Part shown: positions 1 through 64,000 of the stretch, piece after piece
How positions within the stretch are numbered: position 1 is the stretch's first letter
Layout: the number at the start of each line of letters is the position of its first letter
Assembly (NCBI GenBank): GCA_964468585.1
Contig: CAYXTM010000007.1
Span: 3,346-67,345, forward strand
DNA: 64,000 nucleotides
From: an uncultured Thermoplasmatales archaeon
GTDB taxonomy: Archaea; Thermoplasmatota; Thermoplasmata; Thermoplasmatales; GCA-001856825
Direction of reading: 5' to 3'
Made by a program: the position numbers and the translations under genes
Notes under the pieces: model-generated
What the model was told of the DNA's origin: nothing
Databases searched by the model: none
Seen by the model: the letters and a program-made list of their open reading frames with translations, nothing else

Positions 1-385
1 CTTCAAGTTTATCAAGAGTGATTCTAGAAGATTCATAGAATGAATCTGGCGTGAAATTCAAAATGGCCATGATGGTTGGTCTTTCAAAATTCCAGTTGTT
101 ACCATGGATTCTAAGCTGATTTTTAGATTTATAAAATTTTAAAGAATTGATGATATCCGTTATTTTCAGAAAATTATTAAGCTGCTGATAATCAAGAGGA
201 GCTACAAAAAATTCTTTGCAAGAATAGAATTTACTGGGAAAAGAAAAGGTTACATCAATTTCCTTGCCAGAAACAATATAAAATGGAAAGTGAGGTAAAA
301 TCTCGGGACAATCAAGCTCTCTAATTAAGAATTCTTTGTTTTTTATTAAATAAATGTCAGACTTCCATGATTGAGAACTGGGCAT
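1..385 (-). CDS. folP: dihydropteroate synthase, 5' part (runs off the left window edge; not in the ORF track)
   Basis: Manual translation of the minus strand from ATG at 385 (GAGGGAG upstream) stays open to position 1: MPSSQSWKSDIYL...RPTIMAILNFTPDSFYE. This matches the DHPS N-terminal motif IMGILNxTPDSF. Confidence 0.85.
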   Translation of the reverse strand, partial: MPSSQSWKSDIYLIKNKEFLIRELDCPEILPHFPFYIVSGKEIDVTFSFPSKFYSCKEFFVAPLDYQQLNNFLKITDIINSLKFYKSKNQLRIHGNNWNFERPTIMAILNFTPDSFYESSRITLDKLE

Positions 386-662
386 GGGGGACTCCCTCTA
401 TGTATAGTACATGATCGGAATTGATATATCCTGCCTGAATTGCCGCATCCACAACCTTTTTACCAACTAGGTTTGCAACTGTACATATGTTGAAGAGCTC
501 AAGGAACTGCTGTTCATTCACCAACTGTTCTTTATAGAAACCTTCACTCACTTTCAACCTGAATTTTCCTTCCCTGAATTCCCTCCCTATGAGATCTTCA
601 TCTGCAGCAGCAAGTAGAATTTCACCTGCGGTTCTGTATATTTTCACCCAGATCAATCTCAA
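357..662 (-). CDS. DUF424 family protein
   Basis: 101 aa with LLAAADEDLIG...FY and ANLVG...VPHAQ, typical of archaeal DUF424. Overlaps the mcm stop codon. Confidence 0.85.
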   Translation of the reverse strand: MRLIWVKIYRTAGEILLAAADEDLIGREFREGKFRLKVSEGFYKEQLVNEQQFLELFNICTVANLVGKKVVDAAIQAGYINSDHVLYIEGVPHAQFSIMEV

Positions 663-2749
663 GCACCTTGCCTTGCCTTTAGGATTTTGAACATATCATT
701 CCGATATTCATAAATCATTGCATTATTTTTCATGATTTTGATTAGTTTGTCCAACTGCTCTTTGCTTATGTTATTCCGTTCTGCTTCAGCTTCTATGTCA
801 GAGAGCTTAGCATATCCATATTGATTCTCATAGCGTTCAATTACATCTTTGATGAACGCTATGTCAGTCCTTTCCTTGGAACTATGACCTGATGTAACTA
901 AATCGATATCGATCTTGCCGTTGACTGAAGCTGTATCCCTTAGGAAATATTCCATCAACCTTATGGCCCTTAATACATCTTCTTCCCCAATTCTATTTGA
1001 TAATCTAACCCTGGCGGATGCCTCTGAGAGCCTTATGAGAGCCTCAAGTTGCCTTGGGGTTATTATCATAGTTTTTGTTTCCTTTGACTGTGCTCTTTTT
1101 TCAAGATAGTATTCCTTGATCTTCTGTCTTGCATCCTGAGATAAGATGGGGAAACAATTCTTTCTTGCATATACCACATATTTTCTTATAAAATCTGGAG
1201 TTAAAGTTGGTCTATACATTGATTTTTCAATGTCTCTTCCACTGGCCATCTTTTCTCCATCAGTGTGAACATCAAGAATATATTCTGCCATGTTCTCATC
1301 CTGCTTCCCCGGTATATCTCTGACTAGGAATATAAGATCAAATCTTGATAGGAGTGAAGGTGGTAATTCAGTTTGTTCCACAATACTCATATCATCCTGA
1401 AGTCTTCCCAATTTTGGGTTGGCTGCACCAAGGACGGCGCACCTTGACATCAGGGTTGCATTAATACCAGCCTTTGCAATTGTTACCGTCTGCTGTTCCA
1501 TCGCTTCATGCATGGCACTTCTATCGTCTTTTTCCATTTTGTCTAGTTCATCTATGGCGGCAAGTCCACCATCAGCCAAAACTAATGTACCTGCTTCAAG
1601 AGTCCATCGTCCCTCAGATAGGTCATCCTTGATGGCTGCTGCGGTTAGTCCAGCAGCAGAGCTTCCCTTTCCTGAAGAATATACTGATTTTGGTGCCACA
1701 TTTACCGCGTATCTCAGCAATTGTGATTTAGCTGTTCCAGGATCTCCTAAAAGCAATATATGAATTTCTCCTCTTACCGATGTTCCATCTTGGAATCTTT
1801 TTCTTATTGCACCAAACAGTTGAAGTGTTATGGCTTCCTTTATATGCTCCATTCCATATATAGTGGGGGCAATGCTCTGTATTAATTTTGAATAAGGATC
1901 TGCTTCTGAAGCTAACCTTTTTATCTCTTCTTCTTCATCCTCAGTTATATCAATTTCCTCGTATTCAGTGGATTCCTTTTCGAAATATGACGCTTCTAGG
2001 AATATATCAAATTGTGTTCCTGGAGAGGAACCCACGTTTCTCTGTTTTCCTCTAAGAATTCCAGTAATTTTAACCCTATCTCCCGGATTAAGTTTTCCGC
2101 ATAAATCATCAATAAGGTGTACATTCACTCTTGCTGGCTGAGTTGCCCCCCTCAAAAGTTCAGGTTTTTCCTGTACTTCTATAAGTTGAGTGTCGTGAAA
2201 TACACTTTTCTCCGGAACGAATTTTAGCTTTATTCTATCAAGTTCTTTAGTCTTCCCACACAGATAACATTCAGTTGGTTCAAGCAATTTAGGGCCACTC
2301 TGTTCATATAATCCAACACCATGGCAATATGAGCATTCATATGCCGCAAGGGTAATGGTGGGAGTAACTTCCGTTACCCTCTTAACTATACCATCAATTT
2401 GCAGAAATTTGTTTAGGTCTTCACTTCTTAAATCTCTTATGCGTTTTTCTAGATCTGGGAGCTTTGTCGCGATTCTAATGTTAATTTTATTTGCTTTATT
2501 TTCTTTGAATTCTGAGGGAATGAAATCCTTTTCGAATACCTTTTTCAATATTCTGAGATAGTCATCAGGTCTCTCTATAAAATTCAGTGCAAAATCTCGA
2601 TTAATGGAGTCCATGTCCTCGTATTTTAAAATAAGGGATCTTTCTCTGGGATAATTGCTAATTAAACTGTATATTTCAGGAGCCATCTCTGTAAGAATTT
2701 TTGCCCACATTTCTTCAATCGATTTGTCTGTGAATTTTCTCATTACCAT
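659..2749 (-). CDS. mcm: replicative helicase MCM
   Basis: Zn finger CSYC/CYLC, Walker A GDPGTAKS, Walker B IDELDKM, arginine finger SRFD, C-terminal winged helix. No intein-sized insertion. Confidence 0.97.
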   Translation of the reverse strand: MVMRKFTDKSIEEMWAKILTEMAPEIYSLISNYPRERSLILKYEDMDSINRDFALNFIERPDDYLRILKKVFEKDFIPSEFKENKANKINIRIATKLPDLEKRIRDLRSEDLNKFLQIDGIVKRVTEVTPTITLAAYECSYCHGVGLYEQSGPKLLEPTECYLCGKTKELDRIKLKFVPEKSVFHDTQLIEVQEKPELLRGATQPARVNVHLIDDLCGKLNPGDRVKITGILRGKQRNVGSSPGTQFDIFLEASYFEKESTEYEEIDITEDEEEEIKRLASEADPYSKLIQSIAPTIYGMEHIKEAITLQLFGAIRKRFQDGTSVRGEIHILLLGDPGTAKSQLLRYAVNVAPKSVYSSGKGSSAAGLTAAAIKDDLSEGRWTLEAGTLVLADGGLAAIDELDKMEKDDRSAMHEAMEQQTVTIAKAGINATLMSRCAVLGAANPKLGRLQDDMSIVEQTELPPSLLSRFDLIFLVRDIPGKQDENMAEYILDVHTDGEKMASGRDIEKSMYRPTLTPDFIRKYVVYARKNCFPILSQDARQKIKEYYLEKRAQSKETKTMIITPRQLEALIRLSEASARVRLSNRIGEEDVLRAIRLMEYFLRDTASVNGKIDIDLVTSGHSSKERTDIAFIKDVIERYENQYGYAKLSDIEAEAERNNISKEQLDKLIKIMKNNAMIYEYRNDMFKILKARQGA

Positions 2750-2936
2750 TGGGTATAGGGTTATGCCGATTTAAGAATTTTGTACCTTATTGTATTTTTA
2801 ATGATTCTATAGTGGTTTATATTAGTTTATTTTTTTGCCAAGTTGATTTAAAATAGAGCCCACCCTGCAATTTAGTTTCTTTAAATTTACACTATAGACA
2901 GGAAACATTTATGTAAATGCAGTTATTTTGTGGTAA

Positions 2937-3009
2937 GCAGGTGTTGTGTAGCCTGGTAGCACAAAGGCCTTCCAAGCCTTTAGCCCGGGTTCAAATCCCG
3001 GCACCTGCA
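2937..3009 (+). tRNA. tRNA-Gly (anticodon TCC)
   Basis: Acceptor stem GCAGGTG/CACCTGC plus discriminator A; anticodon arm AAGGC-CT TCC AA-GCCTT; T arm CCGGG TTCAAAT CCCGG. Confidence 0.95.
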
Positions 3010-3245
3010 CTGAAAAAATGTATTCAATGCAGTAATATTATATAGAGGAGAAATAATGATTATCATTTTAACTCAGGATAAATTTGCAAAATAATATTCT
3101 CACAGCTAACCAATGACTTTCCATTGACGTTACTTGAGCTATTTGCGTTAAAAATCTTCTTATAAATAATATATAACACATTAAGAGTTTTGCATCATTA
3201 GAAAATCCCGTGATTCAGAACTAACGCTTAGATAATAGTGAATTT

Positions 3246-3728
3246 CTAAGGTGTATCATAAGAAGCTAATACATATTCTTCGCCATGTTTTTTGAATAAC
3301 CCCGAATATACTCCCCATTCTATAAAAATTACTTCCAATTCATGTAATCCTGAAGGAGAATTAAATCTCTGTATACCTTTTTTTAATAGCTCCTTTTGAA
3401 GGTCTTCAAGTTTGAATTTCTTAAGTTCAAGGGCTGTTGCAAAAGGTTCAAGAGACTTTATTGATTCTCTGAGAACTTCCTTCCTTTTTTTCAATCCATA
3501 TTTTATTAATTCAGCTCCTTTATCGGTTACAGAAATATCTCCTGAATCAATTTTTATAAAATTCAAACTGGATGCCGTATAAACAATCGGCATTAAATCA
3601 TCAACGTCAACTTCCATCTCTTTTTCTAGTTTATAAAGGTCAGTTTTACCATTAAAAATATTGGTAAGGGTGTATAGCAATCCTACCAAGTCTGCAATCC
3701 TAGAATCTGGATCAATAACTTCGGCCAT
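3246..3728 (-). CDS. stand-alone AAA-associated (winged-helix) domain protein of a NitT/TauT-like ABC system
   Basis: DLYKLEKEMEVDVDDLMPI...LNF...GD...T..G and WGVYSGLF resemble the C-terminal domain normally fused to NitT/TauT-type ATPases. Lies downstream of such an ABC pair. Confidence 0.7.
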   Translation of the reverse strand: MAEVIDPDSRIADLVGLLYTLTNIFNGKTDLYKLEKEMEVDVDDLMPIVYTASSLNFIKIDSGDISVTDKGAELIKYGLKKRKEVLRESIKSLEPFATALELKKFKLEDLQKELLKKGIQRFNSPSGLHELEVIFIEWGVYSGLFKKHGEEYVLASYDTP

Positions 3729-3843
3729 CTACAACACTCCATTTTTTATTATCTTATTAATTTTTCTTAGAAATTCAGTTATTCCATTGGAATAAAACAT
3801 GATAGCACTTATTCGGCAATAATTCCGATCCTTTGACTTCCAT

Positions 3844-5466
3844 TCACGCTGCATAAATTCCTTCCTCTGCAATATATTTCTTTCTTGCAAGATCCATGAG
3901 ACTCTTTGTGAAGAATATGGAATATATTATGATTATTATCGAGAAAATAAATGATGCCCATGCCGCAGCCTCAATGTTACCAGAATTTGTGGCCTGAGAA
4001 ATATATTTCATCAATCCAATTTTCACTTCTAAGTTTCTATCTCCAACTATATTTGGCCAATACTCGCCAATCATCAACCCTCCCCAAGCACTGTTTATCG
4101 TGGATGTGATTCCAGAAATTAGATAAGGGAATGTGCCGGGCAATATTATATATCTCAATTTCTGTATAAAATTCATCTGAAAATTCTCCATTAAATCGAA
4201 ATACTCGCTGGGCAAGGATTTTATGCCCATCCAGAATGAATACAAAATGTAATAAAATGTGCTGACGAAACCGAGTAGCAACACGTAAAATTCCGTGGTT
4301 AATAGACCAAATGCGTGGTAAATGAACGGAATAGTTGCCCCGAATACAATGGGAAAATAAATTGGAGGGGGGAAGGCGCTAAAAGTCTGAATTATAGGAA
4401 CCAGAATAGCCTCTCCCCTCTTATGTACGGCGAGGAAATATCCCAATAATACAGCTACCACGAATGAAACAAGGGCAATAATAGCGATTCTGATGTAATC
4501 AAAAATCATATTTTCTATTATGTATGGAACTAAATTGAATAAGTGGCCCCAAGTTGCAAATGGAATTGAGATTATTAATTTTACAGCGTAGTATAGAATA
4601 ATACCAAGAAGGATTATTCCGATTGCTGCTGGGATATATTTCAGGAATTCTAATCTTCTTCCCTCTTTTTCAAATAATTCCTCTTGATTTGATGTATTTC
4701 TGAACCTATAATAGTTCGCTAATCTTCCAAGAGGGGTAACGGTTATGGAAGATATAATTCTGGTTGTCTGTTTTAAATTTATTCTGCCTCTCCTCAATAT
4801 AGGAGCATCAGTATCAAGTGTATATTTTGCCACGATGTGCTTACTCAATTCTCTCAATATCAGCACAGATACCGCTATGATTAGAGCCATTATTATCATG
4901 GCATAATAAACGTAAATGAACTGATTTTTAGAATATAGAAATACTATTTCTGAACCAATTCCAAATGTTTCGTATTGATGAACTCCTATAGAAAAGACCT
5001 CACTCACAGTTATATAGAAAAAGGCATCGGCAAAACTTGGAAATAAATTGGCTGCAATCTTAGGATATGAAAAGGGGATGTAAATATTCTTCAATTTTTC
5101 CATTAGAGTTAAATTATAATTTTCTCCAACTTCTACCATTTCCTTTGGGACGGTTTTGAAGGCCTGATATTCCCCCATCCATATATTCCATACCACTGCT
5201 GTAAATACTAGAAAATCAGCCGCAAGCTCTACTCCCAAATATCCTCCGATAGAATTGACAAAAATTATAAGGACTATGGGGAAGAATGAGATGACTGGCA
5301 CGGATTCAAAAATCTCATTCAAAGGGATGTATATTCCTTCAAATATTCTACTCTTTATTGCTGCATACGACAGAAGCCAGCCAGTAACAATAGACAGCAA
5401 AATTATACCAAATACCCTCAATGTAGTGGCAATGGCAGCAAGTAAGAGAATTTCTAAAATATACAC
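3844..5466 (-). CDS. ABC transporter permease, NitT/TauT-like, two fused TM modules
   Basis: Two repeated permease units (SVPVISFFP / AFPPPIYFP) with EAA-like loops. Likely start is GTG at 5466 after GGAGTGA; the ORF track starts at 5499. Confidence 0.85.
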   Translation of the reverse strand: MYILEILLLAAIATTLRVFGIILLSIVTGWLLSYAAIKSRIFEGIYIPLNEIFESVPVISFFPIVLIIFVNSIGGYLGVELAADFLVFTAVVWNIWMGEYQAFKTVPKEMVEVGENYNLTLMEKLKNIYIPFSYPKIAANLFPSFADAFFYITVSEVFSIGVHQYETFGIGSEIVFLYSKNQFIYVYYAMIIMALIIAVSVLILRELSKHIVAKYTLDTDAPILRRGRINLKQTTRIISSITVTPLGRLANYYRFRNTSNQEELFEKEGRRLEFLKYIPAAIGIILLGIILYYAVKLIISIPFATWGHLFNLVPYIIENMIFDYIRIAIIALVSFVVAVLLGYFLAVHKRGEAILVPIIQTFSAFPPPIYFPIVFGATIPFIYHAFGLLTTEFYVLLLGFVSTFYYILYSFWMGIKSLPSEYFDLMENFQMNFIQKLRYIILPGTFPYLISGITSTINSAWGGLMIGEYWPNIVGDRNLEVKIGLMKYISQATNSGNIEAAAWASFIFSIIIIIYSIFFTKSLMDLARKKYIAEEGIYAA

Positions 5467-5470
5467 CAGA

Positions 5471-6274
5471 TCACTCCCTGGTTGTACCGGCAGAACCAAG
5501 ATAAGTATAGAGTTTATCTAGCATGGCGTTAAATTCATCACTTCTAGGATTTCTAGGTCTGGGAAGGGTAACATCTATTTTTGCAACAACGGTTGCCGGC
5601 ATATTATTTAAAATGTAAATCTGATCTGATAATTCGAGTACTTCCGTCAGGTTGTGAGATACCAACACTACGGCCTTAAGGTTAGTTTCAGGGTTAAACA
5701 ATATGTTATATATATCTTGCCTAAGACCTTCTGCAGTTAATTCATCAAGGTGTGCGAAAGGTTCATCCATAAGAAGCATGAGAGGTTCTGCTGCCAATGC
5801 CCTTGCAATGGACACCCTTTGTCTCATTCCCCCGCTCATTTCCTTGGGATAGAGATCTTCGAATCCCTGAAGACCCACCAGCTCCAACGCCTTTTTTGCT
5901 CTTATGTTTTCTTCCTCTTCAGTAAGGTTCTTTGATTTCAACGATATCTTAACATTCTCCAATGCAGTCATCCATGGAAAGGTAACGATAGATTGGTGAA
6001 TCAAGACAATCTGGGGGGTCGGTTTTGTTATTTTTCTTCCTTTAAGATAGACATTTCCGCTGTCGGGTGTTAAAAACCCACCAAGAAGCCTGAGGAATGT
6101 AGATTTACCAATTCCAGATCGACCTATAACCGAAACGAATTTATTCTCACCAATTGATAGATTGATATCGTGAAACACTTTGTATCCATTTTCATAAGTG
6201 AAATTTAGATTTTCCACTCTAAGTATCTCATTTTCTGAATTCCTATCCAACATATTAATCGTCAAGGTGGGCAC
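5471..6274 (-). CDS. ABC transporter ATP-binding protein, NitT/TauT family
   Basis: GRSGIGKST, MSGGMRQR, LLMDEPF, VSH and C-terminal LPRPRNP. Confidence 0.92.
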   Translation of the reverse strand: MPTLTINMLDRNSENEILRVENLNFTYENGYKVFHDINLSIGENKFVSVIGRSGIGKSTFLRLLGGFLTPDSGNVYLKGRKITKPTPQIVLIHQSIVTFPWMTALENVKISLKSKNLTEEEENIRAKKALELVGLQGFEDLYPKEMSGGMRQRVSIARALAAEPLMLLMDEPFAHLDELTAEGLRQDIYNILFNPETNLKAVVLVSHNLTEVLELSDQIYILNNMPATVVAKIDVTLPRPRNPRSDEFNAMLDKLYTYLGSAGTTRE

Positions 6275-6551
6275 CCCCTTTATTCAATATTACTGCTTCT
6301 TATTCCCCAGGTCTTAATGTTTAGGATTTGATCTTATATAATATTTTAGCAAGTATAATTTTGAGATCAGATATTTTACTGTTAAAATTCATTATAAGAT
6401 ATATGCAGAATAAATTCATAATTGAAAAATTCGAGAAAGCCAGTAGTTTAGGGATAAATATTGAATCTAGTCAAGAAGAAAAATGAAATGTTTAAGGGAT
6501 CATTAAGGTCTCAAGTAATCATATAAAAATGTATTGCATATATTCTAATGG

Positions 6552-6571
6552 CATGACAATATATTATCATG
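6552..6571. promoter_or_regulatory. 20-bp imperfect palindrome, candidate operator in the divergent ABC/MFS intergenic region
   Basis: CATGACAATA-TATTATCATG with one mismatched pair, about 55 nt upstream of the MFS start. Confidence 0.4.
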
Positions 6572-6624
6572 TACTCCCTTTCATATTTTCCAATTTTTGA
6601 TTATGCATCATCATATGGTCATAC

Positions 6625-8040
6625 ATGAGTTCGGATGCTTTCAAGGATATAGACAATGCCCCATTGAATCTAAACCATCTGAAGGTTTGGTTTACTTCAG
6701 GAATGGGATTCTTTACTGATGCCTACGATCTTTTTATAATAGGAATAGTCTTGATAATACTTGAGGGAAAATATGCCACTAGCTTCCATGTAGTAGCAGG
6801 AAATGCACTCATTGGTGCTGGTTTATTAGGGTCATCTGCAATAATAGCTGCAATATTTGGTCAATTAATATGGGGAACTATAGCCGATAAATTTGGTAGA
6901 AAGAGGATTTATGGATTGGAGGCAGCAATTTTGGCAACAGGTGCTATTCTCAGCGCTTTTGCTTGGAACTATTGGTCATTATTCGCTTTTAGATTCCTAT
7001 TAGGTTTCGGAATAGGTGGAGATTATCCAATTAGCGCAACTATAATGAGTGAATATTCTAATACAAAGGATAGGGGAAAACTTATAGCTCTAGTATTTGC
7101 AAATCAGGGTATTGGATCCGTTGCTGCTGTGGCAGTAGGATTAGGTGCAGTCAGTATTTTACCACCAGAATTGGCATGGAGGTTCATGCTAGCATTCGGT
7201 GCGATACCGGCCCTTGCAGTTATATATATGAGAAGAAAACTCCCAGAGACGCCAAGATACTCAGCATTGGTTAGACGTGATTCAAAAGAGGCAAAAAAGG
7301 CAGCTAAATTCATAAAAGGGGATGCCTCAGTTGATACAGAGGTTCAAACCAGGATTTCCTCATTATCCATATTTTTAAGAAATTATTGGAAAACTTTAGT
7401 AGTAACTGCTGGCTCATGGTTTTTGCTAGATATAGCATTCTATGGAACGGGAATCTTCTCGGGTCCTATTACAAATTCAATAATTCCTGTAACATCTTTA
7501 TCTGCAAAGATAATAATAGCTGGAATCCCATTCATGGTAGGATTCTTTGGATATTTCAGTGCAGTTGCACTTATGGATAAAGTTGGAAGAAAATTACTTC
7601 AGATTTTGGGCTTCGTTGCAATGGGTATACTGTACTTTACAGTCTCATCAATAATGCTGGTAAAAGGAACAAAAATAACCGGTTTTATGCTTCCGATTGA
7701 TATAACATTTGCACTATACGCACTGACTTACTTCTTCATTGATATGGGACCAAACACTACAACATTCATAGTTCCTGCAGAAGTTTATCCAGTAAAGTTT
7801 AGAACCACTGGTCATGGAATTTCTGCTGCAGCAGGAAAGACGGGTGCTGCTATTACGACGTTCTTCTTCATTTACCTTCTGGCGACAATAGGCCTCAAAG
7901 AAGTTCTATTGATGCTATCGATTGTCTCCATTATCGGTGCTATACTATCAATATTCCTGAAGGAAACAAAGGGATTGACTCTTGAAGAGGCATCAGGGGA
8001 AGAATTAGTTGGAGAAAGTAAACAGGTTGCTGTAAATTGA
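6625..8040 (+). CDS. MFS transporter, Pho84/PHS-like (probable phosphate:H+ symporter)
   Basis: GMGFFTDAYDLF, GIGGDYPISA, LPETPRY, WFLLDIAFYG, GPNTTTFIVPAE and RTTGHGISAAAGKTGA are hallmark PHS-family motifs. Confidence 0.85.
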   Translation: MSSDAFKDIDNAPLNLNHLKVWFTSGMGFFTDAYDLFIIGIVLIILEGKYATSFHVVAGNALIGAGLLGSSAIIAAIFGQLIWGTIADKFGRKRIYGLEAAILATGAILSAFAWNYWSLFAFRFLLGFGIGGDYPISATIMSEYSNTKDRGKLIALVFANQGIGSVAAVAVGLGAVSILPPELAWRFMLAFGAIPALAVIYMRRKLPETPRYSALVRRDSKEAKKAAKFIKGDASVDTEVQTRISSLSIFLRNYWKTLVVTAGSWFLLDIAFYGTGIFSGPITNSIIPVTSLSAKIIIAGIPFMVGFFGYFSAVALMDKVGRKLLQILGFVAMGILYFTVSSIMLVKGTKITGFMLPIDITFALYALTYFFIDMGPNTTTFIVPAEVYPVKFRTTGHGISAAAGKTGAAITTFFFIYLLATIGLKEVLLMLSIVSIIGAILSIFLKETKGLTLEEASGEELVGESKQVAVN

Positions 8041-8165
8041 AATTAATTTGATTTTTTTAAATTTTTACATATTTCAAAGTATTTTTCACGAAAGACCATT
8101 TCCATAATTCTAGCTTGGATAAAATCAGTAAAAAATTTAAATATAAGTTCATTATTGTTTAAACT

Positions 8166-8603
8166 ATGCTTGATAGCGATGCTTCAACAGCTAAAACATT
8201 GGTATTGGTAGCAATCGTATTACAAGTTATTTACTTCGCTCTAGGAATCATTGGAATAATGTTTTTCCTTCCTGTCTATTATATATCGCAACCACCCGGT
8301 GGTGTCTCTTCATCATCAACAATATCAATCACTTCAACGATGTCTATATTCGGACTTTTTTTAATACTAATTTTAGGAGCATTCCTTGTAAGCATAATGT
8401 GGATATTGCTCGATTACTTCCTGATTTATAAGAAACTGGAGCAAGAGCGGGTTAAGGAAACTGATACCGTCTCATTGATATTGGGAATTCTACAGTTGAT
8501 ATTTGGAGGATTGATTCCTGGTATCTTGTTAATTATTGCACACATCAAAATAAGGGATTCAATTGAAAAGTCAAAATATATGAATGGAAACGTTATGCAA
8601 TGA
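8166..8603 (+). CDS. hypothetical membrane protein (3-4 TM, Ser/Thr-rich loop)
   Basis: 145-aa ORF with hydrophobic segments and GGLIPGILLIIA. TATA-like TTTAAATA upstream. Confidence 0.7.
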   Translation: MLDSDASTAKTLVLVAIVLQVIYFALGIIGIMFFLPVYYISQPPGGVSSSSTISITSTMSIFGLFLILILGAFLVSIMWILLDYFLIYKKLEQERVKETDTVSLILGILQLIFGGLIPGILLIIAHIKIRDSIEKSKYMNGNVMQ

Positions 8604-9157
8604 TCAAATTAATTTGATTAGCTGTTTCATAATTTTAAATATAAATTTATTTTACGATTTCAATTAAATATTTTTTTATGTTTGATGACCTGAGGACCAA
8701 TATAAAGAGACTGTTATGATCTACTTATGATGTGCATCAAATATGGCAAATTTCACCAAGTATTATGGAATTAGAGTCCGAAAAGCTATAGATTGAACTT
8801 TTTAACAGAAAAATCAGTTTTGAAAGATCTCTGGTATGCTCTTTTTAATTTACGAAGAGAAATCGAAAGGAAATAAATATATATCAATCAATATAAGATC
8901 AATATCCATATCTAATTCTTAATGAACATAACTTTGTTTCATGATTTTTTAAGAAGGATAACAAGCCGATTATGGGGCAATTATATGAAAGCTTATTAGA
9001 TTCCTGTCGGATAAGAGCATCTTAAAATCAAATTAAGATAAAGCTTATTAGAAATCATTTTGACGATATTTCCGTATTTATTAAGCTACATAATAAAAAT
9101 ATATTTTCATTCAAATTCTTATTGCATAGGATCCAGAATTAGATTAAATTTTATAAA

Positions 9158-9231
9158 CGGGCCCGAGGGGATTCGAACCCCTGGCCTACTGGTTAAGAGC
9201 CAGTCGCTCTACCTGGCTAAGCTACGGGCCC
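9158..9231 (-). tRNA. tRNA-Lys (anticodon CTT)
   Basis: Reverse complement GGGCCCGTAGCTTAGCCAGGTAGAGCG-ACTGG CT CTT AA CCAGT-AGGCC-AGGGG TTCGAAT CCCCT-CGGGCCCG folds as a full cloverleaf. Confidence 0.96.
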
Positions 9232-9314
9232 AACAACTCTGTATAATTACGAGAAAATAAATGTTTCTTATGGAATTCAGGTTAATTTTTTAATACAGGA
9301 CTAATTTATACATT

Positions 9315-9881
9315 ATGGCTCATAAGCAAGATAACACAACCTTTTCATATTTGGCCATGGTCTGGCCATGGATTACGATTGCCTTAATTTTTATAAATAT
9401 TCTAATATCTCCTTGGTTTTCATGGGGAAAAAATGCGCTTTCTGATCTAGGAGTGAACAAGTACGGTTATATCTTCAATTTTGCAATATTCTCAGAGGGC
9501 ATAATAAATGGGTTGTATTTTTCATTATATGGCAATCGAGGATCTTCCTTGTACTTAATGATAATCGGATCATTTTCGCTGGCGTTAGTAGGAGTTTTTA
9601 ACGAACATTTTGGAGTAATTCATTTGATTTTAGCTCTGATTTACTTTACTTTCCTGCCAATATACATTATAATAAATTCAGGCAAATTCAACAAATTGGA
9701 TAGGTTCTTCAATCTCACGATGGGAATACTTGCGCTTTTCACGATATTTATAGGAATACTGTCTATTTTTAAAATCATACCCAAAGTAACAGGACTTGGC
9801 GTATATGAAACAATAGAGGCATTATTAATTTCAATTTGGATTTCTGTCTACATCTACAAGTACAGGGTGAAAAACGATTAG
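9315..9881 (+). CDS. DUF998-like membrane protein
   Basis: PWFSWGKNALSDLG, LALVGVFNE and H-x3-A; about 6 TM segments. Confidence 0.75.
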   Translation: MAHKQDNTTFSYLAMVWPWITIALIFINILISPWFSWGKNALSDLGVNKYGYIFNFAIFSEGIINGLYFSLYGNRGSSLYLMIIGSFSLALVGVFNEHFGVIHLILALIYFTFLPIYIIINSGKFNKLDRFFNLTMGILALFTIFIGILSIFKIIPKVTGLGVYETIEALLISIWISVYIYKYRVKND

Positions 9882-9938
9882 AAAATTAAAATATATTGTT
9901 ATCCCTTTTTCTAAATTAGAGTTTAACCCCATAAAATT

Positions 9939-11078
9939 CTATTGTATTAACACATCTTTACCATACAATACCTTAGCAACCTCAGGTCTTATAATTTCAT
10001 CAGGAATAGTTTCTCCATTCTGCAACATTTCTCTAATCTTTGTTTGACTAATTATCATCCTTTCATTTACGTCATGCGGGCAAACTCTGTCCGAAGTTAT
10101 ACCTTTGCATTTCTTGCAGTAAAAAGTTTCCGTGAATTTCAGTGGCTTCACTCCTATGTCATATTTATCAAATATGGCATGTGCTGCATATGGATCATAA
10201 TATTTTCCCACCCCTGCTTGGTCCCTACCAACGATATAATGTGTTGCACCATAGTTTCTCCTTATTATTGCCAGGAATAATGCTGCTTTTGGTCCACCAT
10301 ATCTCATGGTAATGTTTAGCGGGGAGAAAACAACCTTGTCAGTCCTGTGGTAATTTTCTATTAATGCTTTATAAGATTCTATAATTACATTTGACTTATA
10401 ATCTCCCTTCTTTAGTCTTCCAACAACTATATGGATGAAAAGACCATCTATTTCCGGATTTTCCAGTGAAGATTTTTGGAGATATTCATGGGCCACATGC
10501 GGTGGGTTTCTAGCCTGATAAGCGGCTATCCCTTTCCAACCCCTCTTTGAGAATATATCTCGTATCTGAGACGGAGTGTTCTCTCCATAATTTTCATGAT
10601 TAACACCACTAAACAAGGTTACTTTACCTGAAAGGGCAAATTCAGTGTAACTATTGAAAATATCATTTACATTTGGATGCGCATTTTCGATGGTACCATA
10701 GACCTTTAAAGCAAATTCCTTCCTATTAATTTTAAATTTTTCCTCTATATTCAAAAAGCCATATACTTCCCCTTTTGGGTTCAATAGAAAAAGATCATCC
10801 CCATGTTTCATTTTCTTCCATGTTTCTTCATTTGTTGTATAAATTATAGGTATTGTCCATGGTAGTCCATTATTCAATGTATTATTATTTATAACTGAAG
10901 AAAATTCCTCTGAACCCTGAAAACTATCAAGAGGACTATATGCTCCTTCTGCTATCTTTACTGAATCAAGATAAAAATCTATAAAAGGTAAGTCAACAAT
11001 TCCCTTAACTTCATCCTTACCAGGTGCTTGAGCATTCGTGAATCTATTAACTAATTTTCCTCCATATGGAGTATTCAT
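9939..11078 (-). CDS. sat: sulfate adenylyltransferase
   Basis: PYGGKLVNR, YSPL..F, WTIPI, QARNPPHVAHE (RNP/HxxH), MRYGGP, HYIVGRDQAG, Zn site CKKC...CPH. Confidence 0.95.
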   Translation of the reverse strand: MNTPYGGKLVNRFTNAQAPGKDEVKGIVDLPFIDFYLDSVKIAEGAYSPLDSFQGSEEFSSVINNNTLNNGLPWTIPIIYTTNEETWKKMKHGDDLFLLNPKGEVYGFLNIEEKFKINRKEFALKVYGTIENAHPNVNDIFNSYTEFALSGKVTLFSGVNHENYGENTPSQIRDIFSKRGWKGIAAYQARNPPHVAHEYLQKSSLENPEIDGLFIHIVVGRLKKGDYKSNVIIESYKALIENYHRTDKVVFSPLNITMRYGGPKAALFLAIIRRNYGATHYIVGRDQAGVGKYYDPYAAHAIFDKYDIGVKPLKFTETFYCKKCKGITSDRVCPHDVNERMIISQTKIREMLQNGETIPDEIIRPEVAKVLYGKDVLIQ

Positions 11079-11198
11079 GTTGCGAGATTTTTGCTAACGT
11101 AATTAAGTTTATGCTAATTATATATAATTATTTAACCGCAAATTAACTATTAAATGGTCATTGAAAAGTTTTATTAAGCTTAATTAATTCCTTAGTCA

Positions 11199-11438
11199 AT
11201 GAGAAGGGAAATCTCTATAATTCTTATTTTTCTGGAGAGTATTATTGTTTACTTCATTGTTTCCAGATTGATATTGGGTCCACTGTTTCAAAAATTTTAT
11301 ACGGGCGATCCAGGGAGAGCTTTAGTGCCGTTTGCCACGTCATATATTTCCCTAGGCATAGCAGTTGCATATTTCACAATAACTCTCTTGATTTATCCAG
11401 TTTTGAAGTTCAGGGAGAAGGTGGTTTTGGATGAGTAA
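11199..11438 (+). CDS. small 2-TM protein, probable oxidase accessory subunit
   Basis: 79 aa with two hydrophobic helices. First gene of the operon; overlaps the subunit II start. Confidence 0.65.
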   Translation: MRREISIILIFLESIIVYFIVSRLILGPLFQKFYTGDPGRALVPFATSYISLGIAVAYFTITLLIYPVLKFREKVVLDE

Positions 11439-11868
11439 GAAGACGCTATATGAGGTTATTTGGTTGGTGGCTGTCATTGCGATTTTAGCTGGATCAGCAG
11501 TTGCGAATTTTCAATACACAACTAGTTCAAGCAAAGAAATAGCACAACCATATACTGGAGACCCAAGCGGTGTCGTTATCAACGTTACTGGCTACCAATG
11601 GGGATGGCAATTCCAATATTCAAATGGAACAGTAACTACAGATAAATTAATACTTCAGGCCAATGTGACATATACTTTGGTAGTAACTTCCAAGGACGTC
11701 ATTCATGACCTATACATTCCGCAGTTTGGCCTCCAGGTGTATGCTGTTTACGGTCATACGAACGTTGTATCATTCACTCCACTTATCCCAGGAACATATA
11801 TCATGGAGTGTGTTGAATATTGTGGCGAATACCATTATGAAATGAGGGGACTGGTGATAGTTCAATGA
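11431..11868 (+). CDS. heme-copper oxidase subunit II (CuA, single TM)
   Basis: GYQWGWQF, DVIH and the CuA motif CVEYCGEYHYEM. Confidence 0.93.
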   Translation: MSKKTLYEVIWLVAVIAILAGSAVANFQYTTSSSKEIAQPYTGDPSGVVINVTGYQWGWQFQYSNGTVTTDKLILQANVTYTLVVTSKDVIHDLYIPQFGLQVYAVYGHTNVVSFTPLIPGTYIMECVEYCGEYHYEMRGLVIVQ

Positions 11869-13523
11869 TCTTTTCCTTTGAACTGGCGATTTTTGGTTCC
11901 ACAATTGGAGTTCTTATTGTCATGGGATTCCTTCTCTTCATATATGCTCAGGATTATCGGAAGTCATTACTGCAAACCGCAAAGGAAAAAGGTGAGTTGG
12001 ATTCAGAGGCCAAAGAAAAGGAAAACGCCGTACTTTCAAAAATGAGAAGGGAATTATCCTTTGCGGCATTCTTTATGGATGACTCCAAGTCTATAGGAAT
12101 TAGATATCTCATTACATCCCTTTTATTTTTCTTCATAGCTGGCCTAGCAGGTATTGGAATGAGGATATCATTGTGGAATCCAAATCCAACTTTCCTTACT
12201 CCCATCCAATATAATGTACTGCTAACCGAGCATGGTACTTTAATGCTCTATGGCTGGGCAACCGGATCTATACTAGGTTTGGGATATTATCTTCTGCCAT
12301 CAATGTTGAAGGTCAAGCAAGACAAATTGGGACATTTAAATTCGGCAATGTATTGGCTGTTCTTCGTTGGAGGTCTTCTACTTATCTTTTCAAGAAGTAC
12401 TGCTTCTTGGTACTTCTATTATCCACTCACTGATCAACTTACAGAATCAGGGGGAGGTCAATTCTCATTTGCGGCACTTGCTGGAGTACTGTTAATATTA
12501 ACAGCAACAAATGTGGCCAGCATAGTATTCCTTAAGATGATTTTCATGGATAGAGATAAAAGTATTAGAATATCCCAGATGCCATTGTTTGCTTGGTCCA
12601 TAGTGTCAACCGCATTCTTGATACTATCAAGTGCGCCAGTATCAATGGCCGCAGATATTATGCTCATTTACGACCTCATTAATCCAGTTTTCTTCACGGG
12701 CGCTAATGGAACAGCTCTTGGATATGCGATACTTTTCTGGTTTTGGGGTCATCCAATAGTGTATGTTGCAGTAATTCCAGCTTTTGGTCTAATCTACGAG
12801 TTGCTTCCTAGATATGCAAATACGAAGATCTACAGTTATAAGAGTGGAGTTATAGGATTGCTGTTGTTGATGGTTCTTTCCGGTACAGTATGGGGTCATC
12901 ACCTGTTCAATAGTGGCCTCGGTACTGTATGGGATCTCATATTTTCAACCACGTCATTTCTGGTTGCTATACCATCAGCAATTACGGTGTTCAATTGGAT
13001 AGCTACACTTTGGTATGGTAGGATCAGGTTAACTGTACCCATGCTTTTCATTATCAACGCAATTATTGACTTCGTCATAGGAGGGGTAACAGGAGTAATG
13101 CAAGCCGACGTTGGTATTAATGAGTTGATTCACGGAACCTACTGGGTAACAGCCCATTTCCATTTCATCCTTCTCGGCATGACAACAGGAATGGCATTTG
13201 CCGCCATATACGCCCTATTTCCGACACTTAGCGGAGGGAGAAAATATAATGTTGGACTTGCAAAAGCACATTTTTACCTAACTGCTCTTGGAACATATGT
13301 TATGACTGTACCATGGGCACTGGGTGGCTTCCAAGGCATGCCTAGAAGGGTTGCTGGATACTTCGGTATATTCCAGTCATATCAGGATGCAGCAGCCATT
13401 GGTGGGATCATTCTGGGTATCGGGCAGTTAATATTCCTAATAAATTTGATTTATTCGTCCACAAAGCCGGTTTCTACCTCTAACGATAACATATTGGAAA
13501 GCGGGGTGGTTGCTGTTGAATAA
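11865..13523 (+). CDS. heme-copper oxygen reductase subunit I
   Basis: All six His ligands (EHG, GHPIVY, WGHH, AHFH), the cross-link Tyr and GMPRR. Confidence 0.95.
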   Translation: MIFSFELAIFGSTIGVLIVMGFLLFIYAQDYRKSLLQTAKEKGELDSEAKEKENAVLSKMRRELSFAAFFMDDSKSIGIRYLITSLLFFFIAGLAGIGMRISLWNPNPTFLTPIQYNVLLTEHGTLMLYGWATGSILGLGYYLLPSMLKVKQDKLGHLNSAMYWLFFVGGLLLIFSRSTASWYFYYPLTDQLTESGGGQFSFAALAGVLLILTATNVASIVFLKMIFMDRDKSIRISQMPLFAWSIVSTAFLILSSAPVSMAADIMLIYDLINPVFFTGANGTALGYAILFWFWGHPIVYVAVIPAFGLIYELLPRYANTKIYSYKSGVIGLLLLMVLSGTVWGHHLFNSGLGTVWDLIFSTTSFLVAIPSAITVFNWIATLWYGRIRLTVPMLFIINAIIDFVIGGVTGVMQADVGINELIHGTYWVTAHFHFILLGMTTGMAFAAIYALFPTLSGGRKYNVGLAKAHFYLTALGTYVMTVPWALGGFQGMPRRVAGYFGIFQSYQDAAAIGGIILGIGQLIFLINLIYSSTKPVSTSNDNILESGVVAVE

Positions 13524-14055
13524 GATTACTGCTATCTCTCTGGCAATTATACTTATAGCTGGTTCAGGTTTATCTTTCTATTTCTTCTTGTCCGTTCCAC
13601 AGGGACTTGGAGCACAAGGTGTCAGCGCATCTTATAATTCTACCATGCTCATAGTCCTGTATGCCAATGCTCAAGGCTGGAACTACAATACAAGTCATCC
13701 CAATCCAACTATCTATGCTAAAACTCACGTACTCTTGGAATTCAAGGTTATAGAGCAGGATAACCTACCACATACTCTCACCATAAATCCTGGAAATACC
13801 GAAAACCAGAATTCAGCAATATTGAGTGTCAATATACCTCCAATACCAGGAAGTGTAGTTTGGGTCAACTGGTCTTTCGGTCAACCTGGGAACTACACAT
13901 ACTGGTGCATAGTTCATCCTGAAACTATGGTAGGTCTACTGGTCATAAATTCTTCAGGAAACTCATCTGCTGCAGTAAGCAGTGGATCATTGGTACCTCT
14001 TAGTTCTGAAATTATTTCCGCAGGTAACTTATATGGAACAAAATTTGATCAATAA
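13510..14055 (+). CDS. membrane-anchored type-1 blue copper protein (cupredoxin)
   Basis: N-terminal TM helix; ligands H (LPHTL) and C-x2-H-x3-M (YWCIVHPETM); PGNYTY strand. Confidence 0.85.
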   Translation: MLLNKITAISLAIILIAGSGLSFYFFLSVPQGLGAQGVSASYNSTMLIVLYANAQGWNYNTSHPNPTIYAKTHVLLEFKVIEQDNLPHTLTINPGNTENQNSAILSVNIPPIPGSVVWVNWSFGQPGNYTYWCIVHPETMVGLLVINSSGNSSAAVSSGSLVPLSSEIISAGNLYGTKFDQ

Positions 14056-14896
14056 AATCATAAGGATGATGAAGCCAGAGATTGCTCTGCTGCTCAATAT
14101 TGTGGCAGTTGCTGGCTTCGTTACCGGCTTGAAGGATGCTAGACAGTTATATCTCATTGTTCCACTACTGGTTGCCGGGACAACATCATCATTTTCTGCA
14201 TCTTTGTTCAATAGTGTAATTGAGTATAGGTCAGACCTTAATATGAAGAGGACAGCATGGAGGAAGGTAGGTGAAATTAGAAATATTGTTTTGTACGTCG
14301 CTATAATTTTATTATTTATGGCTGTTGCAGTTTCTTATATTTTTATCAATATTTACACCACGGTATGGATTATCTCAGGCTTCCTATCCTACGTTTTACT
14401 ATACACAGTGATTCTTAAAAGAACCACCAGTATGAACATAGTAATAGGAGGGATTTCAGGATCATTTCCAGCAATGGCCGGATGGTCTGCGGTTAATAGT
14501 CCATTATCCATTACGTCATTATATTTGGCTGGACTAGTATTTCTCTGGACTCCAGTGCATTTCTGGTCTTTTGCTGTCAAATACCGAGATGATTACAGGA
14601 ATGCCGGAATCCCAATGCTTCCGTCCATTAAACCCATTAACGTGGTTAACAAATACATAGTTGGAAACACAATTGTCTTAATAGGATACTCCATAATTCC
14701 ATTCATTTTCAAAGGTATATTTTCCATAAACATTATGCTAGTTGGAAGTTTAGCCATTTCAACGGCAATTTTAATCTACTATCTCATACACTTTTTGAGG
14801 GACCCCATTAAAAATTCTATAAAGATGTTCAGTGCAAGCAACATTTTCCTTTTGATCTTTCTCTTGGGCATAATAATAGCCAGGGTATACCCATGA
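14033..14896 (+). CDS. ctaB: protoheme IX farnesyltransferase (heme O synthase)
   Basis: KP, D..MKRT..R, YT..LKR, NIVIGG, WTPVHFW, DDYRNAGIPMLP. Start taken at ATG 14033. Confidence 0.92.
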   Translation: MEQNLINKIIRMMKPEIALLLNIVAVAGFVTGLKDARQLYLIVPLLVAGTTSSFSASLFNSVIEYRSDLNMKRTAWRKVGEIRNIVLYVAIILLFMAVAVSYIFINIYTTVWIISGFLSYVLLYTVILKRTTSMNIVIGGISGSFPAMAGWSAVNSPLSITSLYLAGLVFLWTPVHFWSFAVKYRDDYRNAGIPMLPSIKPINVVNKYIVGNTIVLIGYSIIPFIFKGIFSINIMLVGSLAISTAILIYYLIHFLRDPIKNSIKMFSASNIFLLIFLLGIIIARVYP

Positions 14897-16185
14897 AAAT
14901 TACTCACTTAAAAATTCTAAGTTTTATTTTGATCGAGTTATTTTCTTTGGAGCTATTGAAAGAATTCATTGTAGATAAAAACGTTACTTTAGAGTTTTAC
15001 CTTCTTTGGATATCATTTTCAACGGTATTCTTTTATCTTTCTTTCATAAGGAAGTTAGAAGGTCCTTTCCTTACGATATCATTAACCTCCATCATTTTAT
15101 TTATAATAGGTGCGAGAAATTATGCGTTATTAGGCATATTTATTGCTGGTGTTCCATTTTATTTTTACACGGAAAATATTAATAAACTCAGATACAGTGT
15201 GATCTCCATCCTTTTCCTTGCAATAATGGCTATAGCTGGAACCTTGAGAATAGGTTCAGCATCAGGTATGTATGTATTTTCAATTTATGATGATATACCC
15301 AGTATTTATGTACCCATAATTTTCAAGTACGGATTGATTGTTACAATTGGGAGAATTATTTTAACGATTTCGCCTCAATCATTGGTTATAATGGGTTTAG
15401 CATCATACTTCGCTGTTGAAAACACTTATCTTATAATTAAAAAATTCGGTTCCATAAATTCAACTGGAATTCTGCAGGTAGTTCCAGCCGTTGTTTCTTG
15501 CCAATGTGAAACTACCTTAAGTCTATCAGCACTTACAGCCACAATATTTTCTCTGATTATCCTTCCAATTGTTCTAATCTCAATATTTTTCCTTATCATG
15601 ACAAATCTTCTTCTTAAAAATAAGATTAAGCTAAGGATATTCAACAAACATAGAGAGGAGCTGTATCTCTTCATATTTTTAATTTTTATAGGAATATTAA
15701 TGTGGTTTCTTTTGAGTTTCAGCATATTATTCTACGTTATGTTCTCATCCATTCTTTCAGGTCTTGTAATTATGATGATAATTAGAAAAATTAATAGGAA
15801 TCTGAATTTCGGTATTTATTCCATAATCATGGCCGTCATATTGCAAATTTTATCCATAACTCCCTATATGTTATATGGTCTAAGCGATGGATTATCTCAT
15901 TTGATAATTTTCACATCACTAATAACAATCTCTGCAATCCTTCTTTCCTTCTATCAGGGAGGAAAGAGCGTATACAATTCAACTGTTTATGAATTATACT
16001 TCTCCATGTGGAGCATGTCCTTTTTGGGCATACTACTAATCGAGAATTATTATGGACTATATGACATTAGTTCGTTGCTGACAGTTGCAATAACAATTCT
16101 TCTCGTTTCATTTCCTGCCATGTGGATTTCCAATATCTATAATTTAGGAAATTTCAGAATTCTTGGAGATTATAGGTCTGATTAG
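14893..16185 (+). CDS. polytopic membrane protein of unknown function with an SCQCE motif
   Basis: 430 aa, about 12 hydrophobic segments, translationally coupled to ctaB (ATGA overlap). Confidence 0.75.
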   Translation: MKITHLKILSFILIELFSLELLKEFIVDKNVTLEFYLLWISFSTVFFYLSFIRKLEGPFLTISLTSIILFIIGARNYALLGIFIAGVPFYFYTENINKLRYSVISILFLAIMAIAGTLRIGSASGMYVFSIYDDIPSIYVPIIFKYGLIVTIGRIILTISPQSLVIMGLASYFAVENTYLIIKKFGSINSTGILQVVPAVVSCQCETTLSLSALTATIFSLIILPIVLISIFFLIMTNLLLKNKIKLRIFNKHREELYLFIFLIFIGILMWFLLSFSILFYVMFSSILSGLVIMMIIRKINRNLNFGIYSIIMAVILQILSITPYMLYGLSDGLSHLIIFTSLITISAILLSFYQGGKSVYNSTVYELYFSMWSMSFLGILLIENYYGLYDISSLLTVAITILLVSFPAMWISNIYNLGNFRILGDYRSD

Positions 16186-18081
16186 GTCCCTGACATCTGA
16201 GAATCTTATATTTTCATAAGGACAAGCCATAATGCAGGAGCCGGATCCTACACATTTTATGCTCTTGAAATACCCTTTCTTGATCAACTGTGCAGGAATA
16301 TCGCTTATCCCAACTTCACATGCCGTTACACAATCCTTGGTTGGGCATCTATAGCACTGCATTGGGTCCTTTGCTACGATCTTAAAGAATCCAATATATG
16401 ACAGTAGGCCTACAAATGTTCCCGTAGTGCACCATCCATATCTCCTGCATGGAGACATGCCGACAAATGGTATTGATATGAAGAAAATATACCAAAGTAG
16501 GTTCCAGATTAAAAGAGAGAATATGACTGCTGGATCAAAAGGTATCTTAACTATGCCCAGGGAATTCAATAAACTTAAAATTGCGCTTAACACAAAAAAT
16601 ACCCAGGATCCGGCTATCAAAGATTTTGCAATTTTGGAAAACCTAGATCCCAGATTCTTCTTGCTAATTTTTGTCCCATAATTCAGAGAAACCATTGATT
16701 CTCCGAGAGTACCTCCATACATAACAGCTGAGGGGCAGAGGGTGCTGCAATAACTCCTTCTGCCAAATAGTATTGCCAGCACCCCATACAAAATATAGGA
16801 GCCTATAACAGGTAATAGCACATATTTCGTTAACGGTCCAAGGGCACCGACATTTCCCCATAATGGCAATTTAGACCACCCAGCTATAAAATTTGGCCCA
16901 TAAAATGTGTATAGCAGGTATGATGCAATTGCGAGTGAAAGATTTATTCTCTTTTCCCTCCATTTAATCGTCCTCATTCTAAACAGAACGAGGATAATCA
17001 TTTCGCTACCCATTATCATAAGGAATACAAATGAATTGGCGGTTACAGCAACGAACAATAGCAAGTTTATCAATGAAAAGTTAACATTCCAGTAAGGAAC
17101 ATTGTTGGTCAGGAGATATACAACTGCATTACTCCAAGTGTTCTGAATACTGAAAACTCCAACATCTATATCAATCGCCGCTGAATATAAAATCTCAGCA
17201 AGGAAGCTTGAAAGTAATAAGTAAAATAGCCATTTTTTATTCTTATACCAAGATATTTTCGTTTCTGACCCGTAGTTCATGAAAAGAATGTGAAGATAAA
17301 TTATCATGAATACTATCATAGCTATTGAAAATGGGAGGTAGCCAATAGGGTAAACGCTGCCCGTCGCAGAATAAAAAAATATTCCCGATGCCGAAACTAA
17401 CATCATGGTGAAGGAAAAATTGATTATCTTCCTGGTCCTGTTCAATATACTGTATTTGCTTGAAGAAACTATTTCAAATTGGGTCGCCATAACAGCTATC
17501 ATCAAAATAGCATCAACAATGAGAACATAGGTATTTAATGATGGAAGAGTAGTCGGTATTACAAGCATCATTAATCCAGAAAATAGAATTGAGAGCCTTT
17601 CTAGGGGAATCAAATTCTTCATCAAGGGTCCTAAAATCATTTCTCCAGCCATTGGAATGAGGAAGTATGGTGAACCAACGGCCAAGGTAATGCTGCTTAT
17701 TGTGAACTTAAAACCGCTCAATTCTAATATGTCTACTGACATAAAAAATTCAGAGATTACAATCAAAGCTGAAAAGTAAATGATACTTGGCCATTTATTC
17801 CAAGGATTTCTGTTGTGAAGGAATATTAATAATACGAGATATGAAAACATGGGAAACATGACGAAGTTTATGAATGCTACAGTATATAGAAAATTCATGG
17901 GTGACTGTAGATACCAGGCTAGTGAAATATACATATCAAGCATCATGAACAATAGAAAATTGAAAACTGTATATCCAATAGGTTTTAATCTGTTCGCTAG
18001 GTGCAGATATTCAAAGCTCAGGGTAATGGCCATCATGCTTGCTACAAATATTACATCGATTGCAACACTGTTATCCATCAT
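16144..18081 (-). CDS. polytopic membrane polyferredoxin (NapH/CcoG/NosR-type Cys motifs)
   Basis: Many TM helices, GRRSYCSTLCP and PCRRYGWC, and a C-terminal ferredoxin domain CYRCPTKDCVTAC...CVGSGSCIMACP. Confidence 0.85.
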   Translation of the reverse strand: MMDNSVAIDVIFVASMMAITLSFEYLHLANRLKPIGYTVFNFLLFMMLDMYISLAWYLQSPMNFLYTVAFINFVMFPMFSYLVLLIFLHNRNPWNKWPSIIYFSALIVISEFFMSVDILELSGFKFTISSITLAVGSPYFLIPMAGEMILGPLMKNLIPLERLSILFSGLMMLVIPTTLPSLNTYVLIVDAILMIAVMATQFEIVSSSKYSILNRTRKIINFSFTMMLVSASGIFFYSATGSVYPIGYLPFSIAMIVFMIIYLHILFMNYGSETKISWYKNKKWLFYLLLSSFLAEILYSAAIDIDVGVFSIQNTWSNAVVYLLTNNVPYWNVNFSLINLLLFVAVTANSFVFLMIMGSEMIILVLFRMRTIKWREKRINLSLAIASYLLYTFYGPNFIAGWSKLPLWGNVGALGPLTKYVLLPVIGSYILYGVLAILFGRRSYCSTLCPSAVMYGGTLGESMVSLNYGTKISKKNLGSRFSKIAKSLIAGSWVFFVLSAILSLLNSLGIVKIPFDPAVIFSLLIWNLLWYIFFISIPFVGMSPCRRYGWCTTGTFVGLLSYIGFFKIVAKDPMQCYRCPTKDCVTACEVGISDIPAQLIKKGYFKSIKCVGSGSCIMACPYENIRFSDVRDLIRPIISKNSEIS

Positions 18082-18088
18082 GTCCCCC

Positions 18089-18697
18089 CTACGTAGGTAC
18101 TAATAGCGATGCTAATGCCGGGGAAATCACAGCTAATATTGGGAAAAGAGACCATATGAGGTAGTGGATAATGGTTGATGGATATATATTGTTTATCTTA
18201 AGGTCCAAGAGCGAGTAAATTAAGCCCATCGAGAACATGGATAGCATCATCATGGCATTATATGGGAATGGGAACGCCCTATAATTATCAAGGAAAATAA
18301 ATCTTGAATAATATAATAAATATATCACAGAGCTTAGTAATATGGAAATCAAAATGCCATTTTTCCTTAAGGAAAAAAGTATGTACCCCCTAAAAATTGT
18401 TTCCTCAAAAAGTGATGGATAAATTATTATGAACAACGCAACACTAATCCAATTCCCATTTCTTGTTATATACAATATTAATAGAGAGATAATAACAGAA
18501 ACAATCAAAAAGATAACCCAAATAATTGAATTGAAAATGTATAGTTTAATCTTGATCATGAGGATAAAAATAATTAAAAATAGGAATAGGGATATATAAA
18601 ACAGCAATTTCCAATTATCAAAAGTGAAAAAGTATTGTAATAGTAGTGATAGTATTATTAATGTTATGATTGAAAAATTTAGGTATGGTTTTGACAT
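18089..18697 (-). CDS. CPBP (CAAX/Abi) intramembrane metalloprotease-like protein
   Basis: FEETIFRG (EExxxR motif) and STIIHYL; hydrophobic throughout. Confidence 0.8.
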   Translation of the reverse strand: MSKPYLNFSIITLIILSLLLQYFFTFDNWKLLFYISLFLFLIIFILMIKIKLYIFNSIIWVIFLIVSVIISLLILYITRNGNWISVALFIIIYPSLFEETIFRGYILFSLRKNGILISILLSSVIYLLYYSRFIFLDNYRAFPFPYNAMMMLSMFSMGLIYSLLDLKINNIYPSTIIHYLIWSLFPILAVISPALASLLVPT

Positions 18698-18744
18698 TTT
18701 AGACCTCTAAAAAAATTAAAATATAATTAATTATTGTTTATCCA

Positions 18745-19470
18745 ATGGATTCGGGTATCGATAACAATAGACGTAATTTTTTAAAAGGACTTGCTTTGCT
18801 TTCAACTCTCGCCATTGCTGGTATGGGTCTTGATGCGGCATTTAGGGTTTTGTCCCCTCCCCCTTTAGGAATTTCTTCGTTCCCAACTCTTTTGTTAGTT
18901 GATTCAAATGGTAACCCCATCAAAGCATCCGACCTGCCAATAAATAGCCCAAGCGTTCTGCAATTCAATTATCCTTTGCAAAATACTCCTAACTTTCTTC
19001 TGAATATTGGTGATTCGAGCGGTAAGCCCATAGCAATACAGGCAACCGAGGTTACAATACCTGCTACAGGTCAAAAATATACTTCATTCCCAGGAGTGGG
19101 GCCTAATGGCAGCATAGTGGCATATAGTGCCATCTGCCAGCATTTGGGATGTATATTCCCCGAATTAAGATTTTATCCTGCGGGAGTGGAAAGTGTTGAT
19201 GTTCAAGGAAAAACATTCAGTGGAGTGATACACTGCCTATGCCATGGGAGTACATATGATCCTGTCAATGGGGCGGCTGTTCTGACGGGTCCTACAACAC
19301 ATCCCCTCCCCCAGGTGAAACTTATCTGGCATTCGTCAACTGATGAATTGTATGCCAGTCTTATGGTTGGGCCAACCATATATGGGAGACAGTCTGACCT
19401 GATTGGTGAAACTCCAATATCCGGAAATACCACCGAGGTAGTAAATGTGGGTAATCCCTTTGTTGGATAA
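18745..19470 (+). CDS. Rieske 2Fe-2S protein (SoxL/SoxF-like), Tat-exported
   Basis: Tat motif RRNFLK; Rieske boxes CQHLGC and CLCHGSTYD; GPT..PLP. Confidence 0.95.
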   Translation: MDSGIDNNRRNFLKGLALLSTLAIAGMGLDAAFRVLSPPPLGISSFPTLLLVDSNGNPIKASDLPINSPSVLQFNYPLQNTPNFLLNIGDSSGKPIAIQATEVTIPATGQKYTSFPGVGPNGSIVAYSAICQHLGCIFPELRFYPAGVESVDVQGKTFSGVIHCLCHGSTYDPVNGAAVLTGPTTHPLPQVKLIWHSSTDELYASLMVGPTIYGRQSDLIGETPISGNTTEVVNVGNPFVG

Positions 19471-19479
19471 GGTGATAAA

Positions 19480-21090
19480 ATGAAACTTAACCTAAATGAG
19501 TGGATTAAAGAAAGACTTCATTTTGAGGATTTACCTCTGAAACCAAGCCCTGATTACATGAGGAAGTGGGGAGGGAAATGGTATTGGACAGGAGGCCTAA
19601 TAACAATAGCATTTTTATACGAGGTCATAACAGGTCTTATTCTACTTCTATATTATAATCCTGCTGATCCTTATGGTTCTACACAATACGTATTGAACCA
19701 ATTACCATTGGGCTCCCTTCTTCTTTCCACCCACCTTTATGGTGCGTACGCCATGATAGTCCTAGTTTATGTACATATGTTTAGAAACTACTTTGTGGGT
19801 GCTTACAAAAAGCCAAGGGAGTTGCAATGGATTACTGGTGTAATCCTACTGGCTCTAACTCTTGGAGTTGGTTATTTCGGATATTCTCTTACCGGGGACG
19901 TGCTATCATACGATGCTCAGGATGTAGGTCGTGGTATAGCGGGCTCTATACCCTACATAGGGCAAGCTCTTGTAAACATTGGCTTTGGAAACGGAACCCC
20001 AACAAGCCTTTTTTCAAGGTTTTTAGGATGGCACATTATATTCGCAGGGCTTATATTCCTGCTATTTGGATTACACTTCTTCATGGCAGAATCCAATGGA
20101 ATGATGCCAAGACCGAAGGATACAAATTTCAAAGCCCCAGCCGTAATAACGGATTATTCCAGCGCAAAACCATGGTATCCATACAATTTCCTCTATATGA
20201 TTGAGCTTGGGCTGTTCACGTTGGGATTCATAATATTTATTCCAAGCTTCCTTGGATCAATTCCAAACATACCAATTCTACTATCCCCATTCCCTGGCCC
20301 AGCACCAACAAATATTCTAGCTGCTACAATACCCCCATATCCCCCATGGTTCCTGTTATTCATATATAAGGTGGTGGATTTCAGTGTATTTGCCTATTCT
20401 CCAATCGGTGCTTTGGAAGCCTCCATAATATTTGGGTTGATACCTCTCATATATCTTCTTCTCCTACCATTCCTTGACAGATCAGAATCTACCCACCCAC
20501 TTGATAGGCCATTCTTTACATCTGTTGGGATTCTTAGCATTGTTTATCTAATTGTTTTAAGTATATGGGGCGCATTTACACCCGGAATCATTATAAGTAC
20601 ACCAGATGTTGCAGTTGTTTTATTACCACCGGCCATCATAGTCTTTGGGAGTATATACCTGATTTCCAGGATGTGGAAGAAGGGAAAGTGGGTTGCCAGT
20701 GAAAGGACAATGCCTCTTTCTATCGTTATTTATGCTTTACTAGCAACTCTCGTGGTCTATATAGCATCAAAAAGTATCTCTGCAATGTTACTCCATGCGA
20801 GTGGCAGTAATGCGTTACTTACTGGATTATCCATTTTAGCCTCTCCAGTTGCCATAATGGGCCTAAGTCAATCAGTGGACAAGGCAAGGGATGCTAAGAT
20901 GAAAGGGTGGGGATTAGGTCCCATTTTAACAATGCTCATTTTGACGCTTATAGTTTGGGCAATAGCTTTCTATGCTTTCATGCTCAACCCTATTACAAAA
21001 GCACAATTATTTGGAATGTTGCTGGGAACAGCCTTCATTTTGACTGGGGCTATAATAGCAGTGTATAGAAGATACGCATATGGAGAATAA
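19480..21090 (+). CDS. cytochrome b of an archaeal Rieske/cytochrome b complex (SoxC/SoxN-like)
   Basis: Heme His pairs in THLYG...VHMFR and WHII...LHFF, KPRELQW, Qo-site variant PPWF, PFLDRS, extra C-terminal TM helices. SD GGTGA upstream. Confidence 0.93.
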   Translation: MKLNLNEWIKERLHFEDLPLKPSPDYMRKWGGKWYWTGGLITIAFLYEVITGLILLLYYNPADPYGSTQYVLNQLPLGSLLLSTHLYGAYAMIVLVYVHMFRNYFVGAYKKPRELQWITGVILLALTLGVGYFGYSLTGDVLSYDAQDVGRGIAGSIPYIGQALVNIGFGNGTPTSLFSRFLGWHIIFAGLIFLLFGLHFFMAESNGMMPRPKDTNFKAPAVITDYSSAKPWYPYNFLYMIELGLFTLGFIIFIPSFLGSIPNIPILLSPFPGPAPTNILAATIPPYPPWFLLFIYKVVDFSVFAYSPIGALEASIIFGLIPLIYLLLLPFLDRSESTHPLDRPFFTSVGILSIVYLIVLSIWGAFTPGIIISTPDVAVVLLPPAIIVFGSIYLISRMWKKGKWVASERTMPLSIVIYALLATLVVYIASKSISAMLLHASGSNALLTGLSILASPVAIMGLSQSVDKARDAKMKGWGLGPILTMLILTLIVWAIAFYAFMLNPITKAQLFGMLLGTAFILTGAIIAVYRRYAYGE

Positions 21091-21115
21091 ATAAATTATT
21101 TTTTATAAATTTTTA

Positions 21116-22801
21116 TTAAGCATGTGCCAACTGGCTAACTGAAGTGAATTCCTTTCTTGTTTCTAAACCATATCTCTTAACCTTTTCTATGTTAACACCT
21201 TTCTTCTTTGCGATTCCCTCAACAACTTTCATCATCAGGTAGCCGCCCATGGAAATTATTGAACCTGTTCCAGCCCTTACAAAGAAGTTACCGGCTCCCT
21301 CATCATATCCTCTCCTTGAGGCCATCCTAGCTAGGTGCCTATAGGATGCATAGTAAACGGCCAGCTGGGCTTCGGATAGAAGATCCATTGATAATTTCTT
21401 GGATGTTATTCTGCCCATTGGGACATTCTGAAGTGGAGTGACTGTGAACTCGAAATCCCTACCGTCCTCAAGTTTTGAATAAGAAAGTCTGTTCACTAAC
21501 GCTACAGTATCCCAGAGGTCTTCATCTGTTTCATCAGGCTGTCCTACTTGAAGAGTGAATGCACTTCTCCAGTAATATTTTGTTTCGTTGTAAACCCCCT
21601 GCCAGACAATTTCTTCCCATGATCCATCAACACCAATCTTAAGTGGCATTGTTTTATTGGGCATATGCTTCTTCGCCAAAATCTCGGAACCTGTCTCTAG
21701 GCCGGTCTGTATACCAATCCAGTTATCAGGACCGGCCCTCATTATCTTTGACAGCTTCTCTAGCAGTTCAGGATAAGCCGAGGGTATCGATATCCTACCA
21801 TGCGTGGGATTAGTCCCAGTTACTCCTGGGGTATCCATGATATTCTTGAACAACCCAACCAGTTCATCTTCATTGGGCCTGAAAAAGTTATCATGTTTAT
21901 ACCCCCATATATCATCTGAATGTACCCATACGTGTGTAACCCCACCTTTCTTAAGATTAACTTCAATTTCTTTATTTATCATTTCCTCTGTATAGTATCT
22001 AAGGGGCCTCAGCGTGACTTCACAGAAATCACAACCTATCCCACAACCTCTCATAACTTCAATCATTCCTTTAACGCTTGGGTTAACTATTGTGGGGATT
22101 TCTTCAAGTTTTGGGTAAAGCTTTCCCGTCAGAGCCCTTGAAATAATTTTATCATCATTTTTATACATTCTTCTAAATTTATCATCATAATACATATACC
22201 CATTGAAAAATTGGTTTTTGTCTATACTGCCCTCTGAAACCTGCCTGAACAGGTCCGCAACTATGTCATCTGACTCCCCCATGAATGCGTAATCTATGTT
22301 TTCCCTGTCCAGTTCATCCCTCATCTGAGTGAACTCGAGCACACCTGGGCCTCCAACCAGAAGTTTCGCCTTTTTTCCCTTCCTCGCCAGGTTTATTCTC
22401 TTTATAAGATCTTCCCATTCTTTCCTTACCCATGCATACGGCTCCCCTCCAAAGAGCACATAATAAGAAAGAGTTGTTGGCCCAAGTCCAAGTGGATCCA
22501 TCGTGCTTACGCCGATTACTTCAGTATCATCTTTAATGGCACTCTCAATAAAATCGGGGTGTGAAACGTAGACAGTATCCTTTGATTCACTTTTAAGTAG
22601 CCCAGCCTCAACCTTCCTTAGAGCATATGGTGCATAAAGCAATTCTCCATTTGGTAATGGAGGATATGCCGGTCCTTTAAGAAAGTTATAGATTGAACCT
22701 GGTATTTTATCGACAGGTGCACAAGGGAGAAAGTCAAGCAGCGGAAATTCCCTATATCCATGAATTAATGTCGTGTCAGAAATTAGTACATACTTAGCCA
22801 T
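21116..22801 (-). CDS. B12-binding radical SAM enzyme, probably GDGT ring synthase (Grs) family
   Basis: RGCGIGCDFC (CxxxCxxC); N-terminal cobalamin-binding-like region with APYALRKVEA and MDPLGLGP; GLETGS. The Grs assignment is recalled family resemblance only. Confidence 0.7.
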   Translation of the reverse strand: MAKYVLISDTTLIHGYREFPLLDFLPCAPVDKIPGSIYNFLKGPAYPPLPNGELLYAPYALRKVEAGLLKSESKDTVYVSHPDFIESAIKDDTEVIGVSTMDPLGLGPTTLSYYVLFGGEPYAWVRKEWEDLIKRINLARKGKKAKLLVGGPGVLEFTQMRDELDRENIDYAFMGESDDIVADLFRQVSEGSIDKNQFFNGYMYYDDKFRRMYKNDDKIISRALTGKLYPKLEEIPTIVNPSVKGMIEVMRGCGIGCDFCEVTLRPLRYYTEEMINKEIEVNLKKGGVTHVWVHSDDIWGYKHDNFFRPNEDELVGLFKNIMDTPGVTGTNPTHGRISIPSAYPELLEKLSKIMRAGPDNWIGIQTGLETGSEILAKKHMPNKTMPLKIGVDGSWEEIVWQGVYNETKYYWRSAFTLQVGQPDETDEDLWDTVALVNRLSYSKLEDGRDFEFTVTPLQNVPMGRITSKKLSMDLLSEAQLAVYYASYRHLARMASRRGYDEGAGNFFVRAGTGSIISMGGYLMMKVVEGIAKKKGVNIEKVKRYGLETRKEFTSVSQLAHA

Positions 22802-22891
22802 GCAATCACCTTTGATTAAGAATGAGATATAACTTTAGATTTAAAAGGTTTTTGCAATTTTTCTTGAAAATTTCAAGGTTAGACATGATTT

Positions 22892-23899
22892 TTAATTTGG
22901 TTCCATTATTATTATAAAATCATATGTATTTATATCTTCTTTCTTCGGTCTGATTTTTATCTGGTCCCCCTTTCTCATTGCTATTATGACGGAACCATCT
23001 TTTTCGAATTCTTCATATATTTCTCCTATTTTTCTTTCTTTAAGTTCATCAGGTATTATCTTTTCTCTTATTCTGTATCCATCGTCAGATCTAAGGAGTT
23101 CGTAGAATACCTTAGCAATCCCTGGAGAGATAGCAGAATTTACGACTAGTAGGGTACTCATGCTTCCCTTTATTATCACTTCATTTATCCCGACGTTTTT
23201 CGCATGCACTGCATTTTCCTGATTGAGAAGCATGGCTATTATGTATGCATCTCTTTTCTCATTCCTTACCACCATGGAGTTAAGAATGGTTCTGGCATCT
23301 ATATCATTGGGCTCTCCAGAATTGCTATGTGGAAGGACTATAACTGAATTGGACCTATCAAGTCCAGCACGCTTTAGTGTTTCAGGGTTCATCGGATCTC
23401 CACTTATAAATTCATAAGCCACATCTTTATACTTAGGATCACTCTCAGCAATTAATGCCACTTCAAGGTTGTTATCATTCAGTTCTTTAATTATGTAGGA
23501 AAGATTTTCACCCGCATTTATTATAATCACATGATCTTTCATCTTTAACTTCGCCTCCCCAAGCTTCCTGGCTAACTTGGCATCCATTAGATTTGCTGCC
23601 AAGCTTGCCGTAAAATAACCAAGGCTCCCTATTCCAAAAATCATAATAAAAATGGCATTGATCCTCCCATAAAGTCCTACAACTGGAGTATCGCCATAGC
23701 CAACTGTTGTGACTGTTTGCATAACCCACCAGAAAGAATCAAATAGACTCTTTATTCCGGACCCAGATAAATTGTATTCAAGGTAGTACTCTGAAATAGT
23801 CCCATAAATAACTACCGATATGGCTATTATGGCAGACCTCATTAATGAATCTTTAAGGACTGTCCTCATTTTTCTGAATATTATTAGGAAGGGTATCAA
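22892..23899 (-). CDS. 2-TM potassium channel with an RCK/TrkA domain (MthK-like)
   Basis: Selectivity filter TTVGYGD, then a Rossmann-like RCK domain (GDP...LKRAG). Confidence 0.92.
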   Translation of the reverse strand: MIPFLIIFRKMRTVLKDSLMRSAIIAISVVIYGTISEYYLEYNLSGSGIKSLFDSFWWVMQTVTTVGYGDTPVVGLYGRINAIFIMIFGIGSLGYFTASLAANLMDAKLARKLGEAKLKMKDHVIIINAGENLSYIIKELNDNNLEVALIAESDPKYKDVAYEFISGDPMNPETLKRAGLDRSNSVIVLPHSNSGEPNDIDARTILNSMVVRNEKRDAYIIAMLLNQENAVHAKNVGINEVIIKGSMSTLLVVNSAISPGIAKVFYELLRSDDGYRIREKIIPDELKERKIGEIYEEFEKDGSVIIAMRKGDQIKIRPKKEDINTYDFIIIMEPN

Positions 23900-24101
23900 G
23901 TTGAATTGTTATTAAATACCATTATATAAAATAAATGAACACGATCTTCTAATTTTTTGGATCTTGTCTAAGATGGAAAAAATATAATAAAGGTTGATTC
24001 TGAAATATTAAGTTTTAAGTTGGAAATCGAAAAAATCAAGGAAAACTTAACAAAAATTTTTTTATTTAGCTGCCGATGCCCCATATTAAGTGAGGTTATA
24101 A

Positions 24102-26530
<2,429 letters not shown>

Positions 26531-26615
26531 GTTTTCTGTTGTGATAAGCATAAAATTTTATTTTTAATCTTAATAAAATACTCTCTTTTAATTCATTTGT
26601 TCAAATTTCAATTTA

Positions 26616-27269
26616 TTACAATTCCTTTATTGCATCTTCCATGAGATCATAGAGTGATACGGATAGCCTGTTTGATAATCTGGTGGCTGGACCAGCATAA
26701 GTTATCTCAGGGAAATCTGAGCCAGAAACTATGGCCAAAACATCTGTAAAGGTTCCTGTTGCAGGGAGACCTGATTTGGTACTTTTAACACCATGAGAAT
26801 ATAAGAAATAAGATTTCAATTCAACAAGTGATTTAAATAAGTCTATGGCTGCAATCTGAGTAATCTTGTTCTTTAAAACAATAATGGTGTTGATTGTTCC
26901 AAAACCGGGATATCCAAGATCATCCAATGGATTAGAGGCGTTGTCGATACCCATTGAAAGATATACGCAGCCATATTCGTTTTGAGTAAAGTGGAATTTA
27001 TCAGGCATGACTGCAGTCATCAGAGCAACGGTATTCCTAGGAAGTTCCTTTCGATTTAGCAGGGAATCCATATATTTATATGGTTCCCCCCCACAATCCT
27101 TCTTCCCGTTTAATGAATGATTTATAATGGAAGATGAAAATGTTAGTCCTCCATTGTAAAATGCATTACTTATAATCATTCTCCTATTGAAATTGATGAT
27201 CAATGTATCTTCATCCATGGTCGAGAAATGGTCTGGAAAATCAATTCTGCTTCCGACCTTAAATTTCAT
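26616..27269 (-). CDS. cbiZ: adenosylcobinamide amidohydrolase
   Basis: SNA..NGG, ALMTAV, GTINT, ATGTFTD, YAGPAT. Confidence 0.82.
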   Translation of the reverse strand: MKFKVGSRIDFPDHFSTMDEDTLIINFNRRMIISNAFYNGGLTFSSSIINHSLNGKKDCGGEPYKYMDSLLNRKELPRNTVALMTAVMPDKFHFTQNEYGCVYLSMGIDNASNPLDDLGYPGFGTINTIIVLKNKITQIAAIDLFKSLVELKSYFLYSHGVKSTKSGLPATGTFTDVLAIVSGSDFPEITYAGPATRLSNRLSVSLYDLMEDAIKEL

Positions 27270-28135
27270 CCTTTTATACCTCCTATATTCGAAATTGCAA
27301 TACCAACGATTATCAGTGTTCCCCCAAGTAATATTGAAGCGGTATATGTTTCGTGGATCATGAACAGTGCTGAAAAAACAGTAATGAAGGGTGTTATGTA
27401 TAATGTTGCTCCTGCAACTGATGGCCTCACGTACTTCAAGCCATCAAACCATAGAAAATATCCTAAAAATGTGGCCATTAGCCCCAAGAATATTATAGAC
27501 AATATGTCAGTCATACCAGAAGTAAATAAAGAATGAATTGATTCAATACCAGCTAGGGGAAAAAGCATTAATGTGCCGAAGACTGAGGATATGGCAGTTA
27601 CTTGGAAGGAATTGTGCCTTCTGAGAATCCCTTTTCCTGCAATAGTGTAAACACCCCATGAAACCGCAGCAAAAATTATCAGAAGTATAAAAAGGCCTTT
27701 ATTATACCCAACATCCGAGGGCTGTATGAGAATCAATAATCCCACGGTAGAAATTATGATACCTAGGACCGGATAAAGTCGTAATTTCTCATCTCTCAGA
27801 ACGAGCGAGAGAATGTAAATAAAAATGGGTTCTGTAGAAACTATGAAGCTTGCAGCTCCAGCTGAAATTCCGCTTTCGCCATATATGAACAATGTTTGAT
27901 AGAGGAAAACACCGGTTGCCCCAAGTACTATAAGAACCAAAATATCCCTTTTAGTGTATTTTTCCCTATTGATGAAGATAAATGGCACGAACAAGATAGA
28001 GGCAATTAAGAATCTTAGAAATGCCACTTGAAAAGGATTGAGAAAATTTAATGCAATTTTCAATACAGTATAAGTTATTCCCCAAATTATGGAGGTCAAA
28101 ATCAGTTCTATCAAGCCAAGAAGGCTCCTGTTCAT
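27266..28135 (-). CDS. DMT/EamA family transporter
   Basis: 10 TM in two repeats: IIWG, RF, P....LS...E, W..YT..GK. Confidence 0.9.
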   Translation of the reverse strand: MNRSLLGLIELILTSIIWGITYTVLKIALNFLNPFQVAFLRFLIASILFVPFIFINREKYTKRDILVLIVLGATGVFLYQTLFIYGESGISAGAASFIVSTEPIFIYILSLVLRDEKLRLYPVLGIIISTVGLLILIQPSDVGYNKGLFILLIIFAAVSWGVYTIAGKGILRRHNSFQVTAISSVFGTLMLFPLAGIESIHSLFTSGMTDILSIIFLGLMATFLGYFLWFDGLKYVRPSVAGATLYITPFITVFSALFMIHETYTASILLGGTLIIVGIAISNIGGIKG

Positions 28136-28240
28136 TCAAGGTAAATGAATTCAGAAATAAAAAACTAAGCGATACTTTCATTTCATCACGAACATCTATT
28201 AGTCCCCCTCGAAATTAAAGTTATAGAGGAATAAAACCAC

Positions 28241-28262
28241 AATATAGAGAAATCTCTATATT
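28241..28262. promoter_or_regulatory. perfect 10-bp inverted repeat, candidate operator upstream of moaB
   Basis: AATATAGAGA-AA-TCTCTATATT, ending 27 nt before the moaB ATG in a divergent intergenic region. Confidence 0.55.
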
Positions 28263-28289
28263 CTTATTCCGATTCATATTGATAAAATT

Positions 28290-28778
28290 ATGCCAGATAA
28301 GATTCATGACCATAATTTTGGCAAACAAAGGAAGATGAAGATCCATATAATCGTAGTTTCTTCCTCAAGAACACTGGATGATGACGAGTCAGGAAAGTCA
28401 CTTATGGAACACTTCAAAAATCATCACGTTAGCATTTCACTCTGCAGAGAAACTTATTCGGAGATTTTCAAGTCAATTGCATGCAGTCTTGACAATGATG
28501 TCATCATAACAACCGGGGGAACTGGTCCATCTCCCAGAGACGTTACAGTTCAGACCCTTACAAAAATTTCAGAAAAAGAGTTGAGAGGATTTGGAGAACT
28601 TTTTCGAATGAAATCTTCCAAGGATATTTCATTTTTTTCGAATGCATCACTCTTCATCATAGGGAATACGCAAATCTATTGTTTACCAGGTTCAGTGGAT
28701 TCAGTTAAAATCGGAGCAGAAATAATAGATAAGTTCATGTATCACGTATTTCACGAATTGCATAAGGAGAAGATCTAA
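28290..28778 (+). CDS. moaB: molybdopterin adenylyltransferase, MoaB/Mog family
   Basis: D.SG, TTGGTGPSPRDVT, GFGELFR, LPGS. Confidence 0.88.
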   Translation: MPDKIHDHNFGKQRKMKIHIIVVSSSRTLDDDESGKSLMEHFKNHHVSISLCRETYSEIFKSIACSLDNDVIITTGGTGPSPRDVTVQTLTKISEKELRGFGELFRMKSSKDISFFSNASLFIIGNTQIYCLPGSVDSVKIGAEIIDKFMYHVFHELHKEKI

Positions 28779-30667
28779 ATGATGATCGTACCAATATCCT
28801 CTGGTATATAATAGCCTCTCGGAGGTGTAGAATTCCTCAAAGATTTGAGATTCTCTAAGAATCTTTTCCCCACATCAGAATTCATGAAAGTTTTTGAAAT
28901 GAGAATGTCATATTTTTCTCTTTTAATTTCATGAAATTCTAAACCAAGAAGGTCTGCGTAATATTTTATTGTAACCCCCATATCAGCTCTCCCTTGTTTA
29001 ACTGATCTTGCCACAGCTGCATGGCTCTTGGCTTCCCATTTATAGTTATTAATGCTGTCCTTAGGAAAATCTTTGCCCAATTCTTGTTCAATTAGCTCAT
29101 CTATAATTGATCTGGTTCCTGAACCTCTGTTTCTGTTGACAAAGATACCTCCCTTAGTTAAGAGGTCTCTGAAAGACCTAAATCCTTTGGTTGAAACAAT
29201 TCCCTGAATTCTTTCGAATCCTGAAACCAGATTGCATTTGCTCTTGAGTTCTTCGTCCATTACAAATTTATTATAGACCCCATTATTATAAAGGTGTAAC
29301 CCTGATACATCTGCTAGACCATTTCTCATGGCCTCTACTCCACCCATTGAGCCCGCATTTATTATGCTGAATCTAGATGTAGTTCTAGATATAACTTCCT
29401 CAAGTAGCGGATCATTGCTCCCAATACTGATAATTTCTCTATTCTCCTTAAACAAGGGGTAGAAATCAACTTCATCACCCTTTTCATAGAAGCTTCTGTC
29501 TCCTGATAGCATTATGAATCCATCCGCCTGTGATATTCTACTAATGCTTCCAGATTCACCAAAAATTGGCAGTAGCTCACCGCTCCTGCTGAGAACTGCA
29601 GGAAGGATATTCATTTTACCTCTTTCCGGGGCAACTTTCATGCCAACCTTACCTTTTTCCGTATGGAAATACTCAAGTCCAAACGCCCTATAAATGGAGG
29701 GAAGAATAACTGAATAAATCACAGAAGCTGAAGAGAGAGGGAAGCCAGGTAACCCTATGACAAGACCTTGGTTCAATTTATAAAGGAATGAAGGTTTGCC
29801 GGGCTTGATCGATATTCCATGATATAAAGGTGTGCCACCCAGGTTATCTAGAACTTGATACAGAAGATCTCTGAAACCTGCAGATGTAGAACCTGAGGTA
29901 ACTAAAATAGGATATTTTTTGTTAAACTTTGAAATATTGGAATTAACCTCCTCGAAGTCATCTCTTAAAATCCCCAGATATTCCGGTTCAATAAAATTCA
30001 GAGATTTCAAAACAGAATAAACATAGGGGCCATTTACATCATAGATTTCACCGAACCTGAGTTCATTTCCTGGCTGTAGAATCTCATTTCCTGTGGAAAT
30101 AATGCCCACATTTATCCTTGAAAATACCCTCACTTTATTGAATCCTGATGCAGAAAGTAGTGCTATCTTTTCAGGCGTTATGATCTCATTCTCCCTGAGT
30201 ACTAATTCATTCACTGTAAAGTCACTGCCTGCATGAGCAATATTTTCTCCTGAATACGCTGACCTGAAGAATGAAATTCTATCACCTATTCTTTTGGTAT
30301 ACTCTACCATTACCACAGCATCTGAACCCCTGGGAACAGGGGCGCCGGTCGCAATATAGAGGCAGGAATTGCTATCACTAAGATCCTTAACTTCGTGTGA
30401 ACCAACTTCAATCTCTCCTTTCAATTGAAGCTCTACTGGATTCTCGTCATCAGCAGATATAATACTCTCATGTCTAACTGCGTACCCATCTACTTCAGAT
30501 CTATCAAAAGGCGGATTATCTATATTTGAATAAAGGTTTGCCGCAGAAATCCTTCCCAAGGCTGAAAATATGTCTATCTCCTCAGTTTTTCTAATTTCAG
30601 AAATAGATTTTGATAAAATTTCTATGGCTTCCTTGTAATCTACTAACCTATGGAAAATTTTGGGCAT
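28775..30667 (-). CDS. moeA: molybdopterin metal insertase MoeA with a C-terminal PBP/LysR-type domain
   Basis: PPFDRSEVDGYAV, IATG, STGNE, KPGKP, LPGFP; C-terminal GSMGG, NRNRGSGTR, SHAAVA. Confidence 0.92.
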   Translation of the reverse strand: MPKIFHRLVDYKEAIEILSKSISEIRKTEEIDIFSALGRISAANLYSNIDNPPFDRSEVDGYAVRHESIISADDENPVELQLKGEIEVGSHEVKDLSDSNSCLYIATGAPVPRGSDAVVMVEYTKRIGDRISFFRSAYSGENIAHAGSDFTVNELVLRENEIITPEKIALLSASGFNKVRVFSRINVGIISTGNEILQPGNELRFGEIYDVNGPYVYSVLKSLNFIEPEYLGILRDDFEEVNSNISKFNKKYPILVTSGSTSAGFRDLLYQVLDNLGGTPLYHGISIKPGKPSFLYKLNQGLVIGLPGFPLSSASVIYSVILPSIYRAFGLEYFHTEKGKVGMKVAPERGKMNILPAVLSRSGELLPIFGESGSISRISQADGFIMLSGDRSFYEKGDEVDFYPLFKENREIISIGSNDPLLEEVISRTTSRFSIINAGSMGGVEAMRNGLADVSGLHLYNNGVYNKFVMDEELKSKCNLVSGFERIQGIVSTKGFRSFRDLLTKGGIFVNRNRGSGTRSIIDELIEQELGKDFPKDSINNYKWEAKSHAAVARSVKQGRADMGVTIKYYADLLGLEFHEIKREKYDILISKTFMNSDVGKRFLENLKSLRNSTPPRGYYIPEDIGTIII

Positions 30668-30668
30668 A

Positions 30669-31874
30669 TCAGCACCTCAATAGTTTTACTTTGACCACGC
30701 TGCCCTCAGGGAAGCCTTCCACGTTTTCAGGGACCTCTACTATGCCATTTGCATACATTATGGAAGATATTATGCCAGAACCTGTTACCTTAAATGGTTC
30801 AGCGATGTATTCCCCCTGATCATTTTTCAGTTTTACTCTCACGAATGACCTGAAACCTATTGTATTAACAATCGATCTTGATAGCTTGGCATTTACAGAA
30901 TACTCAGGAGGGGAATTAAGATCGTACCAAAATCTTATCAATGGGTCAATAAGATTCTCGAAGGCGATCATGGAAGCAACAGGCAGTCCGGATATCATGA
31001 ATACGGGTACTCCGTTAACGATTCCAAGTCCTGTTGTCCTACCAGGCCTTATTTTTATTCCGTGGAATATAATTTCTCCATTGGCTTCCACGAATTTGGA
31101 AGTCACATCCTTATCTCCTGGCCCAGTTCCTCCTGTAATTATTATAATGTCCAGGTTATCAACATTTACTTTTGAATAGATATCATCAACATTATCGGCA
31201 GCCACACCAAGATTTACTGGCACATACCCATTTTCTCTTAATAATTCAAGGAGAAAGTATTGAGTAGAATTCTTAACTTTACCCTTAATTATTTCATCCC
31301 CAGTAGAGAGGACCCCAGCCCGTATTTCAAGAGTTTTAACAGATTTAATTCCTGTTTCTATCATTGCTACTAGCTTTGGAGGATCAATTATATCACCCCT
31401 TTCAGCAATGATACTTCCCTCAACAAGATCCTCTCCGATTATGCTGACATTCTGGAAGGGTCTAAGACTTCTGGGGACTTTCAGTTTATTTCCATCAATC
31501 ATGACCTCCTCATCCGTTATAACAGCGTCGGTTCCATCAGGTATCCTTGCCCCAGTCAACACTCTAACTGCCTCTCCATCTTTAACAATGCCGCGGAATG
31601 GAGAATCTGGCGTTGATTCCCCGACAATATCTAGATCGATAATGTTTGATGCGCTTGCGGAAAGCGCAAATCTTGAAGCTAAGGCAAAACCATCAACAGC
31701 ACTTCTGTTCTCTGAAGGGAAACTCTTAGGAGCTACAATTTTTTCTGCTGATAATTTTCCAACGGAATAAAGGACATTTAACTCATCTACTCTCTTTACA
31801 ATTTCTAATTTTGTCTTGCTCTCCTTACCAAGTTTAAGTGCTTCCAGGAGAGATATATATTCCTTCAACATCAT
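30669..31874 (-). CDS. moeA: molybdopterin metal insertase MoeA
   Basis: RSAVDGFA, TGA.IP.G.DAV, STGDE, TGGTG.G..D, RPG. Confidence 0.92.
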   Translation of the reverse strand: MMLKEYISLLEALKLGKESKTKLEIVKRVDELNVLYSVGKLSAEKIVAPKSFPSENRSAVDGFALASRFALSASASNIIDLDIVGESTPDSPFRGIVKDGEAVRVLTGARIPDGTDAVITDEEVMIDGNKLKVPRSLRPFQNVSIIGEDLVEGSIIAERGDIIDPPKLVAMIETGIKSVKTLEIRAGVLSTGDEIIKGKVKNSTQYFLLELLRENGYVPVNLGVAADNVDDIYSKVNVDNLDIIIITGGTGPGDKDVTSKFVEANGEIIFHGIKIRPGRTTGLGIVNGVPVFMISGLPVASMIAFENLIDPLIRFWYDLNSPPEYSVNAKLSRSIVNTIGFRSFVRVKLKNDQGEYIAEPFKVTGSGIISSIMYANGIVEVPENVEGFPEGSVVKVKLLRC

Positions 31875-31896
31875 ACATCTAATAATTTTACGTATT

Positions 31897-32763
31897 TCAA
31901 TATTGGAGTTTCTTCATGGATCGGAATGAGATCTTTCCATTACCAATTTTTCCATCCACCCTTATAAAGAAATCTCTACCTTCTATCCTTATCTTAATTA
32001 TATCATTCGAGATTATTTCAAATTCATATCCATCTGACCCAAAAACGATATCTTCCGATCTAACACTGAAAAATTCTCCTCCAATGCTGAATAAATTTAC
32101 AGGGGATATAAGGGCTTTTGTCCTATAATGCTGTAAATTTTCTATTGAATCAGCCACCTCGATGATTCCACCATTTTCCATTGATACAATGGAGTCAAAG
32201 CCATAGAGGAAATCACCGTATGCATTTGTGGTAATTATGTAAGGGACCTCAAATTTTTCCGAGAATTTATCTATGGCGCTCCTTATTTTCATTTTGTTAA
32301 TCTGGTCCTGAAATGCAAAAGGTTCATCGAACATCATCAGGTCGCTTTCCGTGAGAAGGCATCTTGCAAGCGATACTCTTTGGGATTCGCCTGAGGAAAG
32401 GTTTCCGGCTTTCAAATCTAATTTTGACTGGAGTTCAAGTTCAGAAACTACTTCATCAATGTAGTCCTTTCTCAATCTCTTGGGAAATAGTAAGTTTTGC
32501 ATTACCGTTTTTTCTCTAAATAATAATGGATTGGAGGGCGCAATGGAGACCAATCTATTTTCAATTGGGAGATCGTTGATTTCTTTCGAATTTATTTTTA
32601 TACTTCCTGTTGATGGAAGGAATCCAGCAATTGAATACAGTAGTGTAGTTTTTCCTGCACCATTGTTGCCTATAATCAGGGTCTTGTTTCCTCTAATTAC
32701 CAGCTGATCAATAATAAGAGTAAATTTATTCCTTCTTGTCTGGAGATTAGATATAGTAATCAC
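31897..32763 (-). CDS. wtpC: tungstate/molybdate ABC transporter ATP-binding subunit (WtpC-like)
   Basis: GNNGAGKTT, LSSGESQR, MFDEPF; operonic with wtpAB. Confidence 0.8.
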   Translation of the reverse strand: MITISNLQTRRNKFTLIIDQLVIRGNKTLIIGNNGAGKTTLLYSIAGFLPSTGSIKINSKEINDLPIENRLVSIAPSNPLLFREKTVMQNLLFPKRLRKDYIDEVVSELELQSKLDLKAGNLSSGESQRVSLARCLLTESDLMMFDEPFAFQDQINKMKIRSAIDKFSEKFEVPYIITTNAYGDFLYGFDSIVSMENGGIIEVADSIENLQHYRTKALISPVNLFSIGGEFFSVRSEDIVFGSDGYEFEIISNDIIKIRIEGRDFFIRVDGKIGNGKISFRSMKKLQY

Positions 32764-33547
32764 GCTTTCCCTCCATGATTTTCACTACGGCCAGAGTGGC
32801 AATACCAGTCAAAATTAGGATACTGGATGATTCAGCAGCTGGGATCAAGCCATATCCAATGAATTGCGAATATATGAATATCCCCACTAGATGAGTGAAA
32901 CTGGGAAATATATAATATGCAACTATCAGCAGGGAACCTACTTCTGAAATTGATCTTGCCCACGTGAGTACCATTCCCCTAATGATTGCTCTAGCCATGA
33001 ATGGTACTGAAACGGAAAAGAATGCCTCTGAAGGAGAATATCCAAAACTTCTCGCCATATTTTCGTATTCAAATGTATTCTTCAAATATGATACTTGGAC
33101 TGTCCTAACGGTGTAGGCAGAGGACAAGAAGAAAAGAGTTATTATTACTGCAAAAACAGTGTCATCAAATCTGTAACCAGGATAGAATCTGGAAATAAGG
33201 GAACCGATTGGCATAGTGGGTTCGAACGCTAGTAACATCATAATACCAACTACAGTATGTGGGATCATTATGGGGAGTTCCATAAGAGAGTCAAGCCATT
33301 TCCAAAAAATGTTATGGCTTCTGGAAATGAAATAGGTGTATGGAAGGGAGAATCCTCCACTAATGATAGCAACTATGAAGGCCATGAAATAGGTCAGCTC
33401 TATTGATTGAAAAATACCACTTTTGGAATCTTCAATAAGTCCAGATAAGCTGGTAAAAAACAGTATTCTTAATATGGGTGTCAGTATTATGGCTATATAA
33501 ATTATAAAAAATATAAAAAATATAAAATAAATTGCTTCTCTTTTCAT
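32747..33547 (-). CDS. wtpB: tungstate/molybdate ABC transporter permease (WtpB-like)
   Basis: ELPIMIPHTVVGI, E..ARSFG, WARSISEVG, IVAYY. Confidence 0.88.
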   Translation of the reverse strand: MKREAIYFIFFIFFIIYIAIILTPILRILFFTSLSGLIEDSKSGIFQSIELTYFMAFIVAIISGGFSLPYTYFISRSHNIFWKWLDSLMELPIMIPHTVVGIMMLLAFEPTMPIGSLISRFYPGYRFDDTVFAVIITLFFLSSAYTVRTVQVSYLKNTFEYENMARSFGYSPSEAFFSVSVPFMARAIIRGMVLTWARSISEVGSLLIVAYYIFPSFTHLVGIFIYSQFIGYGLIPAAESSSILILTGIATLAVVKIMEGKRDYYI

Positions 33548-34716
33548 ATTTCTTCATAGGAATCTGTGGGTATATATGAAGGTACAGGTTGACCTATTTG
33601 CGTTATAATACTAGGTGCTTGGCCATAGTAGAATGGAACTGGCAAAGGATCAAAATCACTGTTGTTCATGGCGACATAACCCATCCTGGTGATCAAAAAG
33701 TAGATGAATGTTGTGGCCAGATCGGGATGCTTTGTATTGCTCAGTACAGTCGCACCGTAAAGTATTGGTCCACCAGGGAAATTTCCAATATTATCCACGG
33801 CTGGTCCTGTGGAATTTACTAACTCATAAAACAGAACATCGCTTCTATTTGTTGAACCAAGATTTATCCAAGATGGTAAACCATTTCCTCCGTTGGAATT
33901 CTTAAAATATTGTAGATGTTGGTTTATGGCTTGTGATTTATATGTCAATGCGTAGTCAGCTGCCCCGGATTGAAGATATCCGTCCAGTCCAATTTCCACC
34001 GTTGTTAACTTTAGGTCTCCGACCTTTAATTTATATTGGAAAAGCTGATCATATAGAGCCATTGAATCATTTATTGGATAGCCCCCACCATACCCCTCAG
34101 ACTGCAGGGTCCCATTAACTCCGAACCATTGATTCCATGCTCTGTTGTAAACCATGAATTTTGAAAAATTGTTACCCCATGCAATCCTAACCAACGGATT
34201 AGACCAGTTGGTATAATAGATACCTGCCAATTTTACCATTTCAATTGCTTGGAATCCACTTGGATCGAGTGAAGCATTGGAGGCAGCAACTATAACTCCT
34301 TTGGCTGAAATATTTTCAAACCAGAAAGCATTGCTCGGTATATTGTAGGAGGAATTTAGCCAGGTAATAGCCATCTCATTTGTTGCAAATATGACCATCC
34401 ACTCGGTATAATTGGGCATCAACATAGTGGGAATTACCCCTGCCGCTGCGGAAATAAAGAAATCGTATGGCTGACCACTCTGAATTTGCCTGGCGCCAGA
34501 GACAGAACCACTGAAGGTAATTCCAACTTTTATTCCAGTAACATTATAGAATTCGGGAACCATGTTGTCGCCGATAGCGTACTTGAGGGAGCCGGCGGCA
34601 AAACCATTGATTGTTTGTATTGTCTTGGAATTGTTTTGGGAGGAAGAATAAAAACCGATGCCAAGTCCAGCGACAAATAAAATTATTATCAAGACAATCG
34701 CTATATAATTCTTCAC
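33544..34716 (-). CDS. wtpA: tungstate/molybdate-binding protein (WtpA-like)
   Basis: N-terminal TM anchor, AAGSL, GSV..ARQI, FATNEM, DPSG (Asp ligand), downstream Glu in TTVE, YKSQA. Confidence 0.85.
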   Translation of the reverse strand: MKNYIAIVLIIILFVAGLGIGFYSSSQNNSKTIQTINGFAAGSLKYAIGDNMVPEFYNVTGIKVGITFSGSVSGARQIQSGQPYDFFISAAAGVIPTMLMPNYTEWMVIFATNEMAITWLNSSYNIPSNAFWFENISAKGVIVAASNASLDPSGFQAIEMVKLAGIYYTNWSNPLVRIAWGNNFSKFMVYNRAWNQWFGVNGTLQSEGYGGGYPINDSMALYDQLFQYKLKVGDLKLTTVEIGLDGYLQSGAADYALTYKSQAINQHLQYFKNSNGGNGLPSWINLGSTNRSDVLFYELVNSTGPAVDNIGNFPGGPILYGATVLSNTKHPDLATTFIYFLITRMGYVAMNNSDFDPLPVPFYYGQAPSIITQIGQPVPSYIPTDSYEEI

Positions 34717-34835
34717 AGGTTTAACATTATTTTAACGGATTTATAGGTTTTCAAAGTTTAATGGAATCTAAAATTGAATCATCGGATAATGGAGCTTCAG
34801 AGTAAAAAATTAATAATTATATCAGCACACTGAAG

Positions 34836-34852
34836 TTGAATCATGGATTCAA
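34836..34852. promoter_or_regulatory. inverted repeat between divergent wtpA and aor
   Basis: TTGAATC-ATG-GATTCAA, with a further TTGAATCAT copy at 34774-34782. Confidence 0.4.
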
Positions 34853-34952
34853 TTCTGAGAAGTAGCATATACCTCCCCAATCTGTGATTTTGCTATTGTG
34901 TTATCATAGAGGAAGAGAAAAAGTTTAAGAGTATTTTAATTATTTAAAAAAT

Positions 34953-36806
34953 ATGTATGGAGTTAATGGAAAGATTCTCTGGGTGGATCTTTCCTCCAAG
35001 AAGATATGGACAGAAGAAGTTCCTGAAGATATTTATAGGAAATTTTTAACTGGCAACGGCCTAGGTTCTTATATCCTTAACAGGGAAATGAAAGGCGATG
35101 AGGACCCACTTGGACCTGATAATATATTGGGAATCGTAACTGGGATATTCAACTCCCATGGTGTTCCCCTAGGAGGGAGGTTTGAAATAGTCGGAAAATC
35201 ACCTCTCACAGGTACATGGGGGGATGCCAACATAGGTGGGAAATTTGGACCAGAATTAAAGAATAGTGGATATGATGGTATTTTCATTAAGGGAGTTTCA
35301 GATCAACCAGTATACTTGAAGGTAAAGGATGGAGTGGTCTCAATAGAGAGCGCCTTTGAGATATGGGGGAAGAGCGCCTATGAGGCTGAGGATTATCTGA
35401 GGAAAATTGAACCAAAGGGGCAAGCTTTAGTCATAGGCAGGCCAGCCGAAAGGCTATCGTTAATAGCAGGTATAATGAACGATTATGGTAGAGCTGCCGG
35501 CAGATCTGGTCTAGGTGCTGTAATGGGTTCAAAGAAACTCAAGGGAATCCTTGCTAGGGGGACAAAAAAGCCGGAGGTCTACGATATAAATCTTTTAAGA
35601 GAAACAATGAAAGAAATACAATTGCATTTCCATCAAAATACTGATGCAGTGAAACCATGGCAATTATTTGGAACAACAATGATAACGGAGTCCTCCCATC
35701 TGAATGGTGATACTCCCATAAAGAACTGGGCAGGCGTTGGTATCAGGGATTTTGGTGAAGAGAATGCCAAGAAAATCAGTGGTGAAAACATTGCAAAGGA
35801 CAAGATCAGATCCTATGGCTGTGCGCAATGCGTCCTAGCATGTGGTGGGACTATATCCAGATCAACTAAATATGGGAAGATAAACGGTCATAGGCTCGAA
35901 TATGAAGGAACAGGCTCCTTTGGTGGTTTGAATCTCGTTGCAGATCTGGACGCGATGGCTATGGCATTTGAAATGTGCAACAGGGAAGGTCTTGACATAA
36001 TAAGTGCTGGTGCGGTTATTGCCTTTGCCAATGAATGCTATGAAAAAGGGTATATAACAAAGGAAGAGATCGGTTTTGAAATTGGGTTCGGCAATGGGGA
36101 TGCCATGATAAAACTGCTGGAACTCATAATAAAGGGGGAAGGTATTGGGAGGATTTTGGGAAAGGGAGTTAAAAAAGCTGCGGAAGAGCTTGGCGGAAAT
36201 TGTTATGAGGCAGCCATGCACGCTAACGGGCAGGAACTTCCGATGCACGATCCAAGGCTGATGCCCTCCCTTGCTACCACCTACGCAGCCGATCCAACTC
36301 CTGGACGTCACACAGCTGGAGGAATTGGCTTCGATGAAGGTGGCTATCTGACTTTACCATTTGAACATGAAGTACCTAAGGCGAAGATTGAAAGATATTC
36401 ATATAAAAACAAAGGTAAGCTACAGGCTCTTTCCACTTATGGAATGCAGATAATAAATTCAACGGGGATGTGCATGTTTTCAACATCCATATGGCCAAAC
36501 TCGTACCCATATTCTAAATTGCTTAAGGCCATAATGGGCTGGGACGTTGATGCAGATGAATTGATTAAAATCGGAAAGAGAATACAGTTATCAAGGCATT
36601 ATTTCAACTATAAGTGTGGATTGAATCCGAGGAAAGTGGAACTTCCGGGAAGAGTAGTGGGGAATCCTCCGCTGGATGCTGGTCCCACAGCTGGTGTAAC
36701 AGTGGACTATAAAACTATGGTTGATGAATATCTTCGGGAAACAGGTATCGATGAAAACGGGAAGCCAGACGAGGCCCTTCTCAAAGAATTAGAAATAGTA
36801 CCGTGA
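34953..36806 (+). CDS. aor: tungsten-dependent aldehyde:ferredoxin oxidoreductase family enzyme
   Basis: KSPLTG, AAGRSGLGAVMGSKKLK, CAQCVLAC, EYE, GLD.I, DPR, GMCMF. Confidence 0.93.
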   Translation: MYGVNGKILWVDLSSKKIWTEEVPEDIYRKFLTGNGLGSYILNREMKGDEDPLGPDNILGIVTGIFNSHGVPLGGRFEIVGKSPLTGTWGDANIGGKFGPELKNSGYDGIFIKGVSDQPVYLKVKDGVVSIESAFEIWGKSAYEAEDYLRKIEPKGQALVIGRPAERLSLIAGIMNDYGRAAGRSGLGAVMGSKKLKGILARGTKKPEVYDINLLRETMKEIQLHFHQNTDAVKPWQLFGTTMITESSHLNGDTPIKNWAGVGIRDFGEENAKKISGENIAKDKIRSYGCAQCVLACGGTISRSTKYGKINGHRLEYEGTGSFGGLNLVADLDAMAMAFEMCNREGLDIISAGAVIAFANECYEKGYITKEEIGFEIGFGNGDAMIKLLELIIKGEGIGRILGKGVKKAAEELGGNCYEAAMHANGQELPMHDPRLMPSLATTYAADPTPGRHTAGGIGFDEGGYLTLPFEHEVPKAKIERYSYKNKGKLQALSTYGMQIINSTGMCMFSTSIWPNSYPYSKLLKAIMGWDVDADELIKIGKRIQLSRHYFNYKCGLNPRKVELPGRVVGNPPLDAGPTAGVTVDYKTMVDEYLRETGIDENGKPDEALLKELEIVP

Positions 36807-36846
36807 AACATACCACGGAATCGATATATTCCTCCTATTGGAAATT

Positions 36847-37623
36847 TCAAAGGAACAGTTCGGGTAAGTTCATAACATCAGAGTACCTGAAGATCGGTCC
36901 ATCTTCACAAACGTAATAATGCCCTACATTGCAATGACCACAAACACCAAAGCCGCACTCCATTCTTCTTTCAAGGCTTAGAAAAATGTTTTCTTCTTTT
37001 AGACCAAGCTCTATTAGTTTTTTAACAGTGTTCATCATCATTATGGGAGGACCTATTACAAATGCACCAAATTTCCTATTCAAGGGAACTTTATCGATGT
37101 ATTGTGTTACAAGGCCAACATTTCCCGTCCAATGTTGATCTCCTCTATCTACTGTCAAAACAACATTTCCAAGTCCATTCCATTGTTCATATTCATACTT
37201 GTATACCAGGTCCGAAGGAGTCCTTGCTCCATATACAATCCATAGATTCTTATTACCATTCAACTCCCACATGAGAGATCTTATGGGTGGTATTCCTATA
37301 CCTCCAGCAACAGCAATTATATCATCGTAATCATTGTATGGCCAATTGTTTCCATATGGTCCTCTGATTCCGATTTCATTCTGCTTGTATATTGCATTTG
37401 TGACACTTCCGATTTTCCTGATGGTAAACTTCAGATTCTCTGAACTGCTTGAAGCAACAGAAATAGGAGCTTCTCCAATTCCAGATACAGATAGCTCATA
37501 GAACTGTCCTGGCCTTGCATAGGTTTTCGCTCTAAGTTCTAAAGTGAATACATCTTGGGTTTCATCTATGATATTCGAAATTGAAACGTTATCTGGCTTA
37601 TATCTGTTCACTATTATAGTCAT
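36847..37623 (-). CDS. FAD/NAD(P)-binding 2Fe-2S subunit, AsrB / sulfhydrogenase gamma-like
   Basis: PGQF, GEAPIS, RGPYGN, AGGIG..P, YGAR, GPPIMM, SLERRMECGFGVCGHC...VCEDGP. Confidence 0.9.
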   Translation of the reverse strand: MTIIVNRYKPDNVSISNIIDETQDVFTLELRAKTYARPGQFYELSVSGIGEAPISVASSSSENLKFTIRKIGSVTNAIYKQNEIGIRGPYGNNWPYNDYDDIIAVAGGIGIPPIRSLMWELNGNKNLWIVYGARTPSDLVYKYEYEQWNGLGNVVLTVDRGDQHWTGNVGLVTQYIDKVPLNRKFGAFVIGPPIMMMNTVKKLIELGLKEENIFLSLERRMECGFGVCGHCNVGHYYVCEDGPIFRYSDVMNLPELFL

Positions 37624-38533
37624 GATCTATCACCTCCTTAATTTCTATATCCACTGGACAGTCATCGGTGCATCTATTGCATCCAGTGCACAAATATTCC
37701 CCTTTAGACCTCTTATAATATACAAATTTGTGATAGAATCTCTGTCTCAATCTCGAAGAAAGTTCCTGCCTCGGATTACCTGCCGATGTTCTAGTGAAAC
37801 CCGAAAGTATACAGGAATCCCACTCCTTCACTCTTTGGTCGCCCGAGTCGTTGAGATCTATGCAGTAGCATGTGGGACAGGAATAGTTGCACGCTCCACA
37901 TTGGATGCAGATTTTTGCAAATTTATCCCATAATTGAGAATTCCATCTTATTCTGTTTTCAATTCCTTGGACATTATGCTTCTCCTGTTTTTCCATGAAA
38001 TCATTCATGATCTCCTTTATTTTTTCAATCTCATTTTTGGTTGCAATTTGAAATCCTTCAAAATATTTATCATAACTATCCTGTACATAAACAATGAATC
38101 TTCCGCCATCCATTGGTACAACCTGTATCTGGTATTGGTCTAACAATGGCCCACCGAAGGATGAACAGAAACCAGTTTTGCAGGGAGAAGTGCAGACAAA
38201 ATTTATCAGCAGTGTATTGTCTCTATAAAGGGTATAAAATGGATCTTTCCCATAAATCTGTTTATCCATGATATAGAATCCCTTCAAGTCACAACTCATT
38301 ACACCAATAACTGCTGTTGGATCAGGATCTGGAAGAACAAGAACATTCTCCTCTCTCTTTATCAGGAATTCCTTCGGACTTTTCGCGGACCTTCCTATGG
38401 TAAAGTCGTCGAAAGAATCCAGTTTAGAGAAAATTAGATCCCCCTCAACGTTTACCGTACCATAGGTTTTAAAATCCTTCTTCAACCTATTGAAGAGCAT
38501 TTCCATGTCGTTGTGAGTTAAGCTATAGATCAT
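37598..38533 (-). CDS. 4Fe-4S subunit, AsrA / sulfhydrogenase beta-like
   Basis: G..SCD, C..PC..GFC, CIQCGACNYSCPTCYC, WDSC, RLRQRFYHK, CTGCNRC...CP. Confidence 0.9.
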   Translation of the reverse strand: MIYSLTHNDMEMLFNRLKKDFKTYGTVNVEGDLIFSKLDSFDDFTIGRSAKSPKEFLIKREENVLVLPDPDPTAVIGVMSCDLKGFYIMDKQIYGKDPFYTLYRDNTLLINFVCTSPCKTGFCSSFGGPLLDQYQIQVVPMDGGRFIVYVQDSYDKYFEGFQIATKNEIEKIKEIMNDFMEKQEKHNVQGIENRIRWNSQLWDKFAKICIQCGACNYSCPTCYCIDLNDSGDQRVKEWDSCILSGFTRTSAGNPRQELSSRLRQRFYHKFVYYKRSKGEYLCTGCNRCTDDCPVDIEIKEVIDHDYNSEQI

Positions 38534-40542
38534 GGTACCACCTTAACAGCCACTACCTTGAACTCAGGTATCTTTGATATGGGATCATAGTTCTCCCCGA
38601 CAAGAAAATTAACCCTGGCCTCCTTATAATGGAATGGGACGAATACAATTCCTCTAGGAATGGAATTAGTTACTCTAGCCTTTATTTTGATCTCTCCATG
38701 TTTTGATACGAGAGTGACAGTTTGACCATCCTTTATCTTTTTCTCCTTAGCATCATTTTCATTGATTTCTACATATGGCTCCGGTGCCTCTCTTTCAAGT
38801 ATCTGTGAAATTCTTGTCATGGTTCCTGAATGCCAATGGAAATAATTCCTACCTGTTGTCATGATCATATTAAATTCCCCATCGACCATCTCTGGAGGGG
38901 GCACAAATTCAATTGGTATGAGTTTTCCTTTTCCAATAGGAAAAGATTTTGTGTGTAGAATTTCCGTCCCATTTAGATTCTCTTTATTTATGGGCCATTG
39001 CTTTCCAATAGGATAAATATTATCATATGATGCGCCGGAATAATTATAAATTGCTTCTCTAATCTCTTCAAATATCGCTTTGGGTGATCCATATCCTTCC
39101 CAAAGGCCAAGTTTTGTCCCAAGTCTGTCAATGATCCACCAGTCCGGCCTGGCTTCGCCTGGTGGTTCGTAAATTGGATATATACGTTGTATTCTCCTTT
39201 CCGTATTGGTAAATGTTCCTTCCTTTTCCAACGAAGATGCAGCAGGGAGTATTAAATGACCCTTGCTGGCTGTAAGCGTCATGAAAATATCCTGAACCAC
39301 GAAGAATTCAAGATTGTCTATACCCTCTTCCACCCGCGATACGCTTGCTTCGGTTATGAGAGGATTTTCACCCATAAGATAGATTGCCTTTATTTTTCCT
39401 TCAGCAGCGGCATCGAACATTTCAGAGAGCGTGAGACCCTTATTTCTTGGAAGTTCTGTTCTCCAAAGTTGTCTGAATTTCTCAATTTTCTCAGAATCCC
39501 ATCTGACATAACCTGGATAAAATTCTGATAATGCACCCATATCACTGCTGCCCTGTACATTGTTCTGGCCTCTCAATGGGAAAATTCCAGATCCATACTT
39601 TCCTATATTTCCTGTTATAAGGGCAAGATTAGAGACATCCATTACATTCATGGTGCCTTGAACGTGCTGAGTTATTCCCATGGCATAAAATATTGCAGAT
39701 GGTCTGTCGGTGGAGTAAAGTTTTGCAGCTTCATATATGAGCTCTGGATCTACACCTGTTATGTCAGAGATCAAGACTGGATCATACCTTTCCAATACCT
39801 CTTTAAGTTTTTCAAATCCCTCTGTCCGTTCATTAATAAATTCTAAATCGTACCATTTCTCCTTAACTATCACATACATTAAGCTATTGAGCAAGGCCAC
39901 ATCTGTACCAGGTCTAAATTGAAGAAATATGGTTGCAAGGTCCGCAAGTTTTATTCTTCTTGGATCTGCAACAATTAAATTTTTACCCTTATTGACCTCC
40001 CTTATAATTTTTGAACCAATTATTGGATGCTGTTCTGTGGTATTTGACCCTATCACAAAAAATGTTCTTGTGCCGGAGAGACTTTCAATTGAACCAGTAG
40101 CTGCACCTGTTCCAATAGTATTAATCAACCCAAGGGCAGTTGGACTGTGGCAGCTCCTAGCACAGTGGTCAATATTGTTTGTTCCAAAAACCCTGGCCAT
40201 TTTTTGCATCAGGTAATTTTCCTCGTTGGTACATTTGGCAGAAGATTGGAATGCAACGGAATCTGGACCATATTTTTTTCTTATGGTGAGGAGCCTTTCC
40301 GCAGCATAATTTAATGCCTCTTCCCATGAAATTTTTTCAAAGGAATCTCCTCTTTTAATTAAGGGGTTAGTAAGCCTCTCTCTCGAAAATGAATAGTTTA
40401 GTCCCTGATACCCCTTAATGCAAAGTTTACCCTCATTTACTGGGGATTTGGTATAACCTGATACATAAAAAGGCTCATCCTTGTCAGGTACAATTATCTG
40501 GCATCCTGTGCCACAATATGGGCACACACTTATCTGAGCCAT
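38530..40542 (-). CDS. fdhA: formate dehydrogenase catalytic subunit (Cys-ligated, bis-MGD)
   Basis: CPYCGTGC...LCIKG, TNEENY, DHCARSCH (Cys at the Sec position), RGQNNVQG, GTFTNTERR, H.HSGTMT, PEFK. Start taken at ATG 40542. No Tat signal. Confidence 0.93.
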   Translation of the reverse strand: MAQISVCPYCGTGCQIIVPDKDEPFYVSGYTKSPVNEGKLCIKGYQGLNYSFSRERLTNPLIKRGDSFEKISWEEALNYAAERLLTIRKKYGPDSVAFQSSAKCTNEENYLMQKMARVFGTNNIDHCARSCHSPTALGLINTIGTGAATGSIESLSGTRTFFVIGSNTTEQHPIIGSKIIREVNKGKNLIVADPRRIKLADLATIFLQFRPGTDVALLNSLMYVIVKEKWYDLEFINERTEGFEKLKEVLERYDPVLISDITGVDPELIYEAAKLYSTDRPSAIFYAMGITQHVQGTMNVMDVSNLALITGNIGKYGSGIFPLRGQNNVQGSSDMGALSEFYPGYVRWDSEKIEKFRQLWRTELPRNKGLTLSEMFDAAAEGKIKAIYLMGENPLITEASVSRVEEGIDNLEFFVVQDIFMTLTASKGHLILPAASSLEKEGTFTNTERRIQRIYPIYEPPGEARPDWWIIDRLGTKLGLWEGYGSPKAIFEEIREAIYNYSGASYDNIYPIGKQWPINKENLNGTEILHTKSFPIGKGKLIPIEFVPPPEMVDGEFNMIMTTGRNYFHWHSGTMTRISQILEREAPEPYVEINENDAKEKKIKDGQTVTLVSKHGEIKIKARVTNSIPRGIVFVPFHYKEARVNFLVGENYDPISKIPEFKVVAVKVVP

Positions 40543-40596
40543 TTGATAACATATTATAATCACTTAGAAAACATTTTCAGCATTATTCTCTTTTTA

Positions 40597-41172
40597 TCAA
40601 ACATGATTGCATCTTATGTTTTTCAAAACACTTTGGTAATCTTCCATGGTATTTACACTCTTAACTTTCCATGAATGGGAGCCAAGAATTACAGGATTAC
40701 CAAATGTTTTAAGGAATTTGGATATAGATCTCTCTTTAATGCGGAAAGTATTCAGTTTTTCAAGTGATTCCCTTCCATAAATTGCCAGTAAAGGTTCAGG
40801 AACCCTCTCGTCATTTAGCCCATATTTGGGCAATCCCTGGCCCGATTCAATCAGAAAATTGATCAGTTCGGAATCAACCAGTGGCATATCTCCACCCAGT
40901 GCAAATATATCCCCAAATATTTCGATGGCCAGGGCTACGGCATCAATTAGAACACCCAAGGATGTATCCATAACTATTTTGGCTTCCAAATTCAATTGGG
41001 GATTTTTGGAGAAAATGACGACGTCATCAAAAAATTTTACTTTTCTAGCCTGATTATATATCCGCATGATCATTGGTTCAGAGCATATGGGTAATAGATG
41101 TTTATCTGGGAGCCTTTCACTCTTTTTAGCAAAAATAATAGCCTTCAATCTCTCACACCGCAAATAGGGCAA
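40597..41172 (-). CDS. mobA: molybdenum cofactor guanylyltransferase-like protein
   Basis: SERL.DK, GDMPL, EPLLAIY, SVNT.ED; directly upstream of fdhA. Confidence 0.78.
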   Translation of the reverse strand: MPYLRCERLKAIIFAKKSERLPDKHLLPICSEPMIMRIYNQARKVKFFDDVVIFSKNPQLNLEAKIVMDTSLGVLIDAVALAIEIFGDIFALGGDMPLVDSELINFLIESGQGLPKYGLNDERVPEPLLAIYGRESLEKLNTFRIKERSISKFLKTFGNPVILGSHSWKVKSVNTMEDYQSVLKNIRCNHV

Positions 41173-41867
41173 TGAGGGTTCAGTTTAGTTTCTATTTTTG
41201 AAATATCCAAATTCCATACATCGAAAAAGTACAGGTTTTGATCGACTTCACCAAGTATGGCCTTGATTGCTAGAGTTACTGCAAGACTAGCTAGGAACTG
41301 GACTGAGGTCGGAAGCAATCCATTGACTGCACAGGGGATAGAGTCTCCGACTGTCGGGTAACCAAAACATGAGAGACATGCTGTCTTATGAGGAACGATC
41401 ATCTTTATCATTCCAGAAGACCCTTCTACAGCAGCAAAAATTAATATTTTATTATTCTTGATAGCAAACTCATTAAGTATTCCTCTGGCTCCAAAGGAGT
41501 CAGTCCCATCTAATATGACATCCACATTTCCAAGGATATCATTTATATTTTCCCTATTTATCATTGTATTATGGGTTATTATTTCCACGTCGCCATTGAT
41601 TTTTTTCATTTTTCCAGCAGCTGCTTTGACTTTTGGGATACCAACATCTTCCTCATCATAAAGTGTTTGACGATTCAAATTTGTGATTTCGACCTTATCC
41701 CCATCCACAAGGACAATTTTTCTAAATCCCATCCTGACAGATATCTCAGCCATGTGGGAACCTGTTCCGCCAACACCAACTATGCCGATTTTGGTATCTG
41801 ATATCATTCTCTGCCCAGATGGACCAATTTTGTTGAATGTAATCTGTGTGAGGTATCTATCTATCAG
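41145..41867 (-). CDS. moeB: MoeB/ThiF E1-like adenylyltransferase
   Basis: GVGGTG, DGD.V..TNLNRQ, DGTD, CLSC and CPIC. The frame extends upstream of ATG 41807 to the moaD stop and encodes the conserved DRY..Q....IG..GQ. Confidence 0.9.
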   Translation of the reverse strand: MIDRYLTQITFNKIGPSGQRMISDTKIGIVGVGGTGSHMAEISVRMGFRKIVLVDGDKVEITNLNRQTLYDEEDVGIPKVKAAAGKMKKINGDVEIITHNTMINRENINDILGNVDVILDGTDSFGARGILNEFAIKNNKILIFAAVEGSSGMIKMIVPHKTACLSCFGYPTVGDSIPCAVNGLLPTSVQFLASLAVTLAIKAILGEVDQNLYFFDVWNLDISKIETKLNPHCPICGVRD

Positions 41868-42107
41868 TTAACCACCCCCAGGAGGTGGAAAGACAGAAAT
41901 GACATCACCTTCCCTCAATATCTCATTTCCTCTTGAAATCCTATCATTTATTGAAAGAATGACGTCTCTTTCCCTTTTCAGTTCAGGGAACCTATTTTTT
42001 AATTCGACCATGAATGTTTCTACTGATGAATCCTTAGGCAGGTCAAACTCATGTAACTTCCCAAATTTGTCAGAAAATCTTGCATAAAACTTTACGATGA
42101 CCTTCAT
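41868..42107 (-). CDS. moaD: MoaD/SAMP-like sulfur carrier
   Basis: Beta-grasp protein ending VFPPPGGG. Start at ATG 42107 with SD GGTGAGGAG. Confidence 0.92.
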   Translation of the reverse strand: MKVIVKFYARFSDKFGKLHEFDLPKDSSVETFMVELKNRFPELKRERDVILSINDRISRGNEILREGDVISVFPPPGGG

Positions 42108-42112
42108 ACTCC

Positions 42113-43012
42113 TCACCAATATGGAACCCTCATGTCTGTGGCTTCCTTAAAGGATCTCAATATATCAGAACCATCAACTTTTACTCTCTGATCGGGCCTA
42201 TGAAGGCAAGTCTGCAGGTAACCTGTAGATGTAAGTCTTAGTCTCGTGCAATTCATGCAGAAATTATGGTTTCTATGGGGATCAACAAGCTCAACCTTCA
42301 TTTTTCTACCTTTATAATTTAGCACCAGTATCTTTCTATTATGTAACTCGTTGAATTCAACATGATCCACATATGGCCTTAGCATATCCTCCACGAAGTC
42401 AAGTTTCATATGGAATTTCTTGAACCAAGGGGAATCTTCCTCCTCACGCGATGCCTCCAATTCGATGAGCTGAACATTAGCCCCAACTTCATTGGAAAAA
42501 TCAATAAGGTCAAGGATCAGGCTATCGTTCACCCCTTTCAGTACAACCATGTTAAGCTTCACAGGATTTAGACCTGCATCAACTGCGGACTTTATTCCCT
42601 CGACCACTCTATCATATCCATCAACAGAAGTCACAAATTTGAATGATTCTCTGTTTATTCCGTGGAGTGAAATATTGATCCTGTCAAGACCAGAATCCTT
42701 CAATTTATTGGCCATATCCTTTAGGAAGTAACCGTTTGTAGTGACTGATATATCTCCACCAATTACTTCCTTGGTAACCTTTACTATTTCCAGAAAATCC
42801 CTTCGTAATAAAGGCTCTCCTCCAGTAAATTTCACCCTCCTGATTCCCAGCTTTCTGGCAGCCTCCATAACCTCCCTTATTTGTTCAACTGTCATCTGGC
42901 TAAGATTTTCATCAGTGCCCTCCATATGGCAGAAAAAGCATTTAAAATTGCATGAGGCGTTAACCTGAACCCTGAGGCTATTCAGAGGACGCCCAAATCT
43001 GTCAAATATCAT
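42113..43012 (-). CDS. moaA: GTP 3',8-cyclase
   Basis: DRFGR...LR, CNFKCFFC, TGGEPLLR, FCMNCTRLR...CL. Confidence 0.95.
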   Translation of the reverse strand: MIFDRFGRPLNSLRVQVNASCNFKCFFCHMEGTDENLSQMTVEQIREVMEAARKLGIRRVKFTGGEPLLRRDFLEIVKVTKEVIGGDISVTTNGYFLKDMANKLKDSGLDRINISLHGINRESFKFVTSVDGYDRVVEGIKSAVDAGLNPVKLNMVVLKGVNDSLILDLIDFSNEVGANVQLIELEASREEEDSPWFKKFHMKLDFVEDMLRPYVDHVEFNELHNRKILVLNYKGRKMKVELVDPHRNHNFCMNCTRLRLTSTGYLQTCLHRPDQRVKVDGSDILRSFKEATDMRVPYW

Positions 43013-43062
43013 TATGGAATGTTATGGCAATGGATTATTTCAATATTTTATATTGTTTACAA

Positions 43063-43479
43063 TTAATTATGCCATTCCTCTCCTTCTTCATATATGTCCT
43101 TCTTCCATATGGGTACTTTGGTTTTTATCTGGTCCAGCAACCATTTCATAGAATTTAAACCTTCATCTCTGTGTTTGGATGCTATGGCCACATAGAGTGA
43201 TATCTCTCCGACCGGCACGTATCCTACCCTATGCAATGCAATTGCATCTATTAGATTGAATTTTTCAATCGATTCCTTGACCAGACCAGTGAGGATTTTA
43301 ATTGCCATTGTTTCATGATGGTCATAATAAAGCCCCCTCAGCTTCTTTTCATTCCCATAAGGTCTAATGACTCCAGAGAATTCTAGAATTGAACCACAAC
43401 CATTGCAAACAAGATCAGATCTTTCTTTTTGAGGTTCAATGATTGTGTTCACAATTTTTGCTATCATGGAATTCATCAT
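43063..43479 (-). CDS. moaE: molybdopterin synthase catalytic subunit
   Basis: G....F.G.IR, HRVG...VGE, HR, K..VPIWKK. Confidence 0.92.
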   Translation of the reverse strand: MMNSMIAKIVNTIIEPQKERSDLVCNGCGSILEFSGVIRPYGNEKKLRGLYYDHHETMAIKILTGLVKESIEKFNLIDAIALHRVGYVPVGEISLYVAIASKHRDEGLNSMKWLLDQIKTKVPIWKKDIYEEGEEWHN

Positions 43480-43564
43480 AATACCGTAATTATTAATTTA
43501 ATTTGCGAACGTAGATCATGAAATATCATAGTAAGAAGTTTATTTATGGCGGGAATTATCTTCA

Positions 43565-45538
43565 ATGGAAGATTTACGTCCATTGAGAAATAGGTTCCTT
43601 AGGAAGGTCGTTACCTTATCTGCCGCTGGGATTTTTCTGGATGGATATGATCTATTCATAATATCAGTTGCTTTGATCTATATAGAAAGCCAGCACTGGC
43701 TTTCATCAAATTCCAATTTGGCAGCGGTGGAAATAGGTCTTCTCAATTCAAGCGCACTTGCCGGAATGCTGGTGGGGGCGCTGACAATAGGAAGATTTGC
43801 CGATAAAATAGGCAGGCGATCTCTCTATATTATCGATCTGATATTCTTTATATTCTTTGGTTTGCTGACTTCTTTAGCAGCAAATATAGAACAACTCCTG
43901 ATATTCAGATTTTTACTTGGTATAGGTATTGGTGCAGATTACCCAGTTTCCAGTACATATGTTTCTGAGTTCTCTCCCAAAAACATTAGAGGAAAGCTAA
44001 CCACAATGACATTCACCTTTTGGGGTATAGGTTCCTTGGCTGCTGCAGTTGTGGGCTTCACTTTCGGAAGGTTCGAGACAATAAACATTCTAGGGACAAA
44101 TGTTGATAGCTGGAGAATAATGCTGGCATCGGGTATTGTTCCAGCCATTTTTGTCATGATCCTTAGAACTACGATGCCAGAATCGCCCAGGTGGTTGTTT
44201 TCTAGGGGGGAGAATGAAAAGGCTTATAGTGTTATAAAGAACATTAGGGAGAAATACGGCATAGACTATTCAATGGAAACTAGTAATATTAAGCCTGAGA
44301 GAGCTGGTAAGATATCGGAACTCTTATCAAGGAAATATCTAAAAAGAACTGCATTTGCCTGGATACCATGGCTCATTATGGATATAGGGGTTTATGGTAT
44401 AGGAATATCCATACCGTTCATACTTGAGCATATAGGATTTGGCGGGACAAACATAGAAGCGAAAGTACATGCCATCCTTGGTACAATAATTCTGGATATT
44501 TTTATTCTGGTTGGTTTTGCGTTCGCAATACTTCTCATAGAAAAAATAGGAAGGTTAAGACTGCAGGAAATCGGATTTCTTGGGATGAGCATTTCAATGT
44601 TGTTGCTAGGGGCAACATGGAATATTAATCTTGGATTTATAATGGCTTTCTTAACCATATATCTAATATATGAAAATGCAGGCCCAAATGTTACTACATG
44701 GATTATTCCTACTGAAATTTTCCCGACTAGGCTGAGAGCGACTGCCCAAGGGTCATCTTCTGCAATTTCAAGAATGGGTGCCATAATTGGAACATTTTCC
44801 TTCCCAGTTATTATTCACATATATGGATATTCTGCTGCATTCTATCTTTTCGGGACAGTTCTATTCATTGGTTTTATAACCACAGTTATCTGGGGCTCCG
44901 AGACCATGGGAACTTCACTTGAAGAATCGAGTAAACTCTTCTTGGAATTTTCTACACTTATAAGGAAATTGAGTTCCACCATAGAAAAGAGCGCGGAATT
45001 TTTCAGGAAAATGATAGATGACTATGATAACCTCCAGACATGGAGTCAGAGAATAAGGGATTTGGAGCACGAAGCCGACACTATTGTCCATGAGATCTTC
45101 ACAAAGGTGAATTACATGCCAAAGCCGCTTGAATCTGTTGATATAGGTACCCTAGCAACCAAGTATGATGATATATTGGATTTCATAAACGCAACAGCTA
45201 AGAGAATGGCTCTTTTCAATGTTCCAAAAACCGAGTTGATGCAGGAGTTTTCAGATGTTATATATAGAATTGTTACTGAACTTAACAAGGCGTTTGAATA
45301 TCTGGAAGAATTTAATGAAGAAGATTTTCCGTTGATCAGGAAACAATGTATAATAGTTAACGAGCTGGAAAATGAGGCAGACGATCTTTTAGGAAAGGGT
45401 CTTCAGGAGATATTCACAATGAAAGATAACATACAGATAATAAAATATAAGGAGATCTATGAGTACATGGAGACAATTACCGACAAATGCGAGGATGTTT
45501 CAGATATCTTTATGGATATCATTGTTAAATACAGTTAA
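43565..45538 (+). CDS. MFS transporter (PHS/sugar porter-like) fused to a C-terminal DUF47 (PhoU-like) domain
   Basis: aa 1-455: FLDGYDL, GIGADYP, PESPRW, GPNVTT...EIFPT..R. aa about 458-657: twin LEHEAD / LENEAD repeats and YKEIYEYMETITDKCEDV of DUF47. Confidence 0.88.
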   Translation: MEDLRPLRNRFLRKVVTLSAAGIFLDGYDLFIISVALIYIESQHWLSSNSNLAAVEIGLLNSSALAGMLVGALTIGRFADKIGRRSLYIIDLIFFIFFGLLTSLAANIEQLLIFRFLLGIGIGADYPVSSTYVSEFSPKNIRGKLTTMTFTFWGIGSLAAAVVGFTFGRFETINILGTNVDSWRIMLASGIVPAIFVMILRTTMPESPRWLFSRGENEKAYSVIKNIREKYGIDYSMETSNIKPERAGKISELLSRKYLKRTAFAWIPWLIMDIGVYGIGISIPFILEHIGFGGTNIEAKVHAILGTIILDIFILVGFAFAILLIEKIGRLRLQEIGFLGMSISMLLLGATWNINLGFIMAFLTIYLIYENAGPNVTTWIIPTEIFPTRLRATAQGSSSAISRMGAIIGTFSFPVIIHIYGYSAAFYLFGTVLFIGFITTVIWGSETMGTSLEESSKLFLEFSTLIRKLSSTIEKSAEFFRKMIDDYDNLQTWSQRIRDLEHEADTIVHEIFTKVNYMPKPLESVDIGTLATKYDDILDFINATAKRMALFNVPKTELMQEFSDVIYRIVTELNKAFEYLEEFNEEDFPLIRKQCIIVNELENEADDLLGKGLQEIFTMKDNIQIIKYKEIYEYMETITDKCEDVSDIFMDIIVKYS

Positions 45539-45567
45539 AGTTTTTTAACTTTTTATTATTCTACATT

Positions 45568-45798
45568 GTGAAAATTGCCATCACGGTAAAATTGAAGGAT
45601 TATGTGGAGGATGCAGAGGGCGAATCAGTTTTAAAGGCTCTGAAGCTTCTTGGTTATGAAGAAGTTAAATCTGTCAGGACTGCGAAATTATACATTATTG
45701 AAACGGAAGGTAATGATCTCTCTAAGGGTTATGAATTCTGCGAGAAGCTCCTTGCAAACCCCGTCATAAACGATTGTAGGGTAGAAAGGTATGAATAA
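45568..45798 (+). CDS. purS: phosphoribosylformylglycinamidine synthase subunit PurS
   Basis: V.LK..V.D.EG, LG, LLANPVI. Confidence 0.93.
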   Translation: MKIAITVKLKDYVEDAEGESVLKALKLLGYEEVKSVRTAKLYIIETEGNDLSKGYEFCEKLLANPVINDCRVERYE

Positions 45799-48052
45799 TT
45801 TCAGCAAAATAGTGGATATCCGAAATAAGGGTCCACGGGAATTGAAACAAATTTCATGGGATCTAGGGTTAGGATTATCAGTAGAGGAAATGCTGAGGAT
45901 AAGAACATATTTCCATAACCTTGGTAGGGACCCTACAGATGTTGAACTGCAGGCCATAGGGCAGGCATGGAGCGAACACTGTGGGTACAAGAGTTCAAAG
46001 GCCCATTTAAAAAAGTACATATTTGACTTGAATAGAGACAAAATATTTTCACAGGGAGATGCCGGAGTTGTGATGCTAGATGATGAAAATGTAGTGGTAC
46101 TAAAGATGGAGAGCCATAACCATCCATCTGCCATAGAACCATATGGTGGAGCTTCCACAGGTGTTGGTGGAATTCTCAGGGATATATTAAGCATGGGGGC
46201 TCAACCTATAGCTGTTACAGATGTCCTATATTTTGGGACAAAGAAGGTCAAGAATTATATGGACCCTGAGTTAATACGATCAGGCGTCATTTCAGGGATA
46301 AGAGATTATGGCAATAGGGTAGGGATACCTACAGTTTCTGGTGGAATATTCTATTCAGACATGTTCTCACCAAATGTGCTCGTAAACGTTGGTTGTGTCG
46401 GTATCGCAAAAAAGGACAGAATTGCAAAACAATCCATTGACAAGGAGGGTATTAAACTGATCCTTGTTGGTGGAAAGACAGGGCGAGATGGTATTCATGG
46501 AGTGAACATGGCATCGACGGACCTCGAGTATGATACTTCGAGGATCAGTACTGTACAGCTTGGGAATCCCATAATGAAGGAACCACTTATTCATGCTGTT
46601 CTTGAAGCCAATAACAAAGGATTAATTTATGCGCTTAAGGACTTAGGAGGTGGAGGGTTAAGTAGTGTTGTAGGAGAAATGCTATACTCGGGGGGAATGG
46701 GTGGTGTGGTATACCTAGACAAAGTACCGCTTAAGGAATCCAATATGCTGCCTTGGGAAATTTGGATATCTGAAAGCCAGGAAAGAATGCTCATCGCGGC
46801 TGAGGAAAAAAATGTAGATGGTATCTTGGAAATAATGAACGACTGGGATGTTCCAAATTCCATCATAGGTGAAAGTGTTTATGGAAATAAGCTAACTCTA
46901 TATTTCAACGGTGAAGTAGTGCTCGATCTTGACCTTGATTTCATGACATCTTCCCCCATTTACAACAGATCAAACAGATTAAGGAAACAAGATAAGGAAA
47001 TGCAAATTCCTAAGACGCAGGATAGTTATAATAAAATCCTCTTGAAAATGCTATCTGACAAGAATATTGCCACGAAGGAATATGCTGTCAGGCAATACGA
47101 TCATACAGTGAGAGGAAACACAATAATACCACCATTTTCGGGCATCATAGGGCATGAAGGACCTACCGATGCCAGTGTGATCAGAGTTGACTGGAACAAG
47201 AAAATTGGTGTGGCCATTTCCCATGGCAGTAATCCTTTCTATTCAAAGTTAGACGCATACAGAGGAGCTAAAAATGCTGTCGACGAAGCTTATAGGAACC
47301 TTGTATCCGCTAACGCAATTCCCATTGCATTTTCCGACTGTTTGAATGCAGGGAACCCTGAAGAGCTAGAAATCATGGGTGAATTCATATCAATGCTAAA
47401 GGGGTTAAGGGACAGTGGATCAGTGCTTCAGGTTCCATTCGTTTCGGGCAATGTCTCACTTTATAATGAGACTGGGAAAAGAAATATACCAGCTACTCCA
47501 ACTATCCTGGCAGTGGGAAGGGTCGATGATTATAGTGATGCTAAAACGCCTGACTTCAAAAAGGAGGGAAATCCAATATTTCTCATTGGTTATCCCCAGG
47601 TAGAATTTGGAGGCTCCCTTTATTTCAGACTTTTGAAATTAGATGGTGGAAATGTTCCCTATTCAGACCCTGAAATATTATTATCTAGATCTAATAAGCT
47701 ACTGTCAGCCTTTAAGGAAAAAACAGTACTATCTGCCCATGACATATCCGAGGGAGGTATGGCAATAGCAGTCTCTGAAATGTCCATTGGGTCTAAAATT
47801 GGGGCTAATATTGACATTTCTGGGATAGCAGCTGGCAGGGGAGATTTCTTTATTTTCTCTGAAACCCAGTCAATGTTCGTTGTTGAAGTTGACAAAAGTA
47901 AAGAGCACCGGTTTTTGGAGATCATGGATAAAGAGGCTTTGCTAATAGGTTTTACTGATGGTAATTCTCTCCATGTGAAGCATAACTCCAAGAATTTAAT
48001 AGATCTCGATGTAGAAATGATCTCAAGGAAATGGAAGGTGGGATATTGGTGA
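45791..48052 (+). CDS. purL: phosphoribosylformylglycinamidine synthase subunit PurL
   Basis: WSEHC, ESHNHPS, TGVGGILRD, DLGGGG, SESQERM, GNVSLYN, HDISEGG. Confidence 0.96.
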   Translation: MNNFSKIVDIRNKGPRELKQISWDLGLGLSVEEMLRIRTYFHNLGRDPTDVELQAIGQAWSEHCGYKSSKAHLKKYIFDLNRDKIFSQGDAGVVMLDDENVVVLKMESHNHPSAIEPYGGASTGVGGILRDILSMGAQPIAVTDVLYFGTKKVKNYMDPELIRSGVISGIRDYGNRVGIPTVSGGIFYSDMFSPNVLVNVGCVGIAKKDRIAKQSIDKEGIKLILVGGKTGRDGIHGVNMASTDLEYDTSRISTVQLGNPIMKEPLIHAVLEANNKGLIYALKDLGGGGLSSVVGEMLYSGGMGGVVYLDKVPLKESNMLPWEIWISESQERMLIAAEEKNVDGILEIMNDWDVPNSIIGESVYGNKLTLYFNGEVVLDLDLDFMTSSPIYNRSNRLRKQDKEMQIPKTQDSYNKILLKMLSDKNIATKEYAVRQYDHTVRGNTIIPPFSGIIGHEGPTDASVIRVDWNKKIGVAISHGSNPFYSKLDAYRGAKNAVDEAYRNLVSANAIPIAFSDCLNAGNPEELEIMGEFISMLKGLRDSGSVLQVPFVSGNVSLYNETGKRNIPATPTILAVGRVDDYSDAKTPDFKKEGNPIFLIGYPQVEFGGSLYFRLLKLDGGNVPYSDPEILLSRSNKLLSAFKEKTVLSAHDISEGGMAIAVSEMSIGSKIGANIDISGIAAGRGDFFIFSETQSMFVVEVDKSKEHRFLEIMDKEALLIGFTDGNSLHVKHNSKNLIDLDVEMISRKWKVGYW

Positions 48053-48834
48053 AAGAAGCTCGGGCAGCTGTACTGACCATGGAAGGTACTAACAATGAAG
48101 AGGAAGCCTACCTTTCATTGTCGCACGCAGGTGCATTATCCGAGATAGTGCATATTAAGAAATTTGAGAACGGATTGAAAAAAATTCAGGACTATGATAT
48201 CTTGTTCTTTCCCGGTGGATTTTCAGCAGGGGATTATGTCCGGGCAGGTGCCATCATGGCTTCAAGATTGAAAGCTTCCATCATGGGCGATCTTGAAGAT
48301 TTCATAGAAGAGGGTAAGCTAATTATGGGCTCATGTAATGGCTTTCAGGTTATCATTGAACTGGGACTAATACCAAACATAGGTGAATCTTTCAAGAGGG
48401 AGGCAGCGCTCGCACCAAACCTCAGCAATAGATTTGAGGCCAGAACAGTATATCTCAAAGTTAATAATAATAAATCCCCATTTCTCAGAAAATTTGAACG
48501 GGGAAACATATTGAAGTTACCTATCGCTCACGCTGAGGGCAGATTCATTGTGGAGAACAATAAAATACTTGAAGAAATAAGAAAAAATGAAATGATAGCT
48601 CTGACCTATGTAAACCCAGAGGGTATAGAATCAGGCTATCCATGGAATCCTAATGGATCTGTTCTTAACATAGCGGGTATACATTCGAAAAATGGAAATA
48701 TTTTCGGTCTGATGCCACATCCTGAAAGGGCTTTCACCGGATACACTCAGTCCGATTGGACCAGGGGAGAGATCAAAGACTATGGCAAGATAATATTTGA
48801 AAGTGCCATTGAGTATGTAAAAGAGAAATTTTAA
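48049..48834 (+). CDS. purQ: phosphoribosylformylglycinamidine synthase subunit PurQ
   Basis: GTN, PGGFSAGD, CNGFQ, AHAEG, NPNGS, MPHPER. GTG start at 48049 overlaps the purL stop. Confidence 0.95.
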   Translation: MKEARAAVLTMEGTNNEEEAYLSLSHAGALSEIVHIKKFENGLKKIQDYDILFFPGGFSAGDYVRAGAIMASRLKASIMGDLEDFIEEGKLIMGSCNGFQVIIELGLIPNIGESFKREAALAPNLSNRFEARTVYLKVNNNKSPFLRKFERGNILKLPIAHAEGRFIVENNKILEEIRKNEMIALTYVNPEGIESGYPWNPNGSVLNIAGIHSKNGNIFGLMPHPERAFTGYTQSDWTRGEIKDYGKIIFESAIEYVKEKF

Positions 48835-48857
48835 AATCAAGTTTCATATCCCCCTTT

Positions 48858-49415
48858 GTGCAATTTAAAGTATTTATGATCGGTATTCTCGCATTACTAG
48901 TGGTGATGAACATCCCGTTAGGGACCGTACACGCCCAATCTCAGGCTATTTTTCCTACAATATATTATACCACGTTCCAGGGGTATAATAACTCAATCAC
49001 AGACTTAAACTGGTATAATATTGTTTATCCTGTGATTTACAGTTCAAATTTTTCAACATACGATTGGAAGAAAAGTCCTCTAAAGGATTATATACTGTTC
49101 GATTACTCTCTCACAGGTCTTAATCCTTATGGAGCAGAATTTATATTTGCACTTGCCAGTATAGGTAATCTCACAGAAGCAAATGTGACCAAAGCATTTC
49201 AGGCAATAGCAAATCTTGACGCAACAGGCGATGGCTACACAAACCAGGAAAAACTTAATGCAGGAGCCCTTCCTGGATTTTATAATTCAACACCTACCAG
49301 CTTTAGCAACCCAACAGTTAGGGCATATTATGGGTATGCCTTTTCAGGTATAGTCATAGCCTCAGTTATAATCCTTTATTTTGCGTTCAATAGAAAGAAG
49401 GAAAGTAATGAATGA
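48858..49415 (+). CDS. secreted, C-terminally anchored hypothetical protein
   Basis: Signal peptide ending VHA-Q; Asn/Tyr/Thr-rich body; DATGDGYTNQE motif; C-terminal TM helix plus basic tail RKK. Confidence 0.75.
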   Translation: MQFKVFMIGILALLVVMNIPLGTVHAQSQAIFPTIYYTTFQGYNNSITDLNWYNIVYPVIYSSNFSTYDWKKSPLKDYILFDYSLTGLNPYGAEFIFALASIGNLTEANVTKAFQAIANLDATGDGYTNQEKLNAGALPGFYNSTPTSFSNPTVRAYYGYAFSGIVIASVIILYFAFNRKKESNE

Positions 49416-50445
49416 GCTAACTCTTAAAAGATTGAAAAATTATTTCTCTATTTATTACAAAAATTTTAATTATGAAATTAATGGTCTTAAGAATAGAGAA
49501 ATCGCATTTTCGCCATTTGACGGTTCCTCCATGATGAGACATGTTTCTTTCAGTGATCAAAATGAGTTGAAAAATGCTCTTACCCTAAATCCACCTCGTC
49601 ACTTCTTCTACTCCAGCGCTTATTATGAAAACCCTACTGACGAAGATCTCTCTGAAACATGGATTGGGGCAGACTTGATCTTTGATATAGATGCAGATCA
49701 CATCCAAAATGCAGATAAGATGACAAAAAGGGAGATGCTTGGTGCTGTAAAAGGTGAGGTCAAGAAATTAATTTTCCTACTGGAAAATGATTTCGGTGTA
49801 GAAGAGAAGAATATGGAGTTGGTGTTTTCGGGGTCAAGGGGTTACCACATCCATGTCTATGATTTATTTACGGACCTAAATGCGGTTCAGAGAAGGGAAA
49901 TAGTAGATTACATAACTGGCAGATGTTTAACAAAACTGAAGGTCCTCAAAAAATCAAGGTGGGAGGACAGGGTCAAATATGAAACTGAAAAAATACTGAC
50001 AGAATTGAAGGACACCATGAAGAACAAGAAAGAAACTATTTATGAAGGGGAAAGATTCCAGAAATACAAGGGTTTTCCATCGGCTTCGGATGCGGAACGA
50101 ATAAGGAATATCGCAATAGGTCACGTTGTAAGGGCTTATGGATCCGCAATAGATGAACCTGTAACATTCGATGTTCACAGACTCATAAGAACTCCCATGA
50201 GCCTCCACGGGAAAAGTGGCCTGATTGCCAGTATTCTCAAGTTCGATGATCTGGAATCTTTTGACCCATTCGAATATGCAGTTCCCAATCAGTTCAAGGA
50301 AGTTTTCGTGAATGTCAAAGTCCTAAGGACAGTGAAGGATGATTTCACGGACAAAGAGGAAAGGATATCTGAAGGTGTACAAAAGATGCCTCTTCATAAA
50401 GCCATATACTTTTCATTATCAGGTGATGCAGAATTTCTTGAATGA
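49408..50445 (+). CDS. priS: DNA primase small (catalytic) subunit
   Basis: RE.AF, RH, YSSAYY, DLIFDIDAD, FSGSRGYH, IDEPVT.D..RLIR.P.SLHGK. Confidence 0.95.
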   Translation: MNELTLKRLKNYFSIYYKNFNYEINGLKNREIAFSPFDGSSMMRHVSFSDQNELKNALTLNPPRHFFYSSAYYENPTDEDLSETWIGADLIFDIDADHIQNADKMTKREMLGAVKGEVKKLIFLLENDFGVEEKNMELVFSGSRGYHIHVYDLFTDLNAVQRREIVDYITGRCLTKLKVLKKSRWEDRVKYETEKILTELKDTMKNKKETIYEGERFQKYKGFPSASDAERIRNIAIGHVVRAYGSAIDEPVTFDVHRLIRTPMSLHGKSGLIASILKFDDLESFDPFEYAVPNQFKEVFVNVKVLRTVKDDFTDKEERISEGVQKMPLHKAIYFSLSGDAEFLE

Positions 50446-50478
50446 AATATTTAATTAGTGAAAATGTATCCCGGATAT

Positions 50479-50709
50479 ATGGGAAGTATAAGACCAACTC
50501 TGGTCAAAACAGTAGCCAGACAGATTTACGATAAATACGAGAATCAATTATCAAAGGATTTTGAGCAAAACAAGAAGATCATAAACCAGGCTATTCCAGA
50601 TACTTCAAAGAAATTTAGGAATCTCGTTGCAGGGTATGTAACAACCTATTGGAAGACAAAGAAGATACCGAAGAAAAAGAAAGAAGAAACAGAAGAGGAA
50701 TTATCTTAA
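50479..50709 (+). CDS. rps17e: 30S ribosomal protein S17e
   Basis: MGSIRP..VK, DFEQNK, SKK.RN.VAGYVT. Confidence 0.95.
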   Translation: MGSIRPTLVKTVARQIYDKYENQLSKDFEQNKKIINQAIPDTSKKFRNLVAGYVTTYWKTKKIPKKKKEETEEELS

Positions 50710-51465
50710 ACCTGATTTTTCTTCTGTCGCAAATATAAGGTATGCTTTTGGAGATTCCCTTTTAACATCTATCATCACATAATTATTTTTTTCAAGTGCT
50801 GTGATTGCACTTCTCAGGGCATATCTCCACTTTTTAACCAATTCAATTTTTGATTGATCAAGTTCTTCGTGAACCTCAATACCAATAATATCATCTTCAA
50901 TTTTTAAATCATCCCAAGGTTCTCCATTCTTGTTCATGGTGGCTGCAACTGTGAATTCGTAATTTTTTATTGGAGATTTGTCCTTAAATTTATGGGCCTC
51001 AATCCTATCAGACTCTATGCCCTTGTTTTCTTTGCTTCCCATATACCCATAATAATTGATCTTATAATCATAGGCAAAAGCGTTCAATTTATGAGTATTG
51101 AAATAAGAATTCCTTGTTTTCATGGGATCGAATGTCCACCTTACTTCCCTGTAACCCATGGAAAATGCACTTTCGAACTGATGGATTTTTAGAAAATAAC
51201 CAACATCTTTATTCCTATATTCTGGGAGGACTCCAGCCATATGGGAGTAAAAATATCTGTAATCATTTTGAACAGCGGGAAAACCAAGAGTGAATCCCAC
51301 CAGCTCCCCTTCAATGAAAGCACCTTCAACCAATCCACCATTGTTATTTATTGCTACCAAGATAGGAACTGGAACAGGGCATTCTTCTTCCATTCCCCAA
51401 GCTATCCTTTGAATATCTTCAATTTTTTTGTATTCATCTATGGAACTGACTTTCCTAATTTCCAC
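50701..51465 (-). CDS. GNAT-family N-acyltransferase (COG3375-like)
   Basis: WG, GG...GAF, YSHMAGV, G..LK..Q, WTFDP, N..FN..KL, YG, SDR. Confidence 0.8.
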   Translation of the reverse strand: MEIRKVSSIDEYKKIEDIQRIAWGMEEECPVPVPILVAINNNGGLVEGAFIEGELVGFTLGFPAVQNDYRYFYSHMAGVLPEYRNKDVGYFLKIHQFESAFSMGYREVRWTFDPMKTRNSYFNTHKLNAFAYDYKINYYGYMGSKENKGIESDRIEAHKFKDKSPIKNYEFTVAATMNKNGEPWDDLKIEDDIIGIEVHEELDQSKIELVKKWRYALRSAITALEKNNYVMIDVKRESPKAYLIFATEEKSGLR

Positions 51466-51508
51466 AATGAGGTATTGTTAACTGTAAATAATATTTTGCT
51501 CGAAAATT

Positions 51509-53320
51509 TCAGTCATCCTGTGGTATATCCCTGCTCCTGATTCTGTTTTTTACCGCTATTCCAATTTTGAAATCTCTAATTTCAATCGGGCTCAACAGCA
51601 ACCTCCCAAAAGATATCAGATTATCGTCCTCGTCCACTATAAGAACCTCATCTCCGGGTCTAAGGGATTCATCCACGTTCAATATGAATTTTGAGAATAC
51701 GTTTTTACCATCCCTTATGAACTTGGATATTTCTTTGCTGACTGTCACCCTCAATCTTGGTTTATTTAAATTTTCATGGAGCAATTTCGCTCCTTCCATA
51801 GTGAGAGAAAATAATCCGTCCTCCGCTCTGAGTGATACAAGCAACTTTTCATTAACGAATAGATTCCTTAACTTTCCCGTATTCTTTGAAATCCTAAGTG
51901 TTATGGTATTTTTATCAACCAGGGAGAAGAGCTCTATACCAAATTGATACTTGAAGATATAATTGGCTTTCTTTTTTAAGAATTCAAGCCATTCCTCCGA
52001 TTCAATGATGGATTTATTTCTCTCTTTCTGATAAATTTCTGTTGGAAAGACGGACTGAGCGACGGGATATGTTTCATCCAGAAATATGTTAATGATACCA
52101 AAGGGGGTTTTAACAAACCCTTCATGGGGACCATGATAGTAAGAATATGGTTTCTTTTCGACCTGTATTGGCTTTATATGTGGGTCCATGATAGTTTCTT
52201 TTTCAACGAATCTCTTGATAAGCGGCCTTTGCAGAGTTTCGTCACCTGTATAGAATATTGGAGATCTTTTTGATCTTGACTCAAACTTTTCCAAATAGGC
52301 ATAATATGAGAGTAACTTCCTATAAGCTCCCAATAGTAGTGGATGTGACCTAGATCTATATTCAGCATAATTCCAAAGATTTTCCTGTTTTATCTCTTCT
52401 TTTATCCTTTTTATCTCTTTCTGTGAAATGTAAAGGTTGTGCTTGCCTATAACCTCTACCCTTTCCTTCTCATCTGCCGCTCTAAGTTCCTTTAATGTGA
52501 ATTTATCAAGGTAAATGGACTGTGGAAGCTCTTCAGAAACAAATTTGAGTTCGACTGTGCCTTCGGTAGTCAGAATTCTTCCATCCCTGGCATATTTGAT
52601 ATATGCCGAGGAGTCAAAAACGTCTGCACCGCTTAATACCAGCAGTGGGAAAAACATGGGATGACCTGCGCCAAATGCATGTATAACCGAATTAGTTCGT
52701 AGTTCCATCTTCGAAATAATAATTGAATCAATTACTGACGCATAGTCATAGTTTTCCATAAGAGGCACAATACCTCCAATTGGGTAATATTCATTATCAA
52801 TGCTTCCCATCAACTTTGCACTTTTTGCCCTTAGGTCACTATATTTTCCACCCTGTATGGGTAGAGAGAGGTATCCTTTTGTGAGGGATCTTGCTTCCAA
52901 AGCCCTATTGTATGTTTCTATAATACCATTCTCAACCTGCTCCCATGAATCATCAGGAAGTGAAAATACGTCCCTGATAGTAATAATATCAGAACCGATA
53001 GAGTCCTGGTATGTGACCATTTCTTTATTATCTGCCTTTATTCCCCCATAGACATAATCCTGGAATGTACCGGAATCAGTCATTATAAGCCCATCAAAGC
53101 CCAATTTGGTATGAATATCCTGCCCCTCAAAGTGTTTTTTATAGAGAATATATGAGTTAGTTATGATACCCTCAAAACCTAGTTCCTTGGAGAATGAGAC
53201 CCAAGGTTCGCTTAAAAAAGGGTGAATTACTGGCAAGAGTGCAGGAGTAGTGAGTTTCCTGTTATTGACAATTAACTCTCCAATCCTGGCAAGACCATCC
53301 CTATGCAAAATTTGAAACAT
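51509..53320 (-). CDS. tgtA: archaeosine tRNA-guanine(15) transglycosylase with a C-terminal PUA domain
   Basis: DGLARIG, TP.LLPV, MTDSGTFQ, PIGGIVPLME, HAFGAGHP, DVFDS; PUA G.NVF.KF...D..LRPGDEV. Confidence 0.94.
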   Translation of the reverse strand: MFQILHRDGLARIGELIVNNRKLTTPALLPVIHPFLSEPWVSFSKELGFEGIITNSYILYKKHFEGQDIHTKLGFDGLIMTDSGTFQDYVYGGIKADNKEMVTYQDSIGSDIITIRDVFSLPDDSWEQVENGIIETYNRALEARSLTKGYLSLPIQGGKYSDLRAKSAKLMGSIDNEYYPIGGIVPLMENYDYASVIDSIIISKMELRTNSVIHAFGAGHPMFFPLLVLSGADVFDSSAYIKYARDGRILTTEGTVELKFVSEELPQSIYLDKFTLKELRAADEKERVEVIGKHNLYISQKEIKRIKEEIKQENLWNYAEYRSRSHPLLLGAYRKLLSYYAYLEKFESRSKRSPIFYTGDETLQRPLIKRFVEKETIMDPHIKPIQVEKKPYSYYHGPHEGFVKTPFGIINIFLDETYPVAQSVFPTEIYQKERNKSIIESEEWLEFLKKKANYIFKYQFGIELFSLVDKNTITLRISKNTGKLRNLFVNEKLLVSLRAEDGLFSLTMEGAKLLHENLNKPRLRVTVSKEISKFIRDGKNVFSKFILNVDESLRPGDEVLIVDEDDNLISFGRLLLSPIEIRDFKIGIAVKNRIRSRDIPQDD

Positions 53321-53365
53321 TTAAATTTTAAATCATATAAAAATTAGAAGTAGATGGTTATCCAT

Positions 53366-53647
53366 CTACTTGGATAGCACTATTTCAATGGCAGAAACGT
53401 TGCGCTCGCCGTTTTCTCTCTGGACTTTTTCTGTAGATATCCTTACATCTTTGTATTTGATCTCTGTTTTCATCATGTCTTCCATTCTTTTCCTTATGAT
53501 CTCAGCAACGTCTACTGCCCTCTTTATTGCCATTCCCCTTGCCTTAATAACGACTTCATCTGCGCCGTTTCCAAAAAGCATTATACCATTGAAGGCATAG
53601 GAATCGGCTGGTCTCTGACCTACATAGATAACATTGTTCTCTGCCAC
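53366..53647 (-). CDS. albA: DNA/RNA-binding protein Alba
   Basis: V.IKARG.AI.RAVDVAE, NVSAIEI.L. GTG start at 53647 with SD GGTGA. Confidence 0.93.
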   Translation of the reverse strand: MAENNVIYVGQRPADSYAFNGIMLFGNGADEVVIKARGMAIKRAVDVAEIIRKRMEDMMKTEIKYKDVRISTEKVQRENGERNVSAIEIVLSK

Positions 53648-53761
53648 GTTAATCACCAGTGTGCAGAAATAAGAATAAGATATTAAAATTTACTCATCAT
53701 CTTGGGGTATAATTAAAATACATTAAGATAAATTATAAGTAATTATTTTAAATTTGAAATT

Positions 53762-53980
53762 ATGGCTGAAGAAAAAAAATACACAACAGTTTCCATACCT
53801 ACTCCTTTGTTTGAAAAAATTCAGAAGAAAATCGAGGGAACAGGGTTCACGTCAGTAAGTGATTATGTGACCTTTGTATTGAGAGAAATTCTTGCACACA
53901 GTAATGATCAGGAGGCATTTACGGAAGAAGATGAAAAAAAGGTCAAGGAGAGACTAAAATCATTGGGTTATCTAGACTGA
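53762..53980 (+). CDS. ribbon-helix-helix (CopG-like) protein with an acidic linker and C-terminal ERLKSLGYLD tail
   Basis: YTTVSIP beta-ribbon, helix, then GFTSVSDYV..VLRE helix; tail EEDEKKVKERLKSLGYLD. Confidence 0.88.
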   Translation: MAEEKKYTTVSIPTPLFEKIQKKIEGTGFTSVSDYVTFVLREILAHSNDQEAFTEEDEKKVKERLKSLGYLD

Positions 53981-53984
53981 GTGG

Positions 53985-55382
53985 ATGAAGATGGAAAAGC
54001 TCCTTGTAATAGGTTTGGACTGCGCAGCACCAACTCTGATTTTTGATAAGCTGAAAGATCATTTACCGAACCTTACAAAAATGAGGGAGGAAGGAATTTG
54101 GGGTAATCTCCGTTCATGTGATCCTCCGATAACGGTTCCTGCATGGATGGTAATGGCAACAGGTAGAACACCTGGAGAACTGGGATTATATGGATTCAGA
54201 TCGAGGGACGGAAATTCTTACACAAAAATAAAAATACCCACTTCTAGAGATATCAAGTACGATAAGATATGGGACATCATTGGGAAGAGAAACAAGAAAA
54301 GTGTTGTTATCGCTGTTCCGCCTTCTTATCCACCCAAGCCATTACTTGGTCTTATGGTGACTGATTTCCTTACTCCGGGAAAGGATAAAGAATTCACATA
54401 TCCTCCCGGTTTGAAGAACGAGATTTTGGAAAAATATCCAGAATACGAATTTGATGTTAAATTTAGGAAGCCCGAGAAGGAAAAAATAATTGACGAAATA
54501 CATAGAATGACTGAAACAAGATTTAGAATGGCCATAGATTTCATGACCAATAAGGAATGGGACCTGTTCTTCTTTGTTGAGATTGGTATAGATAGAATAC
54601 ATCATTCATTCTGGAGGTATATTGACGAAACTCATCATCTCTATGAAAATAACCAGACTATGAAATCTAAATTCATCGATTATTTTGAAATGGTGGATAG
54701 GAAAATTGGAGAAATGCTTGAGAGAGTTGATGAGAATACTATTGTAATGGTCGTTTCTGACCATGGTGCAAAAGGAATGAAAGGAGCATTTGCAATAAAT
54801 CAGTGGTTGATACAGGAAGGGTATCTCAAGTTGAAGAACGATCAGGTAAAGCCAGGGTCTTCTCTGGAAGAGCTGGACGTGGATTGGGAACATACTAAGG
54901 CGTGGGCCTGGGGAGGGTATTATTCGCGTATATTCCTCAACATTAAGGGGAGAGAAGAAAAAGGTATAATAGATCCGAAAGATGTTAAACAGGAAATATC
55001 GATTCTAAAGGAAAAATTGAAATCTATAAAGGGACCAAATGGTGAAACATGGAATACAAAGGTATTTGAGCCTGAGGAACTCTACGAAACAGTGAATGGT
55101 GATCGGTCGGATCTTTTTGTATATTTTGATGATTTGAGCTGGAGAGCAGCAGGTACTTTGGGTTATGATTCGCTGTATCTTTTTGAAAATGATACTGGTC
55201 CTGATGATGCTGTCCATGACTATGATGGAATATATATCTTATACCGAAAAGGGAAGAAAGTGGGAAAGCACATAGATGAAACAATCTACAACGTTATGCC
55301 TACCATGCTTGATATATATTCAGTTAGAAACGTGACTAGATTGAAGGGAAAAGTAATGGAGGGGTTGAGATATGTCAAATAA
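53985..55382 (+). CDS. alkaline phosphatase superfamily enzyme (NPP/phosphodiesterase-like), cytoplasmic
   Basis: IGLD (metal Asp), PPITVPAW..MATG (Thr nucleophile), DRIHH, VSDHG, DDAVH. No signal peptide. Confidence 0.9.
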   Translation: MKMEKLLVIGLDCAAPTLIFDKLKDHLPNLTKMREEGIWGNLRSCDPPITVPAWMVMATGRTPGELGLYGFRSRDGNSYTKIKIPTSRDIKYDKIWDIIGKRNKKSVVIAVPPSYPPKPLLGLMVTDFLTPGKDKEFTYPPGLKNEILEKYPEYEFDVKFRKPEKEKIIDEIHRMTETRFRMAIDFMTNKEWDLFFFVEIGIDRIHHSFWRYIDETHHLYENNQTMKSKFIDYFEMVDRKIGEMLERVDENTIVMVVSDHGAKGMKGAFAINQWLIQEGYLKLKNDQVKPGSSLEELDVDWEHTKAWAWGGYYSRIFLNIKGREEKGIIDPKDVKQEISILKEKLKSIKGPNGETWNTKVFEPEELYETVNGDRSDLFVYFDDLSWRAAGTLGYDSLYLFENDTGPDDAVHDYDGIYILYRKGKKVGKHIDETIYNVMPTMLDIYSVRNVTRLKGKVMEGLRYVK

Positions 55383-55944
55383 TGAAGGTTTTGTTCTATG
55401 GTTCACGGGTCTCCCTGGTGCAGGGAAAACAACACTAGCCAACAAGATAAGTGAAATTTTGAAGGAAAAGGGTTATAGAGTTGAAATTCTCGATGGAGAT
55501 GAAATCAGGAAAGGTCTATCGAAGGATTTAGGTTTTAGTAAAGAAGACAGAGAAAAACACAATGAGCGTGTGATGTTTGTAGCAAAGATTCTTTCCAGAA
55601 ATGGTGTCATCACATTAGTTCCTTTAATCTCGCCATACAGAGAGATAAGAGAAAGGGCAAGGTCAGAAATTCCGAATTTCATAGAAGTTTACGTGAGATG
55701 CCCATTGGATGTTTTAATCAAACGTGACCCTAAGGGACTTTATAAAAAAGCATTGGCGGGAGAAATAAAAAATTTAACCGGACTACAGGATACATATGAA
55801 GAGCCAATTAATCCTGACATTGTTATAGATACGGATAAGTTGGATATACAGCAGAGTGTAGACCTTATTTTAAGGCACCTTAAGGAAAGAAATTTGTTGG
55901 ATGGAGTTAAATTTGATTCTGAAAATAATGGCGGCGAGAATTAA
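55372..55944 (+). CDS. cysC: adenylyl-sulfate (APS) kinase
   Basis: WFTGLPGAGKTT, LDGD.IR, LGFSKEDR, ISPY, RDPKGLY, TG..D.YEEP. Confidence 0.95.
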   Translation: MSNNEGFVLWFTGLPGAGKTTLANKISEILKEKGYRVEILDGDEIRKGLSKDLGFSKEDREKHNERVMFVAKILSRNGVITLVPLISPYREIRERARSEIPNFIEVYVRCPLDVLIKRDPKGLYKKALAGEIKNLTGLQDTYEEPINPDIVIDTDKLDIQQSVDLILRHLKERNLLDGVKFDSENNGGEN

Positions 55945-55962
55945 TATATCTCCGCCGCTTTT
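55931..55962. terminator. GC-rich hairpin spanning the overlapping stop codons of convergent cysC and sua5
   Basis: GCGGCG-AGA (loop ATTAATATA) TCT-C-CGCCGC followed by TTTT, with A-rich sequence on the left. Confidence 0.4.
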
Positions 55963-56936
55963 CTAATTCTATTCATTATTGCATATCCAATGCCTTGTTC
56001 CGGAAAGCTTTCAATTATGCCGATATTGCTATCAGAATTATCTAGCTCTCTGAATGATATGAAAAGATTTTTAGCTATTTCATAGAGGTTTGTTTTTGAT
56101 CCTAGAATGTAAGTTTTGCACGGTAACAATTCGGCAGTCTCCTTAGAACAGAGGACTAAGGCGTCAGGGTTTTTCTTACACAAACTTATGATGTCTTCAA
56201 ATCCTTTAGCCAATATTAATTTTTTATTGGGGGCGTAATGCCTATACTTCATCCCTGGAGCTCTTGGGGCATTTGATTCACCCTTTGAAATCTCAACCTT
56301 CATTTCAAAAGTTTTCTCTAGTTCTTCTGGCGAAAATGGTCCCGGCCTTAGAACATAGATTTTTTCGTCAGTTGGCAAAATAACAGTAGATTCAACACCG
56401 AAAAAAGTGGGTCCACCGTCTATTACCATTGGAATCTTTCCCTCCAAATCATTAATCACGTGGCGAGCAAGGGTAGGGCTTGGTCTCCCTGACTTATTAG
56501 CACTTGGGGCTGCAATAGGTCTGTTGACAAGATCAATCAATTTAAGTGCAATAGGGTGGGCTGGCATCCTGATGGCCACAGTGTCCAATCCAGCAGTAGG
56601 AACGCTACCAAGATTTTTTTTCTTTACAACTAGTGTAATAGGCCCTGGCCATATCCTTTCCATAATTCCAAGTATCTTCTCATCATAGAAATCTGTGTAC
56701 TCATAAAACATCTCCATGCTATTTATATGCACAATCAAAGGATTGTCTGGAGGCCTCCCTTTGGCATCAAATATTTTCAAGCATGCCCTATCGTCTGTGG
56801 CAATTGCCCCTAACCCGTAGACTGTTTCAGTTGGAAAACCAACTACATCACCATTGAGCAATAGGTCGGCGGCGTCCCTTAATTTTCCCACATCGGGATT
56901 TAATGGATCAACTCTGACAACTTTCATCTGGTTCAC
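55941..56936 (-). CDS. sua5: threonylcarbamoyl-AMP synthase Sua5
   Basis: FPTETVYGLGA, AKGRP.DNPLIVH, WPGP, APSAN.SG.PSPT, APGMKYRHYAP, AIMNR..KA. Confidence 0.95.
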   Translation of the reverse strand: MNQMKVVRVDPLNPDVGKLRDAADLLLNGDVVGFPTETVYGLGAIATDDRACLKIFDAKGRPPDNPLIVHINSMEMFYEYTDFYDEKILGIMERIWPGPITLVVKKKNLGSVPTAGLDTVAIRMPAHPIALKLIDLVNRPIAAPSANKSGRPSPTLARHVINDLEGKIPMVIDGGPTFFGVESTVILPTDEKIYVLRPGPFSPEELEKTFEMKVEISKGESNAPRAPGMKYRHYAPNKKLILAKGFEDIISLCKKNPDALVLCSKETAELLPCKTYILGSKTNLYEIAKNLFISFRELDNSDSNIGIIESFPEQGIGYAIMNRIRKAAEIY

Positions 56937-56937
56937 C

Positions 56938-58533
56938 TTAAAAGCTCTTTGTTTTTCTAATAAACATGTAATATGTAGTAATTATTATGATTGAATCTAG
57001 CAGTAAAGTAGAAAAATATGAATCTATAATTCCAGCGGAAAATATAGAAATAAACTTTTGGCTTTCACCGAAAATGAACGCATTTAAAATAACAAGGGGG
57101 AGTGAAATTAGCATAACTTTCAAGAAGAATGCTCGTCCTCCGAGCGCATCCATGGAAATGACGGTTACTCCCTCTGGTATGGTTTTAATTATATATCCTC
57201 CTCCAGCAAATATCAATGTTGTGATAAGAACAATATAAAATGGAAAATTCGTAATAAATGAATCTATTCCAGAAAATTTAATAGTTGAAGCAAGAAGATA
57301 TAAAATAAAATAATAAACTGAAGCTATAGAAATTATTTCAACGAATTTCGACATGAAAAAGGATTTTCTGGTAATAGGTAAATAAGAGAGATGCCATGCA
57401 CCTTTTCCCTCGAGCGCAACAAGCTCAATAAAGCTAATTAGAAACACAGTTGAGAAATAAGGGATAACATAAGGCAATAATTGGGATTCAACTCCACTAT
57501 AAGATAAATTGTAAATAAGAGGGAACATGAAGATCGCCGGAAGGATTATTATGATTAGTGCTCCCCTTTTCCTGGCTAGACTTTTGAAGTCTTTCAAAAT
57601 AAGAGCTGAAATCTGGTTCCTCGACTTCAGAGGCCTATTAGCTTTTTTATTTTCTACTTTATTTCTAGAAATTTCAATGTATGTTTCGAATTTTTCCGAG
57701 AATGATCTTCTGATGAGAAAAGTGTAAAGGCCATAGATAGGAATGAATTCAACGATGAAAGTGGTTATGGTAACATAAGTGTTGCGCAATAATATTTGAG
57801 GCGATAAGGGGAAAAATGCAAATATTTGAGATGGGAACTTAATGTCCTGTAATAGGTTTGGATTTGTTACGATCTGAATAGAAAAGATGAATACCAGCAC
57901 AAATAACAACTGCATAATCTGGGAAAGATACAGCCTTTTTGTAATTCTATTCGTATTATATTTAGACCACATTATTCCAAGGAGAAGGGAGATGGTTCTT
58001 GCCACATATATGAAAAATACAGTATAAAGGAATATGGAGATGAAAATCAATGGGTTGTGAAAACCGTATGCCAGAAAAACCGCAGCTGGCAAACTTACCG
58101 CAAAAAGAAATGACTCATTGAAAAGAAATGTGGCAAGTGGCACGACCTCAGTATTAACCTTAATGGGGAGAGTTCTCAAAGGCGCTATTAAGTTCATATC
58201 CCATATTCCCCTAAAGAACTGAGAATCAGACATTATTCCAAGTATTAGAATCAATCCAAATATAGATAGAAGGAGATTTTTCATGTCTCCTATGTTCCTG
58301 TAGGCTGTTTCACCGAATATCAATGAAAGTATTCCATAAATAAAGATATTAGCTATGATTGAATAATAGACACTATTGGCCAGATACCTTTTGGCCTGAT
58401 AAAGGTCATATTTGTTCTCTGTTTGAAATCTCTTGGTGTTTTTCAAAAACTGATATTTCAATTCAGTGTTTATAACGAGAGAAATTTTTATTATGTTAAG
58501 AATTCTCTCAAGGGAAGGTTTTTGAAAGTTCAT
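56938..58533 (-). CDS. putative ABC-2-type permease-like membrane protein (about 12 TM)
   Basis: Two halves with PLRTLPI / LSYLPIT...SK, KDFK...R and LEG...W motifs. No ATPase partner nearby. Confidence 0.7.
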   Translation of the reverse strand: MNFQKPSLERILNIIKISLVINTELKYQFLKNTKRFQTENKYDLYQAKRYLANSVYYSIIANIFIYGILSLIFGETAYRNIGDMKNLLLSIFGLILILGIMSDSQFFRGIWDMNLIAPLRTLPIKVNTEVVPLATFLFNESFLFAVSLPAAVFLAYGFHNPLIFISIFLYTVFFIYVARTISLLLGIMWSKYNTNRITKRLYLSQIMQLLFVLVFIFSIQIVTNPNLLQDIKFPSQIFAFFPLSPQILLRNTYVTITTFIVEFIPIYGLYTFLIRRSFSEKFETYIEISRNKVENKKANRPLKSRNQISALILKDFKSLARKRGALIIIILPAIFMFPLIYNLSYSGVESQLLPYVIPYFSTVFLISFIELVALEGKGAWHLSYLPITRKSFFMSKFVEIISIASVYYFILYLLASTIKFSGIDSFITNFPFYIVLITTLIFAGGGYIIKTIPEGVTVISMDALGGRAFFLKVMLISLPLVILNAFIFGESQKFISIFSAGIIDSYFSTLLLDSIIIITTYYMFIRKTKSF

Positions 58534-59260
58534 CCCTAACTACCTTCCTTTTAAATCTTGCCTCTTCCAATTTGCTTTTCCCAACCTCTATATCTTTTAT
58601 CTCTTCATTGAAATATTGCAACTGAATCAGAGTATCCCCGTCTGGTGATAATACACGGGAACCACCCCAGAACACAAGATTGCGTTGCAGACCAGTCGTG
58701 TTTAAGTAAATGAAATAAGCCTGTTTCTTCACTGCAATAGATGGAAAGACCTTTTCGAAGTATGATCGTGACGTAAACGGAGATGCGGAGATATTAATTA
58801 TTATGTCGCTTCCAGTTACGAGGGGCTCATCAAAGAACAGATCATAACATATTTCAACATTGATCTTAAAGTTCATAAATTCTATGGCAAAAGGTTTGTT
58901 TCCTTCCTTGAAATTTCTCTTTTCTTCAAATGGGCCGAAATTTGGTAAAAACATTTTTCTGTAGGTAGAATAACTGTATCGGTCAACTACAAAAGCTGAA
59001 TTATAGAGAAATTGATCGTATTCAGGGGCACCAAAAATCAAAAGCATATCATCAGACATATTCTCCTGCAAAATTTTTATATCCTCCCTTTTGACCTTAT
59101 AGAGATTGATATCATCCCTAAGGAGATAACCTGACAGATATAACTCAGGAAATATGCCAATATTAAATCCTCCTTGCCTAATTAATATTTTCATTGTTTC
59201 GATATTTTCTTCCTTACTTTTGGGACGCAGTTGAAACAGTCGGATTATTATGGAATCCAC
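58508..59260 (-). CDS. carbon-nitrogen hydrolase (nitrilase superfamily)
   Basis: Catalytic triad FPEL / YRK..LP / ICYD; FEEKR.F; SASPF. Confidence 0.9.
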   Translation of the reverse strand: MDSIIIRLFQLRPKSKEENIETMKILIRQGGFNIGIFPELYLSGYLLRDDINLYKVKREDIKILQENMSDDMLLIFGAPEYDQFLYNSAFVVDRYSYSTYRKMFLPNFGPFEEKRNFKEGNKPFAIEFMNFKINVEICYDLFFDEPLVTGSDIIINISASPFTSRSYFEKVFPSIAVKKQAYFIYLNTTGLQRNLVFWGGSRVLSPDGDTLIQLQYFNEEIKDIEVGKSKLEEARFKRKVVRDELSKTFP

Positions 59261-59523
59261 AGAAAGCTAAGGAAGATAAAAATAAAAATTTTGGGTAAAC
59301 TCTATTCTCAGATTATTCGTGATTTTTTATTATGTACGAACTGTTAAGATATTAATGAAAATGAGGGGTTCAACGATTCTTAATTGCCAGATATTTAATT
59401 GTGAGTCTCTTAAATTATAATTTTTATTTCAATCGTTTAAAATGAATCGAAAATCATTAATGTTCCTTAATATTTGCCAATCTATTAATATTGTTTTTTA
59501 ATTCCTAGAGCGAGGTTAGATCT

Positions 59524-60693
59524 ATGAAAAATATAGTCATTGTGGGTGGGAACGCAGGTGGAGGTCTTGTTGCTGCACGTCTGAACAGATTATTAAAGGA
59601 AGAGGATGTGAATATAACTGTTCTGGACAAGAATGGCAGGATTGATTTTATGCCATCTTATACCTATCTTGCATTAGGCGCCAGGACAAGGGACCAGGTT
59701 TCAAAGGACTTTGGAGGCATGGCATCAAAGAAGATAAGGCCTATAAAAGCTGAGGTCACTGATGTTGATCCTTCTAACAGGAAAGTTAGGACAAACATAG
59801 GGGATTTCAATTATGATATACTTGTCCTTTCACCTGGTGCTGCCATAAATGAAGGAGCAACTCCAGGACTAGATAAGGTAGACCACTTCTGGTCAATCGA
59901 CAGGGCCATAAAAATGAAGGAAAATCTATCCAAGTTCAAGAAAGGAAAAATAGTGATATCGGTGGCTTCTATGATATATAGGTGTCCACCGGTACCATGG
60001 GAAATGTCTATGTTGCTCCACGAGTATTTCAAAAATAAGGGGCTAAGGGAAAATATAGAGATAACAGTGGCACATCCTGTCGGAAAGCCATTCGAAATGT
60101 TTGGCCCGCCAATTTCGGGTCCATTGACCAACTGGCTTGATGAGATGAAAATAAATTTTCAACCCAAGTTTATGGTTTCTAAAGTAGACTCAGATAAGAA
60201 AGAGCTCGTTTCAACTTCGGGGGAATCTCTAAAATACGATATGGCCATTATTTCTCCTGTACATGAACCACCTGAATTTGTAAAGAAGAATGATGCTCTA
60301 AAATCCAAAGTTGGATGGGGATCTACTCGGGCCAGAGATTTCAGGACAGAAAAATTTGACGATATCTATGCAATCGGAGATCTCGTAGAACCTACATTGG
60401 GGTTGGGCATGGCTGGAGTATTTGCCCATTTCCAGGCAGATACGGCATCCAGCTTCATTGTGGATGATATAACCGGTTCCAATTTAGCGATACCGTACAA
60501 TTCCGTTGCAGTATGCGCAATGGAAGGCGGATCTTATGGATGGTTTGCTTATTGTGATTTTAAGAAGAAAATGGAGAACCCGAGCATACCATTCCCTGAT
60601 TGTACTTTGACAGGAAGAGGCAGGATTTATAAAATGTTGCATGCAATTTATGAAAGGTATTATTTTGCTGCTATACTTAGGGGGAGGATATAA
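59524..60693 (+). CDS. sqr: sulfide:quinone oxidoreductase-like flavoprotein
   Basis: IVIVGG..GG Rossmann fold, F.PS, YD.LV.SPG, YRCPP.P.E, YAIGD, second Cys in VCAMEGG. Confidence 0.8.
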   Translation: MKNIVIVGGNAGGGLVAARLNRLLKEEDVNITVLDKNGRIDFMPSYTYLALGARTRDQVSKDFGGMASKKIRPIKAEVTDVDPSNRKVRTNIGDFNYDILVLSPGAAINEGATPGLDKVDHFWSIDRAIKMKENLSKFKKGKIVISVASMIYRCPPVPWEMSMLLHEYFKNKGLRENIEITVAHPVGKPFEMFGPPISGPLTNWLDEMKINFQPKFMVSKVDSDKKELVSTSGESLKYDMAIISPVHEPPEFVKKNDALKSKVGWGSTRARDFRTEKFDDIYAIGDLVEPTLGLGMAGVFAHFQADTASSFIVDDITGSNLAIPYNSVAVCAMEGGSYGWFAYCDFKKKMENPSIPFPDCTLTGRGRIYKMLHAIYERYYFAAILRGRI

Positions 60694-61182
60694 ATGGCGA
60701 ACCTTGATGACATCTATAATAAACTTGTAAAAATAGAAGAGGAATTGGAAGAAATTAAACCAACTTTAGAAACTGTGAAAAAATTACAAGAATCTGGCCT
60801 AATAGCAATGATTGACGGGGTAGCCGAAGAATTTGACAACATATTCAATTATGCAAGTAAAATGGAAATTCTAGATATATTGACGATGGCCGTCAGAATT
60901 TTAGAACCACTTACAAAGATGATGAAGAAAGGAGATCTGGATAAGCTGATTGAAATATTCAACAAGGTAGATATATCGAAATTTATCCCTCTTCTTGAAG
61001 CACTCGCCAACTGCAGTGATAAAATGGAAGATGTCTTGAAAGTATCTGCGAAGAGGAAAAAGAAAATGGGCATGATGGAAATGTTAAATACGGTCAGAAG
61101 TCCAGAGATGGCTGCGCTTCTGTCTTTAGGAAAAGAGATGTCTGGTTGCCTGATGGAGAACACCAAGAAGGCAAAAAAATAA
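60694..61182 (+). CDS. DUF1641-like helical protein
   Basis: L..LQESGL, all-helical, C-terminal K..GM..ML....SPE. Starts immediately after the sqr stop. Confidence 0.7.
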   Translation: MANLDDIYNKLVKIEEELEEIKPTLETVKKLQESGLIAMIDGVAEEFDNIFNYASKMEILDILTMAVRILEPLTKMMKKGDLDKLIEIFNKVDISKFIPLLEALANCSDKMEDVLKVSAKRKKKMGMMEMLNTVRSPEMAALLSLGKEMSGCLMENTKKAKK

Positions 61183-61197
61183 TTTTTCTTCAATTTT

Positions 61198-62073
61198 TTA
61201 TTCAAGATCCAGATTGTTGAAACGAGAAATCTTCATAATACTGTTTTTATGTCTTCTTCTTGTTTCTTCCTTCCAATGATTTCTTAGACCTATTAAAAAG
61301 TCAGATTCAGATTCAGAAAATATTACAAAATTATTTATGAGCGTCTCCTTTCCGTCGGATCTACCCCAGTAGATGAATGGCCCAACATTTCTTGCCAAAA
61401 CGTTTCTGAAAAAATCATTGAACCACCTAGAAAAAGCATTAAATTCAATAAGGAATTTCCTTTCCGTTTGCGTCACAATTACGTGCTGAGAACTTCCAAA
61501 TATCTCATTATTGAGAACTACCCCAACTATAGGACTCCATTCGCTGCAGAAAACCTTTGGAGTGAACACCATTTTATTTGATAGGATTCCCATGACACTA
61601 TTCTTAACGTCATTATATGACATCTTCCATTTTGTTTTGATGTGAATGAATTCTGATTGAGGTAAAATTTCATTAACCCAGTTCATTATGTTGTTTTTAT
61701 CTATTTTTTCAAATTTGAGATAGTATGAGTCTTTGGCAGCATTTTCTACCAAATGTGGTAACAAATTTAAGTAAACCCTTGGAATTTCCAGGAAAAGGTA
61801 GAGATTTTTACCCTTGACTAGGGAAAAAGTCAGCAGGATAGACCCTTTCAGAACTAAAAAATTGGAAATAATGTTATCAATTTTTTCAGCCGGATATATT
61901 TTTTTCGTGTATGTTTTTCCATTGAAATCCTTCGACCATCCGTATAGATAAAATTTCCCATTTTCTATTGCGACACTGGCAAGTATGGTATCATCCTTTG
62001 ACGCCGACGAGACAAGGTCATTCGCAGGTATCTCCAGCCTTATGAGGTCAAACATAGGATAGCCTATAATCAA
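61198..62073 (-). CDS. hypothetical protein
   Basis: 291-aa ORF filling the gap; no recognised motif. Confidence 0.6.
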   Translation of the reverse strand: MIIGYPMFDLIRLEIPANDLVSSASKDDTILASVAIENGKFYLYGWSKDFNGKTYTKKIYPAEKIDNIISNFLVLKGSILLTFSLVKGKNLYLFLEIPRVYLNLLPHLVENAAKDSYYLKFEKIDKNNIMNWVNEILPQSEFIHIKTKWKMSYNDVKNSVMGILSNKMVFTPKVFCSEWSPIVGVVLNNEIFGSSQHVIVTQTERKFLIEFNAFSRWFNDFFRNVLARNVGPFIYWGRSDGKETLINNFVIFSESESDFLIGLRNHWKEETRRRHKNSIMKISRFNNLDLE

Positions 62074-62126
62074 TATGCTATTAGGTTAAAATTTTTCTAC
62101 ATTTTTATTACCGAAGTTTTAAATTA

Positions 62127-63236
62127 CTACTTGCTTGATAAGTACAAATCCTTAACATAATCACCTATGGCGGGAGACGCGGTGAGCCCAGGTGACTCGA
62201 TACCGATCAAATTTATGAAATGAGGAAAGCCATTATTGCTCTCTTCTTTAATTATAAAATCTAATTTCTTATAATCTCTAGACTTAATTCTTGGCCTTAT
62301 GCCGGAGTAATCAGGAATCAAGGAATACTTTTCAATTGAAGGAAAAAATTTCCTGACAGATACTGCAAATAAATTGCTATCGGTCTCAACATTATAATCT
62401 ACCTTATTAGTTCTATATGCGTTGGGTCCCAATCTAACTGTTCCTGCCAGATCAGGTGTCATATGTATTCCAAGACCTCCAGATTCAGGCACAGGATAGA
62501 CAAGCTTCTTGACAGGAAATCCCCCCTCAACACGGTAATAATCCCCCTTAATATATTCAATTTCGTAACCCAGGGATTCAATATCAAATCCGGCAGCTGA
62601 AGCTACTTTATGGGCATCCAGTCCAGCAGCATTTATTACAAAATCTGCGAATATATTGAATCGCGAGCCCTGAGACCATCCATTAATTTCATAATAGTCA
62701 ATGTGTTTTTTAATTTCGGTGACTTGGGTTTTAGGGACGATATTGCCGTAATTGCTTAAGCCAATACTCTTGAAATAATTGCATAAACCGTGAACATCTA
62801 TTATTCCAGTAGTAGGGGTGTGTAACGCCATTAAAGCATTTACCCCTGGCTCCAATTTTCTGATCTCTTCATTTTCTAAAAATTGCATTTGTTCAACTCC
62901 ATTCTCCTTTCCGTTTTCATATAATTTTTTAAGGATTTTGATTTCTTCTTCATTTGTTGCAACTGTTAGCTTTCCTAATTGTCTGCATTCTATATTTTGA
63001 TCTCTGCATATTTTATATAGCTGTTTATTGCCTGCAACTGCTAGTTTTGCCTTTAAAGTACCGGGTTGATAATGAATTCCAGAATGAATAACACCGCTGT
63101 TATGGGAAGTAGTTTCAAGACCTAAATTTCTATGTTTCTCAAAAAGATATACATCGTTTTCGATCTCTGTCAATTTTGAGAAGGTCGATAGTCCAATGAC
63201 TCCACCCCCTATTATCACTACTTTTGCTTTAATCAT
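62127..63236 (-). CDS. FAD-dependent oxidoreductase, L-2-hydroxyglutarate oxidase (LhgO)-like
   Basis: IIGGGVIG, TSHNSGVIHSGI.Y.PG.LKA, KGDY, LVYPVP, LGIH.T, GIRP, GIESPGLTAS. Confidence 0.88.
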   Translation of the reverse strand: MIKAKVVIIGGGVIGLSTFSKLTEIENDVYLFEKHRNLGLETTSHNSGVIHSGIHYQPGTLKAKLAVAGNKQLYKICRDQNIECRQLGKLTVATNEEEIKILKKLYENGKENGVEQMQFLENEEIRKLEPGVNALMALHTPTTGIIDVHGLCNYFKSIGLSNYGNIVPKTQVTEIKKHIDYYEINGWSQGSRFNIFADFVINAAGLDAHKVASAAGFDIESLGYEIEYIKGDYYRVEGGFPVKKLVYPVPESGGLGIHMTPDLAGTVRLGPNAYRTNKVDYNVETDSNLFAVSVRKFFPSIEKYSLIPDYSGIRPRIKSRDYKKLDFIIKEESNNGFPHFINLIGIESPGLTASPAIGDYVKDLYLSSK

Positions 63237-63265
63237 GATGACTGCATTGTTAATTCATTATACTA

Positions 63266-63910
63266 TTATATACTCCTTATAAGTACATAAACTGCTGCGA
63301 AATATACTAGGAAAAATGGGACGAGGTAATAATCCTGGATAACGATAAATGATTCTAAGAGCCAGAAAGTACCGAACGAAAGTAACAGTGCAGATACTAC
63401 GACCTTCATGGTGGACTGTTTGACTTTTCTCACCTGTGTTCTAAGTATATAAGCCGCCATTAGTACAACAAGTAGCCCCAGTATTGTTCCAAAGAGGGTC
63501 GAAAAATAATCTATAGGAATGAGTGCTACCAGAACGATGCTGGCCTCAAACGCCTCAACGGCACCAACAGTCAGTCCGGTATAAACTACCCCCTTTGTGA
63601 ACTCTTCCTTAAAATTCTGATTTCCAGATTTTTCCCTTCTATAGGACCTTCTCGCACTCCTTACTAGCCTAACCCCGAAATAGAGTAAAAGAAAAGCAGC
63701 AATCAATCTTATGAGAAGTACTGGAAATTCCCTGAGGTATATCCCTACGATGAAAGCTGCAATCAATACGGGAATAACACCTAGCGAAACATAGAAAAAA
63801 GACTTTGGGCCATATTCTCCATAAAGTGCTAATCCAACCGCAGCTGCCTCGGATATTTCAAGGAGTATAATTCCTAAGGCTGCGAAAAACACTGGTAGAT
63901 CAATAGACAC
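63266..63910 (-). CDS. membrane protein with duplicated ExxE motifs (COG4280 / FTR1-GDT1-like putative metal permease)
   Basis: Internal repeat LLEISEA / AVEAFEA; LLLYFG / LLLSFG; about 6-7 TM. Confidence 0.7.
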   Translation of the reverse strand: MSIDLPVFFAALGIILLEISEAAAVGLALYGEYGPKSFFYVSLGVIPVLIAAFIVGIYLREFPVLLIRLIAAFLLLYFGVRLVRSARRSYRREKSGNQNFKEEFTKGVVYTGLTVGAVEAFEASIVLVALIPIDYFSTLFGTILGLLVVLMAAYILRTQVRKVKQSTMKVVVSALLLSFGTFWLLESFIVIQDYYLVPFFLVYFAAVYVLIRSI

Positions 63911-64000
63911 AGCCCCTTATGCCATGTACATATTAAATTTTAAGCAATTGTATCTAGGCTTAATAAAAATAAACTCTTTTATATTTAAAGTTTATATACT

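Follow-up and report, generated by a model that had tools for sequence, protein, structure and literature searches.

A compact gene trio for sulfate activation

A tightly packed gene trio of an uncultured Thermoplasmatales archaeon raises the question of why a small protein, predicted to be a regulator of the ribbon-helix-helix (RHH) type, should end in a conserved tail that is found on enzymes, directly beside an AlkP-superfamily enzyme that lacks it. The first-pass annotation of the window, that is, of the whole 64,000-nucleotide stretch of DNA analyzed here, had seen in the trio a candidate new sulfur-transfer system in which the RHH protein provides the missing part of the enzyme in trans. 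We addressed the question by computation, identifying the genes, following the conserved operator through related loci and the tail through protein families, and predicting how the tail docks in the enzyme.

The description of the three genes as tightly coupled was confirmed when the open reading frames were re-read in the sequence (Table 1). The RHH and AlkP genes are separated by 4 nt (53981-53984), and the AlkP gene overlaps cysC by 11 nt (55372-55382). The two protein ends are also as first given, FTEEDEKKVKERLKSLGYLD for the RHH protein and ...LKGKVMEGLRYVK for the 465-aa AlkP protein. An alternative ATG of the AlkP gene at 53991 matches the N-termini of its orthologues better, and the gap to the RHH gene is then 10 nt. 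The cysC gene has a GGAGG 13 nt upstream of its ATG, and its product matches PF01583 with an E-value of 4.6e-60 in a profile search and the equivalog-level model TIGR00455 with 232.8 bits (cut-off 138.7); the P-loop GLPGAGKTT is present in the translation. The sat gene that had been placed at 9939 does match ATP sulfurylase. The order RHH-AlkP-cysC recurs in 11 closely related loci (L003-L013, of which L010 ends before cysC) and in L075, and the arrangement is therefore not due to chance.

Table 1. Features of the sulfate-activation locus in the window
Feature	Coordinates	Strand	Remarks
Sat (sulfate adenylyltransferase) gene	9939..11078	-	Unlinked, same predicted regulon; ATP-sulfurylase E 7.2e-82, PUA_2 E 1.4e-33
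Operator sites 5' of sat	11115..11186	.	Perfect site TAATTATATATAATTA at 11115-11130; 1-mismatch site at 11171-11186
Operator array, RHH operon promoter	53710..53755	.	Five half-sites, 10-bp spacing
RHH gene	53762..53980	+	72 aa, CopG-type; predicted autoregulator of sulfate-activation genes
RHH C-terminal tail	53918..53977	+	Residues 53-72, FTEEDEKKVKERLKSLGYLD; mobile module, also on other proteins
AlkP-superfamily enzyme gene	53985..55382	+	465 aa, cytoplasmic, NPP-type; predicted nucleophile Thr50
CysC (adenylyl-sulfate/APS kinase) gene	55372..55944	+	190 aa; PF01583, TIGR00455

The trio is a shortened version of a known cluster

The claim of a new system did not survive comparison with the literature, as the cluster is already drawn and described. 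According to the accessible parts of the corresponding papers, PYCH_17520-17560 of Pyrococcus yayanosii encode a 'putative copG transcription factor' (PYCH_17520), an ATP sulfurylase, a DHH pApase, a type I phosphodiesterase/nucleotide pyrophosphatase and an APS kinase (PMC8268124). The corresponding cluster of Thermococcus onnurineus is TON_1704-1707 (PMC4463584). Here the enzyme at the AlkP position, TON_1705, is the pyrophosphatase and has a measured activity, with reported values of 2.1 per s for kcat and 18.8 uM for Km (PMC9653972). The authors of the P. yayanosii study state that neither a sulfotransferase nor a sulfite-to-sulfide enzyme is identified for this organism (PMC8268124).

The trio is a reduced form of this copG-sat-DHH pApase-AlkP-cysC cluster. 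Orthologues of the AlkP gene sit between the DHH pApase gene and cysC, and the window keeps both the AlkP-cysC adjacency and the RHH leader. Compared to the Pyrococcus and Thermococcus cluster, sat lies 44 kb away on the opposite strand, and a DHH pApase gene was not found in this genome. A 45-52% identical AlkP gene is present in 52 of 101 genomes from the same class as G001, and all six loci fetched at this level read RHH-sat-DHH-AlkP-cysC, with RHH proteins 69-72% and AlkP enzymes 49-51% identical to those of the window. Judged by position and identity only, the AlkP enzyme is likely to be the orthologue of TON_1705 and PYCH_17550. Within the accessible text of the two cluster papers, the copG protein is a putative regulator and the enzyme degrades pyrophosphate, with no mention of the tail, of the operator or of the exclusion of sulfotransferases described below (PMC8268124, PMC4463584).

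A further point of comparison is Methanothermococcus thermolithotrophicus, which also combines an ATP sulfurylase and an APS kinase with a DHH-family PAP phosphatase, and in which fast removal of pyrophosphate is needed for the sulfurylase to run, as reported in the part of the paper available (PMC10322725). In this organism the pathway runs on through PAPS reductase and sulfite reductase, neither of which was found in the genome studied here. The words CopG, ribbon and phosphodiesterase are absent from the text of that paper.

The AlkP enzyme is of the NPP type

The 465-aa enzyme matches PF01663 over the whole profile (positions 1-342 of 342; E-value 1.1e-48, 167 bits, cut-off 23), and no sulfotransferase family, Sulfotransfer_1/3 included, appears among its profile matches. 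D12, T50, D203, H207, D259, H260 and H411 are invariant among 56 sequences. The roles of nucleophile and metal ligands that we give to the invariant Thr, Asp and His residues are assumed from knowledge of NPPs rather than derived from structural superposition. The AlphaFold2 model of the enzyme has a mean pLDDT of 95.3, and its best Foldseek hits are ENPP1, ENPP3, autotaxin, ENPP6 and the Xanthomonas NPP (E-values of about 4e-18, probability 1.00, TM-scores of 0.55-0.61 on the query). The predicted enzyme shares with these proteins the fold, a Thr nucleophile and Asp/His residues as ligands of the metals. It differs from them in being only 12-16% identical and cytoplasmic, with no visible signal peptide, and in its large inserts and its sulfate-activation context. 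A search of the PDB by sequence returned no match, and a search of the literature on COG3379 gave nothing relevant.

A repeated operator precedes the RHH gene and sat

The sequence matches behind the ribbon-helix-helix assignment of the 72-aa protein are weak. The NikR N-terminal model is matched with an E-value of 0.0018, far under the cut-off of the model, and NikR chains with E-values of 0.17-0.2 over residues 9-53; no Pfam RHH model is found at E <= 0.1. The protein is widespread, as is the gene cluster that it heads: we retrieved 654 relatives of the protein, a relative of the gene was confirmed at no fewer than 414 places in scanned species genomes, and the gene was found in 79 of 251 sampled genomes of the phylum. 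An alignment of 23 sequences from several phyla has 25 invariant columns. Of 77 related loci, 49 have sat immediately 3' of the RHH gene.

The promoter of the RHH gene contains a repeated operator, which we predict to be the binding site of the protein itself. Its half-sites are TAATTA at 53710, ACATTA at 53720, AAATTA at 53730, TAATTA at 53740 and AAATTT at 53750. Among 56 loci, 48 carry TAATTA-N4-TAATTA with at most one mismatch in the 120 nt 5' of the RHH gene, and in 26 of these 48 it is perfect; the 56 are the loci, out of 80, with a complete plus-strand ORF of less than 130 aa containing TGFTS, and the other 24 were dropped. The operators form arrays of 3-5 half-sites in 10-bp phase, and their density is approximately 2000-fold higher upstream of the gene (81 sites in 6,607 nt) than elsewhere (3 in 524,800 nt). 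The conserved operator lends independent support to the RHH assignment, and both the operator and its conservation are new elements of the cluster.

The signal is confined to perfect and promoter-placed sites. When two mismatches are allowed, the operator is not enriched in the whole window (12 matches, 15.7 expected), and the 28 genome-wide matches with at most one mismatch are inside the range of 14-32 obtained from five Markov simulations of the genome. None of these simulations produced a perfect site. The genome has four of them, including the sole one in the window, 37 nt before sat, and one 24 nt before the gene for a TauE permease. The other two, one before a Fur-like gene and one near V-ATPase genes, look like chance occurrences.

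The LGY tail recurs on proteins tied to sulfate activation

The tail of the RHH protein is a module that is shared with other proteins. F53, E58, K62, R64, L65, L68, G69 and Y70 are invariant in the 23-sequence RHH alignment, and 82 tailed RHH ORFs are found in 80 loci. Among the 32 weakest matches of the 'longer' search, 20 are proteins of PF01663, PF00884 or PF01676 and 11 are APS kinases. The E-values of these matches range from 0.0018 to 9.6, none of them significant taken singly, and the 21 that we read are matches to the tail alone; the argument for a module therefore rests on the make-up of the families and on the sequences read. The tail forms the very C-terminus in all 18 AlkP/sulfatase-type proteins fetched, in agreement with the earlier statement of an E-rich ...ERL.ALGY ending on such proteins, and in all three APS kinases. 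In both groups the identity along the tail is about 60-100%. It is also present on CysD-like proteins, which makes it a C-terminal module of no fewer than four unrelated families, each linked to sulfate activation. A full-text search of the literature did not find 'RLRALGY' anywhere.

The adjacent AlkP enzyme does lack the tail, as had been noticed, and so do its best 120 orthologues, which are 447-476 aa long. The further idea that the tail is the missing part of this enzyme fails, since the same tailed RHH protein heads operons without an AlkP orthologue and the tail is found on APS kinases and CysD-like proteins too. The expected co-occurrence holds in one direction, with 17 of the 19 genomes that have an AlkP orthologue also having the RHH-LGY gene, and breaks down in the other, with 62 of 79 RHH-positive genomes devoid of AlkP. 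At the level of loci, 54 of 80 have no AlkP orthologue, although some of these loci are incomplete. As a sole reading, supply in trans of a tail that the enzyme has lost is thus rejected, because the RHH protein keeps its tail in all these loci and genomes.

Predicted docking of the tail in the enzyme cleft

The first-pass annotation had proposed modeling the complex and looking for the tail tyrosine near the Thr/metal site, and this is where the model puts it. Three runs of the RHH tail with the AlkP enzyme scored 0.81, 0.79 and 0.82, while the best of three controls scored 0.02. In calibration, 58 of 80 solved complexes and 2 of 110 mismatched pairs reach the mark used for docking. At least 93% of the contacts agree between runs, and the pLDDT of the partner is at least 68. 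The modeled interface comprises RHH residues 50-72, with Tyr70 in contact with T50, G70, F71, R72 and G311 of the enzyme, and it also includes H207, R204 and D157. The result is not a memory of a known complex, because there is no solved relative by sequence. The model supports, without proving, that the tail occupies the AlkP cleft and that its Tyr70 abuts the nucleophile Thr50. Such a predicted link from tail to active site is a previously undescribed feature of a known cluster.

Proteins with an RHH unit and a further C-terminal element are well known. In NikR the C-terminal extension is a metal-sensing domain, and Mnt of phage P22 is an RHH protein with a C-terminal tetramerization helix. 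The protein described here would resemble both in combining a predicted N-terminal RHH unit, weakly similar in sequence to that of NikR, with a C-terminal element that sets activity or oligomeric state. Unlike in NikR and Mnt, its extension is 20 residues long, is also carried by enzymes and is modeled in an enzyme active site, rather than forming a sensor domain or a bundle.

We propose that the locus is an archaeal operon for the conversion of sulfate to PAPS, controlled by an RHH repressor whose tail docks in the AlkP enzyme, and we give this reading about an even chance (roughly 50%). The trio would be the core of the operon, with CysC converting APS to PAPS. The repressor would bind the 10-bp-spaced TAATTA arrays at its own promoter and at the unlinked sat promoter, and probably also before the gene for the tauE-type anion permease, and would therefore control the whole pathway. 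The AlkP enzyme would be an NPP-type hydrolase that splits pyrophosphate, as reported for TON_1705, and in this way would drive the ATP-sulfurylase reaction in the forward direction. In the RHH protein, a separate module would be formed by the acidic linker and the LGY tail. The tail would most likely lie in the substrate cleft of the enzyme as a pseudosubstrate, with Tyr70 beside Thr50 and the metal site, and occupancy of the enzyme would set the amount of regulator that is free for DNA. Repression, the direction of the feedback and the regulatory rather than catalytic nature of docking are what we infer here. If the tail is a pseudosubstrate, the operon would couple its repressor in an unusual manner to how far an enzyme of the pathway is occupied. 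The AlkP enzyme cannot be the only partner of the tail, because the RHH protein retains it where no AlkP orthologue is present.

The tail may instead be an oligomerization helix, holding RHH dimers together along the phased operator, the enzyme being only the pyrophosphatase of the pathway and the docking a false positive. The helix of Mnt offers a precedent, arrays of 3-5 half-sites in 10-bp phase would suit cooperative binding by several dimers, the tail is conserved with or without AlkP, and a few mismatched pairs did reach the docking mark. However, a repressor helix is not expected at the end of APS kinases and AlkP/sulfatase-type enzymes at such levels of identity, and none of the three complex controls exceeded 0.02. 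We consider this explanation unlikely.

Two mutually exclusive operon types

The AlkP gene and a gene for a P-loop sulfotransferase occupy the same slot beside cysC, in 26 and 29 loci, respectively, and no locus out of 80 has both. Similarly, of the 251 genomes sampled from the phylum, 19 have AlkP, 55 have the sulfotransferase and none has both. The sulfotransferase is absent from all five AlkP-type genomes, and the AlkP orthologue from all five sulfotransferase-type genomes. A tree of cysC, built from 63 rows after dropping loci in which no cysC match reached 150 residues, requires at least four switches between AlkP and sulfotransferase, some of them inside well-supported clades. A role as pyrophosphatase only leaves this exclusion unexplained.

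The AlkP-type clusters encode no user of the PAPS that is made. In the window, the absence of a PAPS reductase and of a classical sulfotransferase had been noted, and it extends to the genome, where no gene for a PAPS reductase, sulfite reductase (NIR_SIR) or Sulfotransfer_1/3 protein was found at 89.8% completeness; the PF01507 matches are TtuA and ThiI. A link to sulfosugars, considered on account of an NAD-epimerase-like gene beside AlkP in L107 and L108, was discarded, as this genome contains only a generic relative with 25-29% identity.

These data bear on a second alternative, in which the AlkP enzyme is the missing consumer of PAPS or APS, a sulfuryl-transfer enzyme with a Thr nucleophile, Tyr70 is the acceptor or a covalent sulfo-carrier, and the P-loop sulfotransferase does the same job elsewhere. 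Besides the mutual exclusion and the repeated switches, it would account for the retention of a PAP phosphatase in AlkP-type operons that encode no PAPS user, and it fits the modeled contact of Tyr70 with Thr50 as well as the database protein P0251, which reads as an RHH-tail fused to a sulfotransferase. Against it, we know of no PAPS-dependent sulfotransferase in the AlkP superfamily, and the Tyr has basic neighbors (RLRALGY), unlike known tyrosine-sulfation sites. The sole activity measured for the family, in the published text accessible to us, is pyrophosphate hydrolysis. Moreover, the RHH protein is the only tailed protein of this genome (1 of 3030 ORFs), and a pathway for sulfating nothing but its own regulator would be of little use; the exclusivity may also stem from two old operon types, related genomes not being independent. 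We therefore regard it as quite improbable. Equally doubtful is the broader proposal that the tail Tyr is a handle for activated sulfate, to which AlkP, or the sulfotransferase that replaces it, would move the sulfuryl group of PAPS, the PAPS supply being read or relayed through cytoplasmic tyrosine O-sulfation. If true, it would be a first both for a PAPS-dependent sulfotransferase with the AlkP fold and for archaeal sulfotyrosine signaling, and a tail that serves as substrate would mean new chemistry. Together, the operator, the tail common to four families and the confidently modeled placement of Tyr on Thr make the gap left by the missing PAPS user testable.

Other carriers of the tail

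A link between regulator and enzyme alone leaves unexplained the presence of the tail on APS kinases, CysD-like and sulfatase-like proteins. Its carriers suggest a last alternative, that of a docking tag gathering the regulator, APS kinase, CysD and AlkP- or sulfatase-type enzymes on a hub or on each other, with AlkP as one of several receptors. Short conserved terminal peptides on flexible linkers, common to unrelated proteins of a pathway, are familiar from encapsulation or cargo-loading peptides and from pseudosubstrate tails. The likeness is one of analogy only: the loci read showed no genes for a shell or compartment, and the modeled receptor is a catalytic cleft. A tag would explain why one 20-residue module is C-terminal in so many unrelated families and stays conserved in AlkP-less operons, yet we give it little credence, as no gene besides that of the RHH protein is common to all 80 loci, which leaves no obvious candidate for a hub, and tail-to-tail assembly is impossible in this genome because only the RHH protein carries the tail. 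The APS kinases, which speak for a tag, have the tail added after a linker, behind a similar ...LEELGYL helix of their own. In the model of the tailed paralogue P0285, a disordered linker precedes the tail, which is a helix with a pLDDT of about 83.

The trio is a reduced form of a known sulfate-activation cluster

The genes for the ribbon-helix-helix (RHH) protein, the NPP-type AlkP enzyme and the APS kinase CysC are as tightly coupled as the first-pass annotation proposed, with a 4-nt gap between the first two, an 11-nt overlap between the last two and a GGAGG motif 13 nt upstream of the kinase start codon. Such translational coupling would yield matched amounts of the three proteins. All three ORFs were confirmed, as was the identity of sat. 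The 465-aa protein covers the entire PF01663 model (E 1.1e-48). For the 190-aa protein, PF01583 (E 4.6e-60) and TIGR00455 (232.8 bits against a cut-off of 138.7) identify an APS kinase, and for the 72-aa protein the RHH-type matches are weak (NikR N-terminal model, E 0.0018; NikR chains, E 0.17-0.2). The host archaeal genome (1.31 Mb, 89.8% complete) carries one RHH gene and one PF01663 gene.

Features of the window; the three upstream neighbours carry identities that we presume from the look of their translations
Feature	Position	Strand	Remarks
Sat	9939-11078	-	
Operator sites before sat	11115-11186		perfect and 1-mismatch copy
Cupredoxin / cytochrome c oxidase subunit II-like gene	11431-11868	+	PF00116, E 4e-12; divergent from sat
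Primase-like protein (presumed)	49381-50445	+	upstream neighbour
Archaeosine tRNA-guanine transglycosylase-like protein (presumed)	51509-53320	-	603 aa; upstream neighbour
Alba-like chromatin protein (presumed)	53366-53656	-	upstream neighbour
RHH promoter half-sites	53710-53755		five, in 10-bp phase
RHH gene	53762-53980	+	72 aa
AlkP enzyme gene	53985-55382	+	465 aa
APS kinase gene	55372-55944	+	190 aa

The PF00116 gene beside sat suggests that this small genome encodes an aerobic respiratory chain.

The trio had been proposed as a new system. The available sections of two papers already describe the cluster, as five genes in Pyrococcus yayanosii (PMC8268124) and in Thermococcus as TON_1704 (APS kinase), TON_1705 (pyrophosphatase), TON_1706 (PAP phosphatase) and TON_1707 (ATP sulfurylase) (PMC4463584, which refers to Lee et al. 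2009, J Bacteriol 191:3415). We equated the window's AlkP enzyme by position with TON_1705 of Thermococcus onnurineus and PYCH_17550 of P. yayanosii. The assayed activity is also known: in a table in the accessible part of PMC9653972, TON_1705 works best at pH 9.5 and has kcat 2.1 per s and Km 18.8 uM. According to the available sections of PMC8268124, a sulfotransferase adjoins the cluster in other archaea, and neither a sulfotransferase nor a sulfite-to-sulfide enzyme was identified for P. yayanosii. Unlike the published cluster, the window has sat 44 kb away, and homology queries of its 89.8%-complete genome found no DHH pApase homologue. The operator, the mobile tail, the modelled insertion of the tail into the active site and the strict AlkP/sulfotransferase exclusion, all described below, are absent from the available sections of the cited papers and from the other literature found, supplements and the primary TON_1705 paper aside.

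A conserved operator points to a small regulon

Scanning one genome per species returned at least 599 stretches matching the search patterns; at least 414 encode an RHH relative, and the best 80 of these loci were examined. The regions upstream of the RHH gene have in common TAATTA-N4-TAATTA, often in tandem. We counted this operator in 56 of the best 80 of at least 414 loci, an ORF filter having left out 24. Within this set, a copy with at most one mismatch lies within 120 nt of the RHH start in 48 of 56 loci, 26 of them with a perfect copy, and the upstream regions hold 81 sites in 6,607 nt against 3 in the other 524,800 nt. Bacterial loci retain it too (L068, Chloroflexota; L019, Actinomycetota). 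In archaeal loci it follows a TATA-like box and precedes the start codon, a position typical of archaeal repressor sites.

Within the 64 kb a single perfect 16-mer occurs, 37 nt upstream of the unlinked sat; the 1-mismatch copy is 56 nt further up. Genome-wide there are four perfect operators, and none in five simulated genomes; at looser thresholds, counts in the window and the whole genome are not above chance. Another of the four (G000:C3:13428, locus L083) lies 24 nt ahead of a gene for a TauE-family permease, behind which comes a DUF1634 gene. A DUF81/TauE gene also adjoins the Pyrococcus cluster in the available sections of PMC8268124. These sites point to a three-promoter regulon, and we read the RHH protein as a predicted DNA-binding autoregulator that would act on sat and probably on the permease gene besides its own operon. 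A further perfect site (G000:C6:68054), flanked by a 729-aa gene and the gene of a Fur-like regulator, is probably due to chance.

The LGY tail is a mobile module

The RHH protein ends in a conserved LGY tail (residues 53-72, including Tyr70). The protein has 654 relatives at E <= 1e-3, of which the best 120, at 61-100% identity, come from Thermoplasmatales, Aciduliprofundum, Thermococcus, Hydrothermarchaeota, Altiarchaeales and, beyond the archaea, Actinomycetota. Alignment of 23 relatives gives 25 invariant columns, among them F53, E58, K62, R64, L65, L68, G69 and Y70 of the tail.

AlkP/sulfatase-type proteins do carry such tails, as the first-pass annotation held: in all 18 AlkP-type sequences fetched, and in all three kinases, a variable linker leads to a C-terminal [FY][ST].E[DE]E.K[VI]KERL[RK][AS]LGY with 0-2 residues after it. 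In the kinases the tail is placed after their own, similar ...LEELGYL end. Among longer proteins the RHH profile had 68 hits, 36 with the entire RHH and tail. Most of these (about 30, P0242-P0275) are ~210-aa proteins with an additional N-terminal part, which in Bathyarchaeia-type proteins is RHH-like. Single fusions (P0241, P0251, P0269, P0276) join the unit to a sulfatase-like piece, a P-loop sulfotransferase, a Sat N-terminus and an AlkP piece; some fusion proteins may be gene-calling artefacts. The other 32 hits are weak (E 0.0018 to 9.6) and comprise 20 AlkP-superfamily proteins (PF01663, PF00884, PF01676), 11 APS kinases and one protein without family; those whose sequences were inspected match through the tail alone. 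In the best 80 of at least 414 loci, tail-type ends occur on 82 RHH ORFs, seven CysC and five CysD-like proteins. The CysC proteins, from loci other than the CysD-like ones, end in ...LKELGY[IVL]; the CysD-like proteins, which have a PAPS-reductase fold and follow RHH in L050, L058, L059, L067 and L070, end in ...QDKE..M.RLRALGY[MFW], much like the tail. The window's genome has it on the RHH protein only (1 of 3030 ORFs). Our literature search found no paper containing the motif.

Since it recurs on AlkP-type, kinase, CysD-like and RHH proteins, the tail is a C-terminal module that moves among proteins of the sulfate pathway and not, as first suggested, a piece missing from the enzyme. Tail-less orthologues are normal: of 8000 candidates scored, 6795 are relatives of the enzyme, and the best 120 span only 447-476 aa.

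The tail is modelled in the active site of the AlkP enzyme

Modelled with AF2 (mean pLDDT 95.3), the enzyme has an NPP fold, with ENPP1, ENPP3, autotaxin, ENPP6 and Xanthomonas NPP as best matches (E ~4e-18, TM 0.55-0.61) but just 12-16% identity to them; a PDB sequence search found no relative. All 56 orthologues compared have D12, T50, D203, H207, D259, H260 and H411. We modelled the enzyme with RHH residues 40-72, both as alignments. The complex scored 0.81 (runs 0.81, 0.79, 0.82), against 0.02 for the best of three controls; solved complexes attain this mark in 58 of 80 cases and mismatched pairs in 2 of 110, counts that are only approximate because own alignments were used. Contact agreement between runs was at least 93% and partner pLDDT at least 68. 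The modelled tail helix runs along I82/I84/S87 and F128-K135, with the C-terminal GYLD in the catalytic pocket. Tyr70 contacts T50, G70, F71, R72 and G311, and R204, H207 and D157 also belong to the interface. The model places the Tyr near the Thr/metal site, the outcome that the first-pass annotation had named as supportive, and speaks for a putative tail-enzyme binding. In a tailed paralogue, the tail helix is modelled at pLDDT ~83 after a disordered linker.

Building on the computed gene identities, operator conservation, tail spread and docking, we give about even odds (roughly 0.5) to a joint reading. The RHH protein would repress the sulfate-activation genes through TAATTA arrays, CysC would produce PAPS, and the AlkP enzyme would be an NPP-type hydrolase of the pathway, the activity measured in Thermococcus being on PPi. 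The regulator's tail would occupy the enzyme cleft as a pseudosubstrate, and enzyme occupancy would therefore be coupled to regulator availability. We infer the direction of this feedback, and that docking is regulatory rather than catalytic. That the tail is instead a Mnt-like oligomerisation helix and the docking a false positive is unlikely, although mismatched pairs occasionally score as high; the controls did not.

AlkP and sulfotransferase exclude each other

Of the best 80 of at least 414 loci, 77 extend 1 kb or more downstream; in these, RHH is immediately followed by sat in 49, an AlkP orthologue in 12, a cysD-like gene in eight, a distant AlkP-like gene in three, a sulfotransferase in two, a DHH gene in one and another gene in two. 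The commonest order in the best 80 is RHH, sat (or cysD-cysN), DHH (DHH/DHHA1 in Pfam), then either an AlkP orthologue or a ~190-aa P-loop sulfotransferase (Sulfotransfer_1/3), with cysC adjoining. In these 80 loci we found AlkP orthologues in 26, sulfotransferases in 29, both in none and neither in 25, many of the latter incomplete.

The same pattern holds in 251 genomes of the phylum. Tail-less AlkP was expected to track RHH, and it does in one direction: 17 of the 19 genomes with an AlkP orthologue have RHH, the other two having divergent 40-41% copies. The converse fails, as 62 of the 79 RHH genomes lack AlkP (50 have a sulfotransferase, 12 neither), so the tail cannot exist for this enzyme alone. 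AlkP and sulfotransferase never occur together (0 of 251; Fisher's test in RHH-positive genomes, p = 6.5e-10, overstated because related genomes are not independent), nor in whole-genome spot checks (0/5 and 0/5). The AlkP label has to change at least four times on a 63-row cysC tree, with swaps inside well-supported clades (L025 among DHVE2-group sulfotransferase loci; L061, L062 and L077 beside L076). In the class holding the genome of L031, a 45-52% identical AlkP gene occurs in 52 of 101 genomes, and all six loci fetched read RHH-sat-DHH-AlkP-cysC, the arrangement on which the positional match to TON_1705 and PYCH_17550 is based.

A plain pyrophosphatase role does not account for the way AlkP and sulfotransferase substitute for one another at one position in the cluster. 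The first-pass annotation had noted that the window lacks a PAPS reductase or classical sulfotransferase, and this extends to the whole 89.8%-complete genome: its only two PF01507 matches are TtuA and ThiI, NIR_SIR and Sulfotransfer_1/3 have none, and no other PAPS user was found. The enzyme could then be the missing PAPS user with Tyr70 as acceptor or carrier, which we consider improbable beside the pyrophosphatase activity assayed for TON_1705. Equally doubtful is that the tail serves as a general docking tag for further receptors, which would suit its spread beyond AlkP genomes.

In two Aciduliprofundum loci (L014, L018), RHH-sat-DHH-sulfotransferase-cysC is followed by genes for a multi-pass membrane protein of 447 aa and a protein of 211 aa, and lastly by a distant AlkP-like gene, 28% identical and broken off at the locus end. 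In two relatives without an RHH gene (L107, L108), a divergent AlkP orthologue (~40% identical) adjoins cysC and an NAD-epimerase/dehydratase-like gene.
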